Assembly (NCBI GenBank): GCA_963810095.1
Contig: CAWEMM010000012.1
Location: forward strand, 384,001-448,000
Direction of reading: 5' to 3'
From: an uncultured Chloroflexia bacterium
GTDB lineage: Bacteria > Chloroflexota > Anaerolineae > CG2-30-64-16
Length of the DNA: 64,000 nt
Below are positions 1-64,000 of the stretch, piece after piece; the stretch's first letter is position 1; the number at the start of each line of letters is the position of its first letter. Under the pieces are notes generated by a model. The model was not told the DNA's origin, ran no database searches, and saw only the letters and a program-made list of their open reading frames with translations. A program made the translations under genes and the position numbers.

Positions 1-497
1 CAGAAGATGCTGTGCCAGCCGAAATTCTGCGCCAGCACCCCACCCACGAACGGGCCGACCGAAAGGCCAATGTAGACGGAAGAGACGTTGATGCCCAGCA
101 CCCGGCCCCGCTCGCCCGGTGGAAAAGCCGAACTCAGGATCGCAGAGCTGGTTGCGAACATGGCCGCGGCCGCCACACCTTGGAGCACGCGCAGCGCCAG
201 GAAGATGTTCGCGGCCGGCGCCAGCGCGGCCAGCGCCGTCATCGCGACGTAGGCGACCAGGCCGGCAGTGAACACCTTGCGGCGGCCGTAGATGTCGGCG
301 GCGCGGCCAAACGGCACCAGGAAGATCGCAATTCCAAGGGAATAGGCGGTCGCGATCCAGCCAAGCGTGACCGCGTCCATGCTGAACTGCACGCCGATGG
401 TCGGCAGCGCGACGTTGAGCGCGGAGCCCATGAACGCGGTGAGGAACGACGCCAGCGTGGTGGCGAGAAGGACCGAACCCCGGCGAGACTGCTGCAC
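1..497 (-). CDS. MFS transporter, DHA2/EmrB-QacA-like (5' part; runs off window start)
   Basis: Manual minus-strand translation from GTG at 497: MQQSRRGSVLLATTLASFLTAFMGSALNVALPTIG...FGRAADIYGRRKVF (MFS motif A). Absent from ORF track because it is truncated; starts just after the gltX stop. Confidence 0.85.
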   Translation of the reverse strand, partial: MQQSRRGSVLLATTLASFLTAFMGSALNVALPTIGVQFSMDAVTLGWIATAYSLGIAIFLVPFGRAADIYGRRKVFTAGLVAYVAMTALAALAPAANIFLALRVLQGVAAAAMFATSSAILSSAFPPGERGRVLGINVSSVYIGLSVGPFVGGVLAQNFGWHSIF

Positions 498-499
498 GG

Positions 500-1992
500 C
501 TATCGCCCCAGCAGTTCCAGCGCAGCCTGCAGCCGCTGCAAGGTTTCAGCCTTGCCCAGGACCTGGGCGATTTCGGTTGCGCCGCCGGGCGTCGATGCCA
601 ACCCAGAGAGAGCAATGCGGACCGGCCACATCACGGTTCCTGTCTTGAAACCGTTAGCCTTGCCCCACTCCACCAGCATAGGTGCGAGCATCTCGTGCGT
701 CCACGCCGCGCCCCCGCGCTTCCCGCATCGTCGAACAGCTCCATGACGTTTGCCAGGATGTGGCGGCTGCTCTCCAGCGTCGACTTCGACTTCTCGTTGA
801 CGTAGAGCGACTTGTCGTGCGCCGCGGGCCGGGCAAAGAACGCCACCATCTCGGGGATATCGGTCAGCCGCACCACCCGCGGCTGGATCAGCCGGCTGAT
901 CGTCTGGGTGTCCATCCCGGCCAGCGCAGGCGGGTAGTAGGCCAGCGCCAGCTCGTGAAAACGCTCGGGAGACAAAGCACGGATGTGCTCGCCGTTGAGC
1001 CAGTCGAGCTTGGCGATCGAAAAGCCCGCGCTCGACTTGTTAATCCGGTCGATATCGAAGGCCTCGACCAGTGCCGGAAGGGTAAAGAACTCGCGGTCGT
1101 CGGCCGGGTGCCAGCCCAGCAATGCGATGCAGTTGACGATCGCCTCCGGCAGATAGCCCCGTGTCACCAGGTCCTGGAACGACGCGTCGCCCGAACGCTT
1201 CGACAGCTTTTTGCCGTCTTCTTTGACGATGTGCGGCATGTGGATGTACTCGGGGATGGGCCACCCGAAGCTGTCGTACAGCAGGTTGTACTTGGGCGTC
1301 GACGAAAGGTACTCCACCCCGCGGATCACATGTGTGATGCCCATCAGGTGGTCGTCGACCACGTTGGCGAAGTTGTACGTCGGATAACCGTCGGACTTCA
1401 GCAGCACCTGGTCGTCCAGCAGGTCGTTTCGCCACGAGATGGTGCCGTAGACGTGATCGTGGAAGGTGGTAACGCCGGTCTCGGGGATGCGCTGGCGGAT
1501 CACGTGCGGCTCGCCCGCAGCCGCCCGGCGGTCGGCTTCGGCCCGCGGCAGAAAGCGGCAGGGGTCATACACCTTGGCCGGCCCTTCAGACGCGCCCTCA
1601 CCGGCGGCCTGGTCGGCTGCGTCGTCGCCCTCTTCGACCGCCTCCTGCGCGGGCTCTGCATCGGCCTTGGTGCAGAAGCAGCGATAAGCCGCGCCCAGTT
1701 CGACCAGGCGCTCGGCATGCTCCTTGTAGACCGGCCGGCGTTGGCTCTGCACGTACGGGCCGTAGTCGCCGCCCTTATCCGGGCCTTCATCGTAGTCCAG
1801 CCCTGCGAGGCGCAAGCTGTCGTAGATCACCTGCACCGCATCTTCGACGTTGCGGCGGCGGTCGGTGTCTTCGATCCGTAACACGAGCACGCCGCCGTAG
1901 TGGCGGGCGGTGAGATAAGCATATAGCGCGGCCCGCAGGTTGCCGATGTGCATGTAGCCTGTCGGGCTGGGCGCGAAACGAGTCCGAACCAA
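500..1992 (-). CDS. gltX: Glutamate--tRNA ligase (one frameshift near 700-720)
   Basis: VRTRFAPSPTG, HIGN and KLSKR motifs in ORF 631..2100. The C-terminal anticodon domain (MWPVRIALSG...TPGGATEIAQVLGK) is in ORF 500..691, with the frame change beside a G5 run. TTG start at 1992 follows AGGAGG. Confidence 0.92.
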
Positions 1993-2103
1993 AACAATCC
2001 TCCTGACGTTAACACCTTGAGATTGAATGCGTACGAGACCGGCCACAGCAATTGGCGTCGAGACGCACTGGCGCCGCATATATCGGTCGCCAATGACCAA
2101 TGG

Positions 2104-2739
2104 CTAGATACGGGCCAGACTATACCTGATCCGGTAGCGTTTCGGACCATACAAAGTATGAGTTATTTCGTCTTCCACGTCTCCCACTTCCAGGATCGTG
2201 AAGGGCTCGAAGTGGCGCTTCAAGTCGTCGAGAGTGAAGTAGTGGAGAATCTTATCCGGCTGAACGGCAAAGGTATTTTCCTCAACCTCTTCACCCTGTC
2301 CACAGGAAGGATCCTGGTCCGAGATACCGGTAAAGAACATCAGGCCCTCGGGCGACAGCAGCTGTGCGCTCTTCTGGACGAAACGCATACGATCGGGCTT
2401 AGGGAAGAGTTGAAGGACGTTGAAACAGTAAATCCCCTGGTAAGGACCCTGATCGAAGTCGCCATCGAGAAATGACCCGTTGTAGAGTTTTGTGGCCGGA
2501 TCATACTCGTGGGCCAGGGCACACGCTTCGTCGGATATTTCGACACCGGTCACATCAAAACCCGAGGTCGAGAACAATTTGCTGTTTCGACCGTAGCCAG
2601 AGCCGGGAACGAGAATCTTATTGACCTTGTACTTCCGAAACAGGGCCAGGGCAACCTCCGCGGTTTTGCTCGGCGTTTCGCCCCAGACATGGTTGTATTT
2701 CGAGAATTGCCCGTTCCAGAAGGTTCTGTGATCAGCCAT
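2104..2739 (-). CDS. Class I SAM-dependent methyltransferase
   Basis: ILVPGSGYGRN (motif I), VTGVEIS (motif II), LLSPEG. Confidence 0.85.
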   Translation of the reverse strand: MADHRTFWNGQFSKYNHVWGETPSKTAEVALALFRKYKVNKILVPGSGYGRNSKLFSTSGFDVTGVEISDEACALAHEYDPATKLYNGSFLDGDFDQGPYQGIYCFNVLQLFPKPDRMRFVQKSAQLLSPEGLMFFTGISDQDPSCGQGEEVEENTFAVQPDKILHYFTLDDLKRHFEPFTILEVGDVEDEITHTLYGPKRYRIRYSLARI

Positions 2740-2799
2740 CGTTCCGTCCAGTCAAGGAAACAGCTCTCACCAAGCCGGCCAAGCTCCAATATCCGTCGT

Positions 2800-3435
2800 T
2801 TATCCCCGAGCGATAAGGCGTCCGGCCGCGTCGTACGCCTCGTACGGGGTGTGCGATGGGACGCTGCCCGGGTAGTCCTCCGCGAGCATGGTCCACACCA
2901 TCTCGTCGTGCGCCTCGTCATAGTATCGGATGCGCCGCCGCAGGGTCGCCTCGTGCACATAGCCCAGCTTTGCAGGAACCGCAGCGCTGCGCACGTTCTC
3001 GACAACGCAGTGGATGCCAATGCGCCGCAGCTTCTCGACCTCGAACCCGACGCGCGTCAGGGTCGCGGCGACCTCGGTCGCGTAGCCCTTGCCGATCTCG
3101 TCGGCCCGGATCCAGTAGCCGATCTCGCGCGATCCCTCGCCGCCGCGCGGGTGCAGGCCGGTGCCGCCGACGACGCGCGTCTCGTTGCGGTCGAAAATGC
3201 CCAGGATGTAGTCCTGCCCGAGGTCGAACTGGCCGCGAAAGCCGCGCAGCATGCTAACCATGTCCTGCAGCGGCATAGGGTAGCGGGCCGCCCAGGGCAT
3301 CCAGGGGCGCAGATGGTCGAGGCTGACGTCGACGGCTTCCTTCAGCAGCGCGGCGTCTGCCGGATTGTAGCACCGGATCACGAGCCGCGGGGTGAGCACC
3401 CGGTAGGCAGGACCTCGCACTTCCTCCGAGGTCAC
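2800..3435 (-). CDS. GNAT N-acetyltransferase, RimJ/RimL family
   Basis: TPRLVIR, EIGYWI, GKGYATE, NVRSAAVPAKLGY. Confidence 0.9.
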   Translation of the reverse strand: MTSEEVRGPAYRVLTPRLVIRCYNPADAALLKEAVDVSLDHLRPWMPWAARYPMPLQDMVSMLRGFRGQFDLGQDYILGIFDRNETRVVGGTGLHPRGGEGSREIGYWIRADEIGKGYATEVAATLTRVGFEVEKLRRIGIHCVVENVRSAAVPAKLGYVHEATLRRRIRYYDEAHDEMVWTMLAEDYPGSVPSHTPYEAYDAAGRLIARG

Positions 3436-4556
3436 GCGGGTCGCTCCGTGCGGCAGTCAACCTTGACGCCGCGCTGAGCCAGGTCCGCCAACATGCGCTC
3501 GTAGCACGCCGCGTCCGCCCCGACATATTCCGGCGGGCAGATCCCCTTGCGGCCAAAGAGGCCGTCCAGGACCAGCCGGGCCGCCGCGGTGGCCGTGTAA
3601 CCGGTCGTACGGGCCATGGACGAGAAGCCGCTCTCCGCGTCGGTCGTATCGTACAGGCAGTAGGTCGTCGAGTCCGTTCCGCCCCGAATGACGACCTCCA
3701 TGATGGTGAACTCGGGCTCACCCGCCTCCAGCCGCCAGTGGGGGAACAGGAGTGCGGCGGCAAGGTCCACCGGGCGCACGTCCACACCGTTCACGCTGAC
3801 CGGTTCGGAACCCAGGAAACCGCTGTCGCGCAGGACGCGGATGAACTCGATATGGCCGGGGTAACGCAGCGTCTTCTCGGCCATATCCGGCACGTCCGGC
3901 ATGGTCACCAGCAGCGAGCGCAGACCGTCGGTGTTAAATGCTTCGAGCGTGCCCACGGGTTCCAGGTCGACGAACTCCGGCTCAGACAGCGCGGGACGGG
4001 TAACCACGCGGCCGCCTTCAACCAGGCGGGCGGGCCGGGTGTACTCTTCCAGGACGTCGACGGGGGAGAAGGGTGCCTTGTACTGCCAGGGCCAGGTGCG
4101 CCGGGCGGGCAGCCCGCCCACCAGGCAGCGGTAGCTCGCGACGCTGCCCCGCGTGGCATGGTAGCCAAGGAAGATGTTGCTGAGGCCCGGCGCAACCCCG
4201 CAATCCACGACGGCGGTGACGCCGTGCTGCTGCGCCAGCGCATCCAGATCAAACGGGTCCTCGCCGAAGAACGAGATATCCACGACGTTCTTACCGGCCT
4301 CGATCACCGTCTGCAGTGTCTGGAAGCCCATGAAGCCGGGTACCGCGCCGACGACCAGGTCGGCGTCGCGGCACGCCTGCCGGACGTCCTCCGCACGCGC
4401 CAGGTCGGCGACCTGCGTCCGCAGGCCGTAGCGCTGTCGGACAGCGGCCAGCCGGGCCGCGTCCCGATCGACCGAGAGGACCTCATGCGACGCTGCCAAA
4501 TCCACAGCCATCGCCGCACCCACCATGCCCGCGCCTAAAACGACAACTCTCGCCAT
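3432..4556 (-). CDS. Saccharopine dehydrogenase / lysine 6-dehydrogenase family protein
   Basis: GAGMVG Rossmann motif, DCGVAPGLSN, EKTLRYPGH, MARTTG. Confidence 0.85.
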   Translation of the reverse strand: MARVVVLGAGMVGAAMAVDLAASHEVLSVDRDAARLAAVRQRYGLRTQVADLARAEDVRQACRDADLVVGAVPGFMGFQTLQTVIEAGKNVVDISFFGEDPFDLDALAQQHGVTAVVDCGVAPGLSNIFLGYHATRGSVASYRCLVGGLPARRTWPWQYKAPFSPVDVLEEYTRPARLVEGGRVVTRPALSEPEFVDLEPVGTLEAFNTDGLRSLLVTMPDVPDMAEKTLRYPGHIEFIRVLRDSGFLGSEPVSVNGVDVRPVDLAAALLFPHWRLEAGEPEFTIMEVVIRGGTDSTTYCLYDTTDAESGFSSMARTTGYTATAAARLVLDGLFGRKGICPPEYVGADAACYERMLADLAQRGVKVDCRTERPA

Positions 4557-4633
4557 ATCTGCTCCCTGACAGGAAGGCTTGGCCGCGAAACCTGGTCATT
4601 TCGACAAAGAGGTTTCGGACCGTTCTCTGTGTT

Positions 4634-6043
4634 CTATTCTACCGGCTCTTCGCCGAAATCTTTCGTCCTCAGGATCGCCCACCGGAACTCTTGCTCGCCG
4701 GGTTCGTGGGGGGGCGCCTTGACCCAGACGCTGCCCGAGCCGGCCAGCGACACGTCGGGCGCGGAGATGGGACCGCGCAGGATAGGATCGTTGAGCGTCG
4801 CCATCCAGTCGCCCAGCCGGTCGCCCAACTCGTCCTTCACCACCTGGTGCCCCGGATCGTCAATCAGGTTCCGCGTCTCCCCGGGATCGTTCACCAGGTC
4901 GTACAATTCCTCCGCAGGCCGGGGCCGCGCGAAGTGCTTCACCAGCAACGCCTCGCCGTAGCGCTGGGCGACGTGGCCGCTGATGCGAACGGGCCAGCCG
5001 GGTTGGTAGTTGCGAATCAGCTTGTAGCGCCAGGTTCGCACACAGCGCATCGGGTCGTACTCGCCCCCATGCCACGACATCTGGCTAAAGATGGCGTCGC
5101 GTGTCTCCCCCCGTTCGCCCTTGAGACGCCGCAGGAACGACCCGCCCTCCACCCGGCCGGGCACTCCCAGTCCCGCCGCCTCCAGGAGCGTGGGGACCAC
5201 GTCCACGTGGCTGGTTAAGCGGGCCAGCCGGCGGCCCGCCGGGATCTGGCCCGGCCAACGGCAGAGAAACGCGGCCCTAATTCCCGGATCGTAGAGCGTC
5301 ATCTTGGCACGCGGCAGGTCGGGCCCGTGGTCTGTGGTGAAGAAGATCAGGGTGTCGTCGCTCAGCCCGAGGTCTTCCATCGCGTTGAGAATCGCAGCCA
5401 CCGCGGCATCTGCAACACGAATGTGCTCATAGAACGCAGCCAGGTCTGCACGCACGGGCGGAACGTCGGGCAAGAAGCCCGGCACTTCCAGCATCTCGGC
5501 CACGTCGTCGTCGAACTCTGTGCCGAATGGGCGGTGCACGTCGCCAAAGCCGAGCGTCAGAAAGAATGGCTTCGCGTCGTCGCGGTGGGCAGACAGCCAC
5601 GCCACGGCCTTAGCCGCGACTTCGTCGGCAGCATAACCCTGAGCCACACCGGGCTCGTCGCCGAAGACGGTGTCCGCCTCGGCGTAGGTCAGATCGTACG
5701 GGTCGCTTCGCTCGACCTGCGTCCCGATCAAGGCAGTGTGGTAGCCGCCCCGGCCCAACAGTACGGGCAAGTCCTGTTCGCCCGGACGATAGCGCCAGCC
5801 GCGGTGGGTGAGGCCGAGGATGCCGTGCGACTGAGGATAGCGGCCCGTCATGATGGAAGCGCGCGCGGCGGAGCACGAGGAAGCGGGGGCAAAGTGCTGC
5901 TCGAGAAGTGCGCCCTGGCCGGCAAGCGCGTCGAGCGCGGGGCTGTCCACGTCGGGCCGGCCGTAGCACCCGAGCCAGTCGCCCAGGTCGTGCCAGAAGA
6001 TGCCGATAATGTGCGGGCGTCCCTGCGGCATAGATCCCTCCAC
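4634..6043 (-). CDS. Formylglycine-dependent sulfatase
   Basis: HDLG, CSAARASIMTGRYPQSHG, TDHG, ELYDLVNDPGE. Confidence 0.9.
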   Translation of the reverse strand: MEGSMPQGRPHIIGIFWHDLGDWLGCYGRPDVDSPALDALAGQGALLEQHFAPASSCSAARASIMTGRYPQSHGILGLTHRGWRYRPGEQDLPVLLGRGGYHTALIGTQVERSDPYDLTYAEADTVFGDEPGVAQGYAADEVAAKAVAWLSAHRDDAKPFFLTLGFGDVHRPFGTEFDDDVAEMLEVPGFLPDVPPVRADLAAFYEHIRVADAAVAAILNAMEDLGLSDDTLIFFTTDHGPDLPRAKMTLYDPGIRAAFLCRWPGQIPAGRRLARLTSHVDVVPTLLEAAGLGVPGRVEGGSFLRRLKGERGETRDAIFSQMSWHGGEYDPMRCVRTWRYKLIRNYQPGWPVRISGHVAQRYGEALLVKHFARPRPAEELYDLVNDPGETRNLIDDPGHQVVKDELGDRLGDWMATLNDPILRGPISAPDVSLAGSGSVWVKAPPHEPGEQEFRWAILRTKDFGEEPVE

Positions 6044-6045
6044 GA

Positions 6046-6078
6046 AGAAACCGGGTTTCTGCCAGAAGCCCGGTTTCT
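6046..6078. repeat. REP-like palindrome AGAAACCGGGTTTCT-GCC-AGAAGCCCGGTTTCT
   Basis: 15-bp inverted repeat with one mismatch in the rpiB-sulfatase intergenic region. Confidence 0.6.
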
Positions 6079-6108
6079 TAGCGCAGAAGAGGCCGGCTTC
6101 TGCCTGGC

Positions 6109-6549
6109 TCAGTCCAGCGCGTCGACCTTATCCACACGCCGCTTGAAACGCTCGCCCCCGTCAAACTCGGCGGCCAGGAAAGCACGGACGAGCACCTTCG
6201 CCAGTTCGGGGCCGATGATGCGGCCGCCGAGGCAAAGCACATTCATGTTGTCGTGTACGACGCCCTGCCCCGCGGAGTACGTGTCGTGGCACAGGCAGGC
6301 GCGTATGCCCTTCAGCTTATTGGCCGCCATCGTGACGCCGACCCCGCTGCCGCACACCGCAATCCCGCGCTCGGCCCGTCCGTCCTGCACGGCGTTCCCG
6401 ACAAGCAGGGCAAAGTCGGGGTAATCATCGCTCGGGTCGAGATCGTACGCACCCAAGTCGAGCACCTCGTGGCCCAGCTCGGCAATGGCTCGGCCGATGC
6501 TTTCCCGCAACGCCAGCCCACCGTGATCCGTGCCGAATGCGACGCGCAT
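6109..6549 (-). CDS. rpiB: Ribose-5-phosphate isomerase B (RpiB/LacA/LacB family)
   Basis: GTDHGG, DDYPD, CGSGVG, ANKLKGIRA, HDNMNVLCLGGR. Confidence 0.9.
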   Translation of the reverse strand: MRVAFGTDHGGLALRESIGRAIAELGHEVLDLGAYDLDPSDDYPDFALLVGNAVQDGRAERGIAVCGSGVGVTMAANKLKGIRACLCHDTYSAGQGVVHDNMNVLCLGGRIIGPELAKVLVRAFLAAEFDGGERFKRRVDKVDALD

Positions 6550-6576
6550 GTGCCCTCCGTGTCGTCCTGCTGACGC

Positions 6577-7161
6577 TCAGCCCTGGCCCACCTGGTGCGC
6601 CAGGATGATCGCTTCGGCCACATCCTTCATCGGCTTGCGGTTATCCATGCTCATCTTCTGGATCTTGCGGAAGGCTTCGGCCTCGGTCAGGCCCTGCTTG
6701 TCCATCAAGATGCCTTTCGCCCGGTCGACCAGCTTACGCGTCTCGAGCGCTTCTTGCAGGTCGGACACCTGTTTCTGCAGATCCTTGAACTCCGCAAAAC
6801 GGGCCAGGGCGACTTCGATCGCGGGGTTCAGCTCTTCCTCGCGGTACGGCTTCACCAGGTAGGCGACGACCCCCGCTTCGCGCGCACGTTGGACGAGCTC
6901 GCGCTGGCTGTAGGCGCTCAGCAGCACCACGGGTGCGATACGCTCTTCGGTCAGCACCTTCGCAGCCTCAATCCCGTCCATGTCCGGCATGCGGATGTCC
7001 ATGATCACCACGTCGGGACGGAGTTCGCGGGCCTGGTTGACCGCGCTCCGGCCGTCGGCGACCTCACCGACGACCAAATAGCCAAGGTTGGTGAGCATTT
7101 CCCGTAGATCCATTCGGATCAGGGATTCATCGTCCGCGATGATGACTCGTGTGCGCTCCAT
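6577..7161 (-). CDS. REC + ANTAR response regulator (PdtaR-like RNA antiterminator)
   Basis: IADDE...MDIRMP receiver; ANTAR RKLVDRAKGILM...AFRKIQKMSMD; AGGAGG before ATG 7161. Confidence 0.92.
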   Translation of the reverse strand: MERTRVIIADDESLIRMDLREMLTNLGYLVVGEVADGRSAVNQARELRPDVVIMDIRMPDMDGIEAAKVLTEERIAPVVLLSAYSQRELVQRAREAGVVAYLVKPYREEELNPAIEVALARFAEFKDLQKQVSDLQEALETRKLVDRAKGILMDKQGLTEAEAFRKIQKMSMDNRKPMKDVAEAIILAHQVGQG

Positions 7162-7227
7162 GTTGCCTCCTGGTTGGCTTACCGTTGCCGGCCTCAAGAT
7201 CGAAGATCCGAATAATAAATACGCTGG

Positions 7228-8718
7228 TTAAGGCTGCCGCGGGGTCGCCGGGACACCCGCCGCAGTCATGATTACGGCCTTGGGAAAGATGACAGTTGCG
7301 ACGACGCCCCGGTCGATGTCGTTCTCCAGGCGAATCTCGCCTCGGAGGTCAGACTGCACCAGGCTGCGGACGATTTGCAGCCCGAGGCTGGTGCTCGCCG
7401 CGATGTCGAAATCGTCGGACAACGGTTCCCCATCGTCGCACACCTCAAGCTTAACGCTGTCGCCGCCATCCGTCAAGACCAGCTTGATCTGCCCTTTCTC
7501 CCGGTGCTCATAACCGTGTTCGAGGGCGTTTTGCACCAGTTCGTTGATCACGAGTGCCGAGGCAGTTGCCTGCGTGCTGGGAAGGTAGATGGCCGGACCT
7601 TCAATCAGAAATTCTACCTGCTGCCCGGGCGGCATCAACTGCCGCGTCTGCGTTACGATCCGCTGGCAGATGTCGCGCACGTTGATCGACTGGCTTTCAT
7701 CCAGAGACAGGAACTCATGGATAACGGCCACGCTGAGGATGCGCGAGATCGCCTCGGTCAGCGCCTGCCTGGTCTCCACCTCTTGCGCCCGCCGCTGCTG
7801 CATCCGCAGCACAGCCGCCACGTTTTGCAGGTTGTTCTTGACCCGGTGGTGCACTTCCTGGATCATAGTCGACTTGACCTCGAGCTCCGCCTTCTTGCGG
7901 CGTTCTTCGGTCGCATCGTGGATCATGATCAGGACGCCGCCCACATCGCCCGGCGCCCGCCGCGACAGGAAGCGCTGCAGCGTGCCCCTAAAGGTGACCG
8001 GGGGCCAGATGCAGATAGCCTTACGCACCCACTCAAACTCGCCCGACTTGAACTCCTGCTCGACGCCCTGGCGGGTCTGCATGGCGGTGATGGCCAATAC
8101 GTCGTCGCGGGTGTGCAGGTAGTTTAGGGGGCGCCCGCGCAGGTCTTCCGCATAGCCCAGCCGGCGATAGAGGTTGCCCGCAATGCCGCTCAGATAGGTG
8201 ATCCGCAGCTCCGGATCTACCAGCATGATGCCATCCATTTCCTGGAATGGCGATAACCCGGCAGCGCCGGTGAGCTCGCCCAGCACGCACATCGCCTTCA
8301 GCCAGTCGATGGCCTGCTGGAAGGTCTTGTGGCGGTGACGGTGGCGCTCGACCTGGATCAAGCTGGTGCGGATGCTGAGCAGCCCGAGCAGGTCGCCGCC
8401 TTCGTCAAAGACGGGGCGAACATCCTCCTCCACGGGGGCGCCGCTGGGCAGGTCTGCGTGAGAGTGGACGATGCGCCGGTGCCGGAGGGCTTCGAAAACG
8501 AGCGGGGCCTCGCGGGCTGAAAATGAGTGACCGACGAGGTCTTCCGTGTGAACAGGGGAAATCGAACGGGGCCGGGCCTGGGCAACGACCCGCACCTGGT
8601 GTGCGCTCAGCGGGCGCAGCAGGAGGAGGTCCGACCTGCTCAGGTCGGCCGTAAGGGGCATGCCCAGTTCCACATCTCGAAGACGGCTGCTGGGCGCCGA
8701 AACAGACGCAACGCTCAT
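7228..8718 (-). CDS. Cytoplasmic sensor histidine kinase, PdtaS-like (GAF-like N-term, PAS, HisKA_2, HATPase)
   Basis: LTADLSRSDLLL N-terminus, EVHHRVKNNLQ H-box, NELVQNALEHG, SLGLQIV; adjacent to ANTAR regulator. Confidence 0.88.
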   Translation of the reverse strand: MSVASVSAPSSRLRDVELGMPLTADLSRSDLLLLRPLSAHQVRVVAQARPRSISPVHTEDLVGHSFSAREAPLVFEALRHRRIVHSHADLPSGAPVEEDVRPVFDEGGDLLGLLSIRTSLIQVERHRHRHKTFQQAIDWLKAMCVLGELTGAAGLSPFQEMDGIMLVDPELRITYLSGIAGNLYRRLGYAEDLRGRPLNYLHTRDDVLAITAMQTRQGVEQEFKSGEFEWVRKAICIWPPVTFRGTLQRFLSRRAPGDVGGVLIMIHDATEERRKKAELEVKSTMIQEVHHRVKNNLQNVAAVLRMQQRRAQEVETRQALTEAISRILSVAVIHEFLSLDESQSINVRDICQRIVTQTRQLMPPGQQVEFLIEGPAIYLPSTQATASALVINELVQNALEHGYEHREKGQIKLVLTDGGDSVKLEVCDDGEPLSDDFDIAASTSLGLQIVRSLVQSDLRGEIRLENDIDRGVVATVIFPKAVIMTAAGVPATPRQP

Positions 8719-8764
8719 GGTTGTGCCTTGCGCTTACTGATGCGCCAAAGCGCACACAACTGGC

Positions 8765-8826
8765 AAAAAGGAAGGGGTGGGAGCGTCCTCCGGACGAACG
8801 TCCTCCGGACAATACCCCACCCCTCC
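8765..8826 (-). terminator. Intrinsic terminator-like stem + U5 enclosing two identical GTCCGGAGGAC hairpins
   Basis: Minus strand: GGAGGGGTGGGG-TATT-GTCCGGAGGAC-GTTC-GTCCGGAGGAC-GCT-CCCACCCCTTCC-TTTTT, directly after tRNA-Pro. Confidence 0.6.
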
Positions 8827-8833
8827 ACGGTTA

Positions 8834-8909
<76 letters not shown>

Positions 8910-8920
8910 ACGTAGGATGG

Positions 8921-8949
8921 ATTATAGCCTCACGTCCGCCCTGACGCAA
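8921..8949 (-). promoter_or_regulatory. Sigma70-type promoter for tRNA-Pro
   Basis: TTGCGT-17 nt-TATAAT on minus strand, 11 nt upstream of the tRNA. Confidence 0.7.
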
Positions 8950-9063
8950 ATATCGGGCGGGCGTGATGAGGAAGTGGCCGCAGAGGGAACTGATGGGACC
9001 CGATTTACCGTGATGTCTGACTATCTGCTAAGATCACGGGCATCCGTTCAACCAGGTGCCATT

Positions 9064-9990
9064 GTGCGTCAAGCATCGCGAACATCTATCTGGACCGCGC
9101 TGATTGCGGTCTACATCATCTGGGGATCGACCTACCTGGCGATCAGGTTCGTCGTCGAGACGATGCCGCCGTTCCTCTCGTCAGGCGTGCGTTTTATCAT
9201 CGCGGGCGGCGTGCTCTTCGCGTTCCGGCGCCTGCGCGGCGATCCCGCACCGATTCGACTGCAGTGGCGCTCGGCGGCCATCATCGGCCTGCTGCTGCTC
9301 ACGGGCGGCAACGGCGCAGTGGTCTGGTCCGAGCAACACATCGCTTCGGGGCTGGTTGCGCTGATGATCGCCACCACGCCGCTGTGGATCGTCCTCCTGG
9401 ATTACCTGCGCCCCTGGCGCCTGTGGGGCACGGAGTCACGTTTTCCGCGACCCCGGCCCCGAGCATTGCTGGGCGTCGTCATTGGCTTTGTCGGCGTCGT
9501 GTTCCTCATCCTGTCGGGCGGACCCATTGCCGGCAGCATCCCGCCTGCAGCCGGCGCGGTCGTGATTCTTGGCACCTTCTTCTGGGCATGCGGCTCGCTG
9601 TATGGCCGCGGGGCGCAGCTGCCGCGCTCGCCCCTGCTCGGCACGGGCATGGAGATGCTGGTAGGTGGGCTCGGTCTGCTCACCCTGGGCACCCTCAGCG
9701 GCGAGTGGGCTCGGCTCGATCCATCGGCCATTACGACCAAGTCGGTCGTTGCCCTGCTCTACCTGGTCGTCGTCGGCTCGTGGGGCGGCTATGGCTCCTA
9801 CGTCTGGCTGCTACGCAACGCGCCCACCCCGCTGGTTGCCACGTACGCTTATGTCAATCCGCTCGTCGCCCTGTCCCTTGGCGCATTGCTGGCCGGCGAG
9901 CCGCTCACGCCCCAGGTGCTGGTGGCGGCCGCCATCATCATCGGTGCCGTCGTGCTGACGACGAGCTCACGCGCGCCGAAGACGGGTTAA
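9064..9990 (+). CDS. EamA/DMT family transporter (YedA-like)
   Basis: VYIIWGSTYLAIR, TYAYVNPLVA, ~10 hydrophobic segments; start uncertain (GTG 9064 or ATG 9013). Confidence 0.88.
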   Translation: MRQASRTSIWTALIAVYIIWGSTYLAIRFVVETMPPFLSSGVRFIIAGGVLFAFRRLRGDPAPIRLQWRSAAIIGLLLLTGGNGAVVWSEQHIASGLVALMIATTPLWIVLLDYLRPWRLWGTESRFPRPRPRALLGVVIGFVGVVFLILSGGPIAGSIPPAAGAVVILGTFFWACGSLYGRGAQLPRSPLLGTGMEMLVGGLGLLTLGTLSGEWARLDPSAITTKSVVALLYLVVVGSWGGYGSYVWLLRNAPTPLVATYAYVNPLVALSLGALLAGEPLTPQVLVAAAIIIGAVVLTTSSRAPKTG

Positions 9991-10060
9991 CCACAAAGCC
10001 ACGACGCCACGAAGGTTCACAAAGACTTCGTGCACCGGCGTATCTTTGCCTCTCGGTGGT
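9990..10060. repeat. Degenerate 8-nt-period (CACRAAGN) inverted-repeat element
   Basis: ACCACAAAGCCACGACGCCACGAAG...CTTCGTG...CTCGGTGGT between convergent genes. Confidence 0.5.
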
Positions 10061-10067
10061 AAAAGGG

Positions 10068-10994
10068 CTACCCCAACCGGCTCCCGACAAACCCTCGCGC
10101 ACCCGCCAGGAATGCGGCGATCGGAGCGGGCTTCTTGCCCGCCAATTGCAGCTCGTCAAGCCACAGGATGCCCGCCCCCGTCACCACGCCGGCCGCGCCC
10201 TTGGCTTCTCCAACGACCGTTCCCGGCTCGCCCTCGCCGCCTCCGACGTGGCCGCGCAGGATCTTCAGCATCTGGCCGTTCCAGGTTGTGTGGGCCGAGG
10301 GCCAGGGCTGGTACGCCCGCACCCGCCGTTCGATCACTTCGGCGGGCTCGCTCCAGTCGATGCGGCCCTGCTCCTTGGCGATCCGCGGCGCATAAGTTGC
10401 GCCTGCTTCGGGCTGAGGTACGGGGGGGAGGGTTCCGGCCAGCCAGCCGGGGAGCGTGCGGACCAGCAGATCGGCGCCCAGCCCCGCCAGCTTTTCGGTA
10501 AGGCTGCCGGTCGTGTCGACGGGCTCGATGGGAATGCTTTCCTTGCCTAACATCGGCCCGGTATCCACGCCTGCATCCATCTTCATGATGGTGATGCCTG
10601 CCTCTGCGTCGCCCGCCAGGATCGCAGCCGCGATGGGCGCCGCGCCGCGATGTCGTGGCAGCAGCGAGCCGTGTACGTTCACGCAGCCGTAGGGCGGGAG
10701 GTCAAGCACGGGCTGCGGCAGGATCAGGCCGTAAGCCGCGACCACAAGCACGTCGGGCGAGAAGCCGGCGAGCGTCACGTGCGCCGCGGCGGGGCGCAGC
10801 GAACGCGGCTGCTCGACGTGCAAACCCTGCCCCACGGCAAACTGCTTGACGGGAGACGGTTCGAGCCGTTGGCCGCGGCCGGCCGGCTGATCCTCGCGGG
10901 TGTAAACGGCCGCGACCTCGTAGCCGGCCGCCAGCAGCGCTCGCAGCGAAGGAACGGCAAACGCCGGTGTACCCATAAAAACGAGCCTCGTCAC
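10068..10994 (-). CDS. fmt: Methionyl-tRNA formyltransferase
   Basis: VFMGTPAFA, VAAYGLIL, NVHGSLLPRHRGAAPI, GVDTG; GGAGG before GTG 10994. Confidence 0.95.
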   Translation of the reverse strand: MTRLVFMGTPAFAVPSLRALLAAGYEVAAVYTREDQPAGRGQRLEPSPVKQFAVGQGLHVEQPRSLRPAAAHVTLAGFSPDVLVVAAYGLILPQPVLDLPPYGCVNVHGSLLPRHRGAAPIAAAILAGDAEAGITIMKMDAGVDTGPMLGKESIPIEPVDTTGSLTEKLAGLGADLLVRTLPGWLAGTLPPVPQPEAGATYAPRIAKEQGRIDWSEPAEVIERRVRAYQPWPSAHTTWNGQMLKILRGHVGGGEGEPGTVVGEAKGAAGVVTGAGILWLDELQLAGKKPAPIAAFLAGARGFVGSRLG

Positions 10995-11035
10995 ATGCAC
11001 CTCCATCGCCGTCAATCATACTCGATAATTCCCGT

Positions 11036-11064
11036 TTGGCTGAGGCCACGTCCGGGGCTATAAT
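11036..11064 (+). promoter_or_regulatory. Sigma70-type promoter, probably giving a leaderless recJ mRNA
   Basis: TTGGCT-17 nt-TATAAT; ATG 7 nt downstream with no SD. Confidence 0.6.
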
Positions 11065-11071
11065 GCCCGCC

Positions 11072-12853
11072 ATGCCACCGACCACAAAGCGCTGGGAAGT
11101 CTGCTCGAAGTGTCCGCCCGATGTTTCTGCCGCGCTTTCACATCTCCACCCGCTGCTGATCCAGGCGCTCTACAATCGGGGTGTCTTCGGCCCCGACGAG
11201 GTCAAGGCTTTCCTCGAGCCGCCCGCCGAGTTGCGCGATCCTTTTGGCCTGAAGGGCATGCACGCGGCCGTTCGCCGCATCCGGGAAGCAATCAAGGCCG
11301 GGGAACTGATCGTTGTCTACGGCGACTTCGACGCCGACGGAGTCACGTCGACCGCACTGCTCGTGCAGGCGCTGACCGCGCTCGGTGCCCGGGCCGAACC
11401 CTATATCCCCCACCGCATCGACGAAGGCTACGGCCTGCACTGCGACTCGCTGGATCGGGTTGCCGCGCTGGGGGCAAAGCTGGTGGTGACCGTCGACTGC
11501 GGAATCCGGTCGAGCCCCGAGGTGGCGTACGCCCAGTCGGTGCTCGGCCTGGACGTGATCGTGAGCGACCATCACTCCGTCCAGCGCGACGCAGCCGGCT
11601 TCGACGTGCTGCCGCCCGCGCTCGCGGTGATCAACCCAAAGCAGCAAGGGGACGAGTACCCGTTCAAGGATCTCGCCGGCGTCGGTCTGGCATTCAAGCT
11701 GGCCCAGGCCCTGTATCGCGCCAACCAGGCCGACCCGCTCGTCTCAAACCCCTCGATCCGCACCGGCGACCTGCTCGACCTGGTGGCGCTGGGCACAGTG
11801 GCCGACATTGCGCCGCTGCTGGGCGAGAACCGGCTGCTGGTGCGTCGCGGGCTGCTGCACCTCAATGGGACTGTCGAGCGCCGGGGCGACGTCGACAGCC
11901 GGCTGGTCCATCTCGGCCCGCGGCGGCCCGGCCTGCGCGCGCTGTTCGGCGAGGCCGACCTGCATCCCGGCAAGGTGACCGCCCAGACTATTGGCTTCGT
12001 CATCGGTCCGCGACTCAACGCAGCAGGCCGGCTCGAGAGCGCCTCGCTCGCATACGACCTGCTCAACGCACCGTCGGAGGCCGCGGCCCGCGACCGGGCG
12101 TACGAGCTGGGGCATCTCAACCGCGAGCGCCAGGACCTCACGCGGAGCATGGTCGAGCAGGCAAAGGCGCGCCTCGGCGCCGAAGACGAAGGCCGCTATC
12201 TCTGCTTCATCTCCGATCCCAGCTTCCGGCCGGGCGTGGTGGGCCTGGTCGCGGGCCGGCTGACCGAGGAACTCTACCTCCCCGCCGTCGTAGCCCACGA
12301 GGGGGAGTTGGAGACGAGGGCCTCGTGCCGCAGCATCCCGGAGTTCAATATCACCGAGGCGCTGGACGAGTGCCGCGAGCTGATGGTGCGTCACGGCGGG
12401 CACGCGGCCGCGGCCGGGTTTACGGTCAAGAACGAGAACGTGCCCGAGCTGCGCCGGCGGCTGGAGGCCATCGCCGCGGAGAAGCTCAGCCGGCTCGACC
12501 TGGCGCCGGTGGTGCGGATTGATGCGGAACTCGAGTTGAGCGACCTGGACTACGCCGTGTGCACCCGGCTGGGCGAGCTGGAGCCTCACGGCGAAGCAAA
12601 TCCACAGCCGGTGTTCGTGTCGCACGACGTGCGGGTCGTTGCCGATTCGGTTCGCACGGTCGGGCATGAGGGACAGCACCTCAAGTTCCGCGCATACGGC
12701 CGGGGTTCGACCAGCGAATGGGACGCCATCGCCTTTCGGATGGGCGAGCTCGCCGGCGGGCTGACGGGCCGGGTCGACCTGGCATACTGCGTCGAAATGA
12801 ATGACTACAGCGGCCGGCCGCAGTTGGTTGTGAAAGACCTGCGAGCCGCCTGA
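11072..12853 (+). CDS. recJ: Single-stranded-DNA exonuclease RecJ
   Basis: YGDFDADG, VDCG, SDHH, GPRLNAAGR, GGHAAAAG. Confidence 0.95.
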   Translation: MPPTTKRWEVCSKCPPDVSAALSHLHPLLIQALYNRGVFGPDEVKAFLEPPAELRDPFGLKGMHAAVRRIREAIKAGELIVVYGDFDADGVTSTALLVQALTALGARAEPYIPHRIDEGYGLHCDSLDRVAALGAKLVVTVDCGIRSSPEVAYAQSVLGLDVIVSDHHSVQRDAAGFDVLPPALAVINPKQQGDEYPFKDLAGVGLAFKLAQALYRANQADPLVSNPSIRTGDLLDLVALGTVADIAPLLGENRLLVRRGLLHLNGTVERRGDVDSRLVHLGPRRPGLRALFGEADLHPGKVTAQTIGFVIGPRLNAAGRLESASLAYDLLNAPSEAAARDRAYELGHLNRERQDLTRSMVEQAKARLGAEDEGRYLCFISDPSFRPGVVGLVAGRLTEELYLPAVVAHEGELETRASCRSIPEFNITEALDECRELMVRHGGHAAAAGFTVKNENVPELRRRLEAIAAEKLSRLDLAPVVRIDAELELSDLDYAVCTRLGELEPHGEANPQPVFVSHDVRVVADSVRTVGHEGQHLKFRAYGRGSTSEWDAIAFRMGELAGGLTGRVDLAYCVEMNDYSGRPQLVVKDLRAA

Positions 12854-12975
12854 GACTGGCTTGCCACAGCGCGCACCGAGAAGCAGCGGCTCGTTTGCGA
12901 GGATGAGAGTCTGGCACCCTCGCCAAAACCTCTGATCCCTCTGCGATCTCTGTGGCGGAAAGATGAAGCACCGAA

Positions 12976-13233
12976 GTGACACAAGCATCGAGGTGGGCGC
13001 GCACGCCCGTGGCGCTGCGGGTAGGGGCCATCTTTGCCGCGGCCGGCATCGTCCTGGCCGTGATCGGGATTGCGAAGGGCACGGTGCCGGCGAACCCGCT
13101 CTCTATCTTCCTCGCGCTCCTGATCTCGGGCGGCAGTTGGGGCGTGGTGGCGTGGGCGGTCACGACCGCGATCGTCGACGTGGAGCGCGCCACGGGCGAG
13201 GACGACGAGGAAACCAAAGATGTCGCTGCATGA
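12976..13233 (+). CDS. Small two-TM membrane protein
   Basis: Two hydrophobic helices, acidic tail, overlaps the HAD gene start. Confidence 0.6.
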   Translation: MTQASRWARTPVALRVGAIFAAAGIVLAVIGIAKGTVPANPLSIFLALLISGGSWGVVAWAVTTAIVDVERATGEDDEETKDVAA

Positions 13234-14023
13234 CCTACGCGACGCCCGTGCATTTATCTTCGACATGGACGGGGTGCTGTACCGGGGCAAACAGGTGCTG
13301 CCGGGTGCCGTCGAATTCATCGCAGCCCTGCGCCGTGCACAGGTCCCATTCCTCTTCCTCACCAACAACGGGACGACGCCGGCCGCAGACGTCGCGGAGC
13401 GCCTGGTGGGCATGCGCATCGAGGCGAGCGCGGAACAAATCCTGACCTCGGCCGACGCGACCGCCGCGCACCTGGCCCACCAGCGGCCGGGCTGCCGCGT
13501 CCTGGTCGTGGGCGAACGCGGTATACGCACCGCGTTGACAGCGGCCGGTTTCACCCTTGCGACGGACCATCGGGAGGCCGATGCGGTCGTGGTGGGCCTG
13601 GATCGCGAGGCGGATTACGCCCGGCTCAAGGAAGCCAGCCTCGCGGTCCAGGCCGGCGCGCTGTTCCTCGCCACCAACCGTGACGCGAACATGCCGACCG
13701 AAGAAGGGCTGGTTCCGGGAGCGGGAGCGTTCGTCGGCATGGTCGAGATCGCCAGCGGAGGCCAGGCGTTGGCCGTTGGGAAGCCCTCGGCGGGCATCTT
13801 CCATCAGGCTTTAGCGCGCCTGGGTGCGGCCCCCGAAACGACCGCCTGCGTGGGCGACCGCCCGGACACCGACATCGTGGGGGGCCAGAATGCCGGCTGC
13901 CCGACAGTCGCGGTGCTGACAGGGGTGGGCACGCGCGAGGATTTCGCCACTATGTCTCCCCCGCCCGACTGGATCTTCGACGACCTCTGCGGCCTTCATC
14001 AGGCCTATTTCGGCGAGAAGTAA
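13220..14023 (+). CDS. HAD-IIA hydrolase (NagD-like)
   Basis: FDMDGVLY, LTNN, GKP, VGDRPDTDI. Confidence 0.92.
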   Translation: MSLHDLRDARAFIFDMDGVLYRGKQVLPGAVEFIAALRRAQVPFLFLTNNGTTPAADVAERLVGMRIEASAEQILTSADATAAHLAHQRPGCRVLVVGERGIRTALTAAGFTLATDHREADAVVVGLDREADYARLKEASLAVQAGALFLATNRDANMPTEEGLVPGAGAFVGMVEIASGGQALAVGKPSAGIFHQALARLGAAPETTACVGDRPDTDIVGGQNAGCPTVAVLTGVGTREDFATMSPPPDWIFDDLCGLHQAYFGEK

Positions 14024-14111
14024 AAATGGAGCGCTGATTGAACTGATTCCTACGGTTTCTGACATGAGCCTCATGGGAATCAGTTCAATCAGTTGAACGG
14101 GCGTCCCGTTT
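14024..14111. repeat. MITE/REP-like element, CTGATTGAA family, copy 1
   Basis: Perfect 17-bp IR CTGATTGAACTGATTCC (14034-14050)/GGAATCAGTTCAATCAG (14076-14092); ends resemble copies 2 and 3. Confidence 0.65.
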
Positions 14112-14119
14112 CGTCGCGC

Positions 14120-15106
14120 CTACCAGCGTTGATGGACGTGGGGCTTAATCAGCCGGTTATACACGTCGCGCACGCCCGCCATCGTCGCATCGGACAGCGG
14201 CGGCAGGGCAGCCGCGCCGACATTGTCCTCCGCCTGGCTGGGCCGCTTGGCGCCGGGGATAGTGCAGGTCACTGCATCGAACATCAGGATCCAGCGCAGG
14301 GCGAATTGCGCCATAGTGGCACGCTCGGGCATCAGCGCCCGCAGTTCATCCACCGCCTGCAGCGCAACCTCGTAAGGCACCCCCGAGAAGGTCTCGCCGA
14401 CGTCGAAGGCCTCCCCGTGGCGGTTGAAGTTGCGGTGGTCGTCGGTTGAGAACTGCGAGTCCCGGGTCATCTTGCCGGTCAGCATGCCGCTCGCCAACGG
14501 GACGCGGGCGAGGATGCCCACCTGCCGCGCCTTTGCCTCGGGGAAGAACCGCTCGGAAGGCCGCAGGCGGAACATGTTGAAGATGATTTGCACCGTCTGT
14601 ACGCCGGGGAACTCGATCGCCTTCAGCGCCTCTTCGACTTTCTCCACGCTCACACCGTAGTAGCGGATCTTGCCCTGGCTGACCAGGTCATCGAGAACGC
14701 CAAACACCTCGGGCCGGTAGTAGACCTCGGTCGGCGGGCAATGCAGCTGGACGAGATCCAGGCAGTCCGTCGCGAGGTTCTTCAGACTGCGGTCGATGAA
14801 CGCAGTGAGGTTCTCGCGGTTATAGCCGGCCGAATTATGCGGGTCGAGGCGCCGGCCGGCCTTCGTGGCGACATAGATGGGCTCGCCGCGCCGCTCTCGC
14901 ACCACCTGGCTCACCAACCGCTCGCTGTGCCCGTCGCCGTACACATCCGCCGTATCGATGAAGTTGACGCCCAGGTCGATCACGCGGTGCAGCGCGGCAA
15001 GCGACTCGTCGTCGTCGACCGCACCCCATGCGCTGCCGATGGCCCACGCGCCGAAGCTGACTTCCGATACCTGCCAACCTGTTCGTCCTAAAGGTCGATA
15101 GTTCAT
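14120..15106 (-). CDS. Aldo/keto reductase
   Basis: FIDTADVYGDGHSE, DLVQLH, TIPGAK. Confidence 0.92.
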   Translation of the reverse strand: MNYRPLGRTGWQVSEVSFGAWAIGSAWGAVDDDESLAALHRVIDLGVNFIDTADVYGDGHSERLVSQVVRERRGEPIYVATKAGRRLDPHNSAGYNRENLTAFIDRSLKNLATDCLDLVQLHCPPTEVYYRPEVFGVLDDLVSQGKIRYYGVSVEKVEEALKAIEFPGVQTVQIIFNMFRLRPSERFFPEAKARQVGILARVPLASGMLTGKMTRDSQFSTDDHRNFNRHGEAFDVGETFSGVPYEVALQAVDELRALMPERATMAQFALRWILMFDAVTCTIPGAKRPSQAEDNVGAAALPPLSDATMAGVRDVYNRLIKPHVHQRW

Positions 15107-15258
15107 GATTCCTCCCTTTACCAGAAAGACGCCGAGACACGAGGAGTCACGAAGGGCATCGCGCGTTTTCGGCCCTTTTGTGTCCTTACGGCTAAGAATT
15201 TATCCGAGAATGCTCTGGCTGATCTCCGACCGGCAAGAGCAAGATTTCAGATCGACAC

Positions 15259-16662
<1,404 letters not shown>

Positions 16663-16806
16663 TCATGCGCCTTTGAAGGCCATGCGCCCGCACGGTGTCA
16701 TCTTGTCTTCACAGTCACGAGGCTGATAGACCTCACAATGATAACATGGGGCAGGCAGGCAGGCATCTTTGCGAGTGTGCATCTTCGCGCCGCCGGTATT
16801 CTGGGC

Positions 16807-16812
16807 TATAAT
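16807..16812 (+). promoter_or_regulatory. -10 box, probable leaderless MFS mRNA
   Basis: GGGCTATAAT-GCAGCGC-ATG, same geometry as the recJ promoter. Confidence 0.5.
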
Positions 16813-16819
16813 GCAGCGC

Positions 16820-18157
16820 ATGTTAACGCACAGTGACCCCGCGACGACGCAGGGAGCCGCCTCCGCCTCACGGCGCTTGCCGCCCACCTTTCGGGCATTG
16901 GCGCACCGCAACTTCAGGCTTTGGTTCGTCGGCCAGGGTATCTCGCTCGTCGGCACCTGGATGCAGACAATGGCCCAACAGGTGCTTGTTTACCAACTGA
17001 CCGGTTCCGCGGCCGCACTCGGCCTCGTCAGCGGCATTGGCCTGATCCCCACCATTCCGTTGGCCCTGTGGGGCGGCTCGCTCGCCGACCGCGTGCCGAA
17101 GCGTACGATCATCGCTGTGGCCCAGAGCGCAATGATGGTCCAGGCCTTCGTCCTGGCGCTCCTGACATGGAGCAGGACGGTCCAGGTCTGGCACGTGTAC
17201 CTGATGGCCGTCCTGCTGGCTGCGGCTCAGGCGATCGACCTGCCTGCCCGGCAGGCGTTCATCGTCGACATGGTCGACGGTAAGGAAGACCTGACGAACG
17301 CCATTGCCCTTAACTCGGCCATCTTCAACGGCGCCCGGGCGCTGGGCCCTGCACTCGCGGGGGCGACCGTGGCCACATTGGGCGTCGCGCCCGCTTTCTT
17401 TCTGAACGGCCTGAGCTTCGTCGCCGTCATCGGCAGCCTGCGTATGATGCGAGGGCTGCCGGCCTTCCGCCGGGCCACGAAAGGGGCTTCGCTGTCCCGC
17501 CATCTCAGTGAAGGCGTGCACTACGTGCTGGCCAGCCGGATGATCCTGTTGCTGATGAGCCTCGTGGCGGTCAGCGCGTTCCTGTCCATGCCCTACAGCA
17601 CCCTGATGCCGGCAGCGGCCGACAGGCTGCTGAAGGAGAGCGCCCAGCCCGTGGTTGCCGCGCTGTGCACCAACCCAGGATCGCCCTTCCGCTGCCAGGC
17701 GCCCGAGGCACTGCCGCTCGGCCTGCTGATGACGGCGGTCGGAATCGGCGCAGTGACGGGTGCGCTGGCCGTCGCCTCGCTTCCCAACAACGCTCGGCGC
17801 GGCCGGCTGCTAACCCTGGGCAACCTTCTGTTTCCCGCGCTGTTGCTGGCGTTTGCAGCCTCGCGCTCCTTTCTGCTCTCGCTGGCGCTGCTGGTCGGCA
17901 TTGGCATGAGCTTCGTGATCCAGAACTCGCTGGCCAACACGTTGATCCAGCTGACGGTTAGCGACGAATTCCGCGGGCGGGTCATGAGTATCTACTCGCT
18001 GACCTTCACATCTGCAATGCGAGCGGGCGGGCTGCAGGCCGGCCTGGTGGCTGACGGGCTCGGTCCTGCGGTCAGCATCGGCATCGGGGCCCTGGCGTCC
18101 CTGGCGTACGGCGCGTTCGTCGCGCTGCGCTATCCTGATTTGAGGCGGATGGCATGA
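16820..18157 (+). CDS. MFS transporter (MFS_3/DUF894-like)
   Basis: FRALAHRNFRLWFVGQGISLVGTWMQ, GGSLADRVPKR, FRGRVMS. Confidence 0.88.
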   Translation: MLTHSDPATTQGAASASRRLPPTFRALAHRNFRLWFVGQGISLVGTWMQTMAQQVLVYQLTGSAAALGLVSGIGLIPTIPLALWGGSLADRVPKRTIIAVAQSAMMVQAFVLALLTWSRTVQVWHVYLMAVLLAAAQAIDLPARQAFIVDMVDGKEDLTNAIALNSAIFNGARALGPALAGATVATLGVAPAFFLNGLSFVAVIGSLRMMRGLPAFRRATKGASLSRHLSEGVHYVLASRMILLLMSLVAVSAFLSMPYSTLMPAAADRLLKESAQPVVAALCTNPGSPFRCQAPEALPLGLLMTAVGIGAVTGALAVASLPNNARRGRLLTLGNLLFPALLLAFAASRSFLLSLALLVGIGMSFVIQNSLANTLIQLTVSDEFRGRVMSIYSLTFTSAMRAGGLQAGLVADGLGPAVSIGIGALASLAYGAFVALRYPDLRRMA

Positions 18158-19260
18158 GGCTATATATCGAACCCACCAACCAGTGCAACCTCGCGTGCCG
18201 AACGTGCCTGCGAAACGCGTGGGATGAGGCGGGCGGCCACATGAGCACCGCAACTTTCGGCCGCGTCCTCGACGGGCTGCGCAAGCTGGCGCCCCCGCCC
18301 CGGCCCGCGCCCGAAGTCTTCTTCGGCGGATACGGCGAGCCCCTCGCCCATCCTGCGATCGTAGAGATGGTGGCAGCGGCAAAGGGCCTCGGCGGTGCAG
18401 TCGAGCTCATCACCAATGGCACGCTGCTCGACGAAAGGATGAGCCGCGCACTGATCGGCGCCGGGCTCGACCGCCTGTGGGTATCGCTGGACGGTGCACA
18501 TGCCGAGAGCTACGCCGACGTGCGGCTGGGCGCGGAGTTGCCCGACGTGCTCGCCAACGTGCAACGGTTCAGACACCTCCGTCCCAGCGGGCACAACCCG
18601 CTGCCGCGCATCGGCGTCTCGTTTGTCGCCATGCGCAGCAACGTGGGCGATTTCCCAGAACTGTTGAGTCTCGCAACTGACCTCGGCGCAGGCGACGTGT
18701 TGGTAACCAACCTGCTGCCTCATACGGCCGATATGCTGGACGAGATTCTGTACCGGCGGGCGCTGAAGGATATCGCGTTCCTTGACTCGCAATGGCTGCC
18801 GACCGTGGGCCTACCGCGCATGGAGGTGGGCGAGGCGAGCGCGCAGACGCTGGTGGCCGCGCTGAACAGCCAGCGCCGAGTGTCGATTGGGGATGTGTCG
18901 CTGGGCGCGGCGACCGACCGCTGTCCCTTCATCACCCGTGCCGCTGCCGCAGTGGGGTGGGATGGACGCTTCAGTCCGTGCCTGCCCCTGCTCTACGACC
19001 AGCACTCCTACCTGCACGGGCGGCCACGACATGCGCGGCATTACACGGTTGGAAACGTCAACCAACGCGGGCTGGACGAGTTGTGGGACAACCCCGAGCA
19101 CACGCGGTTCCGGAGCCTGGTGACCGAGTTCCGGTTCTCGCCCTGCGCCGCCTGTGGCGGATGCGAAAACTCGGCGGGCAACCTACAGGATTGCACGGGC
19201 AACACTTTCCCAACCTGCGGCGGCTGCCTCTGGGCGCAGGGCATCATCCGTTGTCCGTGA
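18154..19260 (+). CDS. Radical SAM/SPASM protein resembling tungsten-cofactor oxidoreductase radical SAM maturases
   Basis: CNLACRTC, GGYGEPL, C-terminal CAACGGC...DC...CGGCLWAQGIIRCP. Confidence 0.75.
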   Translation: MRLYIEPTNQCNLACRTCLRNAWDEAGGHMSTATFGRVLDGLRKLAPPPRPAPEVFFGGYGEPLAHPAIVEMVAAAKGLGGAVELITNGTLLDERMSRALIGAGLDRLWVSLDGAHAESYADVRLGAELPDVLANVQRFRHLRPSGHNPLPRIGVSFVAMRSNVGDFPELLSLATDLGAGDVLVTNLLPHTADMLDEILYRRALKDIAFLDSQWLPTVGLPRMEVGEASAQTLVAALNSQRRVSIGDVSLGAATDRCPFITRAAAAVGWDGRFSPCLPLLYDQHSYLHGRPRHARHYTVGNVNQRGLDELWDNPEHTRFRSLVTEFRFSPCAACGGCENSAGNLQDCTGNTFPTCGGCLWAQGIIRCP

Positions 19261-20294
19261 GCGCGCCGGCCGGCGTCGAGATCCCCGCGCTTGGCCGCGT
19301 CGAGCCAGGGGGTGGGCTTGTGCTCAGAGCCGCCACTTCTGACGGTCGGTTTCGTGCGGGCGTGGACGGCGTGGCGTCGATCCACTCGACCGGCGACGGC
19401 AAGGTTGAGTTGGTCGCGTTTCAGGGTGGGGGAAACGCGCATACCCTCGCGCATGTCACATCCTCGCTCGGCTACCCTGCCTACTATCCGCTGCATCCCG
19501 TCGCACTGCAGCGTCCCGTCAAGGCCGTACTGATGGACCTCGACGGCACCAGCGTGCACAGCGAACCGTTCTGGATCTGGATCATCGAGCAGACGACCGC
19601 AAGCCTCCTGGGCCATCCGGACTTCCGGCTCGAGCCGGCCGACCAGCCCTACGTCTCGGGCCACAGCGTTTCCGAGCACCTGCAGTATTGCATCGCCAAG
19701 TACTGCCCGAGCGCGACGATCGAGGAGGCGCGCGCGTACTACTTCGAGCACACCCAGCGCGAAATGCGCTGGATCCTGGAGGGCCGGGGCCGGTCGAACG
19801 CTTTCGTGCCTGCACCGGGGTTGAAGGAGTTTCTGCTCGGGCTGAAGGAACGGGGCATCAAGATTGCGCTGGTCACGTCGGGGCTTTACGAGAAGGCGTA
19901 TCCCGAAATTCTGGCCGCGTTCCGGACGCTGGGGCTGGGCGAACCAAGCGCCTTCTACGATGCGATTATCACGGCCGGCTTCCCGCTGCGACGCGGCTCG
20001 GTGGGGACCCTGGGCGAACTGTCGCCCAAGCCCCATCCGTGGCTCTATGCGGAGGCGGCGCGGGTAGGGCTGGGCATCTCATTCGACGAACGCGAGTCGG
20101 TCGTCGGCATCGAGGATTCCGGCGCGGGGGTGTGCGCGATCCGGCTCGCAGGCTTCGTCACCGTCGGCCTGACGAGCGGGAACATCCGGGAGAGCGGGAC
20201 GGCGGCGCTGTGCAACTACCTGGCGGACGACCTGGCCGGCGTGCTGCAGCGTCTGGATGCGGCCGGCGAGACGTCGCCGCAGACGAGGGGGTGA
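19257..20294 (+). CDS. HAD-family phosphatase with N-terminal extension
   Basis: LMDLDGT, LVTSG, PKPHP, GIEDS; GTG start overlaps the radical SAM stop (GTGA). Confidence 0.82.
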   Translation: MSAPAGVEIPALGRVEPGGGLVLRAATSDGRFRAGVDGVASIHSTGDGKVELVAFQGGGNAHTLAHVTSSLGYPAYYPLHPVALQRPVKAVLMDLDGTSVHSEPFWIWIIEQTTASLLGHPDFRLEPADQPYVSGHSVSEHLQYCIAKYCPSATIEEARAYYFEHTQREMRWILEGRGRSNAFVPAPGLKEFLLGLKERGIKIALVTSGLYEKAYPEILAAFRTLGLGEPSAFYDAIITAGFPLRRGSVGTLGELSPKPHPWLYAEAARVGLGISFDERESVVGIEDSGAGVCAIRLAGFVTVGLTSGNIRESGTAALCNYLADDLAGVLQRLDAAGETSPQTRG

Positions 20295-20388
20295 GCAGCA
20301 GGCGTTTTGGCGTGCGCCGTCGCCGGGCGCAATTCCTCATCCCACTGCGACCATCCCTGCCACACCTTTACCGGCGATAGGAGGAAGC

Positions 20389-21387
20389 ATGAGCTTCTGG
20401 TCGACCCTCATCGGCGAGAACACCTTCCGCCCCGAAGACGTACCCCCCTTCGAGGCCAAGCTGTTCTTCGAAGGCGCCACCGCACGGCGCAAATTCGAGC
20501 AGTTCGGCATCCTGCTCTTTCTCGCTACGGTCATCGCCACTGCCGGCATCGTCTCTAATAGCACCGCGACGGTCATCGGGGCCATGATTGTCGCGCCCCT
20601 GATGACGCCCATCATGGCGACGACCGCCGCGCTCACGATGGGCCAGGTCGGCCGGGCGAGCCGGGCGCTGCTGCTGGTCGGCATCGGAGTCGTCACCGTG
20701 ATCGCGCTGGCCGCCCTGCTCGGTTGGCTCTATAGCGGCGTGATCGACTTCTCGAACAACCTGCAGATCACCGGCCGGGTCTCGCCCACCATGGTCGATC
20801 TGATCGCCGCGCTGGCCTCGGGCGCGGCGGGCGCCTACTGCATGAGCCGGGAGGATATCTCTGACTCGCTGGCGGGCGTAGCAATCGCCATTTCCCTCGT
20901 CCCGCCGCTGTGCGTGGTCGGCCTCAGCCTGCAGGCGGGCCGCATGGATGAGGCGGCCGGCTCGCTGCTCCTGTTTGTCACCAACTTCCTGGCCATCCTG
21001 CTGGCCGGCGGCGCGGTGCTGGCGATCCTCGGCCTCAGCAAAGCTGCGAATGCGCGCATCGCGGGGCCGGCGCGGCGCAACGCCTATACTGCCATCGCGT
21101 TGGCGACGCTGGTCGTCTGTGTGCCCCTCGCCACGACGGGCCGCCAGGCCACTGCGGCCTTCTTTGGTCAGCAGCAGAGCAAGGCGGTAGTCGACGCCTG
21201 GGTTGCCGGCAGCGGCTATGTGAACGAGGCAGTGGTCTACAACGGGGACAAGGTTAGGGTCGTCATCACGGGTGCCGGCGAGCCTCCGCCGTTTGACGGC
21301 CTCGTCAGCGCCCTGCGCACCCGGCTGCGGCAGCCGGTGGCAGTGACGCTCAAGATCGTGCCGGCCGAGGAATTTGTCAGTCCCTAG
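20389..21387 (+). CDS. DUF389 (TIGR00341-like) membrane protein
   Basis: STATVIGAMIVAPLMTPI, GVAIAISLVPPLCVVG; AGGAGG SD. Confidence 0.88.
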   Translation: MSFWSTLIGENTFRPEDVPPFEAKLFFEGATARRKFEQFGILLFLATVIATAGIVSNSTATVIGAMIVAPLMTPIMATTAALTMGQVGRASRALLLVGIGVVTVIALAALLGWLYSGVIDFSNNLQITGRVSPTMVDLIAALASGAAGAYCMSREDISDSLAGVAIAISLVPPLCVVGLSLQAGRMDEAAGSLLLFVTNFLAILLAGGAVLAILGLSKAANARIAGPARRNAYTAIALATLVVCVPLATTGRQATAAFFGQQQSKAVVDAWVAGSGYVNEAVVYNGDKVRVVITGAGEPPPFDGLVSALRTRLRQPVAVTLKIVPAEEFVSP

Positions 21388-21423
21388 CGCGGACACGCCT
21401 ACGCCGCCGGACAACGCGGGGTG

Positions 21424-21520
21424 AAATGGGACACTGATTGAACGGACTCGACTGATCAGCACGGTCTTTTTACGAAGGACAGTGCTGATCAGTTCAATCA
21501 GTTGCATCAGCGTCCCATTT
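21424..21520. repeat. MITE/REP-like element, CTGATTGAA family, copy 2
   Basis: Terminal IR AAATGGGACACTGAT...ATCAGCGTCCCATTT with internal CTGATTGAA/TTCAATCAG. Confidence 0.7.
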
Positions 21521-21572
21521 CAGATCCGTTTAGTTCCTGAATACCTAGCACTTCGTCATGATCGGGCGCCGG

Positions 21573-23157
21573 CTATTCGCGGTAGTGCGCGCCCATGCTC
21601 GACTTGTTTTCCCACGCAGCCTGGGCCACGATCAGCGCCGTATGCACCGCGTGCCGCAGCCCGATCAGCTCGTCGGTCAACTTGCTGCGCCGGTAGAAGT
21701 GCAGGATTTCCCCTTCCAGGTGCCGCAGCTCGCTGAGCGCGCGGTTCAAACGCGGGGTCGTGCGGATCAGGCCCACGTAGTTCCACATGATATGCTTGAT
21801 CGCGCTCATGTCCTGCTGGATCAAGGCCGGGTCGGGCGACTCAGACGCGGTGTCCTGCCAGGCCGGGATGTCGTCGGCCGGATAGCGCCCGGAAGGCTGA
21901 CGCCCGTTCGGGGCCAGGCAGCGCCCGATGTCCTCCGCCGCTCGGCGTCCCCACACCAACCCTTCGAGCAACGATGTGCTCGCCAGCCGGTTTGCGCCGT
22001 GGAGCCCCGTGCAGGAGACCTCGCCGACCGCATACAAGTTCTCGCAGCGTGGTCCGGCCCCATTCATCCGTCCATACTCCGCCGCAGGAATAGTGCGCGG
22101 CCGGAACGACCGGGACAAGGTCGCGCGTGATGTCGATGCCATACTCCCGACAGCTCTCGGCAATGGTCGGGAAGTGCGTGAGGATTTCGGCGCGCGCGAT
22201 ATACGAACGGAGGTCGAGATAGACGTGCGTCAGCCCCTTCGACAGCATCTCCCGATGGATGCTGCGTGCCACGATGTCGCGGGGCGCCAGGTCCTTCCAC
22301 TCCGGCGCATACCGCTGCATGAACGGCTCGCCCGTTGCGCTTACCAGCTTGGCGCCCGCCCCGCGCACCGCCTCGGAGATCAGGAAGTTGGGCGCACCTT
22401 CCTTGTGGAATGTTGTGGGGTGAAACTGGATGAACTCCATATTGATGATCCGTGCGCCCGCGTTCCACGCCATCGCGACCCCGTCGCCGCGCGAACCGAC
22501 GGGGTTGGACGTGCGAAGGAAGATTTGCCCGAGGCCGCCGGTCGCCAACACCGTCTTGTTGGCCAGGATGCGCTTCACCTGGCCGGATTCCCCGTCATAG
22601 AGGTAGGCCCCCACACACGCCCGCGGTTCATAGACGCACAGTCGATTCAAAGCGTGGTGCGATGGGGTGAGCAGGTCGACCGCGGTGTGGCCGGTCAGGA
22701 GCGTGATGTTGGGATGGCTGGCCAGCGCCCGCGCCAGGCACACCTCGATTGCCTCGCCCGTGTGATCCGCGACATGCAAGATGCGGGGCAGCGTGTGGCC
22801 GCCTTCGCGCGCGAGTGAATACGCGCCGTCCGGGTTACGGTCGAACTGCACGCCGGCACGCTCGATCAGCACGTCCTCGACGGCGGCAGGCCCCTCCTCC
22901 GAGAGCAGCCGGACCGCCGGTGGGTAGCTGTGGCCGGCGCCGGCCCGCAGGATGTCCTCGGCCAACGCTTCCGGGCTGTCGTCGACGCCCTTATAGATGA
23001 TGCCGCCCTGGGCGTAGTAACTGTTGCTTTCCTGCGGCTCTTCCGCCCGGGTCGCGACGAGCACGTGCGCGCCCTTGTCGGCCAAGCCGAGCGCAGCCGT
23101 GGCGCCGGCAATCCCGGAGCCGAGGACGAGGACATCGGTTTCGATCAGTTCAGGCAT
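21573..23157 (-). CDS. nadB: L-aspartate oxidase (one frameshift near 22045)
   Basis: GSGIAG, YAQGG, EGGH, QFHPT, SEAVRG, HYSCGG in ORF 21841..23157; LYAVGEVSCTGLHGANRLASTSLLEG and GAHYR in ORF 21573..22163. Confidence 0.9.
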
Positions 23158-23535
23158 GCTTCGCCTCTTTGCAGTCTTTCAACACAAAGGCACAAAGACA
23201 CGACGAAAACAGGATGTCTTTGTGCCCTCGTGTCTTTGTGCTAAAACGGGCCTACCGCGAGTTCAGCGCGCGATTCGATCAGTTCAGGCGTGCTTCGCCT
23301 CTTTGCACTCTCTCAACACAAAGGCACAAAGACCGACGAAAACAGGATGTCTTTGTGCCCTGGTGTCTTTGTGCTAAAACGGGCCTACCGCGAGTTCAGC
23401 GCGATTCGATCAGTTCAGGCGTGCTTCGCCTCTTTGCACTCTCTCAACACAAAGGCACAAAGACCGACGAAAACAGGATGTCTTTGTGCCCTGGTGTCTT
23501 TGTGTTGAAACGGGCCTACCTTGCGTTCATCGCGC
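23140..23535. repeat. Tandem triplication, ~131-134-bp unit containing an ACACAAAG-family IR
   Basis: Units start TTCGATCAGTTCAGGC at 23140, 23274 and 23405; each has CACAAAGGCACAAAGAC...GTCTTTGTGCCC. Confidence 0.92.
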
Positions 23536-26500
23536 GCCAGACGCGTTCGGGTGTGGCCGGGATCTGGTACAGCGGCGCGCCGACAGCATCGTAGATGGCG
23601 TTAGCGATCGCCGGCGCCACCCCGTCCATCGGCACCTCGCCCACCGCCTTAACGCCGAACGGATGCGTCGGCTCGATCGTCTGGATGAACTCCGTGACGA
23701 TCTCGGGCATTTCGTCGGCAGTGAAGATGTGATAATCCCGCAGGTCGCGCATGATTGGCCGACCCGCCGCATCGAACGGCATTTCCTCGGTCAAGGCGTA
23801 GCCCAACTGCTGGGTCACCGCGCCCTCCACCTGGCCCGTGGCCGTGACGGGGTTGACGATGACGCCCGAGTCCTGCACGGTGACGATCCGCTCAACCCGC
23901 ACCTCGCCCGTCTGCGTATCCACGATGACCTCGGCGAACTGCGCGGTGAACGGCGGCGGCGAGACCGGGGAGTTGAACGAGGCAACTGCCATGATCTGGC
24001 GCTGGTTCGAGGAGTGCAGTGAACGCAAGGCGATCTGTTCGAGCGTCACGCTGCGGCCATCCGGTGCGAACGCCTTACGGTCCGCCAGGCGGACGTCGTC
24101 GGGCGAGACTTCGTCGCCCAGGAACTCGACCGCGACCTCGCGGATCATCTCCGCCACCTGTTGGGCCGCCCGCGTTGCCGCCGCACCCGAGATGAAGGTC
24201 GTCGAAGAGGCGTACGCCCCCACGTCAAACGGAGTAAAGTCCGTATCTGATGAGTAGACGATGATGTCGTCTACCTCGCAGCCAACGGTCTCGGCTACCA
24301 TCTGTGCCAGCACCGTGTCTGACCCCGTACCGATGTCGGTCGCACCGATCAGCAGGTTGAAGGAGCCGTCATCGTTCATCTTGAGCGACGCGCCGCCCAT
24401 GTCGATGTAAGGGATGGCGGTGCCCTGCATGGCCAGGGCCACTCCTAACCCCCGGCGCAGGTGGGGCATGCCCGGCACGGTTCGCCAGTCGTTGCCCGCG
24501 CGCTTCTCGGCCCAACCGACGATCTCCGCACCCCGGCGGGCGGCTTCCTCCAGCGCGCACGTCTCGATGTACTCGGGATGCGGCTCACGGCCCTCGGACC
24601 ACGCCTTCGAGAACGGCTGCGGCTCGCCCGCGCGCACCGCGTTCTTCAGCCGAAACTCGATCGGGTCCAAGTCGAGTGCGCGCGCGATGCGCTCCATCTG
24701 CGTGTCCACGGGGAAGTAACCCTGTGGCACGCCGTAGCCCCGGAAGGCCCCGGCGGGCACGGTGTTCGTGTATACGGTGTCGGCCACGAAGCGGATGTTC
24801 GGACTCGTGCGGTACGGCCCGTCCCCCACATAGAGCGCCATCGACTTGTGCCCCGTGTTGCCCGCGACCGTCAGGGCGTGTGAGCCGTACGCGCCGGTGT
24901 CCGAGATCAGGTACATTTCGTTCGCGGTGACCGTGCCGTCTTCCTTGACGCCCGTCTTCACCCGCACATACATCGGGTGGCGCGACCGCGAGGCGATGAA
25001 TTCCTCCTCGCGGCTGTACTCCAGCCGCACGGGGCGGCCGGTGGCGATGGTCAGGTGGCCGGCCGCGTCCTCGATCATCACTTCCTGCTTGCCGCCGAAC
25101 CCGCCGCCGACCCGCGGCTTAATCACCCGAATACGCTTCACCGGCAGGCCGAGGATGGGAGCCAGGATGCGGCGAGCGTGGAACGGAACCTGCGTGGAGG
25201 TGCGGACGACCAACCGGTCGTCTTCATCCCAGTAGGTGACCACGACGTGCGGCTCGATATGAACATGCTGGACCTTCGGGACGAAATATTCGCCCTCAAA
25301 GATATGGTCAGCCTCGGCAAAGCCCTGGTCCACGTCGCCGATGTCCACATGGATATGTGCGGCGACGTTGCGGGCGCGGTCCGACTCCGCGAACTCGACA
25401 AAGTCGTCCTCGTCATGGATCAGGGGCGCACCCGGCTTCATCGCATCGCGAGCGTCGATAATGGCCGGCAGTTCCTCGTACTCGACCTCGATCAGATCGA
25501 GTGCCTGCTGTGCGATCTCCTCCGTCTCCGCCGCCACCAGCGCAACCCGGTCGCCCACAAAGCGCACTTTTGAGTCCAGGGAAAAGGTATCGAGGGGCGA
25601 AGGGAGCGGATGTGTCTGGCCTGCAGTCGAGTGGGCCACCCGAGGGATGTCCCGGTAGGTCAGCACCGCGGCAACGCCGGGCAGCGCCCGGGCCTTCGTC
25701 ACGTCGATGGACTTGATGCGGGCGTGTGCGACGGGGCTGTGCAGGATTTTGCCCACCAGCAGGCCGCGCAGCTCGATATCGTCGACAAAGGCCGGCTTGC
25801 CCTGCGCCAGCTTCACCGCGTCGACCTTCTGTGCCGGCTTGCCAACGACGCGCAGCTCCGAGGGCTCATGGGTCACGAGAATGACCGGCGTCTCGGTCAG
25901 CGTGTTGAGGTCCGTATCCGCCGGCCCCACAGGGTCGCGGCCCGAGCGGTGCGGCGCTGGCGGCTCATCCAACCGGAAGTCGACCGGGATCCCGCCCTCT
26001 GGTTCGCCGCCTCCGGTCGCGGGGCTGACGTGCGAGGGCTGGGGCGGAACTTCCTCGCCGCGCAGCCGTGCGGCCGCGGCGAGGACCGCCTGCACCGGCT
26101 TGAGGTAGCCCGTGCAGCGGCACAGCACGCCCGACAGTGCCTCGCGCACTTCCTGCTCGCTCACCGGCTGAGCCGTCCCATCGGCGTAGCCCTTGCTGAC
26201 CAGGAGCGCTTGGGCCGCCAGGAGCTGCGCCGGGGTGCAGTAACCACATTGCACGGCGCCCGCCTCGATGAACGCTTGCTGCAGCGGGTGCAAGCCCGGC
26301 GTCCTCTTCCAGCCCTGCTCAGCAACCTGCCCCAGCCCTTCGATCGTCTGGATCGAGTGGCCGGCCGCTTGCGGCAAGAGCAGGTGGCACGAATTGACCT
26401 GCTCACCGTCGAACAGGACGGCGCATGCACCGCACTCGCCGTGATCGCAGCCGTGCTTGACGCTCAGGAAGCCAGCCGCTCGCAGCGCGTCCAGTAACGT

Positions 26501-26560
26501 CGTTCCGATTTCGCCTTCGAGCGTAATGCCCTTGCCGTTGATCGTGGTCTCGACTTGCAT
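23516..26560 (-). CDS. Xanthine dehydrogenase-family molybdopterin subunit fused to 2x[2Fe-2S] domain (XdhD/YgfN-like)
   Basis: GCDHGECGAC, QCGYCTP, CRCTGY, GGGFGGK, AFRGYG, KAVGE. Confidence 0.9.
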   Translation of the reverse strand: MQVETTINGKGITLEGEIGTTLLDALRAAGFLSVKHGCDHGECGACAVLFDGEQVNSCHLLLPQAAGHSIQTIEGLGQVAEQGWKRTPGLHPLQQAFIEAGAVQCGYCTPAQLLAAQALLVSKGYADGTAQPVSEQEVREALSGVLCRCTGYLKPVQAVLAAAARLRGEEVPPQPSHVSPATGGGEPEGGIPVDFRLDEPPAPHRSGRDPVGPADTDLNTLTETPVILVTHEPSELRVVGKPAQKVDAVKLAQGKPAFVDDIELRGLLVGKILHSPVAHARIKSIDVTKARALPGVAAVLTYRDIPRVAHSTAGQTHPLPSPLDTFSLDSKVRFVGDRVALVAAETEEIAQQALDLIEVEYEELPAIIDARDAMKPGAPLIHDEDDFVEFAESDRARNVAAHIHVDIGDVDQGFAEADHIFEGEYFVPKVQHVHIEPHVVVTYWDEDDRLVVRTSTQVPFHARRILAPILGLPVKRIRVIKPRVGGGFGGKQEVMIEDAAGHLTIATGRPVRLEYSREEEFIASRSRHPMYVRVKTGVKEDGTVTANEMYLISDTGAYGSHALTVAGNTGHKSMALYVGDGPYRTSPNIRFVADTVYTNTVPAGAFRGYGVPQGYFPVDTQMERIARALDLDPIEFRLKNAVRAGEPQPFSKAWSEGREPHPEYIETCALEEAARRGAEIVGWAEKRAGNDWRTVPGMPHLRRGLGVALAMQGTAIPYIDMGGASLKMNDDGSFNLLIGATDIGTGSDTVLAQMVAETVGCEVDDIIVYSSDTDFTPFDVGAYASSTTFISGAAATRAAQQVAEMIREVAVEFLGDEVSPDDVRLADRKAFAPDGRSVTLEQIALRSLHSSNQRQIMAVASFNSPVSPPPFTAQFAEVIVDTQTGEVRVERIVTVQDSGVIVNPVTATGQVEGAVTQQLGYALTEEMPFDAAGRPIMRDLRDYHIFTADEMPEIVTEFIQTIEPTHPFGVKAVGEVPMDGVAPAIANAIYDAVGAPLYQIPATPERVWRAMNAR

Positions 26561-26561
26561 T

Positions 26562-27380
26562 TCAGGCCTCCTCGCCGGCAGGGCTCTCGCCCGTCAGTTC
26601 CGCGGCGGCTCGGCGCACCAGCAGGGGTAGCATGGCATTGCGATACTCGGCCGTGCCCCGGCCGTCATCGTGCCAGTCAGCGTGAAGCAGCACGGCCGAA
26701 ATGGCGGCAAGGTCTGCATGGGGCGCACCGTCCAGCAATTGCGCCGCGCCCGCTAGCGTGACAAGCGGCTGATCTGCGCCCGTAGCAGCCACGATGAAGT
26801 TGCGGGGGGTTCCTTCATCCGGGCTGACCTCTGCGGCGACGGCAACGCAGAGAATGGGCAGGTCGGCCGGAGTGCGACTGATCTCGGCGAAAGCGACGCG
26901 GCGCGTTGCGGGCAGAAGGACGGCGGTGATGAGATCGCCGTTGATCAGCCGGGTCTGCGCGTAAGATGCGAGCGAAACCAGCCGGTGCCCCGGCTCCAGC
27001 TTCATCCGGGCTTGCAGGGCCAGCAGGCAGGCAAAGAGCGCCCCCGTATCACGGGTGGCGATCATTCCGCCGACGGTTCCACGCTGACGAAAGTTGCGTG
27101 GCGCCTGGCGGCGGGCCGCGTCGCGTAGCGCGCTCGGCAGGGCCTCGTTCGAAGCGAGCGCCTCGAGCGTGACTGTCGCGCCGATCTCCCAGCCCGCATC
27201 GCTGCGCTTGACGGCATCCAGGCCGAGCCCCGACAGGTCGACCAGGGCTTCGGGCCACTTGATGCCGCGGCGGAAATGCGCCCCGCCGGCAAGAGGTCGC
27301 GTCCGGGGCGAAGGCCGCCCCAGCAGGGCCAGCGCCGCGTCAACGGTGGCCGGCCGGTGGTACTCAAGAATGGGCGTCAC
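26562..27380 (-). CDS. FAD-binding subunit of molybdenum hydroxylase (YgfM/CoxM-like)
   Basis: EYHRP, LAGG, IGATVTL, GTVGG, DGRGTAEYR; 1 nt from the Mo subunit start. Confidence 0.82.
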   Translation of the reverse strand: MTPILEYHRPATVDAALALLGRPSPRTRPLAGGAHFRRGIKWPEALVDLSGLGLDAVKRSDAGWEIGATVTLEALASNEALPSALRDAARRQAPRNFRQRGTVGGMIATRDTGALFACLLALQARMKLEPGHRLVSLASYAQTRLINGDLITAVLLPATRRVAFAEISRTPADLPILCVAVAAEVSPDEGTPRNFIVAATGADQPLVTLAGAAQLLDGAPHADLAAISAVLLHADWHDDGRGTAEYRNAMLPLLVRRAAAELTGESPAGEEA

Positions 27381-27438
27381 GAGATAAGCTCCTCGTCGGG
27401 CTTGATGGCTTTTGGGTGGCGAATTGAACCGAGAGCTA

Positions 27439-28530
27439 TTACCCGATGTCCAGCATCCGGCGCACCGCGCGGTACGCCCGGACCCGGATCTCCTCGGGCA
27501 CCTCGGTCACATACTGCATGTACTTGAGCGCATCGCGGGTCATTTCCAGCGTGATCTGGTTCATGTGCGGGCAGCGAACGCTGCACAGCCGCAGCATCTC
27601 CTTGTGCGGGTTCGCAGCGGCGACGTTCTCGCCCATCGAGCACTCGGTCAGCAACAGGTATCGGGGGGCATCCGTCTTCTCGACGTAGCGGATCATCGCG
27701 TTTGTGCTGCCCGAGAAGTCAGACGCGGCGACCACCTCGGGGCTGCACTCGGGATGCGTCAGGATCACCACGTCGGGAAACTGCGTGCGCACCGCCTGTA
27801 TGTCGGCGACCGTGAACTTTTCGTGGACCTCGCAGCGCCCGCCCCAGCCCACCATATCGAACGGACCGGTGTCATCCACGATCAACTCCCCGTCGGCACC
27901 CCCGCCCGTGGCGGGGCGCTTCCGGGGGATGATGATGCGCTTGCCGCTCTCGCGCGCCACGTTACGCGCCAGGTACTCGTCGGGAAGGAAGATGAAGGTA
28001 TCCGCCCCCAACGACTTTGCCACCTCAACCGCGTTGCCCGACGTGCAGCAAACATCGCTCTCCGCCTTAACGTCGGCATAGGTGTTCACATACGTCACGA
28101 CCGGCACCCCTGGGAAGCGGGCCTTGAGCGCGCGCACGTCCTCCGCGGTGATACTGGCGGCGAGCGAGCAGCCCGCCTTGAGCGAGGGGATCAAGACGGT
28201 CTTGGACGGGTTCAGGATCTTGGCCGTCTCGGCCATGAACCGGACCCCACAGAAGACAATCACATCCTTGTCGGTCTGCGCGGCCTTCCGCGATAAATCC
28301 AACGAATCACCCACGAAATCGGGTACGGAGTGGAATAGTGCGGGCTCCATGTAGTTGTGGCCGAGGATGACCGCGTTGCGTTCGACCTTCAGCTGGTTGA
28401 TCTCATAGGCCAGCTCGGCTTTGACGCGCAGCTCGAAATCTGGCGTGTACTCGCCGATGCGCGCCTTGAGCTCGCGGTAGATATCGTCGACCGACATCCG
28501 GGTCCGGTCGATTGACTCCAATGTCGTCAT
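27439..28530 (-). CDS. nadA: Quinolinate synthase
   Basis: HNY, GDSL, CGVRFMAE, AGCSLA, YVNT, CEVH, HPEC, CPHM. Confidence 0.95.
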   Translation of the reverse strand: MTTLESIDRTRMSVDDIYRELKARIGEYTPDFELRVKAELAYEINQLKVERNAVILGHNYMEPALFHSVPDFVGDSLDLSRKAAQTDKDVIVFCGVRFMAETAKILNPSKTVLIPSLKAGCSLAASITAEDVRALKARFPGVPVVTYVNTYADVKAESDVCCTSGNAVEVAKSLGADTFIFLPDEYLARNVARESGKRIIIPRKRPATGGGADGELIVDDTGPFDMVGWGGRCEVHEKFTVADIQAVRTQFPDVVILTHPECSPEVVAASDFSGSTNAMIRYVEKTDAPRYLLLTECSMGENVAAANPHKEMLRLCSVRCPHMNQITLEMTRDALKYMQYVTEVPEEIRVRAYRAVRRMLDIG

Positions 28531-28594
28531 AACCGCTCCTGGGATTGCAGGTTGAGGTTCGCAGGCAGCAAATCAATCTGCAACTAGAGTTTCT

Positions 28595-29461
28595 TCAGTC
28601 CGTGAGGTCCAGGCTGATGTCCAGTGCCGCGACCGAGTGCGTCAGTGCGCCGACGGAGATGAAGTCCACGCCCGTCTCGGCCACCTCCCGCACGCTCTCC
28701 ATGTTGATGCCGCCCGAGGCCTCGAGGGGCACCCGCGCGTCGGCCACGCGCACCGCCTCGCGCATGACCTCGGGCGACATGTTGTCGAGAAGAATCCTGT
28801 CCGCACCCGCGTCGAGCGCCTCCGCAAGTTGGTCCAGGTCGGTCACCTCGACCTCAATCTGCCGGCCGCGGTCGTCGCCCCCGTCCAGGCCGGCCCGGAC
28901 CAGGCGCACCGCCTCTGCGACCGAGCCGACCGCGGCGATGTGGTTGTCCTTGATCAGCGCCATGTCATACAGGCCGCTCCGGTGGTTCCTGCCCCCGCCC
29001 AGTCGCACGGCCCACTTGTCGAGCACACGCAGCCCGGGCACGGTCTTGCGGGTATCGAGGATCGTCGCGTGCGTTCCCGCCACAGCATCGACATACGCCC
29101 GGGTTGCCGTGGCGATGCCCGACATGCGCTGCAAGAAGTTGAGTGCCACACGTTCGCCGGTCAGGATTGCGCGGCCCGGCCCGGAGACCTGGGCGATCAC
29201 CTGTCCACGCTCGACACACAGCCCGTCCCCGATCAGTACAAGCAACTCGACGCGGGGATCCAGCAGGGCAAACGTGCGCCAGACGACATGGATGCCGGCC
29301 ACCACACCCGTCTCCTTGGCCAGGAAACGACCCGTGAGCCGGGCGTCCTCGGGGATGGTGTTCTCCGTCGTCACGTCGCCGTCGCCGATATCTTCGGCCA
29401 GGGCGGCGAGGACAATGCGGTCAATGTCGGCTTGCAGCGGGACGCCCTGTTCGTCGATCAT
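28595..29461 (-). CDS. nadC: Nicotinate-nucleotide pyrophosphorylase (quinolinate PRTase)
   Basis: EDIGDGDVT, ERVALNFLQRMSGIAT, DTRKT, KDNH, LDN, EASGG; AGGAG before ATG 29461. Confidence 0.95.
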   Translation of the reverse strand: MIDEQGVPLQADIDRIVLAALAEDIGDGDVTTENTIPEDARLTGRFLAKETGVVAGIHVVWRTFALLDPRVELLVLIGDGLCVERGQVIAQVSGPGRAILTGERVALNFLQRMSGIATATRAYVDAVAGTHATILDTRKTVPGLRVLDKWAVRLGGGRNHRSGLYDMALIKDNHIAAVGSVAEAVRLVRAGLDGGDDRGRQIEVEVTDLDQLAEALDAGADRILLDNMSPEVMREAVRVADARVPLEASGGINMESVREVAETGVDFISVGALTHSVAALDISLDLTD

Positions 29462-29630
29462 GCTCTCACTCCTACCCCTAAAGATACCACAGACGACACT
29501 GGATGGGAAGGAACGCGCAAGGATCGCGACGGCCGCAAGGAGCGGGATGATTGTCAACGGGCTGTCGGTCATTTATCCGGAAGCACCCGCCGTCTTCGGC
29601 TATCCTCGCGGGTGAACGAAAGGAGCGTAA

Positions 29631-30005
29631 GTGAACGTCATCCTCTGGGCACTGCAAATCATCCTCGCCATCAAACTGTTGTCGGCCGCGTTCACGCACG
29701 GGCTGCGGCCCGACTACGCCAAGATGCAGCGGGGCCTGGCGCGCTTCGGCGCCGCCACGTGCCCGCTCCTGGTGGTGATCGCCGTCGCCGCCTTGCTCGG
29801 TGCCGCGGCCCTCATTCTGCCCACGGCCCTGGGCCTCGACCCGGCTTTGACGGGATGGGCAGCGGCTGTCGTCGCCGTCTTCATGCTGCTGGCGGTCGCA
29901 TTCCACGCGGGCTGTCGGGAGAAGCAGAGTTGGCCGGTCAGCCTTGTGCTGGCTGCAATGGCCGGCTTCGTCGCCTACGGGCGCCTGGTCATCGCACCGC
30001 TTTAG
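29631..30005 (+). CDS. DoxX-like membrane protein
   Basis: MNVILWALQIILA, four TM helices, AVAFH; AAGGAG SD. Confidence 0.75.
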   Translation: MNVILWALQIILAIKLLSAAFTHGLRPDYAKMQRGLARFGAATCPLLVVIAVAALLGAAALILPTALGLDPALTGWAAAVVAVFMLLAVAFHAGCREKQSWPVSLVLAAMAGFVAYGRLVIAPL

Positions 30006-30967
30006 GCTTCGTGGCGCCGGGGAAGGCGACCGGGGTCAGGGTAACCTGGCCCTGGAGCGCGTCGACCGCGGCCGGCTCGGGCAGGCTGTGGCCGGGGCGC
30101 GCGATGGCGGCTGCCGCAAACGCGGTCGCGAGCCGGGCTGTGTCGGCCAGAGCGAAGCCGCGTAGCTTACCCACGACGATCCCGGCCACCATCGCGTCGC
30201 CCGCCCCGACGGTGCTGACCACCTCCACCTGAGGCGGCCTGGCCCACAGCGCCGTGTCTGCCTCGACGAACAGCGCCCCCTCCCGGCCCATTGAAACGAC
30301 GACCGTGCCGATCCCGTGCCGGCGGATCAGCTCGCGGCCGGCGTCGAGAATGGCCGCCGGCGACCCGAGCGGCTTGCCCATCAACTCCGCCAACTCCTCC
30401 ACGTTCGGTTTGATCACTCGGGGAGCTGCCGCAAGCGCCCGACGCAGGCCCTCCCCGCTTGTGTCGAGAATGACCTGGCGCTCGCCGAGCGCCCGCACGA
30501 TCTCGGCATAGACATTCTGCGACAAGCCGGGCGGAACGCTGCCGGAAAGCACGAACCAATCGCACGTGCTCTGCCAGGCCGGCCAGTGTGGCAAAGAGGC
30601 GTTCGAGGTCCTCAGGACCGGGTGTCTGGCCCGGGAAGTTGATGTCGGTGGTCTGGCGAAGGGCCGGATCGGTGATCTTGAGCCCGGTGCGCGTCTGACC
30701 CGGGATGCGTACGCAGCGATCCTCGATCCCTTTCGAGTGGAACAGCTGGCCAAAGATGGCCTGGTTCTCCGCACCCAGGAAGCCTGTGACGGTGGCCGGC
30801 ACGCCGTAGTCGGCCAGGAAGGAGGCCACGTTGATCCCTTTGCCGCCCGCATCGATGCGCGACGACTGCACCCGGTTAACCGCGCCCGCGGCAAAGCCGG
30901 GGATGACCAGGGTCTGGTCGATGGCCGGATTGAGCGTGACGGTGACGATGCGGGGCGTCTCAGACAT
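29989..30967 (-). CDS. 1-phosphofructokinase-family hexose kinase (PfkB; one frameshift near 30570)
   Basis: TVTLNPAID, GGKGINVA in ORF 30167..30967; SGSVPPG, DTSG, KPNVEEL, TVGAGD in ORF 29989..30975. Confidence 0.88.
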
Positions 30968-31101
30968 GTCGCCATTCTACTGCAAAGACAGGCATTTGCC
31001 GACCCGAGGGGCGCGGGACCTCGAGCTGCGTCGCGCCCGTCTGTCCTCCATGCGCCTGCGCGTCGTCGTGCCGTTGCCGACCGCGTGGGGCTGGGGCGCG
31101 C

Positions 31102-31131
31102 AAAGGGGGACGGGTTCGCCCATCCCCCTTT
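31102..31131 (-). terminator. Intrinsic terminator hairpin after the PA14 gene
   Basis: AAAGGGGGACGGG-TTCG-CCCATCCCCCTTT (plus-strand view). Confidence 0.6.
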
Positions 31132-31155
31132 ACATGTCAGCGGTTCACCGGAGGC

Positions 31156-31922
31156 TTACTTCGGGAACCACCCCGCCAGCGTCTTCGAGCATCTGTAGTT
31201 CTGCGCGGGCTGCTGCGCGCTCACGTAGAAGGTCTGCTCGATATCGGCCGGGCCGCAGACGTTCCAGGACTGGATCTGGTTCTCCAACGAGATCGAGCCG
31301 TAGTCCAGGTTCCAGGTCGGGATGAAGCACTCTTTCTGGTGCCAGTTGTTCTGGATGCACGGCGTGAAGTCGCCGAACTCCGTCACCACGCTCGTCTGTG
31401 AGGGCGGCAGCGACGGCCAGAGTTGGCCCGGAGGCGCCGGGGTCGGGGCGCGCAGGTCGAGCAGGTCGACCAGCTGACGAACACATACGCCAGCTGCGTG
31501 AACTCCCGGTACAGCACCTCGATGCGGTGCTGCCCCTGCCACATGGCGACCGGCACCGTGAAGGACTTGCCCGACTGGCCCTGGCCGCGGGTGTCAAACA
31601 CCGTGTTGCCGTCGATGATCAGCGTGATCTCGTCGTCGGCGACCAGGGTGAAGTAGTACGTCGTCCCGTTGAAGTTCGCGTCGGTGTTGAACCGCGCCGT
31701 GAAGTTGTCGGGCGGCACCGCCGGACCCGGCGAGCCGTAGCCCCAGTCGAGCGAGACGAAGCTGATCTGCTGCGTCTGGACCGGCGAACCGGACCAGTTC
31801 GGGTTGTTCCAGTAATCCGCACCCCAGATGTTGCCGCTCTGGGATTGGGCCGGGGTGACGCTGGCGACGACCGCCAGGCCCACCACCAGCACCAAGGCAA
31901 TGGGGAGAAGAAGTCGTTTCAT
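31156..31922 (-). CDS. Secreted PA14-domain protein with Cys-containing C-terminal domain (frameshift in C-run 31445-31448)
   Basis: Signal peptide; WGADYWNN, DWGYGSP, DNFTARF, ADD, YRE PA14 motifs. One added C joins the Pro-rich linker to ORF 31156..31542. Confidence 0.75.
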
Positions 31923-31926
31923 GAGG

Positions 31927-34002
31927 TTACTCCTTGGCGGCTTCCGCAACGGTAAGCTTGCCCGTCACCGGTTTGGCCGGGCTGACGCGCCCGACGTAGA
32001 CCAGGTACAGATCGTCGGCAGGTGTCGGAATGTCGATGGCCGGGTTGGTGCTGCCCGACTTCGCATCGTCGTTACACCAGACCTGCTTGCTGCCCGTCGC
32101 TACCACCATTAGCGTACTGTCGCCATCGCCGGCAAAGCTAAGGTGCAGGTTGTTCGCGGCGCCACTCCACTTGAAGGCATAGCCCGGCGCCCCATTCACC
32201 AGGCCCGCGCAGCCGTTGTCCGCCGCCGCCGGAATGCGGAAGAGCGGGATATTGCCGTCAGCCGTGACGTCCACGGTGACGTTCGCGCCCGGCTTCAACT
32301 CCGGCGCCGATGCCGTCAGCTTGTCGGCCAGCGCCTTGATGTTGGGCGCCAGCGTAGCCGCTGAAGGTGCGGCCTGCTCGACAGTCTGCGGAACCACCGG
32401 CCGCTTCACCAGCGTGCCGAGGTTGAACGTACCCAGATCGACCGTCGGCTTCGTCGTCATCACCAGCACGCCCGGAATCAGGTTGTCCTTCTGCGCGCTG
32501 CCCACCCAGATGCGGTACTCGCCCGGCGCCGGGTTCTTGACCTCGACGAACGGATCGAGAATCTGGCCCGAGGCGTTGTCGTTACATAGCAGCTCGCCCT
32601 TGGGGGTCAGGACGACCAGCGTGGGATCGCCGTCGCTGTAGAAGAAGGCACGCAGTTGGTCGGCCTTGCCGTTCCATTTGACCGTCGCGACCGGGGACTG
32701 GTTGATGTAGCCCGCGCAGCCCTTTCCCAGCAGGCTCGCGTCGACTCCGCCGCCCGCAAAGGCGCTCATGAAGGTCGGGTCAAGCGGGAAGCCGGCCGAT
32801 AGATCGAGCGTAGCCAGCGAGGTGCGCAGCCGGCGCGCGATGTCGCTCGCCAGGTTGAGCTTCAGCCCTGCCTCACCCCACACGGCCTTGTCGAAGTCGA
32901 CCAGGTTCAGGAAGGTCTTGTCACGCTTGAACGCCAGGACCACCGGCTTGTCGTACTTCGTACCGCCCTTGTCGGTCAGCGTCACGGTCACCGCGCCGTT
33001 GTTTTCCTCCCACTTGCCGCTCTCGACAATGGCCGTGTCTTTCCCGAAGTCCGTCGTGAACTCCGCAGTGCCGTCCGCCTTGAGGCGCATCAGGACCGAG
33101 CGGACCCCACCGCCGCTCGCAGCCCGCTGTAGCGACACGTAGGCCCGATCGCCCTTCGGCAGGATCGCGCCCGCCTTAGCGGCCGCGCCTGCAGCCGGGG
33201 CCGGGGTCGACTGGATGTACCCCGCCATCGCCGCGCCCTGTGCATCACGCAGCGTGAGCGAAGTGCCCTCGATCTTGAACGTGGCGGCATTCCCCAGAGC
33301 GGCGAGGTATGCGGCCTCCTGGTCCATCACCGCCTGGTCGCACGCCTTCATCGTGGACGCCAGCGGCCCGATCTTGATTTTGGCGCCGTCGGCGGTGTAG
33401 GGGCCGCTGTAAGTGTTGCAGCCGCCATTGCCGCTGAGTTGACCCTTGTCGTCAAAGACGGCCGTGACATCTACGCCCGCCATCGCCGATTGGAACCCAC
33501 CGCGGCCGTTGTTGTACATGGTCATCAGCCAGTTCGTGGCGACGAGCGGGGTGCCCTTTGCGCCTTTGTAGGTCAGCACGACGGCGCCGCCCGCGTCAGA
33601 GATCGTGAGTTGCTCGCCGTCGACTTTGTACGTGGCCGCGGCCTGCAGGTTCGCCAGGTACGCCTGTTCCTGGCCCATGACCGGCTCCGCACACATCATC
33701 ATCGTGGAGACGGCTTTGCCAACGGTGAGCTTATTGCCGTCGACCTGGTAGGCTGCCGTGTAGGAGTTGCAGCCTGCCGAACCGGCGACACGCCCACCGG
33801 CAAACTCGGCGCTGACCGTCACGTCGGGAAGCGCCGTGGCGGTTTTGCCCTGGGCGTCCTTGTAGGAAGCAAGCACCCAGCGCACGCCCTCGAGACCGGG
33901 AGCGTTTTGTGTGGCAGCACGCCCCGCCGAGGCCACGGCGGCCGAGGCCACCAGGATCAAGAGTAGAGCGAGAATCGTGATTGGGAGCACACGTTTCTTC
34001 AT
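31927..34002 (-). CDS. Secreted multidomain protein: 2 META (HslJ) domains, a beta-barrel-like domain and 2 repeated GC...CND domains
   Basis: Signal peptide; GSAGCNSY/STMMMC and GNGGCNTY/STMKAC META motifs; repeated GCAG...DPTLVV...CND and GCAG...DSTLMV...CND. Confidence 0.8.
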   Translation of the reverse strand: MKKRVLPITILALLLILVASAAVASAGRAATQNAPGLEGVRWVLASYKDAQGKTATALPDVTVSAEFAGGRVAGSAGCNSYTAAYQVDGNKLTVGKAVSTMMMCAEPVMGQEQAYLANLQAAATYKVDGEQLTISDAGGAVVLTYKGAKGTPLVATNWLMTMYNNGRGGFQSAMAGVDVTAVFDDKGQLSGNGGCNTYSGPYTADGAKIKIGPLASTMKACDQAVMDQEAAYLAALGNAATFKIEGTSLTLRDAQGAAMAGYIQSTPAPAAGAAAKAGAILPKGDRAYVSLQRAASGGGVRSVLMRLKADGTAEFTTDFGKDTAIVESGKWEENNGAVTVTLTDKGGTKYDKPVVLAFKRDKTFLNLVDFDKAVWGEAGLKLNLASDIARRLRTSLATLDLSAGFPLDPTFMSAFAGGGVDASLLGKGCAGYINQSPVATVKWNGKADQLRAFFYSDGDPTLVVLTPKGELLCNDNASGQILDPFVEVKNPAPGEYRIWVGSAQKDNLIPGVLVMTTKPTVDLGTFNLGTLVKRPVVPQTVEQAAPSAATLAPNIKALADKLTASAPELKPGANVTVDVTADGNIPLFRIPAAADNGCAGLVNGAPGYAFKWSGAANNLHLSFAGDGDSTLMVVATGSKQVWCNDDAKSGSTNPAIDIPTPADDLYLVYVGRVSPAKPVTGKLTVAEAAKE

Positions 34003-34239
34003 TGGGGGATCCCCCTCCTATCTACCGGGCCCCTACTGGTCTACGCAAACGAGCCGCGGTTAGTGAAGTATAACCCCAATACCGCTCAGAAATCACCCAA
34101 CAATCGGCTAGGTTTCGTCCAATCGCGGCGAACGAAGCCCGCCCGCCCGGCGGCTGGCATCCCGACTTCTGTGTTCGACACCTGCGCGGTTCAGCTGCGA
34201 TTCGCACGAGCGAAAGGTGTCGAATGCGCTATTCCTCAC

Positions 34240-34268
34240 TGGACAGCGGCGCGCGATTGCCCTACAAT
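34240..34268 (+). promoter_or_regulatory. Sigma70-type promoter of the ECF operon
   Basis: TGGACA-17 nt-TACAAT. Confidence 0.6.
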
Positions 34269-34334
34269 TCCCATGCTTAACACACCGCCGCGCAGGTCTG
34301 TCGCTTGCGCGGTCACTGCAGGAGGAGGAATCGC

Positions 34335-34952
34335 ATGAACCGGAGGTTCAACACGCTCACGCTCGCCCTTATTCCCGTCGCGATTGCGATCAACATCGCG
34401 ATCGGTCAGATCATCGTCCTCCTCAAGCTGCCGATCTACCTCGATTCGATCGGTACGGTGCTGGTTGCCCTGCTTGCCGGGCCGATCGCGGGCCTGGTTA
34501 CGGGAGCACTCTCGAATCTGATCTGGGGCTTGTCGGGGCTGAATCCGACCTATGCCCCGTTCTTCTACGTGGCAGGCGTGATCGGGCTTCTGGCGGGCCT
34601 GTTCGCCAAGTGGGGCTGGGCGCGGAAGATCTGGATGTGGGCACTTGCCGGCCTGATCACGGGGTTGGTGGCTGCGGTTATTTCGGCGCCGACCGCGGCC
34701 GTGGTGTTCGGCGGAGTGACCGGCGCAGGGACGGATCTGATCGTCGCCGCGCTGCGGGCCTCGGGCGCAGGGATCATGCAGGCGACGTTTGGCCAGGGAC
34801 TGGTTTCTGACCCGCTGGACAAGCTCGCCAGCTTCCTGATCGTGTACTTGATCGTGCTTGCACTGCCGCTGCGGCTGCGGGTGCGGTTCCCGATGGCCGA
34901 GTACCTGCCGGGCACAACCGAGACGACCAACGCGACGGGGACCCGCTCGTAG
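34335..34952 (+). CDS. ECF transporter S component (QrtT/STY3230-like)
   Basis: AIAINI...LKLPIYLDSIGT...FGGVTGAGTD...DK; GGAGGAGG SD. Confidence 0.82.
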   Translation: MNRRFNTLTLALIPVAIAINIAIGQIIVLLKLPIYLDSIGTVLVALLAGPIAGLVTGALSNLIWGLSGLNPTYAPFFYVAGVIGLLAGLFAKWGWARKIWMWALAGLITGLVAAVISAPTAAVVFGGVTGAGTDLIVAALRASGAGIMQATFGQGLVSDPLDKLASFLIVYLIVLALPLRLRVRFPMAEYLPGTTETTNATGTRS

Positions 34953-34994
34953 CGCCTCGCTCGTCCGTGATCCAGGATCAACGCCAACCGTCCC

Positions 34995-35780
34995 ATGGCG
35001 AACGCATTTAGCCTGTACGCACCCAGGCAAAGCGGCCTGCACCGCCTGCATCCCCTGACGATGCTGGCGGTTGTCGCGTTCTGCCTGGTTGCCGCGCTGG
35101 CGCTGCCGGGCCCGTGGGGGCCCTACGTCGTCTTTCTTCTCATCCTGCTGCCCCTGGCCGCGTGGGGCCAGGTCCTGCCGAACCTGGTCTCGTCGGCGCT
35201 CAAGATCACGATCCCGTTCGCGATCTCGGTGTTCCTGATCCAGGGCCTGTTCTGGACGAATGGAACCCCCGTACTGTATATCGGGCCGTTCTCGCTCAAA
35301 AGCGAAGGGCTCCTGTTTGCGGCCCAGAGCACCGGCCGCATTCTTGCCATCGTCGGCAGCTTCCTGTTGCTCTCGCTGACCACCCGCCCGGATGCCCTGA
35401 TGATCGCGCTCGACCAGCGGGGCGCACCGAAGGCGCTGACCTACATTGTGCTCGCCACCATCCAAATCGCCCCCCGGTTCCAGGCGAAGGCCAACACCAT
35501 CCTCGACGCGCAGCGGGCGCGCGGGCTGGAGACCGAGGGCGGCGTGGGCCGGCGCATCCGCGCCCTGCTGCCGCTCGTCGTCCCACTGGTGCTGGGCAGC
35601 ATCATCGACATCGAGGAGCGCGCCATGGCGCTGGATGCCCGGGCGTTTTCGCGTGCGGGCGCCAAGACCAGCCTGCTCGTGCTGCATGACTCGACCGCGC
35701 AGCGCGTTACCCGCATCCTGCTCGTGCTGGGCGCCGTGGCTTCCGTCGCGGTGGGCATCTGGCTGAGGCGGGTGCTGTGA
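34995..35780 (+). CDS. ECF transporter T component
   Basis: LHRLHPLT, AQRARG and ALDARAF coupling motifs. Confidence 0.9.
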   Translation: MANAFSLYAPRQSGLHRLHPLTMLAVVAFCLVAALALPGPWGPYVVFLLILLPLAAWGQVLPNLVSSALKITIPFAISVFLIQGLFWTNGTPVLYIGPFSLKSEGLLFAAQSTGRILAIVGSFLLLSLTTRPDALMIALDQRGAPKALTYIVLATIQIAPRFQAKANTILDAQRARGLETEGGVGRRIRALLPLVVPLVLGSIIDIEERAMALDARAFSRAGAKTSLLVLHDSTAQRVTRILLVLGAVASVAVGIWLRRVL

Positions 35781-36706
35781 ATCATCCTCCTCCGACACCC
35801 GCTGGCGCACCCGCGATCGTGGTCCGTGACTTCACGTACACGTACCCCGCCTCACGGCGGCCGGCGGTCTGCGAGATCAACCTCGAACTGGCCGGAGGTC
35901 AGTTCCTCGGCATTGCGGGGGCCAATCTCGCCGGAAAATCGACGCTCTGCTATGCGCTATCCGGCTTCATCCCGGATTTTTACAACGGCACCGTCGCAGG
36001 CGAAGTCCGGGTTGCGGGCCATGACCTGATTCACACGCCGCTGGCCGAACTGGCGGGCGAGATCGCGCTGGTCTTTGCGAACCCCTTCAACCAGATCACG
36101 GGCGCGCGCTTCACCGTACGGGAGGAGTTGGCGTTCGGGCTGGAGAATATGGGCTGCCCGCGCGAGGAGATGCTGCCACGCATCGACGAAGCCCTGCGCC
36201 TCACCGGGCTGGCAGACCTGGCCGAACGGTCGCCCTATGCTCTTTCCGGCGGCCAGCAGCAGCGGTTGGCCATCGCGTCCGTCATGGTGATGCGGCCAAA
36301 AGTGCTCGTGCTCGACGAGCCCACCTCGCAGCTGGACCCAGTGGGCACGCGGGAAGTGTTCGAGACGCTGGACGGCCTCACGAAGTCGGGCATGACCGTG
36401 GTGTTGGCCGAACACAAGCTGGAATGGATGGCGGTGCATGCCGATCGTGTGCTCGTGCTGCACGAGGGCAAGATCGTGAAAGACGGCCCCCCGCGCGAGG
36501 TGCTGGCATCGCCCGACCTGGTGCAATACGGCCTGGCGCCCACCCGCTACACACAGGCGGCCCTCCTGGCGGTGGAGCAAGGGCTGGCGCCTGCCAACCA
36601 CCTGCTGCCGGTGACGCTCGATGAGGCGATAGCCTTCTTTGGCGGGACAGTCTCCGCGGCCCCTGCCGGCAACGCCGGCTCAATCTCCTCGGGTGATGGC
36701 GCATGA
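35777..36706 (+). CDS. ECF transporter ATPase A
   Basis: GANLAGKST, LSGGQQQR, LDEPTSQLD. Confidence 0.92.
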   Translation: MNHPPPTPAGAPAIVVRDFTYTYPASRRPAVCEINLELAGGQFLGIAGANLAGKSTLCYALSGFIPDFYNGTVAGEVRVAGHDLIHTPLAELAGEIALVFANPFNQITGARFTVREELAFGLENMGCPREEMLPRIDEALRLTGLADLAERSPYALSGGQQQRLAIASVMVMRPKVLVLDEPTSQLDPVGTREVFETLDGLTKSGMTVVLAEHKLEWMAVHADRVLVLHEGKIVKDGPPREVLASPDLVQYGLAPTRYTQAALLAVEQGLAPANHLLPVTLDEAIAFFGGTVSAAPAGNAGSISSGDGA

Positions 36707-37509
36707 ACATCACCGTCACCGGCCTGACCTTTACCTATCCATCCGGTGTCGAGGCACTGCAAGGGGTGACGCTGACGATCCAACCCGGCGAGGCGGTGGC
36801 GATCGTCGGGGAAAACGGCGCGGGCAAGACAACCCTCGTAAAGCACTTCAACGGGCTGCTGCGCCCGAGCGGGGGCAGCGTTGTCGTGGGCGAGTGGGAC
36901 ACCTGCAACTACTCCGTCGCCAAGCTTGCATCACGAGTTGGGTACGTGTTCCAAAACCCAGACGACCAGCTCTTCGAACGCACGGTGATCAAAGAAGTCA
37001 GTTTTGGGCCGCGCAACCTGGGCCGCAGCGACGCCGAGAGCCGGGCGGCCGGGCTCGAAGCGCTGGCGGCCGTGGGCCTGCAGGGTCGCGAGGCGACCCA
37101 TCCCTACGACCTGCACCTGTCGCAGCGCAAGCTGCTCGCGCTGGCAGCCGTCCTCGCTATGCGCACGCCCGTCATCGTGCTCGACGAGCCAACCACCGGG
37201 CAAGACGCCGCGGGGCTCGCCACGATCGGGGGCATCGTCGAGCAACTCAAGACCGAGCGACGAACGGTCGTCACCATCACGCATGACATCGACTTTGCAG
37301 CCGAGCACTTCGAGCGGGTGATCGTGATGGCCCGGGCCAAGGTGCTCGCCGACGGGCCCGCGACCGGCGTGCTGAGCCGGGAAGACGTGCTCCATGCGGC
37401 GGAGGTTGAGGCCCCACAACTCGCCCGCCTCGCCCGCGCCCTAGGTCTCGAGGGCACGCCGCTGACACCCGCAAATTTCGTAGCGCGAATGGGACGCAGA
37501 TTGAACTGA
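36703..37509 (+). CDS. ECF transporter ATPase A'
   Basis: GENGAGKT, FQNPDDQ, LDEPTTGQD, THD. Confidence 0.92.
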   Translation: MNITVTGLTFTYPSGVEALQGVTLTIQPGEAVAIVGENGAGKTTLVKHFNGLLRPSGGSVVVGEWDTCNYSVAKLASRVGYVFQNPDDQLFERTVIKEVSFGPRNLGRSDAESRAAGLEALAAVGLQGREATHPYDLHLSQRKLLALAAVLAMRTPVIVLDEPTTGQDAAGLATIGGIVEQLKTERRTVVTITHDIDFAAEHFERVIVMARAKVLADGPATGVLSREDVLHAAEVEAPQLARLARALGLEGTPLTPANFVARMGRRLN

Positions 37510-37593
37510 TCGAACTGATTGCAACTGATCTTCCCGGAGAGAGACACCCATCATCGGTTCAGATCTGTCAGGTCAGTCCAAGCTGCGTCCCAT
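37489..37593. repeat. MITE/REP-like element, CTGATTGAA family, copy 3 (supplies the stop codon of ATPase A')
   Basis: ATGGGACGCAG...CTGCGTCCCAT terminal IR; AACTGAT repeated three times. Confidence 0.65.
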
Positions 37594-37616
37594 CCTGACT
37601 CCTGTAAGGAGCGAAC

Positions 37617-38582
37617 ATGCCTGCACCCGTCGTCGTGATTGCCGACCTGATCGCCGACCTGGCGATGCACATCCCCGCGTTCCCCGTCCAGGCCACCGAC
37701 CTGACCGGCGTCACTTACCTGCAGCTGGGCCCGGGCGGCTCGTGCAACACCGCAATCATGGCCGCTCGCATGGGCCTGCCCGTCATGTGCCTGGGCGAGT
37801 TGGGGTACGATGCATTCGGAGAGGCGGTGCTCGAAGGGCTCCAGGGCGAAGGCATCGACTGCGATCAGATCATCGTCAGCCCGGCCGTGCGCACCCCCGT
37901 AGCAGGCGTTATCGTCGATGGTGCAGGAGAACCCGCGTACCTCGGTTACCGGGGCGAGCTGCGCGTTCGCAGCCTGCCGAGCCCCTGGCGCGACGAGATT
38001 CGCGGGGCGTGTGCCCTCTTCGCCGACGGCTGGGCCGAGAACGAGGGGGTTGGCCGGCTGGTGCTCGAGGCGTTCCAGGAGGCGGCCGCCGCGAATATCC
38101 CCAGCTTCTTCGATCCCGGCCCCGGCAACCCCGCCGTCGACAATGACTGGCACAAGGACGTCGTGCGGCTGGCGCACGTAGTGCTGGCCAACGAGAAGGA
38201 GGCGGTCCGGCTGACAGGCGCATCCGATGCCTTGAGCGCGGGGCAGGCGTTTATCGAGAGCGGCGTCAAGCTTGCCGTCGTAAAGCGCGACGTGGCGGGG
38301 TGTTTGCTCGTAACCAGGGAACAGTTCGAGATCGCACCCGGTTACCCGGTGCCCGTGGTGGATGCGACGGGCGCGGGCGACAGCCTGGCGGCCGGGATCA
38401 TCTTCGGCCATCTCAACGGCCTCTCGCTCCCTAACCTGGGGGTGCTGGCGAACGCGATTGGCGCGGCCAAGGTGCAGAAGCGGGGCACCGGCTTGAACGT
38501 GCCCACCCGTGCCGAGGTGCAAGCCGTGCTGGTCCGGTTCGGCGAGGACGCCGAGATCATCAACGCAAAGGGGAACTGTTAG
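37617..38582 (+). CDS. PfkB-family carbohydrate/nucleoside kinase
   Basis: GGSCNTA, DAFG, FDPGP, NEKE, DATGAGD. Confidence 0.88.
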   Translation: MPAPVVVIADLIADLAMHIPAFPVQATDLTGVTYLQLGPGGSCNTAIMAARMGLPVMCLGELGYDAFGEAVLEGLQGEGIDCDQIIVSPAVRTPVAGVIVDGAGEPAYLGYRGELRVRSLPSPWRDEIRGACALFADGWAENEGVGRLVLEAFQEAAAANIPSFFDPGPGNPAVDNDWHKDVVRLAHVVLANEKEAVRLTGASDALSAGQAFIESGVKLAVVKRDVAGCLLVTREQFEIAPGYPVPVVDATGAGDSLAAGIIFGHLNGLSLPNLGVLANAIGAAKVQKRGTGLNVPTRAEVQAVLVRFGEDAEIINAKGNC

Positions 38583-38584
38583 CC

Positions 38585-39208
38585 ATGACGATGGATGGCC
38601 CTGACGAGGTCGCGGGTGTGCGACGTGTGTTTCAGCAGTACCAGGACTTTTACACGGCCCGGGAGCGTGCGAATGTGGACGCCTGCATGGACTTGTTCAC
38701 GGCGGACCCTGAGGTCGAAGTGATCGGGACGGGTGCGATCGTTCACGGGACGGACGAGTGGTGCGACGGGCCCGAGTTGGTGCGCCAGCTAACCGAGGGT
38801 GACTGGGAGGGATGGGGCGACGTGCGCTTTGATGTCGACGGCGCCCACGTGCACGTGCGCGGCGACGTTGCCTGGCTCGCCACCACTGCCACAGTCACCA
38901 CCACGTACCCCGTCGAGGATAACCTACGGCAGGCGGTGGCCCGCGCCAAGCAAGTGCTCGACGCGCCGGGCGACGACGAGAGCCGCCTGCGCGAGATGTT
39001 GATGTGGGCGACGACTGCGCTGCACGAAGCCGGTCGTGGCGAGGTCTACATCTGGCCCATTCGCTTCACCGCAGTGCTGGTCCGCGAGACGGGTGGGTGG
39101 AAGTTCCACCAGGCGCACTTATCCTTCCCCACGCTCCGCTTTCCCCACGAGCGCTGGACCGAATCGTCCAGGTCGTCCTCACACCGGGTCGACGCCACGG
39201 CGGAATAG
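38585..39208 (+). CDS. SnoaL/NTF2-like domain protein
   Basis: VIGTG, GDVAW, RFTAVLVRETGGWKFHQAHLSFP. Confidence 0.75.
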   Translation: MTMDGPDEVAGVRRVFQQYQDFYTARERANVDACMDLFTADPEVEVIGTGAIVHGTDEWCDGPELVRQLTEGDWEGWGDVRFDVDGAHVHVRGDVAWLATTATVTTTYPVEDNLRQAVARAKQVLDAPGDDESRLREMLMWATTALHEAGRGEVYIWPIRFTAVLVRETGGWKFHQAHLSFPTLRFPHERWTESSRSSSHRVDATAE

Positions 39209-39310
39209 AAAGCGGGCGCAGGTAGACGGTGCGGCGCTGGATTGACGGGACGGTCTAGGACGGTGCGCGAAATCCCGTCAATCCATCCGGTCCGCGTTTG
39301 TCTGGTCCCA

Positions 39311-40354
39311 TTACTTCACGGCCCGAATCAGCGCGTTGACGCCGAGCGGTTCGTACTCGAAGGTCAGGCTGTCTGCACCGAACGGCGTCTGCGCGAACAG
39401 CTCGCGACACTCGCTCTCGCTGCGGTACTTCCATTCCGGCCCCAGCATCCACTCCCGAATCATTCGCTCGGCGACGGGGAGCGGGCCAGGAGCCGATCCC
39501 AGCAGCAGCACCCCGCCAGGCCGCAGCGCCCGGAACCCGGCCTGCAGGAAACGCGGGATGCGATTGTCCGGGAGCTGTTGCAACAGCGACTCGGCGTAGA
39601 GGATGGACACGGACTCCCGCGGACACTCGGGCCCGTCCAGCCACTGTAGCGGATCGGCCATCCGGCAGCGGACGCGACTGCCGAACGCGGGCTTGAGCGT
39701 CTGCTCGGCATTGCGCACCGCCTCGCGGCTCTTGTCCATGCAAATCAGCCGGCCTGCTCCGCTCGTTGCCATCACGCTTGCCAGCGGCAAAAGATCGTAG
39801 CCGCCGATGTACTGAAGGCTGACGAAGTCCATCGGCTGCTCGCGGGACGAGAGCAACCGGCTCGCTTCGGCGGGCAGGCGGCGACCAAGCAACTCCACCC
39901 AGCTGACGTAGGCTTCGCCTATACGATTGTGGACAAAGTAATCGTCGATCAAGCGCGCCGCCGGGTCGGCGCCCGCCGAGAGCCCGGCTCGGAGGTGCTT
40001 CACGAGCTCGTAGCGCGACGGCCGGTGGCGTTTGTCGTGGGCAACGAAACTTGTCGTCGGGCTCCCGACAGAAATCTCATAAACCCGTTCCAACACGAGG
40101 CTTTGCCCGGCGGCCACCCTCTCCGGCGTAGGTCGGGTGTCCATGAACTCCTGAATTGCCAGACCCAGTCTTTCCATCGCACCGTAGACCTCGGACCGGT
40201 GGCGCTCGATGGCCGCGTCGGCGACGCGCGGCGTCCCCGGCCCGACCTCGTCGGTGATCAGCCGGAGGAGATCGCCCACTGCCTGCAGCTTTTCGGCGAT
40301 TGCGCTGAGATCGCGTTCGGGCATCATGTGCTGGGGCGCACCGGCCTCACTCAT
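39311..40354 (-). CDS. Methyltransferase-fold protein, divergent PhcB-like
   Basis: C-terminal ILYAESLLQQL...LRPGGVLLLG...WKYRSESE; SAM motif I degenerate (VSLQYIGG). Confidence 0.6.
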   Translation of the reverse strand: MSEAGAPQHMMPERDLSAIAEKLQAVGDLLRLITDEVGPGTPRVADAAIERHRSEVYGAMERLGLAIQEFMDTRPTPERVAAGQSLVLERVYEISVGSPTTSFVAHDKRHRPSRYELVKHLRAGLSAGADPAARLIDDYFVHNRIGEAYVSWVELLGRRLPAEASRLLSSREQPMDFVSLQYIGGYDLLPLASVMATSGAGRLICMDKSREAVRNAEQTLKPAFGSRVRCRMADPLQWLDGPECPRESVSILYAESLLQQLPDNRIPRFLQAGFRALRPGGVLLLGSAPGPLPVAERMIREWMLGPEWKYRSESECRELFAQTPFGADSLTFEYEPLGVNALIRAVK

Positions 40355-41434
40355 ACAGACCTCCCGACCGCGCGCCGCGCTGAGATAACCACCGTATCCG
40401 CCTGGAGCGCTCGAATCTGGCTAGCGGCCAAGTCAAACGGTGAACCCGAGAGCAGCGACCGCCACATCTCCTCGTCCAGGTAATGCCACTCCATGCCGAC
40501 AAATGCCGTCGCCAGCGCGCGGGTGGCGCGCGGCAAGGTTGGAAGATAGCTGCCGGCGAGCAGTACACCCCCTGGCTTCAGGAATGCAGCGAGCTGCCGA
40601 GTGAACACCTGGGCGGCATCGAGCGAAAGCACATCGTACTGCGTCACACCATAGACGATATCGAAGGGTCGAGTGGGCCGGCCGGGATGGGTTGACAAGT
40701 GGGCGGGGGCCGCTCGAAGGACGCCGGCTCTGATTCCTACGTGGTCTTCCAAACCCTGCCGGGCATGGCGCAGCGCGTGGGTGTCGGAATCGACGATCAA
40801 CACCGACAAGTGGCATGCGAGGTTGCGGTCTGTGAGCGCACTGCCCACGTTGAGCAGGCTGCTCGCGCCCAGGAACATGACCCGCAGTTCCCGGGGCTGC
40901 TCTCTGCACCGGCTCGTCACTTCGTCGTGCAGCATCTGCACCATTGCCTCAGCACGGGCGCGAAGGGCAATCGCGCCGGGACCGCGCTGGTAGAAGTCGT
41001 CCAGGAGCAGCGTCGGAATGTCGAACCCGGCCGGCCGGCCGTCGATCAGCAGGCCGTGCAATTCCGCCGCCTCAGCCTTCGTGGCTGCCCAACTCTCGGC
41101 CCTGCGGAACACGGGCAAGGCGCGGGAAGGGGTGAGCACCGGCTCGAGGATGTGGGAACGGAGCAAGCCGAGGTCGACGGCGCCGCCGGGCGCATCCAGA
41201 AAATCGGCGAGCGACTGTCCCAAGGCGACCATGGCCGCAGTGAGCGGCTCGCGATACTTGTCCACCACGCGCTTCCGCACATCGAACGGATGAATGCCCG
41301 CATCATCACGCGCCGCATGGAGGACGCGGCAGAACGGCCGCGACCTGCGCATGTAAGGCCGCGGCCTGTTCCGCGTCTGGAACTCGACCGTTCGGAGACG
41401 GCGCACCGTCCTGAACTGAACTGCTGTGAGGCAT
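40351..41434 (-). CDS. Methyltransferase-fold protein, divergent PhcB-like paralogue (probable frameshift near 41333)
   Basis: FDIVYGVTQYDVL...LKPGGVLLAG...EWHYLDE. The N-terminus from ATG 41434 in another frame (QAAALHAQVAAV-CRVL) aligns with the paralogue's DLSAIAEKLQAVGDLL. Confidence 0.6.
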
Positions 41435-41549
41435 TCTGGCGCTCGTGACGACAGGGCACGACAGGTTCCGGCTCGTGCCGGCCGCAACAGGATTTCCGCT
41501 ATGTCTACATGAACGCCATTGCAGCCGATATTACGCTACCTCCTGTGAG

Positions 41550-44792
<3,243 letters not shown>

Positions 44793-45241
44793 GGACGTGC
44801 TCCTTAGACAAAGGGACCTCTGTATACGACAAGACATGCGGGACGGAGGACCATGCGCCACGGTCGGCGGCGCTGCCGCGCGGCAAGTTGCCGCTCACAT
44901 AAGTGTACCATACAACCTGGACGCGACGAATTCTGGCAGCGCCACGCGCAGGCTTCGGACCAGGCAGGCACGCCCCGTCCTCGCGGGGCTGACTTGCGAG
45001 AGGGAGATCCCGGAGGTACGACGAGAGGTCGGGAAGAGCACCCGGAGCTCGGGCTGCCTTCGAATTTCCTGCCGCGGAACACCGAGGGTTGAATGCTGCG
45101 GCGGCCGGTGTATGATGGGGGTAGCACTGTCTGAAGACGCTTTTCTGGAGGCTAGTGAAGGATGAACGCAGTCGTCCACGGCGGCACCGTAGTTGCCGCC
45201 ACACACGGCCCTTGCTGCCGTTCTGCAGCGGGGCTTGACCG

Positions 45242-46429
45242 ATGAGCGGGCTGGTTCACGAGAAGGCCGCACAGGCCCAGGAGATCATGCGCGAGCTCGA
45301 AATCGACGCCTGGCTCACGTTCGTCAGGGAGACCACGGCCGTGCGCGACCCGGTCCTGTCCCTCATTCACGGGCCCGGCAGCCTCACCTGGCAGAGCGCG
45401 CTGCTCTTTTCGTCGTCGGGAGAGCGCCTTGCGATCGTAGGTCACTACGAAGCGCACGCGGCGGAACAGACCGGCGTATTCGACCGGGTCACCGGCTATC
45501 ACGAATCGCTCCGTCCGCCGCTGCTCGAAACGTTGGCCCGGTGGGACCCTCAGCGTGTTGCGATCAATTACGCACTCGACGACGTGCACGCCGACGGCCT
45601 GACCCACGGCATGTACCTGGCCTTGCTCGACTTGCTGACGGGAACGCCCTTTTACGACCGGCTGGTATCCGCCGGCCCGCTGATCGGCGCACTGCGCGCA
45701 CGGAAAACCGCGAGCGAGGTGGCACGGATCCGGGCTGCGGTAGAGACGACCGAACTGATTTATGCGCGCGCCTTCGACTACATTCAACCCGGCATCACGG
45801 AGTCGGATATCAGCGACTTCATGCACGACCAAATGGCCGCACTGGGCGTCGAAGCGGCCTGGGACTACGAGGGGTGCCCCATTGTGAATGCGGGACCCGA
45901 TTCTCCGGTTGGGCACGGCACGCCCGGGCACCTGGAGGTCCGGCGCGGCCAGATCGTGCACCTGGACTTCGGCGTGCGCCAGGACGATTACTGCTCCGAC
46001 ATCCAGCGTGTTGTCTATCTGCTGGCCGAAGACGAGACCGAGGCGCCCGAGCCGGTTCGCCGGGGCTTTGCCGTGGTGCGTGCGGCAGTCGAGGCCGCCG
46101 TGGCCGCTTGCCGGCCGGGCGTGCAGGGAGTGGAAGTAGACGCGGCCGCCCGGCAGGTGATCACCGGGGCCGGCTATGAGGAATACAAATATGCCACCGG
46201 GCACGGCTTGGGGCGCCAGGCTCACGACGGCGGCCCGTTGCTGGGCCCGGCCTGGGAGCGGTACGGCTCTGCACCGTATCAGAAAGTGGAGGCGGGGCAC
46301 GTGTACACGATTGAGCCGGGTCTGGCGGTTCCGGGTTACGGTTATCTCGGCCTGGAAGAAGACGTCCTGGTAACCGCGGCCGGCGCCGAATACCTGGGCC
46401 GGCCCCAGCCGACGCTGGTGATCAAATAA
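45242..46429 (+). CDS. M24 family Xaa-Pro peptidase
   Basis: RARKT, HLDFG, YCSDIQR, GHGLG, HD, TIEPG, LEEDV. Confidence 0.9.
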   Translation: MSGLVHEKAAQAQEIMRELEIDAWLTFVRETTAVRDPVLSLIHGPGSLTWQSALLFSSSGERLAIVGHYEAHAAEQTGVFDRVTGYHESLRPPLLETLARWDPQRVAINYALDDVHADGLTHGMYLALLDLLTGTPFYDRLVSAGPLIGALRARKTASEVARIRAAVETTELIYARAFDYIQPGITESDISDFMHDQMAALGVEAAWDYEGCPIVNAGPDSPVGHGTPGHLEVRRGQIVHLDFGVRQDDYCSDIQRVVYLLAEDETEAPEPVRRGFAVVRAAVEAAVAACRPGVQGVEVDAAARQVITGAGYEEYKYATGHGLGRQAHDGGPLLGPAWERYGSAPYQKVEAGHVYTIEPGLAVPGYGYLGLEEDVLVTAAGAEYLGRPQPTLVIK

Positions 46430-46633
46430 GAGCGGGGCCGCCGCGAATCAGCCGGACAACGGCGAACTGCCAGAAACGCGGCGTGTGGCAGGTCGTCCAA
46501 AGTCGCTGAACTCGCGGCGGCCCCACGGCTGCCGATCATTGTCTCTGGCGCAGAAATGGACTGGAGCAGCCCGGCGGCGGCAAAGCTCAGCCCGCGTTAG
46601 CGCGAGCTGAGCGTGACGCCAATCCGCCGCCAA

Positions 46634-47038
46634 TCAGTTCTTCGACTGCGTCAGGTACTGCGCGCGGCGCACCCACCCGTTCACCATTGCGAGCGCAGGA
46701 ATGCGCCCGACGAGTTTCTTCTCTTCGTTGACCTTGTTCAACCGCTCGCGAAGATCCTCGGGTTTGACCAGGGCAAGCTCTTCGGCGCTGTGCACGCCCA
46801 CCTCTTCGAGGAGCACGATGTAGGCGTCGCCGATGCCGCGTATGCGTTCGAGGTCGGCCCGGTGGACGATGGTGACGAGTTGGTCGGGGGCCACCCCCGT
46901 CGCCACGGCCAGCTTCTCCACGCCATTGTTATCGGCGCAGGCTGCCAGCAAGTCGTCCGTGTACTTAATCCCGTAAGCTTTCAGGCGGGCTTCGGAGGCG
47001 TCGTCCATGCCATAGAGTTTGTTCAGCATCATCGTCAT
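46634..47038 (-). CDS. DUF4332-like helix-hairpin-helix protein
   Basis: ADLERIRGIG...LLEEVGV...ELA...P...W; AAGGAG SD. Confidence 0.75.
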   Translation of the reverse strand: MTMMLNKLYGMDDASEARLKAYGIKYTDDLLAACADNNGVEKLAVATGVAPDQLVTIVHRADLERIRGIGDAYIVLLEEVGVHSAEELALVKPEDLRERLNKVNEEKKLVGRIPALAMVNGWVRRAQYLTQSKN

Positions 47039-47069
47039 CGGTGGGGCTCCTTCAACTTGTCGTGACTCG

Positions 47070-47098
47070 ATTCTACAGAAGTTGCCCCGGCGGCACAA
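47070..47098 (-). promoter_or_regulatory. Sigma70-type promoter of the DUF4332 gene
   Basis: TTGTGC-17 nt-TAGAAT on minus strand. Confidence 0.5.
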
Positions 47099-47122
47099 CG
47101 GGAGCCCTCTCTATTTCTAGGT

Positions 47123-47149
47123 AAAATAAAGACCGCCTTAAGGGCGGTC
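47123..47149 (-). terminator. Intrinsic terminator ending the GH3/two-component operon
   Basis: GACCGCC-CTTAA-GGCGGTC-TTTATTTT on minus strand. Confidence 0.7.
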
Positions 47150-47200
47150 AAAGTAGTATAGATGACGCGGTTCCATTAAGTATTTTTGACAATACCCTGC

Positions 47201-47860
47201 TCAGCCTCCGGGCGGCGTCACCAGCCCCTCGCGCATCGCATAGAGTGCGGCCTGTGTCCGGTTCGAGAGCCCCAGTTTGTCGAGGATGCGGCTGATGTGG
47301 GCCCCCACGGTCCGTTCGCTGATGGCCAGCAGCTCGGCGATCTCGCTGTTCGAGTGACCCACCGCCACCAGCTTCAGCACCTCGATCTCGCGGTCACTTA
47401 ACGGCTCGTCGGGCCTTGCGACGGGTGTGTTCGAGCGGTGCACCTGGCGCACCAGCTTTTGCGCCACGTCAGAGCTGAGGGATGGCTGGCCCCGGCTGAC
47501 GTTCTTGATCGCGTCGAGCAGCTCCTCCGGCGAGCAGTCCTTGAGCACGTAGCCCAGCGCGCCGGCTCGTACGGCCGCAAAGACCCGTTCATCTTCGGAG
47601 AAGCTCGTCAGGACCAGGATGCCGGGCGCGGGCTTGAGCTTTTTGAGAGCCGGGATCGCGGACAGCCCATCGGCAACGGGCATCGACAAGTCAAGCAGCA
47701 CCACATCGGGTTGCAGTGCGCGGGCGCGCTCGAGGGCCGACTCACCGTTGTCTGCCTCACCGACAATTTCTATTTCGGAGGTAGTCCGCAGCAGTGAGAT
47801 AAGGCCCTTGCGCACCAATCGGTGGTCGTCGACGACCAGCACGCGAATCATGTGGTTCAT
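47201..47860 (-). CDS. NarL/LuxR-family response regulator
   Basis: VDDH, LDLSMP, LSDREIEVL, SNSEIA, ISERTV, NRTQAA. Confidence 0.95.
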   Translation of the reverse strand: MNHMIRVLVVDDHRLVRKGLISLLRTTSEIEIVGEADNGESALERARALQPDVVLLDLSMPVADGLSAIPALKKLKPAPGILVLTSFSEDERVFAAVRAGALGYVLKDCSPEELLDAIKNVSRGQPSLSSDVAQKLVRQVHRSNTPVARPDEPLSDREIEVLKLVAVGHSNSEIAELLAISERTVGAHISRILDKLGLSNRTQAALYAMREGLVTPPGG

Positions 47861-49056
47861 GCTCCGCCCCCTAACTCCGGTTCCTGACTCCCGACGGCAA
47901 ACCGGTCGATCCGAAGCGTCACCGTGGTCCCCCGGTGCGGCTCGCTGCGGACCAGGACGCCTCCACCCAGGCGTGCGGCGCGTTCCTGCATGCCCACGAG
48001 GCCCAGGCCGCCGCTCCGAATGACCGTATTTTGATCAAATCCGACGCCATTGTCAGCCACTGCCAGGATCAGCTCGTTGCCCTGTGTGCACAACTCAACC
48101 GACACTTCCGTCGCCCGCGCGTGCTTGAGGGAGTTATTAAGGGCCTCCATCGCAACCCGGTAAGCGCCTTCTTCGGCCGCGGGCGACAACAGCAATTCGG
48201 CAGGCGCGATCAATGTCGCATGCACCCCGGCGCGCAGTTCGACCGCGTCGAGCCGGTAGCGCAGTGCTGCGGGCAGGCCGCCATGGTCCAACAGCGGCGA
48301 CCGCAGTTGGTACAGCAGCAGCCGCAGGTCCTTCAGCGCCTGCCGGGCAATCGCTTCGACCTCGCCCAGCGTCTCGTCGATGGGCGGCGGTGCGCCGTGC
48401 TGGGCAGCAGAGCGGGCAGCCTGGGTGGTGAAGATCAGGCTGAAAATCGACTGCGTGACCGAGTCGTGGATATCCTGCGCCAGCCGCCGGCGCTCCTCCT
48501 GCACGGCCGCCCGCTCGGCCTGGGCGCGTTCCCGTGCCGCGATCTCGAGGCGCAGCTTTTCGTTGACGACGGTCAACTCTTCGTTCAGCCGCACGAGCTC
48601 GGTCGTGCGCTCTGCCACCCGCGTCTCGAGCTCATTCTGATGGCTCCGCAACTGCGCCTCGTCGTCCCGCAGTTTCTTCTCCACCCGATGGCGGTACAGG
48701 GCAATTTCAATCGTTATGTTAAGTTCGCGATCTTCGAATGGCTTGATCACATAACCGAAAGGCTGTGAGATCCGTGCCCGCTCGATGGTCGCCGGGTCTG
48801 CGTAAGCCGTCAGAAAGACGACGGGGAGGTCATACTCGGCAATGATACGCTCGGCGATCTCGATACCCGACGCCGAGCCTCTCAGGCGTATGTCCATCAG
48901 CACGATGTCCGGCTTCGAAGCAGCCACGATGGCCAGCGCCTCCGCGCCGGTAAACGCGGGTCCGGCCACCTGGTAGCCCATTATGCCCAGCCGGTGCTGG
49001 ATGTCGAGCGCGACGATGCTTTCGTCCTCGACGACCAAGACGGTTGTCCCTGGCAT
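47857..49056 (-). CDS. Hybrid REC-coiled coil-HisKA_3/HATPase histidine kinase
   Basis: VEDE, MDIRL, KPF receiver; ERRRLAQDIHDSVTQ H-box; EALNNSLKHA, DNGVGF, GLVGMQER. Confidence 0.9.
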   Translation of the reverse strand: MPGTTVLVVEDESIVALDIQHRLGIMGYQVAGPAFTGAEALAIVAASKPDIVLMDIRLRGSASGIEIAERIIAEYDLPVVFLTAYADPATIERARISQPFGYVIKPFEDRELNITIEIALYRHRVEKKLRDDEAQLRSHQNELETRVAERTTELVRLNEELTVVNEKLRLEIAARERAQAERAAVQEERRRLAQDIHDSVTQSIFSLIFTTQAARSAAQHGAPPPIDETLGEVEAIARQALKDLRLLLYQLRSPLLDHGGLPAALRYRLDAVELRAGVHATLIAPAELLLSPAAEEGAYRVAMEALNNSLKHARATEVSVELCTQGNELILAVADNGVGFDQNTVIRSGGLGLVGMQERAARLGGGVLVRSEPHRGTTVTLRIDRFAVGSQEPELGGGA

Positions 49057-49123
49057 GGCAAGTCCATTCTTCGTTACGTTCATCTCAAACATCAATTCTT
49101 ACAGACCATCCTTACGGTCATCA

Positions 49124-51202
49124 TTACGGAGCTTCCGGGTGAAATGACACCAGGAAGCGAGTGCCTGCGCCGTTGGTAATCTCCAGCGACCCGTCCAGTT
49201 GCCTGACGAGCCCGCCCACCAGTTGCATGCCCAGGGTGTTTGGCTCCTTCTTCTCACCCGTCACAAAGCGCGGCATGCCAATGCCGTCGTCGGAGACCTC
49301 CAGCTCGACCTCGCCGCCCGGCGCACTGCAGATGCCGACGCGCAGGACGCCCTCACGCCGGCCCACAAAAGCGTGCTTGAGCGCGTTCGCGATGAGCTCG
49401 CTGGCAATCAGCGCGCAAGGCAGCGCGGTGTCCAGCGGCAGGCGGATCGGCGCCGTGTTGACAATCAGGCGGACCGACCGGTCGCCCGTCGCATAAGAAC
49501 GGTGCAGCTGGGCCGACAGGGTGCGCAAATACTCGCCAAAGTCGATGTCCGCCAGGTTCTCCGACTGGTACAGCTTCTCATGAATGAGCGCCATGGAGCG
49601 GATCCGATTCTGGCTGTCGCGCAGCACCTCGAGTGTGCCCTGGTCGTAGGCGTACTGCGCCTGCAGGCTGAGCAAGCTGTAAATTACCTGCAGGTTGTTC
49701 TTCACGCGATGGTGAATTTCTTTGAGCAGCACTTCCTTCTCGTGCAGCGACTCGAGCAGGCGTTCTTCGGCGCGCTGTTGTTCGGCAAGCTGCTGCTGAA
49801 CGGTCGCGTACAGGCGTGCGTTCTCGACCGCTACGGCCGTTTGATTGGCCAGCGTCATCAAGACAGTCTCATCGTCCGTGCCGTACTCGACGCCAGAGCG
49901 CTTCTGCCCGACGGCCAGCAATCCAACCAGCGCGCCCTTGGTCGTCACCGGCACGAGGAGTTCGGCGCCCAACTGCTCCCACCGTTCACGCTCTTCCAGG
50001 CGAAAGGCACGCGCCAATGGCAGGCGATCCAGCTCCCGCGCCGCAAAAACCTCGTTGTGCGCGGTGAGGTGCGTGATCAGGGGGTGATCTGCACGCAGCC
50101 GCCACTTGGCGCCCTGCACCGGCAAGTTCGCCTCCATGCCCCGCTCCGCGGCAACGTCGTAGCCCCCCGTTGAGTTTTTGAGATAGAAAACCGCCCGCTC
50201 GATATGCATCGTTTCGCAGACTTCGGTCACGATCATCTCGGTCAACGTCCGGGCGTCGAGCAGGGCCGCCGAATTGGCGCTCACGCGTCGTAACATCTGC
50301 GACGCGTCGTACTTGTCGCGAAAGAAGAGCTTGTCGACCCTGGCCTGCATCACATCCCGCAGGGGCTGGACGAGCACCGCAGCGACCGCGGCCAGGACGA
50401 CCGACAGGAGGAACACCTGGTAGCCCGCCACAAGGTGGAGCACCTGCACGGCCAGCGACACCAGGAGGAAGTAGACCGTCCCGACGATCACGGTCGTGAT
50501 CGAATAACGCAGACCTCGCCGCAGGACGAGTTGGATGTCAAGCAGCCGGTAACGCAGGATGGCAAACGCGACCAGCGCGGCGTTCGCCATGTTTGTCATT
50601 GCGTCGATGGGGTATGCGCGCAGCGCCGGGCTGAAGTTTGCCACGCTCCCCAGGATGACGAGCGGTACCCCGATAATCAGGTAGGTCAACCGGTTGCGCT
50701 CGTTCGGCGAGGTAGTGGTTCGCCAGCCGCGCAACAGATACACGAACGCGTAGGCCAGGTAGAGCCACACCGCGAGGCCCAGGACGACCGCGACCACGCC
50801 TAGATTAGGGAGAATCAGCGCCGTATCAGGTTCGGTGTAGACACCCGAGATCACCTCGGGTCCGTCCAGGAAGGTGTAGAGGGGGGCTGCTAGAACGACA
50901 GCGTACCCCAGCGGTACGAGCCAGCGTGCGGTCTTGATATCCAGCAGCTCGCGCACAAACAGAGCATAAAAGAAGCCAAGCGATACGGCGAAGGCCGCCA
51001 CCAGCCGGTAACCGGTCACGGCAACGTCGGGGTCCGTCGTGAAGGCAACGATGGTGTAGCCCGCCTGCCAGATCGTCATGCCGATCAGGTACAACAGAAA
51101 ATAGCGCGCTGCGGGCCGGCGGCGGGCACGCTTGAACACGAGGGCGATGAGGGAGGCGTAGCAGAGCAGGGCGAGGACGCAAACTGCTTGTACTGCCGTC
51201 AA
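49124..51202 (-). CDS. Membrane sensor histidine kinase (HisKA_7TM-like multi-TM, GAF, HisKA_2, HATPase)
   Basis: About 9 hydrophobic helices; GAF ...TLANQTAVAVENARLY; EIHHRVKNNLQ; DDGIG; AGGAGG before TTG start. Confidence 0.9.
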   Translation of the reverse strand: MTAVQAVCVLALLCYASLIALVFKRARRRPAARYFLLYLIGMTIWQAGYTIVAFTTDPDVAVTGYRLVAAFAVSLGFFYALFVRELLDIKTARWLVPLGYAVVLAAPLYTFLDGPEVISGVYTEPDTALILPNLGVVAVVLGLAVWLYLAYAFVYLLRGWRTTTSPNERNRLTYLIIGVPLVILGSVANFSPALRAYPIDAMTNMANAALVAFAILRYRLLDIQLVLRRGLRYSITTVIVGTVYFLLVSLAVQVLHLVAGYQVFLLSVVLAAVAAVLVQPLRDVMQARVDKLFFRDKYDASQMLRRVSANSAALLDARTLTEMIVTEVCETMHIERAVFYLKNSTGGYDVAAERGMEANLPVQGAKWRLRADHPLITHLTAHNEVFAARELDRLPLARAFRLEERERWEQLGAELLVPVTTKGALVGLLAVGQKRSGVEYGTDDETVLMTLANQTAVAVENARLYATVQQQLAEQQRAEERLLESLHEKEVLLKEIHHRVKNNLQVIYSLLSLQAQYAYDQGTLEVLRDSQNRIRSMALIHEKLYQSENLADIDFGEYLRTLSAQLHRSYATGDRSVRLIVNTAPIRLPLDTALPCALIASELIANALKHAFVGRREGVLRVGICSAPGGEVELEVSDDGIGMPRFVTGEKKEPNTLGMQLVGGLVRQLDGSLEITNGAGTRFLVSFHPEAP

Positions 51203-51237
51203 TGCATGACCTCCTGTGCCATAGGGGCTGCCTGCGG

Positions 51238-52878
51238 TTACGGAGCCGCGTGACCACCCTTGGCCACGCCGTCGCTAAGCGCCAGCAACCGCGTCATCGT
51301 GCTGTCGCCGGGTTGCATCCGCGGCGGCTTGAGATGACCCAACTCGGCGCCTTCCTGCCGCTTAACCTCCATATAAGCCTTGAAAGTCCCCGGTGTCAAG
51401 CGCGTGACCCGCACGGGATTCCGGCCCGTGATGCCGAACGTCGTCTTGTAGTCGTCCATCGTATCGATGAGCGCGCCGTGCAGATCAGTGGCGAGGTTAC
51501 TGCGAGATCCGTTCGCCGACTCCAGGTACACGTGTACGACGGGGCCCTCGGCCGGGCTGACTTCCTTGCGCGCAATCCAGTCCGTCATGGGAAGGTCAAG
51601 GTGAGCGAATGCCTGCCACAGCGAGCGCTCGGTCAGCATGACCATGGAGCCCAGGTCGATCAGGTCATCCGCGCGAGACTCCACGACAATCTGTGGCAGC
51701 TTGATGTCCAACTCGGGATCGCTCGTGCTCACGACCCGGATCAAGTCGCCCAGGAAGTAGCGAACAAAGACGCCGCCCAGCAGGCTGGTCCCGATCAACA
51801 CGTAGCGCCCCGGCTGGAGCTCGTCCGTCAGACACGTATGCGGCTGGTACGAGCGGTCGTGCCGCCAAACCTGGTATTCGCTCTCGGGCATGAACTCCCA
51901 GAAGGCCGTATCGGGCGAGAGGATTTTGCCCTTGGAGCGGCCCCCCCAGCTCTGCACTGCGACCCCGCCGAACTCCGTGCAGCCGTAACCGTCGAAGACG
52001 CGTGCGCCCCAAAGCGCTTCGATAGGCTTCCGGTAGGCTTCGACATCCATGCCGCCGACCGTAATCCCCTTGGGGCTCCAGAAGTGCTTCGGTTGCAGCG
52101 GCTCCTTGCGCAGCTTGCTTCTCAGCAATGCGCGCCCCATGCGGGACATGGCCCGGGGCTTCAGCATGTCGCCCGAGAGGCGCATGCTGCCCGATCGCTT
52201 TGAAAAGGACTCGCCCATGGCCAGGAGCACCGAGCCGATGCCCAGAAAGTAGTCGATTCCCGTATCCATTGCCAGCGTGAATGCCCGCGACATGCGTTCC
52301 TGGAACTCCATCGCCTCCGCTTCCTCGATCTCGGGGACAAAGCGGAATGGGAATTCATCGCGGCCGGCGCGCAGGATCGTGCCCGACAGGTAGGGCGGCG
52401 GGGCAACGGTGTAAAGGTAGACGTCGCCCTCAGAAATGTTGACATCCCCGTGGTGCCGCGCGCCCGACAAGATCTGGCAACTGAGGAAGTAGCGCCCGAG
52501 GCTTTCGTAGAAAGCCTTGGGCACGGGAACCCACTTACAGGCAAACTCCCCGGTGCGCCCCGAGGTCCGCACCCAGGTCACCGGCTTGGCGGGCAACACG
52601 TCGTCTCGTTGTTCGGCCAGTTCCGGCAGGTAGTCGTGGTAGGTGGTGACCGGCACCAGCCGGCGAAAATCCTCGACAGTGGCAGGCTTCTGGCTGTGGA
52701 GCAATCGCCGCCCCAACTCCGAGCCCTGCAGCAACTCCAGCTGCTCGAGCAGCAACCGGCGCTGGATGTGCATGAACTCATCCAGAGACAGCTCCACGTG
52801 ACCGCAGTAAGTCTGCCAGATCTCTGCCGTGCGCCCCTGGCGCAGCAGATCTGCCGCCTTTAGCGTTGCGCTCCCCAT
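51238..52878 (-). CDS. GH3-family (auxin-responsive-like) acyl-adenylate/amide synthetase
   Basis: FRRLVPVTTYHDY; motif I RTSGRTG...K; motif II YGCTE; motif III RYFLGD; C-terminal KPPR. Confidence 0.82.
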   Translation of the reverse strand: MGSATLKAADLLRQGRTAEIWQTYCGHVELSLDEFMHIQRRLLLEQLELLQGSELGRRLLHSQKPATVEDFRRLVPVTTYHDYLPELAEQRDDVLPAKPVTWVRTSGRTGEFACKWVPVPKAFYESLGRYFLSCQILSGARHHGDVNISEGDVYLYTVAPPPYLSGTILRAGRDEFPFRFVPEIEEAEAMEFQERMSRAFTLAMDTGIDYFLGIGSVLLAMGESFSKRSGSMRLSGDMLKPRAMSRMGRALLRSKLRKEPLQPKHFWSPKGITVGGMDVEAYRKPIEALWGARVFDGYGCTEFGGVAVQSWGGRSKGKILSPDTAFWEFMPESEYQVWRHDRSYQPHTCLTDELQPGRYVLIGTSLLGGVFVRYFLGDLIRVVSTSDPELDIKLPQIVVESRADDLIDLGSMVMLTERSLWQAFAHLDLPMTDWIARKEVSPAEGPVVHVYLESANGSRSNLATDLHGALIDTMDDYKTTFGITGRNPVRVTRLTPGTFKAYMEVKRQEGAELGHLKPPRMQPGDSTMTRLLALSDGVAKGGHAAP

Positions 52879-53615
52879 GTTTCAAAGCTCCGGTCGGGAT
52901 GGTTGGCACGAGCCACGATCAAGATGCCGGGCGGATACCACTGCCGGCGAGCGGGAAGAATGGTTTCCCCTGTGGGCGTAAAGCCGGCCTGGGCCACTTC
53001 CTGGCGCCATTGGTCCGGCGTCCGCATGTTAGCCAATGAGTCCTTCTCAGCCGCGCTGCGCGTTGGGTCTTCACGCCGGGTATACCACCACGCCAGCACA
53101 CGCAGCACGCGCCGCCCGATGGGCGTGCACCACAGGGATGCTAAAGCCACATCGGCAACCAGCAGTTGCCCACCCGGCCGCAGCACCCGGCGCATTTCTG
53201 CAAGCAGGACGGCCAGCCGCATGTGGTGGGTAGCGAGGACGCACACGGCCGTGTCGAAAGTTCCGCTGGCGAATGGGAGCTGCATGCCCGAGCCGCACGT
53301 CAGCCTCACAGACGCGGGCGAGCCCGCATCGACCAATTTCTCTTCAGCGCTGCGAAGCATACGGGGGGTAATATCCAAACCAACCACCCGTCCGCGCCAC
53401 TCATCGCGCTCAACCAGTGCGAGTGGAATGACTGCTTGCCCGGTGGCTACGTCGAGCACTGCGTGCGCGTGCTCCAGGTCGAGACGGCCGAGCAGCATCT
53501 CGACGAGCCTGCGATAGCCGATACCCCAGAATTCCCGCAGCTCGCGATCGACCGTCTCCTCGTAGTGAGGCGCCATCTCGGTGAAGGCGTCGACGATGAC
53601 CTGGTTTTCGCTCAC
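52860..53615 (-). CDS. Class I SAM-dependent methyltransferase (UbiE-like)
   Basis: VLDVATGQA, VGLDITPRML, LPFASGTFD, EMRRVLRPGG; overlaps the GH3 start. Confidence 0.88.
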   Translation of the reverse strand: MSENQVIVDAFTEMAPHYEETVDRELREFWGIGYRRLVEMLLGRLDLEHAHAVLDVATGQAVIPLALVERDEWRGRVVGLDITPRMLRSAEEKLVDAGSPASVRLTCGSGMQLPFASGTFDTAVCVLATHHMRLAVLLAEMRRVLRPGGQLLVADVALASLWCTPIGRRVLRVLAWWYTRREDPTRSAAEKDSLANMRTPDQWRQEVAQAGFTPTGETILPARRQWYPPGILIVARANHPDRSFETWGAQR

Positions 53616-53724
53616 GGGGCACCTGGAAACACGCGGGTAACAGCGCGGCTAGTCATACTGATGATACGATAAGACCAGTGAAAGTGCAACATCGCACCAC
53701 GCGTGGAAAGGGGACTTGCCGATG

Positions 53725-53753
53725 AAAAAAGACCGGCAGGCAGCCGGTCTTTT
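53725..53753. terminator. Bidirectional intrinsic terminator at the end of the sugar operon
   Basis: AAAAAA-GACCGGC-AGGCA-GCCGGTC-TTTT. Confidence 0.8.
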
Positions 53754-53778
53754 CGAAGCGGAGGGCACGCCCTCGCAC

Positions 53779-54813
53779 CTAGTCTCGCAGCAGATGATCC
53801 AGGATCAGCCAGTCCAGTTCCTCGTAATCGCGGGCGGCGACGAGTTGCTGGACGCGCGTCCGATCAAGCGAGCGGCTCAGCTCTACCAGCCGCAGGAACA
53901 TCATGATCGAGTTGCGCAGATGCTTGGTGGCCAGCGCGGCGGGCTGCGTACGCAGCGCCTTAACGTCCAGGCCTACCATGCCCACGTTTGAAAAGTGGTT
54001 CTCGTCCAGAACCCGCACCTGGTTGAACGCCCGGCGGATATCGACCGCCCCAAACGAGCGATCCTGGTCGAACTTGAGCCCGTTCTGGTCGTTCAGGTGT
54101 ACGCTCCACAGCTTACCGAACGCCATCGCGTAGCCGATTTCGTCAGAGGGATCCAGCCCCGCCAGAATCGAGTGGGCGGATTCCATCAGCACGCCGACCC
54201 GCTTCGGGTCGTCGCTCTGGAAGCCAAGCGCGAGCGCGTGGCCCATCGTGGGGATGTACGCGAGATCCATCGGCTCATTCGGCTTCGGCTCGATGATGAT
54301 CCGAATGTGCTTGTCATAGCCCAGCAGCGCATTGACGGCTTCGAGCAGGTAGTGCGTCGAGCGGACGACGTCCTTGCTTTCGCGCATGTAGGTGCCTTCG
54401 CGCGCGAGCCAGAGAACAATCAGGTTGCAGCCAAGCTCGCGCGCGATGTCCGCGCACTGCTTGGTGCGGTCGACGGCATAGCGGCGCTCTTCCGCGTTGT
54501 TCGAGGTATAGCCGCCGTCGATCGTGCGCGGGTTCTCCCACAGCCGAGGTGCCACAAACTCAGCCACCAGGCCGTGATCTTCCAGCATCTGGCGCACCTG
54601 GCTGGCTGCCCGGCCCACCTGGGTTGGGGAGAGCTCGTCCAGGTTGGGGACCGCGTCGTCGTCATGGAACTGCACCGCGTCAAAGCCCAGTTGCTTGTAC
54701 AGCGGCAGCTTCTGGGCAAACGCCAGCCCCGGCCGAACCTCAGGCCCGAACGGATCCGCTCCCTCGTGAATGTTCCAGGGACCAAAGGAAAAGCGATAGC
54801 CGTATTTCTCCAT
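53779..54813 (-). CDS. Xylose isomerase-like protein (class I-like)
   Basis: FSFGPW, ADPFG, FHDDD, EPKPNEP, HLNDQ, FDQD. Confidence 0.8.
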   Translation of the reverse strand: MEKYGYRFSFGPWNIHEGADPFGPEVRPGLAFAQKLPLYKQLGFDAVQFHDDDAVPNLDELSPTQVGRAASQVRQMLEDHGLVAEFVAPRLWENPRTIDGGYTSNNAEERRYAVDRTKQCADIARELGCNLIVLWLAREGTYMRESKDVVRSTHYLLEAVNALLGYDKHIRIIIEPKPNEPMDLAYIPTMGHALALGFQSDDPKRVGVLMESAHSILAGLDPSDEIGYAMAFGKLWSVHLNDQNGLKFDQDRSFGAVDIRRAFNQVRVLDENHFSNVGMVGLDVKALRTQPAALATKHLRNSIMMFLRLVELSRSLDRTRVQQLVAARDYEELDWLILDHLLRD

Positions 54814-54844
54814 GCTGCTCTCCTCGACGGGGAATATCCGGCCG

Positions 54845-54925
54845 ACCACCAAGTCACCAAGACACGAGGCTACACCAGGGCTTTGCGGGCCGTTGTGCAG
54901 GGTTGTGTCTTCGTGTCTTGGTGGT
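54845..54925. repeat. 8-nt-period inverted-repeat element
   Basis: ACCACCAAGTCACCAAGACACGAGG...GTGTCTTCGTGTCTTGGTGGT. Confidence 0.6.
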
Positions 54926-54933
54926 CGACGCCG

Positions 54934-56127
54934 CTAGTACTTCAAGTCGACGGTCCGGCGCTCGCTGGCCGATTCCACGATGCCGTCGCAGACGACCGCA
55001 TTGCGGTAGCCGTCTTCGAAGTCCGCGGCGAGCGGCGCCACGTCCTTGTTGTTAACGATGCAGTCGAGCAGGTGGTTGATTTCGTGCACAAAGCTGTGCT
55101 CCCACCCGATGATGTGGCCGTGGGGCCACCAGTTGCCGATCCAGGGATGATCCCCTTCGGTCACGAGCACCCGGTGCCAGCCCTGGGTTGCCTTAGGATC
55201 TTCGCCGACCCAGAAGACTTCCAGCTCGTTCATGCGCTCGAGATCGAAGCGGATGGACCCCTTCTCGCCGTTGATTTCCCAGCAGTTGTAGTTCTTCCGC
55301 CCGGCGGCGAAGCGGCTCGCCTCCAACGTGCCGATCGCGCCGTTCTCGAACTCGAACGTCGCGGCGAACGCGTCGTCCACGTCCACTTCCCACGGGGTAC
55401 CATCCGGCAGGTAGCGAGTCGGGATGAAGGTCTTGGTCATGGCTTGCAAGCTCTTCACCTCGCCGCACAGGAACCGGCTCAGGTCGATGATGTGCGAGCC
55501 CAGGTCGCCCAGCGCGCCGCTGCCCGCGACCTGCTTGTTCAGGCGCCAGATCTGCCCCGTGTCGTAGTGGGGCATGATCCATTCCTGCAGGTACACCGCC
55601 CGGAAGTGATAGATCTTGCCGAGCTTGCCCCCGGCGATCAAGTCGCGCGCCAGGCGAATGGCGGGCACGAAGCGATAGTTGTGCGCGACCATGTGCTTTA
55701 CGCCGGTCTTCGCCACCGCCTGCCACATCTCGTAGCCTTCCGCCGCGGTGCGCGAGAGCGGCTTCTCGCACAAGACATGTTTGCCGGCCTGCGCTGCGGC
55801 GATGGTCGGCTCCGCGTGCATGTCGCCCGGCCCGCCGTTGTCGAAGAGCTGAACTTCCGGGTCCTCGATCAGCTTGTGCCAGTCGGTGTAATAGCGGTCG
55901 TAGCCGAAGCGCCGGCACGCTTCCGCGACCCCTGCTTCGTTCCGTCCGGCAATCGCGACCAGGTGGGGCACCGCAACCGGCGGGTACATCATGTACGGCA
56001 GCTTCTTGTATGCGTTCGAGTGCGCCTTGCCCATGAACGCGTAGCCGAGCATGCCGACGCCGACGGTCGGGGCCTCTTCTGCGCCGCCCGTCGCAGCCAT
56101 CTTCGTAAACGACTGTCCTTCCGCCAT
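54934..56127 (-). CDS. Gfo/Idh/MocA oxidoreductase (levoglucosan/glycoside 3-dehydrogenase-like)
   Basis: GYAFMGKAHS, CEKP, NYRFVPA, YLQEW, GALGDLGSH. Confidence 0.85.
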   Translation of the reverse strand: MAEGQSFTKMAATGGAEEAPTVGVGMLGYAFMGKAHSNAYKKLPYMMYPPVAVPHLVAIAGRNEAGVAEACRRFGYDRYYTDWHKLIEDPEVQLFDNGGPGDMHAEPTIAAAQAGKHVLCEKPLSRTAAEGYEMWQAVAKTGVKHMVAHNYRFVPAIRLARDLIAGGKLGKIYHFRAVYLQEWIMPHYDTGQIWRLNKQVAGSGALGDLGSHIIDLSRFLCGEVKSLQAMTKTFIPTRYLPDGTPWEVDVDDAFAATFEFENGAIGTLEASRFAAGRKNYNCWEINGEKGSIRFDLERMNELEVFWVGEDPKATQGWHRVLVTEGDHPWIGNWWPHGHIIGWEHSFVHEINHLLDCIVNNKDVAPLAADFEDGYRNAVVCDGIVESASERRTVDLKY

Positions 56128-56138
56128 GGTGTTCTCCT

Positions 56139-57143
56139 TCAGTCTTTCGAGGCGAACGCAGCGTCGAAGAGCACGTCCGACGGCGCAAAGTCGAGCTTCT
56201 TCACGAACGCAGCGGCCTCGGTTGCGCCGTGCTCTCGATCCATATTGCCGTCTTCCCACTCGACCGAGAGCGGGCCCTGGTAGCCGATGCTGTTCAGCGC
56301 CCGGATGATGCCCTCGAAGTCGATCCGACCGCGGCCGAGCGAGCGGAAGTCCCAGAAGCGCCGGGCATCGCCGAAGTTAAGATGCCCGCCGAAGACGCCC
56401 GCCTCAGTGGGCACGGACGACCACCACACATCCTTCATGTGGACGTGGTAGATCCGGTCCGCGAATTTGCGGATGAACCCGACGTAGTCGACGCCCTGGT
56501 AGCCGAAATGGCTCGGATCATAGTTGAACCCGAACGCGGGATGATAATCCAGCGCCTTGAGCGCGTTCTCGGCGCTTGCAACGTCGAAAGCGATCTCGGT
56601 CGGGTGGACTTCCAGTGCATACCGGACGCCAACTTCCTGGTAGCAGTCCATGATCGGCTTCCACATCTCGGCGAAGAACTTCAGGCCCTTCTCAAGGTAG
56701 TCCGCGGGGTTGGGCGGGAAGGAGTAGACCATGTGCCAGATGGGCGAGCCGGTGAACCCCGGCACCACCTTGAGCCCCATCTTGGCCGCGGCGATCGCAG
56801 TGTTTTGAATCTCTTGCGCCGCCCGGCGCCGCACGCCGTCTTCCTTGCCGTCACCGTAGATGCGTGGGGGCAAGATGCTCGCATGTCGCTCGTCGATCCG
56901 ATCGCACACAGCCTGACCCACAAGATGCGCGCTGATCGCATAGCACTGCAGACCGTACTTGTTCAGGATGTCCCAGCGTCCGCGCACATAGGCGTCGTCC
57001 TCGAGCGCCTTGTCGACTTCGAAGTGATCGCCCCAGCACGCGATTTCGACGCCATCATAACCAAACTGCTTGGCCTTCTGGCAGATGGTTTCGAACGGCA
57101 GATCGGCCCACTGGCCGGTAAACAAAGTGACAGGTCGTCCCAT
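56139..57143 (-). CDS. Sugar phosphate isomerase/epimerase TIM barrel (AP_endonuc_2)
   Basis: [34 protein letters not shown]. Confidence 0.85.
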
Positions 57144-57177
57144 GACTGAATCTCCTTTGATTGGTAAAGCAACGGTA

Positions 57178-57229
57178 ACCACAAGGGCACTAAGGCGCCA
57201 GGTTCTTCCCTGGCTCGTGTCTTCGTGGT
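57178..57229. repeat. 8-nt-period inverted-repeat element (degenerate)
   Basis: ACCACAAGGGCACTAAGG...CTCGTGTCTTCGTGGT. Confidence 0.5.
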
Positions 57230-57236
57230 GAAAGGA

Positions 57237-58085
57237 CTATTCCGCTCCCAACGACTTGAGAAACTCGTAGCTCTGCTTGACGGCCGCGTCGCCCGCGATC
57301 TCGAGCGTGCTGTAGCCGTCATAGCCGCCGTCGACGAGCGCCTTGTACACGCCGGCAATGTCGACGCACCCCGTGCCGAGCGCCGTGCCCGACATCCCCG
57401 CGCCGAACATCTTGCCCCGGTTGGCCTCCATCTCGATGCCCCAGTCCTTCCAATGCACGTGGTGGATTTGGGGCGCGAGCCGTTTGACCATCGCGACTGG
57501 ATCGGTGCCGCCCAGCCACGAGTTGCCAGAGTCGAAGTTGACACCCAGCGCCGGCGAGTCACACAACTCCAGGATCTTCTCCATGTGGTCGATCGAGTCC
57601 GTGTACTTGCCGTGCGGCTCCAACAGGATCTTGACGCCGTGATCCTCGGCCACTCGCAGCGGCTCATACAACCGCTCGCGGATGAGGAACAGGGCCTCTT
57701 TGTCGGTCAGGTTGTGACCGAACGCCGTCTTCGGGTCGCCCTCCGACGTGATGACATGCTCTACGCCCACCGCGGCCGCGTTGCGCACGGCCTTGATGAT
57801 CTGCATGGTGCCGAAGCGCCACGGCGCGGTCGGGTCTAGCAGGTTCGCGTGCGCGCACCAGGTCGTGATCTTCAGCCCGCGCTCATCGAACATGCGCTTG
57901 ATGTCGAACGGGTTGGCGTCCAGGCTTGCCACGGCCGCAAAGCCATACTCGACGCCCATGCTTCCGCCGTCCGTGCTATCCGTGACGTCCGCATACTTGA
58001 AGCCCCAATCCCGAATCCGGTCGAGTTGGTGCTCCAACACGGAGAACGGATCGATCAACGCAAAACAACCGACTTTGATCGCCAT
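57237..58085 (-). CDS. Sugar phosphate isomerase/epimerase TIM barrel (AP_endonuc_2)
   Basis: LEPHG, NFDSGN, HVHWKD, TLE. Confidence 0.85.
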   Translation of the reverse strand: MAIKVGCFALIDPFSVLEHQLDRIRDWGFKYADVTDSTDGGSMGVEYGFAAVASLDANPFDIKRMFDERGLKITTWCAHANLLDPTAPWRFGTMQIIKAVRNAAAVGVEHVITSEGDPKTAFGHNLTDKEALFLIRERLYEPLRVAEDHGVKILLEPHGKYTDSIDHMEKILELCDSPALGVNFDSGNSWLGGTDPVAMVKRLAPQIHHVHWKDWGIEMEANRGKMFGAGMSGTALGTGCVDIAGVYKALVDGGYDGYSTLEIAGDAAVKQSYEFLKSLGAE

Positions 58086-58187
58086 AGTGCCCTCCTAGCA
58101 ACCAAATTCGCACCGCTAAGAACCGAAGAAGCGAAGGTTTACAAAGCGCAGTGCCTTTGTGAATCCTTGATTCTTCGGTGCTTCCTG

Positions 58188-59429
58188 TTAGCGTGCCGTA
58201 TATTCGCGCGTGAAGTCGAACATCGCCTTCAGGTTTTCCGGCCGGGCCTCGTCCAGCATCACGGCTGCGTCCATGATCAGGCCGGGCTTGCCCTGGGTGT
58301 AGTCGATGATCCGCTTGCAGTACGCCTTGACGTCGTCGGGCGTGCCGCCCAGCAGCATCACGTTCGGCACGTTGCCCATCAGGCAGACCTTGCCGCCCAG
58401 GCAATCCCATGCCCGTTCGAAATTCGTGTTCGACAGGTGGTAGATGATCTTGCCCTCGGGGATGTCCGCGACGTGCTCCAGGCGGCTCTCCCAGTCGGCC
58501 TCCCAGTATACGATCGGCGTGACGCCCTTTTCGATCAGCCCGAGCAGGCCCTTGCGCAGGTACGGCCAGTAGAATTCCTTGAACTGCGCGTCAGACATGA
58601 ACTCGCGCGTCGACTTGTGGACCCACGTCCAGGCGAACGGCAGATCGGCCCCCGCGGCGCCCGAGCCGTATTCGATGAAGATCTTCGTCGCGACTTCCAG
58701 CGCGTCGTGGAGCTTGGACGGGCGCCGGCGCATGTCGGCCAGGATGTTGCGCGTGCCGCGCAGCGTGTCGCCGATGATGTCGAAGGGCGGCCAGTCCCAG
58801 GCCGCAAAGGCGAGCGGGTATCCCTTCGCCTTCATCTCGCCCCAGTAGGTGAACTGCGAGTCCCACCAGCGCTGCGTCTCTTCCGCCGCGGCCTGCACGG
58901 CCTTGAGGCTCGCCTGAAACTCTGGGGAGAGCCAAAAGAAGTTCACGTTCATCCAGCCGGTCCACATGAAGCGGCGCCACGGGATCGCGTTGGCAAAGCC
59001 CTCCATGGCCCCAAGCTGTCGAGGGGCCCACTTGCTGAACATGAACGCCGACGGGTCGTAGACGAATTCGTCGTATTCGTCGCCCTTCATGTACTCGCCG
59101 TCAAGGTACTGGTACATGTCGTCGTCGCCCAAGCCGTGGCCGGGCCACTTAAACGCCTTCCAATCCCACAGCTCCAGCGCGGGCGCGGGGTAGGGAAAGA
59201 TCGGCCCGAAATCGCAATCGGGCTGGAAGTAGTCGCGGAACTTGTGGCAGGCTTCGCGGGCGGCCGGATAGTCGTTCATGGCCTGCTTGTAGGTCATGCC
59301 GGCAAACTGGTACGGATACTTCTGGAAGGGGCCAAACACCGGGATTTGATCCGCGGGCCGGCATGCGGCGGCATTGAGGATGCGCGCTTGGCGCTCCTGG
59401 TAAAGCTGTTCGGGGGTCTTGTCTGACAT
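58188..59429 (-). CDS. Uroporphyrinogen decarboxylase-family protein (putative substrate:corrinoid methyltransferase)
   Basis: DQIPV, FMSDAQFKEFYWP, CLMGNVP, GTPDDV, ENLKAM; adjacent to the corrinoid protein. Confidence 0.8.
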   Translation of the reverse strand: MSDKTPEQLYQERQARILNAAACRPADQIPVFGPFQKYPYQFAGMTYKQAMNDYPAAREACHKFRDYFQPDCDFGPIFPYPAPALELWDWKAFKWPGHGLGDDDMYQYLDGEYMKGDEYDEFVYDPSAFMFSKWAPRQLGAMEGFANAIPWRRFMWTGWMNVNFFWLSPEFQASLKAVQAAAEETQRWWDSQFTYWGEMKAKGYPLAFAAWDWPPFDIIGDTLRGTRNILADMRRRPSKLHDALEVATKIFIEYGSGAAGADLPFAWTWVHKSTREFMSDAQFKEFYWPYLRKGLLGLIEKGVTPIVYWEADWESRLEHVADIPEGKIIYHLSNTNFERAWDCLGGKVCLMGNVPNVMLLGGTPDDVKAYCKRIIDYTQGKPGLIMDAAVMLDEARPENLKAMFDFTREYTAR

Positions 59430-59438
59430 GGTGGTCTC

Positions 59439-60083
59439 CTATGCGGTCCAGCTCTGGGCGAGCCGCACGGCTGCCGCGGCGTCCGCGCCGTACGCGTCCG
59501 CACCGACGAACTTGGCGGCCGCATCGTCCATGATGGCGCCCCCGATCATGATCTTCACGCCGTCGCGTAGGCCGGCGGCCTGGATCGCGTCGACGGTCCG
59601 TTTCATCTGCTCGTAGGCCATCGTCAGGAAGCCGCTCATGCCCACGATATCGGGCTTGATCTCCTGGATCTTGCTGACGAACGTGGCTTCGGGCACGTCC
59701 ACGCCGAGGTCGTGGACGGCGAAGTTGTTGACGTCGAGCATGAAACTCACCACGTCTTTACCGATGTCGTGGATATCGCCGGCAACCGTGCCAATCAGCA
59801 CGGTCCCGCGCTTCGCGGCCTGGGTCGCCTGGCCAGCCAGGCGGGGTTTCGCCAGGTCCCCGATGGCCTTCATCATGTCGCCCGCAATGATCAGCTCGGG
59901 CAGGAAGTACTCCCTGGAATCGAAGCGCTGGCCGACGATCGTCATTGCTTCGCTGGCGGCGCTCAAGACCGCCTGGGGGTCTACCCCATCATCCAGCATC
60001 GCCTGGGCCAATTGCAGGGCCTCTTCTTCCCTCATGTCGGCGATAGCGGCGACCAGTTGGTCGCGTTCAAGTTGTTCTTTCAC
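59439..60083 (-). CDS. Corrinoid (cobalamin-binding) protein, MtaC/MtbC-like
   Basis: Cap domain (YFLPELI), DIHDIG B12 motif, GMSG, MIGGA. Confidence 0.92.
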   Translation of the reverse strand: MKEQLERDQLVAAIADMREEEALQLAQAMLDDGVDPQAVLSAASEAMTIVGQRFDSREYFLPELIIAGDMMKAIGDLAKPRLAGQATQAAKRGTVLIGTVAGDIHDIGKDVVSFMLDVNNFAVHDLGVDVPEATFVSKIQEIKPDIVGMSGFLTMAYEQMKRTVDAIQAAGLRDGVKIMIGGAIMDDAAAKFVGADAYGADAAAAVRLAQSWTA

Positions 60084-60128
60084 TGTGTACACTCCGTGCT
60101 GCGATGGTGCTGCAGTATCTTACTTCGG

Positions 60129-60845
60129 TTACACCGTGCCGGCAGACCGCAGGCGGCGGTGGTTGCGGTGGTTGCAGCGGTCCCGGATGGTGCAGAAGTC
60201 GCAGTTGCTGGCGCCCTCGACGCCCAGCGGGCCGGGACCCATGCCCATGATCAGCGACAGCGATTTCATAGGCGTCATTACCAGCGACTCCGTCAGGGTC
60301 ACGCCGATTTCGCGTGTCCCCTCTGCGAGCAGCGCGAAAATGACTGACTGTTCAGACACCGGCCACGCGGATTCGCCGGGCGAGAGCGCCGTGCTCGCGC
60401 GCCAGCCCCGTGCGGTTGCCTGAGTCTCGATCGTCTGGCAGAGCTGTTGGCGCACCTGGTCGACGGCCCACGAGCCCAGGTCGTCCAGAAACATGGCCCG
60501 CAGCCGCTTCCCGCCGTGCTGGTGCTCAGTGATCCGCCGGCTGATTTCCGCGCCGGCGGTGCAGACCCCCACTACTAGCTCGGCTGCGCCCGCCACCACT
60601 TCGGCGACGGGACCGCCGCCCAATCGGGTGCCGTCCGCAAGCACGAGGCGCTCGTGGCGAAACTCGCGAATGCCGAAACTGTCCCACGCGGCCGCGGGCC
60701 TGAGCGTTTCTGCCGCGTCGGCGAGCGCGCCTTCCCAGTCCGCATACACCCCGGGCCGCGTCAGCAGCTTCGGTAGGGTGCCGCCTACCTGGGCGATGTA
60801 CTGCTCCGCATCGAAGCGGAGGTCCCAATCGTGACTGGTCTGCAT
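60129..60845 (-). CDS. Methionine synthase activation-domain-like protein
   Basis: CTAG, SPG...W...Q...F, IGVTLTESLVMTPMKSLS, C-terminal CxxC...C. Confidence 0.72.
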   Translation of the reverse strand: MQTSHDWDLRFDAEQYIAQVGGTLPKLLTRPGVYADWEGALADAAETLRPAAAWDSFGIREFRHERLVLADGTRLGGGPVAEVVAGAAELVVGVCTAGAEISRRITEHQHGGKRLRAMFLDDLGSWAVDQVRQQLCQTIETQATARGWRASTALSPGESAWPVSEQSVIFALLAEGTREIGVTLTESLVMTPMKSLSLIMGMGPGPLGVEGASNCDFCTIRDRCNHRNHRRLRSAGTV

Positions 60846-60860
60846 TGACTCCGGCCCTTG

Positions 60861-60909
60861 CGAGATCAGACCTGGCAAGGCCCCGCAGGACCCGCCAGGT
60901 CTGATCTCG
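60861..60909. repeat. REP-like palindrome, 16-bp perfect arms
   Basis: CGAGATCAGACCTGGC (60861-60876) / GCCAGGTCTGATCTCG (60894-60909). Confidence 0.7.
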
Positions 60910-60918
60910 TGTGGACCC

Positions 60919-61767
60919 CTACGCCATCAGCTTCTTCAGGAAGGCCATGCCTTCCACGCCGAGGTGCTCGGGGCTTTCGAACAGCGGGCGCCACACAGCG
61001 GCTGCCCGGGCAATCTCCTTCACTTCTGTGGAGAAGGACTCGATGACCATCGCGCCGCCGTAGTTGATCTTCTTCAGCGCCTCGCCGACCTCGTCCCACG
61101 CAACGTGGCCGCTGCCGGGCACGCCGCGATCGTTCTCGTTCGCATGAACGTGGTACAGCTTAGGCCCGGCCATTTCGATGGCCTTGCCGAGGTGCTTCTC
61201 CTCGATGTTGCCGTGGAACGTGTCGATCATCACGCCGCAGGCGGGGCTGGCCACCAGTTCGACCAACTCAAGCGCCTGCTCCATGAGGTTAATGAAGCTG
61301 GTCTCGAAGCGATTGAGTGGCTCGAGGGCCAGCTTGACCCCCCGCTCGCCCGCATAATCGGCAGCGATGCGCAGGTTCTTGGCCGTGCGCGCCAGGTCTT
61401 CTTTGCGCATCTCCGGCGTCTGCTGCCACTGGCGGCCGACGGCCGAGTAGAGCGGTCCGCCGAGCACATGGCCGCCGAACGCGGCACACGCGTCGATGCA
61501 GTGCTTCAGGTAAGTGACACCCGCTTCCTGGATCACCGGGTCGGGGTGCGACGGGTCGCGGCTGGCGCCCATCACCGCACAGATGCTGGCTGCCAGTCCC
61601 GCGTCCTTGAACGCGTCACACCCAGCGTCCAGATCGACGTCGCCAATGCTCTCGATGGGGATTTCTAACAGGTCGAAGCCCACCTGCTTGGCCACCTTGA
61701 GGAAGTGCAGGTCCTTGGTCTGGAACGGCGAGGCATAGACGAATGAGTTAATCCCGTACTGGATCAT
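60919..61767 (-). CDS. D-psicose/D-tagatose 3-epimerase-family protein
   Basis: GGPLYS, LEPLNRFET, DTFH, HANENDRG, IESF, AVWR. Confidence 0.85.
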   Translation of the reverse strand: MIQYGINSFVYASPFQTKDLHFLKVAKQVGFDLLEIPIESIGDVDLDAGCDAFKDAGLAASICAVMGASRDPSHPDPVIQEAGVTYLKHCIDACAAFGGHVLGGPLYSAVGRQWQQTPEMRKEDLARTAKNLRIAADYAGERGVKLALEPLNRFETSFINLMEQALELVELVASPACGVMIDTFHGNIEEKHLGKAIEMAGPKLYHVHANENDRGVPGSGHVAWDEVGEALKKINYGGAMVIESFSTEVKEIARAAAVWRPLFESPEHLGVEGMAFLKKLMA

Positions 61768-61783
61768 GGTCGTTTTCCCTTTC

Positions 61784-61843
61784 GTAAGGGCGAGGCATTC
61801 TGGATGCCGGCGCCTGCCGGCATCCAGAATGCCTCGCCCCTAC
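61784..61843. repeat. GTAG-type REP palindrome, 24-bp perfect stem
   Basis: GTAA-GGGCGAGGCATTCTGGATGCCGGC-GCCT-GCCGGCATCCAGAATGCCTCGCCC-CTAC. Confidence 0.8.
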
Positions 61844-61846
61844 AAC

Positions 61847-62911
61847 CTACGGCACGATCTGGACTTTGATCGGGTTGTCGACCCGGTTCTTCAGGTCGAT
61901 GATCGCCTGCGCGGCTTCGCTGAGCGGCCGGCTCTGCGACACCAGTGGCTCGAGGTTGAGCAGACCTTCCGCGATCATGGCGATCGTCTGCGGCCAGACG
62001 CCCGGCGCGAGCCAGGATGCCCGGATCTGCTTGTCGGCCTCGTGGAATGACACCGCGGGGATGTGGATCACGTCATTCTTGTCAGGCCCGCCGAAATGCA
62101 CCAGGATTGCGCCACCGGCGGTCACGTCGAGCGCCTGCTCGAAGGCCGAGTTGGCCGCAGTCGGGTTGATCGCCCGCTCGACCATCTTGCCGTTCGTCAC
62201 GTCGGCGATGGCGGCCTTCAGGTCCTTGGCGTAGTACGGGGACTTCTCATCCTTCGTGTTGATAATGCAGTCTGCGCCCCACTTCTTCGCCTCTTCCAGG
62301 CGGTAATCGCGCGTGCCGACCATGATGACCTTGCCCGCGCCCGTCTTCTTCGCGATCTGCGTCATCATGATCCCGATCGGGCCGGGGCCGAAGATAGCGA
62401 CCGATTGGCCGGGCACGATCTCGAGCTTGTTCATGGCGTAGACCGCGCAGGCGAGCGGTTCGATAAACGCGCCGGCCTCGTAGCTGACATTGTCCGCCAG
62501 CTTGAACAGGCCCGTGTAGCGCGAAACGACGTACTCGGCGAACGCACCATCCGCATTCACGCCCGGCACGTAGAGGTTCGAGCAGAGGTTCGTCTTGCCG
62601 CTGGCACAGTTGTAGCACGCGTTGCAGTGCTGCACCGGGTTGACGACCACACGGTCGCCGGGTTTGAACAGGCCCATGCTTTTCGGAATTGCGCCGACTT
62701 CTACAACCTCGCCCGTGAACTCATGGCCGAGAATGATGGGCATCTTTCCGGTCAGCATCGAGCCAAAGTAATACCCCACGTCAGACCCGCAGATGCCGCA
62801 GTTCTTGACGCGCACCAGCACGTCACCCTCGCCAATCTGGGGGACGGGTACATCGGCCATCTCGATCTTTTCGAATTCGGTGAGAATGGCCGCCTTCATG
62901 AGTTCTGCCAT
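61847..62911 (-). CDS. Zn-dependent alcohol/polyol dehydrogenase (MDR family)
   Basis: CGICGSD, GHE, CNACYNC...C, EPLAC, GPGPIG; AGGAG before ATG 62911. Confidence 0.92.
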   Translation of the reverse strand: MAELMKAAILTEFEKIEMADVPVPQIGEGDVLVRVKNCGICGSDVGYYFGSMLTGKMPIILGHEFTGEVVEVGAIPKSMGLFKPGDRVVVNPVQHCNACYNCASGKTNLCSNLYVPGVNADGAFAEYVVSRYTGLFKLADNVSYEAGAFIEPLACAVYAMNKLEIVPGQSVAIFGPGPIGIMMTQIAKKTGAGKVIMVGTRDYRLEEAKKWGADCIINTKDEKSPYYAKDLKAAIADVTNGKMVERAINPTAANSAFEQALDVTAGGAILVHFGGPDKNDVIHIPAVSFHEADKQIRASWLAPGVWPQTIAMIAEGLLNLEPLVSQSRPLSEAAQAIIDLKNRVDNPIKVQIVP

Positions 62912-62939
62912 GTTGATTTCTCCTGTCAAAACCAGCTTC

Positions 62940-63012
62940 AACACAAAGACACAAAGACACAAAGTTCAAGAGATCATCTCTGTCAGCCGTTGTGTCTTGG
63001 TGTCTTTGTGTT
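62940..63012. repeat. 8-nt-period inverted-repeat element (ACACAAAG)3
   Basis: AACACAAAGACACAAAGACACAAAG...TTGTGTCTTGGTGTCTTTGTGTT. Confidence 0.7.
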
Positions 63013-63018
63013 TTGGCC

Positions 63019-63924
63019 TTATGCGCCGTACTTTTCGACCAGGTTGTCCATGTACTGCTTCGCGGGGCCGGTGGCTTCGAGCGCACCTTCCCAGAAGCAC
63101 AGGTCGATGGGCCACCAGTCTTCGGTGTAGCCCGCGTCCTTCAGCGCCTGCACGATCGACGGGAAGTCCAGAATGCCCTTCCCGAACGGCGCGTGCGTCG
63201 ACGTGTCGCCGTCGTGCAGCGTCTCGTCCGAGTCGATGAAGTGGACGTGCTTGATCCAGCCGGTCAGCATGTGCGCGAACTGGACCACGCCGCCGGGCAG
63301 CGTCTCCTTCTCGCCCATTTGCCGCGCGCCCACCACCGAGCACATGTGCGCGTGGCAGGAGTCAAACAGCACGCCGAAGTTCTTGTGGCCCACGGCATAG
63401 CACATGCGCACGACTTCGCTGGGCTTGTTGAAGAGGAAACCGGGCTCAAATTCCCAGATGAAGTCGATGCCATGCGCGCCGCACACTTTCGAGGCTTCGC
63501 GGAAAGCATGGGCGGTGCGCCAGAAGCACGTCTCATAGTCCATCCCGCCGGGGATTGCAGTCGGCGGGACGATCGTGTCGGTGCGCATCTTCTTCGTGCC
63601 CAGCACTTCGCAGATTGCGACATTGTGCAGCACGACGTCCAGGTAGTCCGGAATGCTCGCCAGCATGGGCGGCACCTTGCCGAAGTCCGCTGCGATGCCA
63701 GACACGGCGAGGCCGTGGTCGTCCAGCAACTTCTTGACCTCGCGGACCTTGTTCAGGTCGCTGGCTTCGTCCGTCGAGAGGTGGGGCGCGAAAATGCCCA
63801 ACTCGACGCCGTCGAACTTGTATTCCTGCAGCTTGTTGGCCACGACGTCCAGGTCGATTGGCTTATCTGCATAACCGCCCCAGATGTACGCCCAAGTGCC
63901 GACCGAAATCTTCTTCTTAGCCAT
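63019..63924 (-). CDS. Sugar phosphate isomerase/epimerase TIM barrel
   Basis: FDGVEL, WEFEPG, FDSCH, HVHFID, HAPFGKG. Confidence 0.85.
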   Translation of the reverse strand: MAKKKISVGTWAYIWGGYADKPIDLDVVANKLQEYKFDGVELGIFAPHLSTDEASDLNKVREVKKLLDDHGLAVSGIAADFGKVPPMLASIPDYLDVVLHNVAICEVLGTKKMRTDTIVPPTAIPGGMDYETCFWRTAHAFREASKVCGAHGIDFIWEFEPGFLFNKPSEVVRMCYAVGHKNFGVLFDSCHAHMCSVVGARQMGEKETLPGGVVQFAHMLTGWIKHVHFIDSDETLHDGDTSTHAPFGKGILDFPSIVQALKDAGYTEDWWPIDLCFWEGALEATGPAKQYMDNLVEKYGA

Positions 63925-63954
63925 CAAAGCCTCCTTGTTTTGATCTCGTTGGGT

Positions 63955-64000
63955 TCACGCGTATTTCTTCAGATACGGGATGTCCAGGTTGATGTCGGGC
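63955..64000 (-). CDS. 3' end of an upstream CDS (partial)
   Basis: ...PDINLDIPYLKKYA-stop with typical codon usage, 30 nt before the next start. Confidence 0.55.
   Translation of the reverse strand, partial: PDINLDIPYLKKYA

Follow-up and report, generated by a model that had tools for sequence, protein, structure and literature searches.

A GH3-family enzyme gene kept beside a seven-helix/GAF sensor gene points to a conserved signaling cassette in Chloroflexota

The window analyzed here is a 64,000-nucleotide stretch of DNA from an uncultured Chloroflexia bacterium. Between positions 47201 and 53615, it carries on the minus strand five open reading frames (ORFs), all lying where an earlier note on this DNA had placed them. 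From 5' to 3', these encode a SAM methyltransferase, a GH3-family enzyme, a sensor kinase, a REC-HisKA_3 kinase, and a NarL-type regulator, with successive junctions of a 19-nt overlap (the methyltransferase stop over the GH3 start), a 35-nt gap, a 28-nt gap, and a 4-nt overlap (regulator gene over kinase gene). The claim that these are co-oriented, tightly spaced or overlapping genes set between terminators was borne out by the ORF coordinates, Pfam matches, and a reading of the terminators; the region is a real five-gene operon.

The upstream sugar-gene operon ends in an intrinsic terminator (53725 to 53749, minus strand) located 30 nt past the stop of a xylose-isomerase-like TIM-barrel gene (53779 to 54852). 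Read directly from the sequence, it has a 7-pair stem (53749 to 53731) and a T6 tail (53730 to 53725), versus a stem of only 5 pairs in the automated scan. The intrinsic terminator of the five-gene operon (47121 to 47149, minus strand), 51 nt past the stop codon of the regulator gene, was found by the scan with a 7-pair stem (6 G-C) and a T-rich tail. Both assignments rest on position and quality, because terminator-like sites were not enriched region-wide in the scan (8 found versus 5.9 expected). The sequence also shows a promoter-like element (TTGCAC, 17-nt spacer, TATCAT; 53661 to 53689, minus strand) that precedes the methyltransferase start by about 45 nt. It scored under the consensus-scan threshold, and a TTGC(A/C)(C/A)-N17-TA...T pattern was aligned in four of six same-genus upstream regions (those of the window, G004, G007, and G001); the element may act as a promoter.

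The first gene (52860 to 53615, minus strand) encodes a class I SAM-dependent methyltransferase of 251 aa, of the UbiE/Methyltransf_11-25 type by Pfam (Methyltransf_11, 69 bits); every NCBIfam match was far under its cutoff. The product of the second gene (51238 to 52878, minus strand; 546 aa) belongs, on the basis of its domains, motifs, and structure matches, to the GH3 family of ATP-dependent acyl-acid amide synthetases. The Pfam N and central domains matched at 47.2 and 25.3 bits, respectively, both over the cutoff of 23.6, and the C domain fell slightly under it (21.0 bits). The three adenylation motifs described in the earlier note are present: they align with SSGTSGG..K, Y..SE, and YRxGD of solved plant GH3 enzymes, and their key residues (S106, G107, and K115; Y298 and E302; R373, Y374, and D378) are invariant in 15 aligned relatives. 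The best 10 solved-structure matches were all plant GH3 enzymes (E 2e-16 to 3e-11). No second GH3 match was detected in this genome.

The third gene (49124 to 51202, minus strand) encodes a sensor kinase with multiple transmembrane (TM) helices, a GAF domain, HisKA_2, and HATPase_c, as seen in the ORF and by Pfam. Nine TM helices are predicted in the membrane part (residues 1 to 293; 50324 to 51202, minus strand) from AlphaFold2 models (pLDDT 84.6); the HisKA_7TM domain is made up of the first seven (43.5 bits versus a cutoff of 28.6; residues 9 to 223). The best 50 VIA-align chains for the sensor model were all GPCR folds, natural or designed (residues 1 to about 225), with Z scores (16.6 to 13.2) near the level that helical bundles reach through arrangement alone, and a GPCR-like arrangement is suggested at that level. 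The cytoplasmic GAF domain (residues 316 to 461; 49820 to 50257, minus strand) was matched by Pfam GAF, GAF_2, and GAF_3 and by Foldseek to solved GAF domains. The output (49124 to 49720, minus strand) comprises a HisKA_2 dimerization/phospho-acceptor domain (107 bits), with its H-box histidine seen in the translation, and HATPase_c (39.5 bits); its best NCBIfam match was PhyK (142.6 bits, under the cutoff of 750). PrsK (TIGR02916), the PEP-CTERM/exosortase-associated histidine kinase, likewise combines GAF and kinase domains with a multi-TM HisKA_7TM-type N terminus. The sensor matched it over residues 10 to 645 with 62.1 bits, under the cutoff of 300, so the sensor is not a member; Pfam found no exosortase genes in the window operon.

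The fourth gene (47857 to 49095, minus strand; 412 aa) had been described as a hybrid kinase. It does encode a kinase with a receiver (Pfam Response_reg, HisKA_3, and HATPase_c), but the receiver is N terminal, and the protein is therefore a REC-kinase fusion, not a classical hybrid. The best NCBIfam match of this receiver was to the PhyR family (96.5 bits, under the cutoff of 240). The last gene (47201 to 47860, minus strand; 219 aa) encodes a NarL/FixJ-type response regulator with a receiver and a GerE helix-turn-helix (Pfam Response_reg and GerE; NCBIfam NarL, 174.8 bits versus a cutoff of 250). Both genes were kept after the sensor in all four same-genus loci with room.

The decisive check named in the earlier note was a conserved GH3-kinase neighborhood across Chloroflexota. 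Species-representative genomes supplied 78 related loci. In 73 of them the sequence continued for 300 nt or more past GH3, and in 71 of these 73 a 7TM-GAF sensor gene followed on the same strand (66 directly, 4 after an interposed methyltransferase, and 1 after a second GH3). The direct gap had a median of about 36 nt and was 40 nt or less in 35 of 66 loci. A sensor homolog also lay immediately downstream of GH3 in nine of nine loci fetched from relatives, with GH3 identity down to 36%; overall, the adjacency spans two classes, down to about 36 to 40% GH3 identity. Two loci, L053 and L098, each have a single methyltransferase-GH3 pair flanked by two paralogous sensors (input modules 42 to 47% identical), one with GGDEF and the other with HD-GYP. 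In two loci, no sensor adjoined GH3: a ketoacyl synthase comes next in L096, and the L048 sensor is placed 4.8 kb upstream. Conversely, one genome (G011, 80% complete) encoded a closely related sensor, scoring 629 bits against the sensor model, with no adjoining GH3, and this query detected none anywhere in that genome. No description of the GH3-sensor pairing was found in the literature searched.

The neighborhood was thus upheld as a GH3-sensor pairing; the kinase is not its conserved element, since it is the 7TM-GAF input module that is kept. Sorted by output, 69 sensor tails fell into HisKA_2 (4), HisKA_3 (4), HisKA (15), HD-GYP (18), GGDEF plus HD-GYP (20), GGDEF (3), GGDEF plus EAL (1), and none or cut (4), and one further sensor ended in STAS. 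The range therefore covers three histidine kinase types, HD-GYP, GGDEF, EAL, and STAS, and at least 10 output changes were placed on the GH3 tree (63 labeled rows). The conserved partner of GH3 is the sensor input module, not the kinase; the window's kinase, second kinase, and NarL regulator together form one version of an output that comes in at least seven interchangeable kinds. Because the sensor outputs are mostly nontranscriptional, the link is not simply that of a regulator next to its target.

The methyltransferase is a usual member of the cassette but not a universal one. Class I homologs occurred in 45 of the 78 loci (41 directly upstream of GH3 and 4 between GH3 and the sensor), and a membrane PEMT/ICMT-like methyltransferase replaced the class I enzyme in 12 loci, all 12 matching Pfam PEMT. 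This swap makes a lipophilic methyl acceptor probable. Sixteen Dehalococcoidia-type loci had no methyltransferase, which makes it an accessory rather than a core part.

The likeliest reading, to which we give about even odds, is that a lipophilic molecule of the acyl-amino-acid type is made or modified by the enzymes and read by the adjacent sensor. The GH3-type enzyme would join a carboxylic acid, probably lipophilic (a fatty or other acyl acid), to an amine, probably an amino acid, at the expense of ATP, and the methyltransferase would tailor the molecule. The sensor would bind it, as either substrate or product, through the GPCR-like seven-helix membrane domain and/or the cytoplasmic GAF domain, possibly while GH3 is bound to its cytoplasmic side, for which the complex prediction described below gives weak support. 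In the window, the read-out would be a phosphorelay from the sensor's HisKA_2 kinase to the PhyR-like receiver of the REC-HisKA_3 kinase, which would then control the NarL-type transcription factor. In this scheme we infer the chemistry, the ligand, the make-or-remove direction, the phosphotransfer order, and the regulated genes; the molecule might also be secreted and might serve in quorum sensing.

Parts of this reading have parallels elsewhere. In plants, a GH3 conjugate, such as JA-Ile, can itself be a receptor ligand. The plant enzymes (JAR1/GH3.11, GH3.12/PBS3, and auxin-conjugating GH3s) share the Pfam family, motifs 1 to 3, and an aligned C-terminal K-x-P-R lysine with the window protein, whereas the similarity is distant (at best E 1e-16 with a profile) and mostly in the C-terminal half, and plant GH3 genes do not neighbor those of their receptors. 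The Xanthomonas rpf/DSF cluster (RpfB acyl-CoA ligase, RpfF synthase, RpfC multi-TM sensor kinase, and RpfG HD-GYP regulator) likewise places a gene for an adenylate-forming enzyme acting on a fatty-acid signal beside a multi-TM sensor gene, and it ends in HD-GYP c-di-GMP turnover, the commonest output among the cassette's relatives. However, RpfB belongs to the FadD-type ligases rather than to GH3, the two sensors come from unrelated families, and Pfam detected no RpfF-type crotonase among the window operon proteins. In LuxN-type receptors for N-acyl homoserine lactones, which are membrane kinases with nine helices and an outward-facing N terminus, the N-acylated amino-acid derivative is bound inside the membrane domain. 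The window sensor likewise has nine predicted helices, but no LuxI- or LuxM-type synthase domain was found by Pfam among the five proteins.

The closest characterized precedent, likened by description and gene order, is the planctomycete ornithine-lipid operon olsH-olsG-olsI. That of Singulisphaera acidiphila encodes a GH3-like N-acyl-ornithine synthetase using free fatty acid, ornithine, and ATP (OlsH), an ornithine-lipid N-methyltransferase encoded by the adjoining gene (OlsG), and an alpha/beta-hydrolase O-acyltransferase (OlsI), and it yields trimethylornithine lipid (PMC12493201). Shared features are a bacterial GH3-like gene beside a SAM methyltransferase gene, retained GH3 nucleotide-binding motifs, and, presumptively here, ATP-dependent amide formation from a free acid without CoA or ACP; the third position holds an OlsI-type acyltransferase there and the 7TM-GAF sensor here. 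By this precedent, a methylated N-acyl-amino-acid-type product is plausible. Chloroflexota, kinase, and sensor each had 0 occurrences in the text of PMC12493201, and no Chloroflexota order is among the OlsH homologs at 30% identity or more in the available part of a later survey (PMC12971839).

The precedent raises the alternative, which we consider unlikely, that the methyltransferase and GH3 make an N-methylated aminolipid for membrane remodeling, with the sensor monitoring the envelope or membrane state or the bulk lipid level as feedback rather than a dedicated signal. The relationship of OlsG to phospholipid N-methyltransferases (PMC12971839), the PEMT-like replacements in 12 loci, and a nine-helix membrane domain well suited to reading lipid composition are consistent with it, as is the ketoacyl synthase beside GH3 in both Pfam-tested loci (L065 and L096); an upstream gap of about 1.7 kb also occurs in L074, L086, and L094 (the Pfam scan covered L065 and L096). 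However, neither the window operon nor any cluster conserved in at least six loci contained an OlsI-type alpha/beta-hydrolase or other acyltransferase, which would leave as product a single-chain N-acyl amino acid, ill suited to forming a bilayer. It would also be unusual for a generic envelope-stress sensor to stay beside the same enzyme while its output changed at least 10 times, and 16 loci lack any methyltransferase.

Similarly improbable, in our estimate, is that GH3 is a stoichiometric partner of the sensor, passing on its catalytic state (acid, amine, or ATP supply) by contact or covalently modifying the sensor, with no free ligand needed. The tight gaps, often overlapping or very short, and the strongly conserved cytoplasmic loops of the sensor (the ERNR..YL loop and the RYQLLDI segment) would suit such contact. 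A complex prediction (GH3 residues 8 to 530, sensor residues 1 to 470) weakly suggests direct binding, with a score of 0.40 versus 0.00 for the best of three controls, in a range more often wrong than right unless the pairing is likely beforehand. In the benchmark, 116 of 157 solved complexes passed the mark, as did 2 of 215 mismatched pairs; passing scores of 0.60 or less came from just 18 of those 157 complexes and from both passing mismatches. The runs shared at least 86% of contacts, with a partner pLDDT of 71 or more, but no interface was returned. Against the contact model also stand the related sensor without GH3 in G011 and the failure to find a GH3-sensor fusion protein, in itself weak evidence; protein modification is not a known activity of GH3 or ANL enzymes.

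That the two-component genes neighbor two biosynthetic genes by chance, or do no more than control the transcription of these, fits the window layout alone but is very improbable given an adjacency that 71 of 73 loci, drawn from two classes, keep down to such low GH3 identity, partners mostly with c-di-GMP or STAS outputs rather than transcription factors, and a deep, well-supported GH3 tree that speaks against recent transfer of a single mobile block. Taken as sequence evidence, the comparisons point to the methyltransferase, GH3 enzyme, and sensor as a conserved, previously undescribed small-molecule signaling cassette of Chloroflexota.

The span from 47201 to 53615 is filled exactly by five ORFs read on the minus strand, separated in gene order by a 19-nt overlap, a 35-nt gap, a 28-nt gap, and a 4-nt overlap. 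According to Pfam, the genes encode a class I SAM methyltransferase (Methyltransf_11/25, UbiE-like; 52860-53615), which overlaps the start of the next gene by 19 nt; a GH3 protein (51238-52878); a sensor with HisKA_7TM, GAF, HisKA_2, and HATPase_c domains (49124-51202); a kinase whose receiver is N-terminal to its HisKA_3 and HATPase_c domains (47857-49095); and a receiver-GerE regulator (47201-47860). A hairpin with a T6 tail was read from the sequence at 53749-53725, 3' of the upstream sugar gene (a 5-pair stem in the terminator scan), and the scan placed a 7-pair hairpin at 47149-47121, 3' of the regulator gene. These positions bear out the five-gene minus-strand locus between two terminators described in the earlier note. 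A promoter-like element (TTGCAC-N17-TATCAT; 53689-53661) aligns in four of six same-genus upstream regions. None of the five proteins reached an NCBIfam equivalog cutoff. Sequencing runs found to contain the locus were nine of DNA type, from five studies, and none of RNA.

The upstream neighbors (53779-56259, minus strand) are a xylose-isomerase-like TIM-barrel protein identified by Pfam and a 441-aa ORF of putative GFO type; at L019 and L023, both from the same genus, a homolog of one or the other adjoins the cassette. A DUF4332/helix-hairpin-helix gene (46634-47098, minus strand) lies after the locus terminator, a position kept in all four same-genus loci with room.

The GH3 protein matched the Pfam models for the N domain (47.2 bits) and central domain (25.3 bits) above the gathering score of 23.6, and the C domain just under it (21.0 bits); precomputed annotations showed all three domain models in most relatives. 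The three adenylation motifs quoted in the earlier note (TSGRTG..K, YGCTE, and RYFLGD) are all present. In an alignment of 15 sequences (36 to 68% identity), residues S106, G107, K115, Y298, E302, R373, Y374, D378, and K517 were invariant, and in alignments with GH3.12, JAR1, and GH3-1 the three motifs coincide with SSGTSGG..K, Y..SE, and YRxGD of the plant enzymes, and the C-terminal K-x-P-R aligns as well. When the alignment profile was searched against all solved structures, the ten best matches were plant GH3 enzymes (E values of 2e-16 to 3e-11), and the sole other match was a phenylacetate-CoA ligase (E value of 1.9e-4). Judged by sequence, the protein is a real member of the GH3 family and lies closer to that family than to the rest of the adenylate-forming (ANL) enzymes; it is predicted to use ATP to couple an acyl acid with an amine. 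The genome of the window contains only one GH3 match, that of the locus itself.

Among 41 relatives' genomes (the window's own counted), 13 yielded a GH3 match, of which 10 were full length and 3 were weak and partial. A homolog of the 7TM-GAF sensor directly followed GH3 in nine of nine foreign full-length loci, a count that includes one locus with only the first 72 residues of the sensor before the contig end and one genome (G001) with both genes broken by frame changes and stops. In G001, which belongs to the window's genus, locus L023 (G001:C23; 1200-7600) has its GH3, sensor, and second-kinase genes each split across frames, with TGA stops inside the GH3 and sensor matches; the flanking methyltransferase and regulator have intact frames. 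Either the cassette is decaying there or the assembly is poor.

The linkage was also evaluated in species-representative genomes, where the best 80 of 662 relatives were kept, corresponding to 78 loci. Nearly all of these loci were labeled Anaerolineae or Dehalococcoidia, and nearly all related loci came from metagenome bins. A profile of the first 480 sensor residues was run over all ORFs of the 78 loci. The sensor followed GH3 directly on the same strand in 66 loci, after an interposed methyltransferase in 4, and after a second, tandem GH3 in 1; no sensor adjoined GH3 in 2, and 5 had less than 300 nt of room downstream and were not assessable. The median gap between the two genes was approximately 36 nt, with 35 of the 66 direct cases at 40 nt or less. 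Exceptions were L096, in which a ketoacyl synthase gene rather than the sensor follows GH3, and L048, in which the sensor lies 4.8 kb upstream of GH3. A close sensor homolog without an adjoining GH3 occurs in G011, an 80%-complete relative's genome in which GH3 was not found, and several genomes carry more distant 7TM-GAF paralogs (28 to 32% identity) that stand without GH3. Chance adjacency was rejected on the basis of the linkage counts in the relatives and the species-representative loci. A search for a fused GH3-sensor form gave no GH3 relative among proteins of 957 to 2730 residues, which is weak evidence. Two complete GH3-sensor cassettes stand in tandem in L030 (3346-11744), with the first GH3 split into two ORFs, and two tandem GH3 genes precede one sensor in L033 (7995-13660).

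Of 69 sensor tails, 4 ended in a HisKA_2 kinase (the window's genus), 4 in a HisKA_3 kinase, 15 in a HisKA kinase with or without PAS, GAF, or REC domains, 18 in HD-GYP, 20 in GGDEF plus HD-GYP, 3 in GGDEF, and 1 in PAS-GGDEF-EAL; the remaining 4 were cut or had no match. Beyond these tails, the sensor of one further relative has a STAS domain as its output. We mapped these classes on a maximum-likelihood tree of GH3 proteins, 73 of them from the species-representative loci, four from the relatives' loci, and one from the window (78 in all); L032, L045, L059, L079, and L092, whose GH3 ORF is cut or split, were omitted. Output class changed at least 10 times on this tree (63 labeled rows) and upstream-gene type at least 6 times (72 labeled rows). 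The earlier note had proposed GH3-kinase synteny across the Chloroflexota as a check. Linkage to the sensor is indeed kept (nine of nine relatives and 71 of the 73 loci with room downstream, 66 of them directly), but its conserved part is the input module (i.e., the 7TM and GAF part) and not the kinase. The linkage survives repeated replacement of the output, and the majority of outputs are something other than transcription factors; we therefore place the coupling at the sensor input.

Some loci carry more than one sensor. L053 (4276-12196) and L098 (4353-12128) share the order sensor (GGDEF), methyltransferase, GH3, sensor (HD-GYP); the input modules of the paired sensors are 42% and 47% identical, respectively, and their outputs are opposite for c-di-GMP. 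In L084, one enzyme pair is flanked by two HisKA sensors. One clade with HD-GYP outputs (six to seven loci) has CoA-transferase subunit genes upstream of the cassette and an ADP-forming acyl-CoA synthetase-like gene downstream (e.g., L052, 6397-8517; L095, 6389-7156; and L054, 5296-6381), an arrangement that could point to organic-acid metabolism or could be no more than lineage-specific synteny.

The REC-HisKA_3 kinase and NarL-type regulator downstream of the sensor were kept in all four same-genus loci with room, and this arrangement is confined to the genus-level version found in the window's genus. The regulator (Response_reg, 95.8 bits; GerE, 71.1 bits) fits the NarL/FixJ-type response regulators and falls outside the NarL equivalog of NCBIfam (174.8 bits versus a cutoff of 250). 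The phospho-acceptor His and Asp residues of all three signaling proteins were seen in the translations. A phosphorelay would likely run from the HisKA_2 kinase to the PhyR-like receiver, the HisKA_3 kinase, and the NarL-type regulator, an order suggested by domain types and by the best NCBIfam matches, both below threshold, of the kinase core (PhyK) and the receiver (PhyR).

The sensor N terminus (residues 9 to 223) matched HisKA_7TM (PF16927) with 43.5 bits versus a gathering score of 28.6, and a match above the gathering score also holds in distant partner sensors. Its score for PrsK (TIGR02916) was 62.1 bits versus a cutoff of 300, which places it outside that family. Residues 1 to 480 were modeled with AlphaFold2 from 30 aligned sensors (pLDDT of 84.6) as a GAF domain preceded by nine membrane-length helices and a linker helix; from the charge distribution, we read the N terminus as outside and the GAF domain as inside. 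Since Foldseek returned only GAF-domain matches for the 480-residue model, the membrane part was modeled alone (pLDDT of 84.6 and pTM of 0.74). Compared with 48,161 chains, its 50 best matches were all GPCR folds, natural or designed (Z scores of 16.6 to 13.2, rmsd of 3.4 to 5.2 Å, and 194 to 225 aligned residues within model residues 1 to approximately 225). A Z score of about 14 is attainable by the arrangement of a helical bundle alone, so the model points to a GPCR-like seven-helix arrangement and not to homology. In the relevant passages of two reviews, HisKA_7TM is listed as a sensor domain with no ligand given.

A methyltransferase gene adjoined GH3 in 57 of the 78 related loci. Forty-five of these genes encode class I enzymes, 41 directly upstream of GH3 and 4 between GH3 and the sensor; in the other 12, the place is taken by a membrane protein of approximately 190 aa with a conserved G-T-Y-A-L-V-R-H-P-G segment, which matched Pfam PEMT in all 12 cases, DUF1295 in 8, and ICMT in 5. 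That a membrane enzyme of the phospholipid/isoprenylcysteine type takes the place of the soluble methyltransferase argues for a lipophilic methyl acceptor. The NCBIfam matches of the window's methyltransferase were all far under the cutoffs, and its best solved-structure matches (E values of 1e-10 or weaker) were unrelated natural-product and sugar O-methyltransferases, uninformative about the substrate. Sixteen loci of the Dehalococcoidia type (e.g., L088, 1200-1870) have no methyltransferase; upstream of GH3, they carry a ~105-aa ORF together with a winged-helix (HTH_45) gene. The ORF had no Pfam match, and its N terminus looks, by eye, like a ribbon-helix-helix. In L065, a beta-ketoacyl synthase gene stands between these two genes and GH3. 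The last five loci had none of these genes or no room upstream.

GH3 matches were found in 749 protein clusters among 8000 scored candidates. Of 401 genomes sampled evenly across the phylum, 29 had a match at an E value of 1e-30 or better; among the 322 of high quality, the count was 27. Matches were present in nine of nine members of one small-genome family (1.4 to 1.9 Mb) and in five of seven other genomes of the window's genus. GH3 was also confirmed in the genomes of L047, L087, L080, L078, and L090, where submitter labels name other phyla; the same search returned no kinship for them, and a spread beyond Chloroflexota is therefore only putative.

Bacterial GH3 enzymes are numerous; to our knowledge, a function has been demonstrated for only one, OlsH. 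The closest precedent for the locus is the ornithine-lipid operon of Singulisphaera acidiphila, in which the GH3-like OlsH makes N-acyl ornithine from a free fatty acid, ornithine, ATP, and Mg2+ and is encoded in a single operon with an N-methyltransferase (OlsG) and an alpha/beta-hydrolase O-acyltransferase (OlsI), as described in PMC12493201. In that work, product formed only in cell extracts to which free fatty acid had been added. OlsG is described as related to phospholipid N-methyltransferases in PMC12971839. Likened by description and gene layout, the window's GH3 gene, overlapped by a SAM methyltransferase gene, resembles this GH3-like and N-methyltransferase operon, with N-methylation putative here. 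Unlike that operon, neither the five window proteins nor the scanned conserved neighbor clusters included an OlsI-type alpha/beta-hydrolase. PMC12493201 also places bacterial GH3 homologs mainly in Bacteroidota, Pseudomonadota, and Planctomycetota, and a term search of that paper found Chloroflex-, Anaerolin-, Dehalococc-, kinase, and sensor all absent. The list of orders with OlsH homologs (≥30% identity) in PMC12971839 includes none from Chloroflexota. In the limited collection searched, we found no paper in which a GH3-like enzyme is connected with a sensor kinase, HisKA_7TM, HD-GYP, Chloroflexi, or Dehalococcoides.

The simplest account of a coupling at the sensor input would be that the substrate or product of the GH3 enzyme is the ligand of the adjoining sensor. 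The methyltransferase evidence and the OlsH precedent favor a lipophilic molecule of the acyl-amino-acid type. In plants, GH3 enzymes either produce receptor ligands or remove them. The enzymes of the cassette could either generate a signal, which would resemble the making of JA-Ile by JAR1, or quench one, which would resemble the consumption of DSF by RpfB. The likeness to quorum-sensing loci drawn in the earlier note holds for the layout but not for the enzymes: unlike acyl-homoserine-lactone and DSF loci, none of the five proteins has, by Pfam, the domain of a LuxI/LuxM-type synthase or an RpfF-type crotonase.

We tentatively consider it possible that Chloroflexota, including Dehalococcoidia, use a new class of self-made signal, a GH3-built molecule of the N-acyl-amino-acid type, often methylated, that would be read by a dedicated receptor with a GPCR-like seven-helix part and a GAF domain and with two-component, c-di-GMP, or partner-switching outputs. 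Two other readings of the pairing are to be weighed against the account of an enzyme-derived ligand. The GH3 protein might act as a co-sensor docked on the receptor. Complex prediction with GH3 residues 8 to 530 and sensor residues 1 to 470 gave a score of 0.40 (runs of 0.40, 0.34, and 0.46), which is weak support; the best of three controls was 0.00, the runs shared at least 86% of contacts, and the pLDDT of the partners was at least 71. Of 157 solved complexes, 116 reach the score mark, as do 2 of 215 mismatches; scores of 0.60 or less were obtained for only 18 of the solved complexes and for both passing mismatches. As our own alignments were supplied, this calibration is only rough; the prediction gave no interface. 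Together with the strong prior from gene order, this weak score gives a modest push toward direct contact between GH3 and the sensor, and we regard a docked co-sensor as unlikely. Equally improbable in our estimate is remodeling of aminolipids with the sensor as feedback, a role to which the shared GH3 and methyltransferase genes of the OlsH operon would lend themselves and for which the cassette has no counterpart of OlsI.

If a self-made signal of the GH3-built type is indeed used, the cassette would represent a new family of synthase-receptor pairs, serving signaling that is either cell-cell or membrane-borne. Its strict genomic pairing offers GH3 enzymes and HisKA_7TM sensors each a candidate partner. 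Because c-di-GMP enzymes form the output in most versions of the cassette, identifying the ligand would reveal one of the inputs that govern c-di-GMP in these organisms, and a bacterial GH3 enzyme wired directly to the gene of its receptor would parallel the plant GH3 enzymes.
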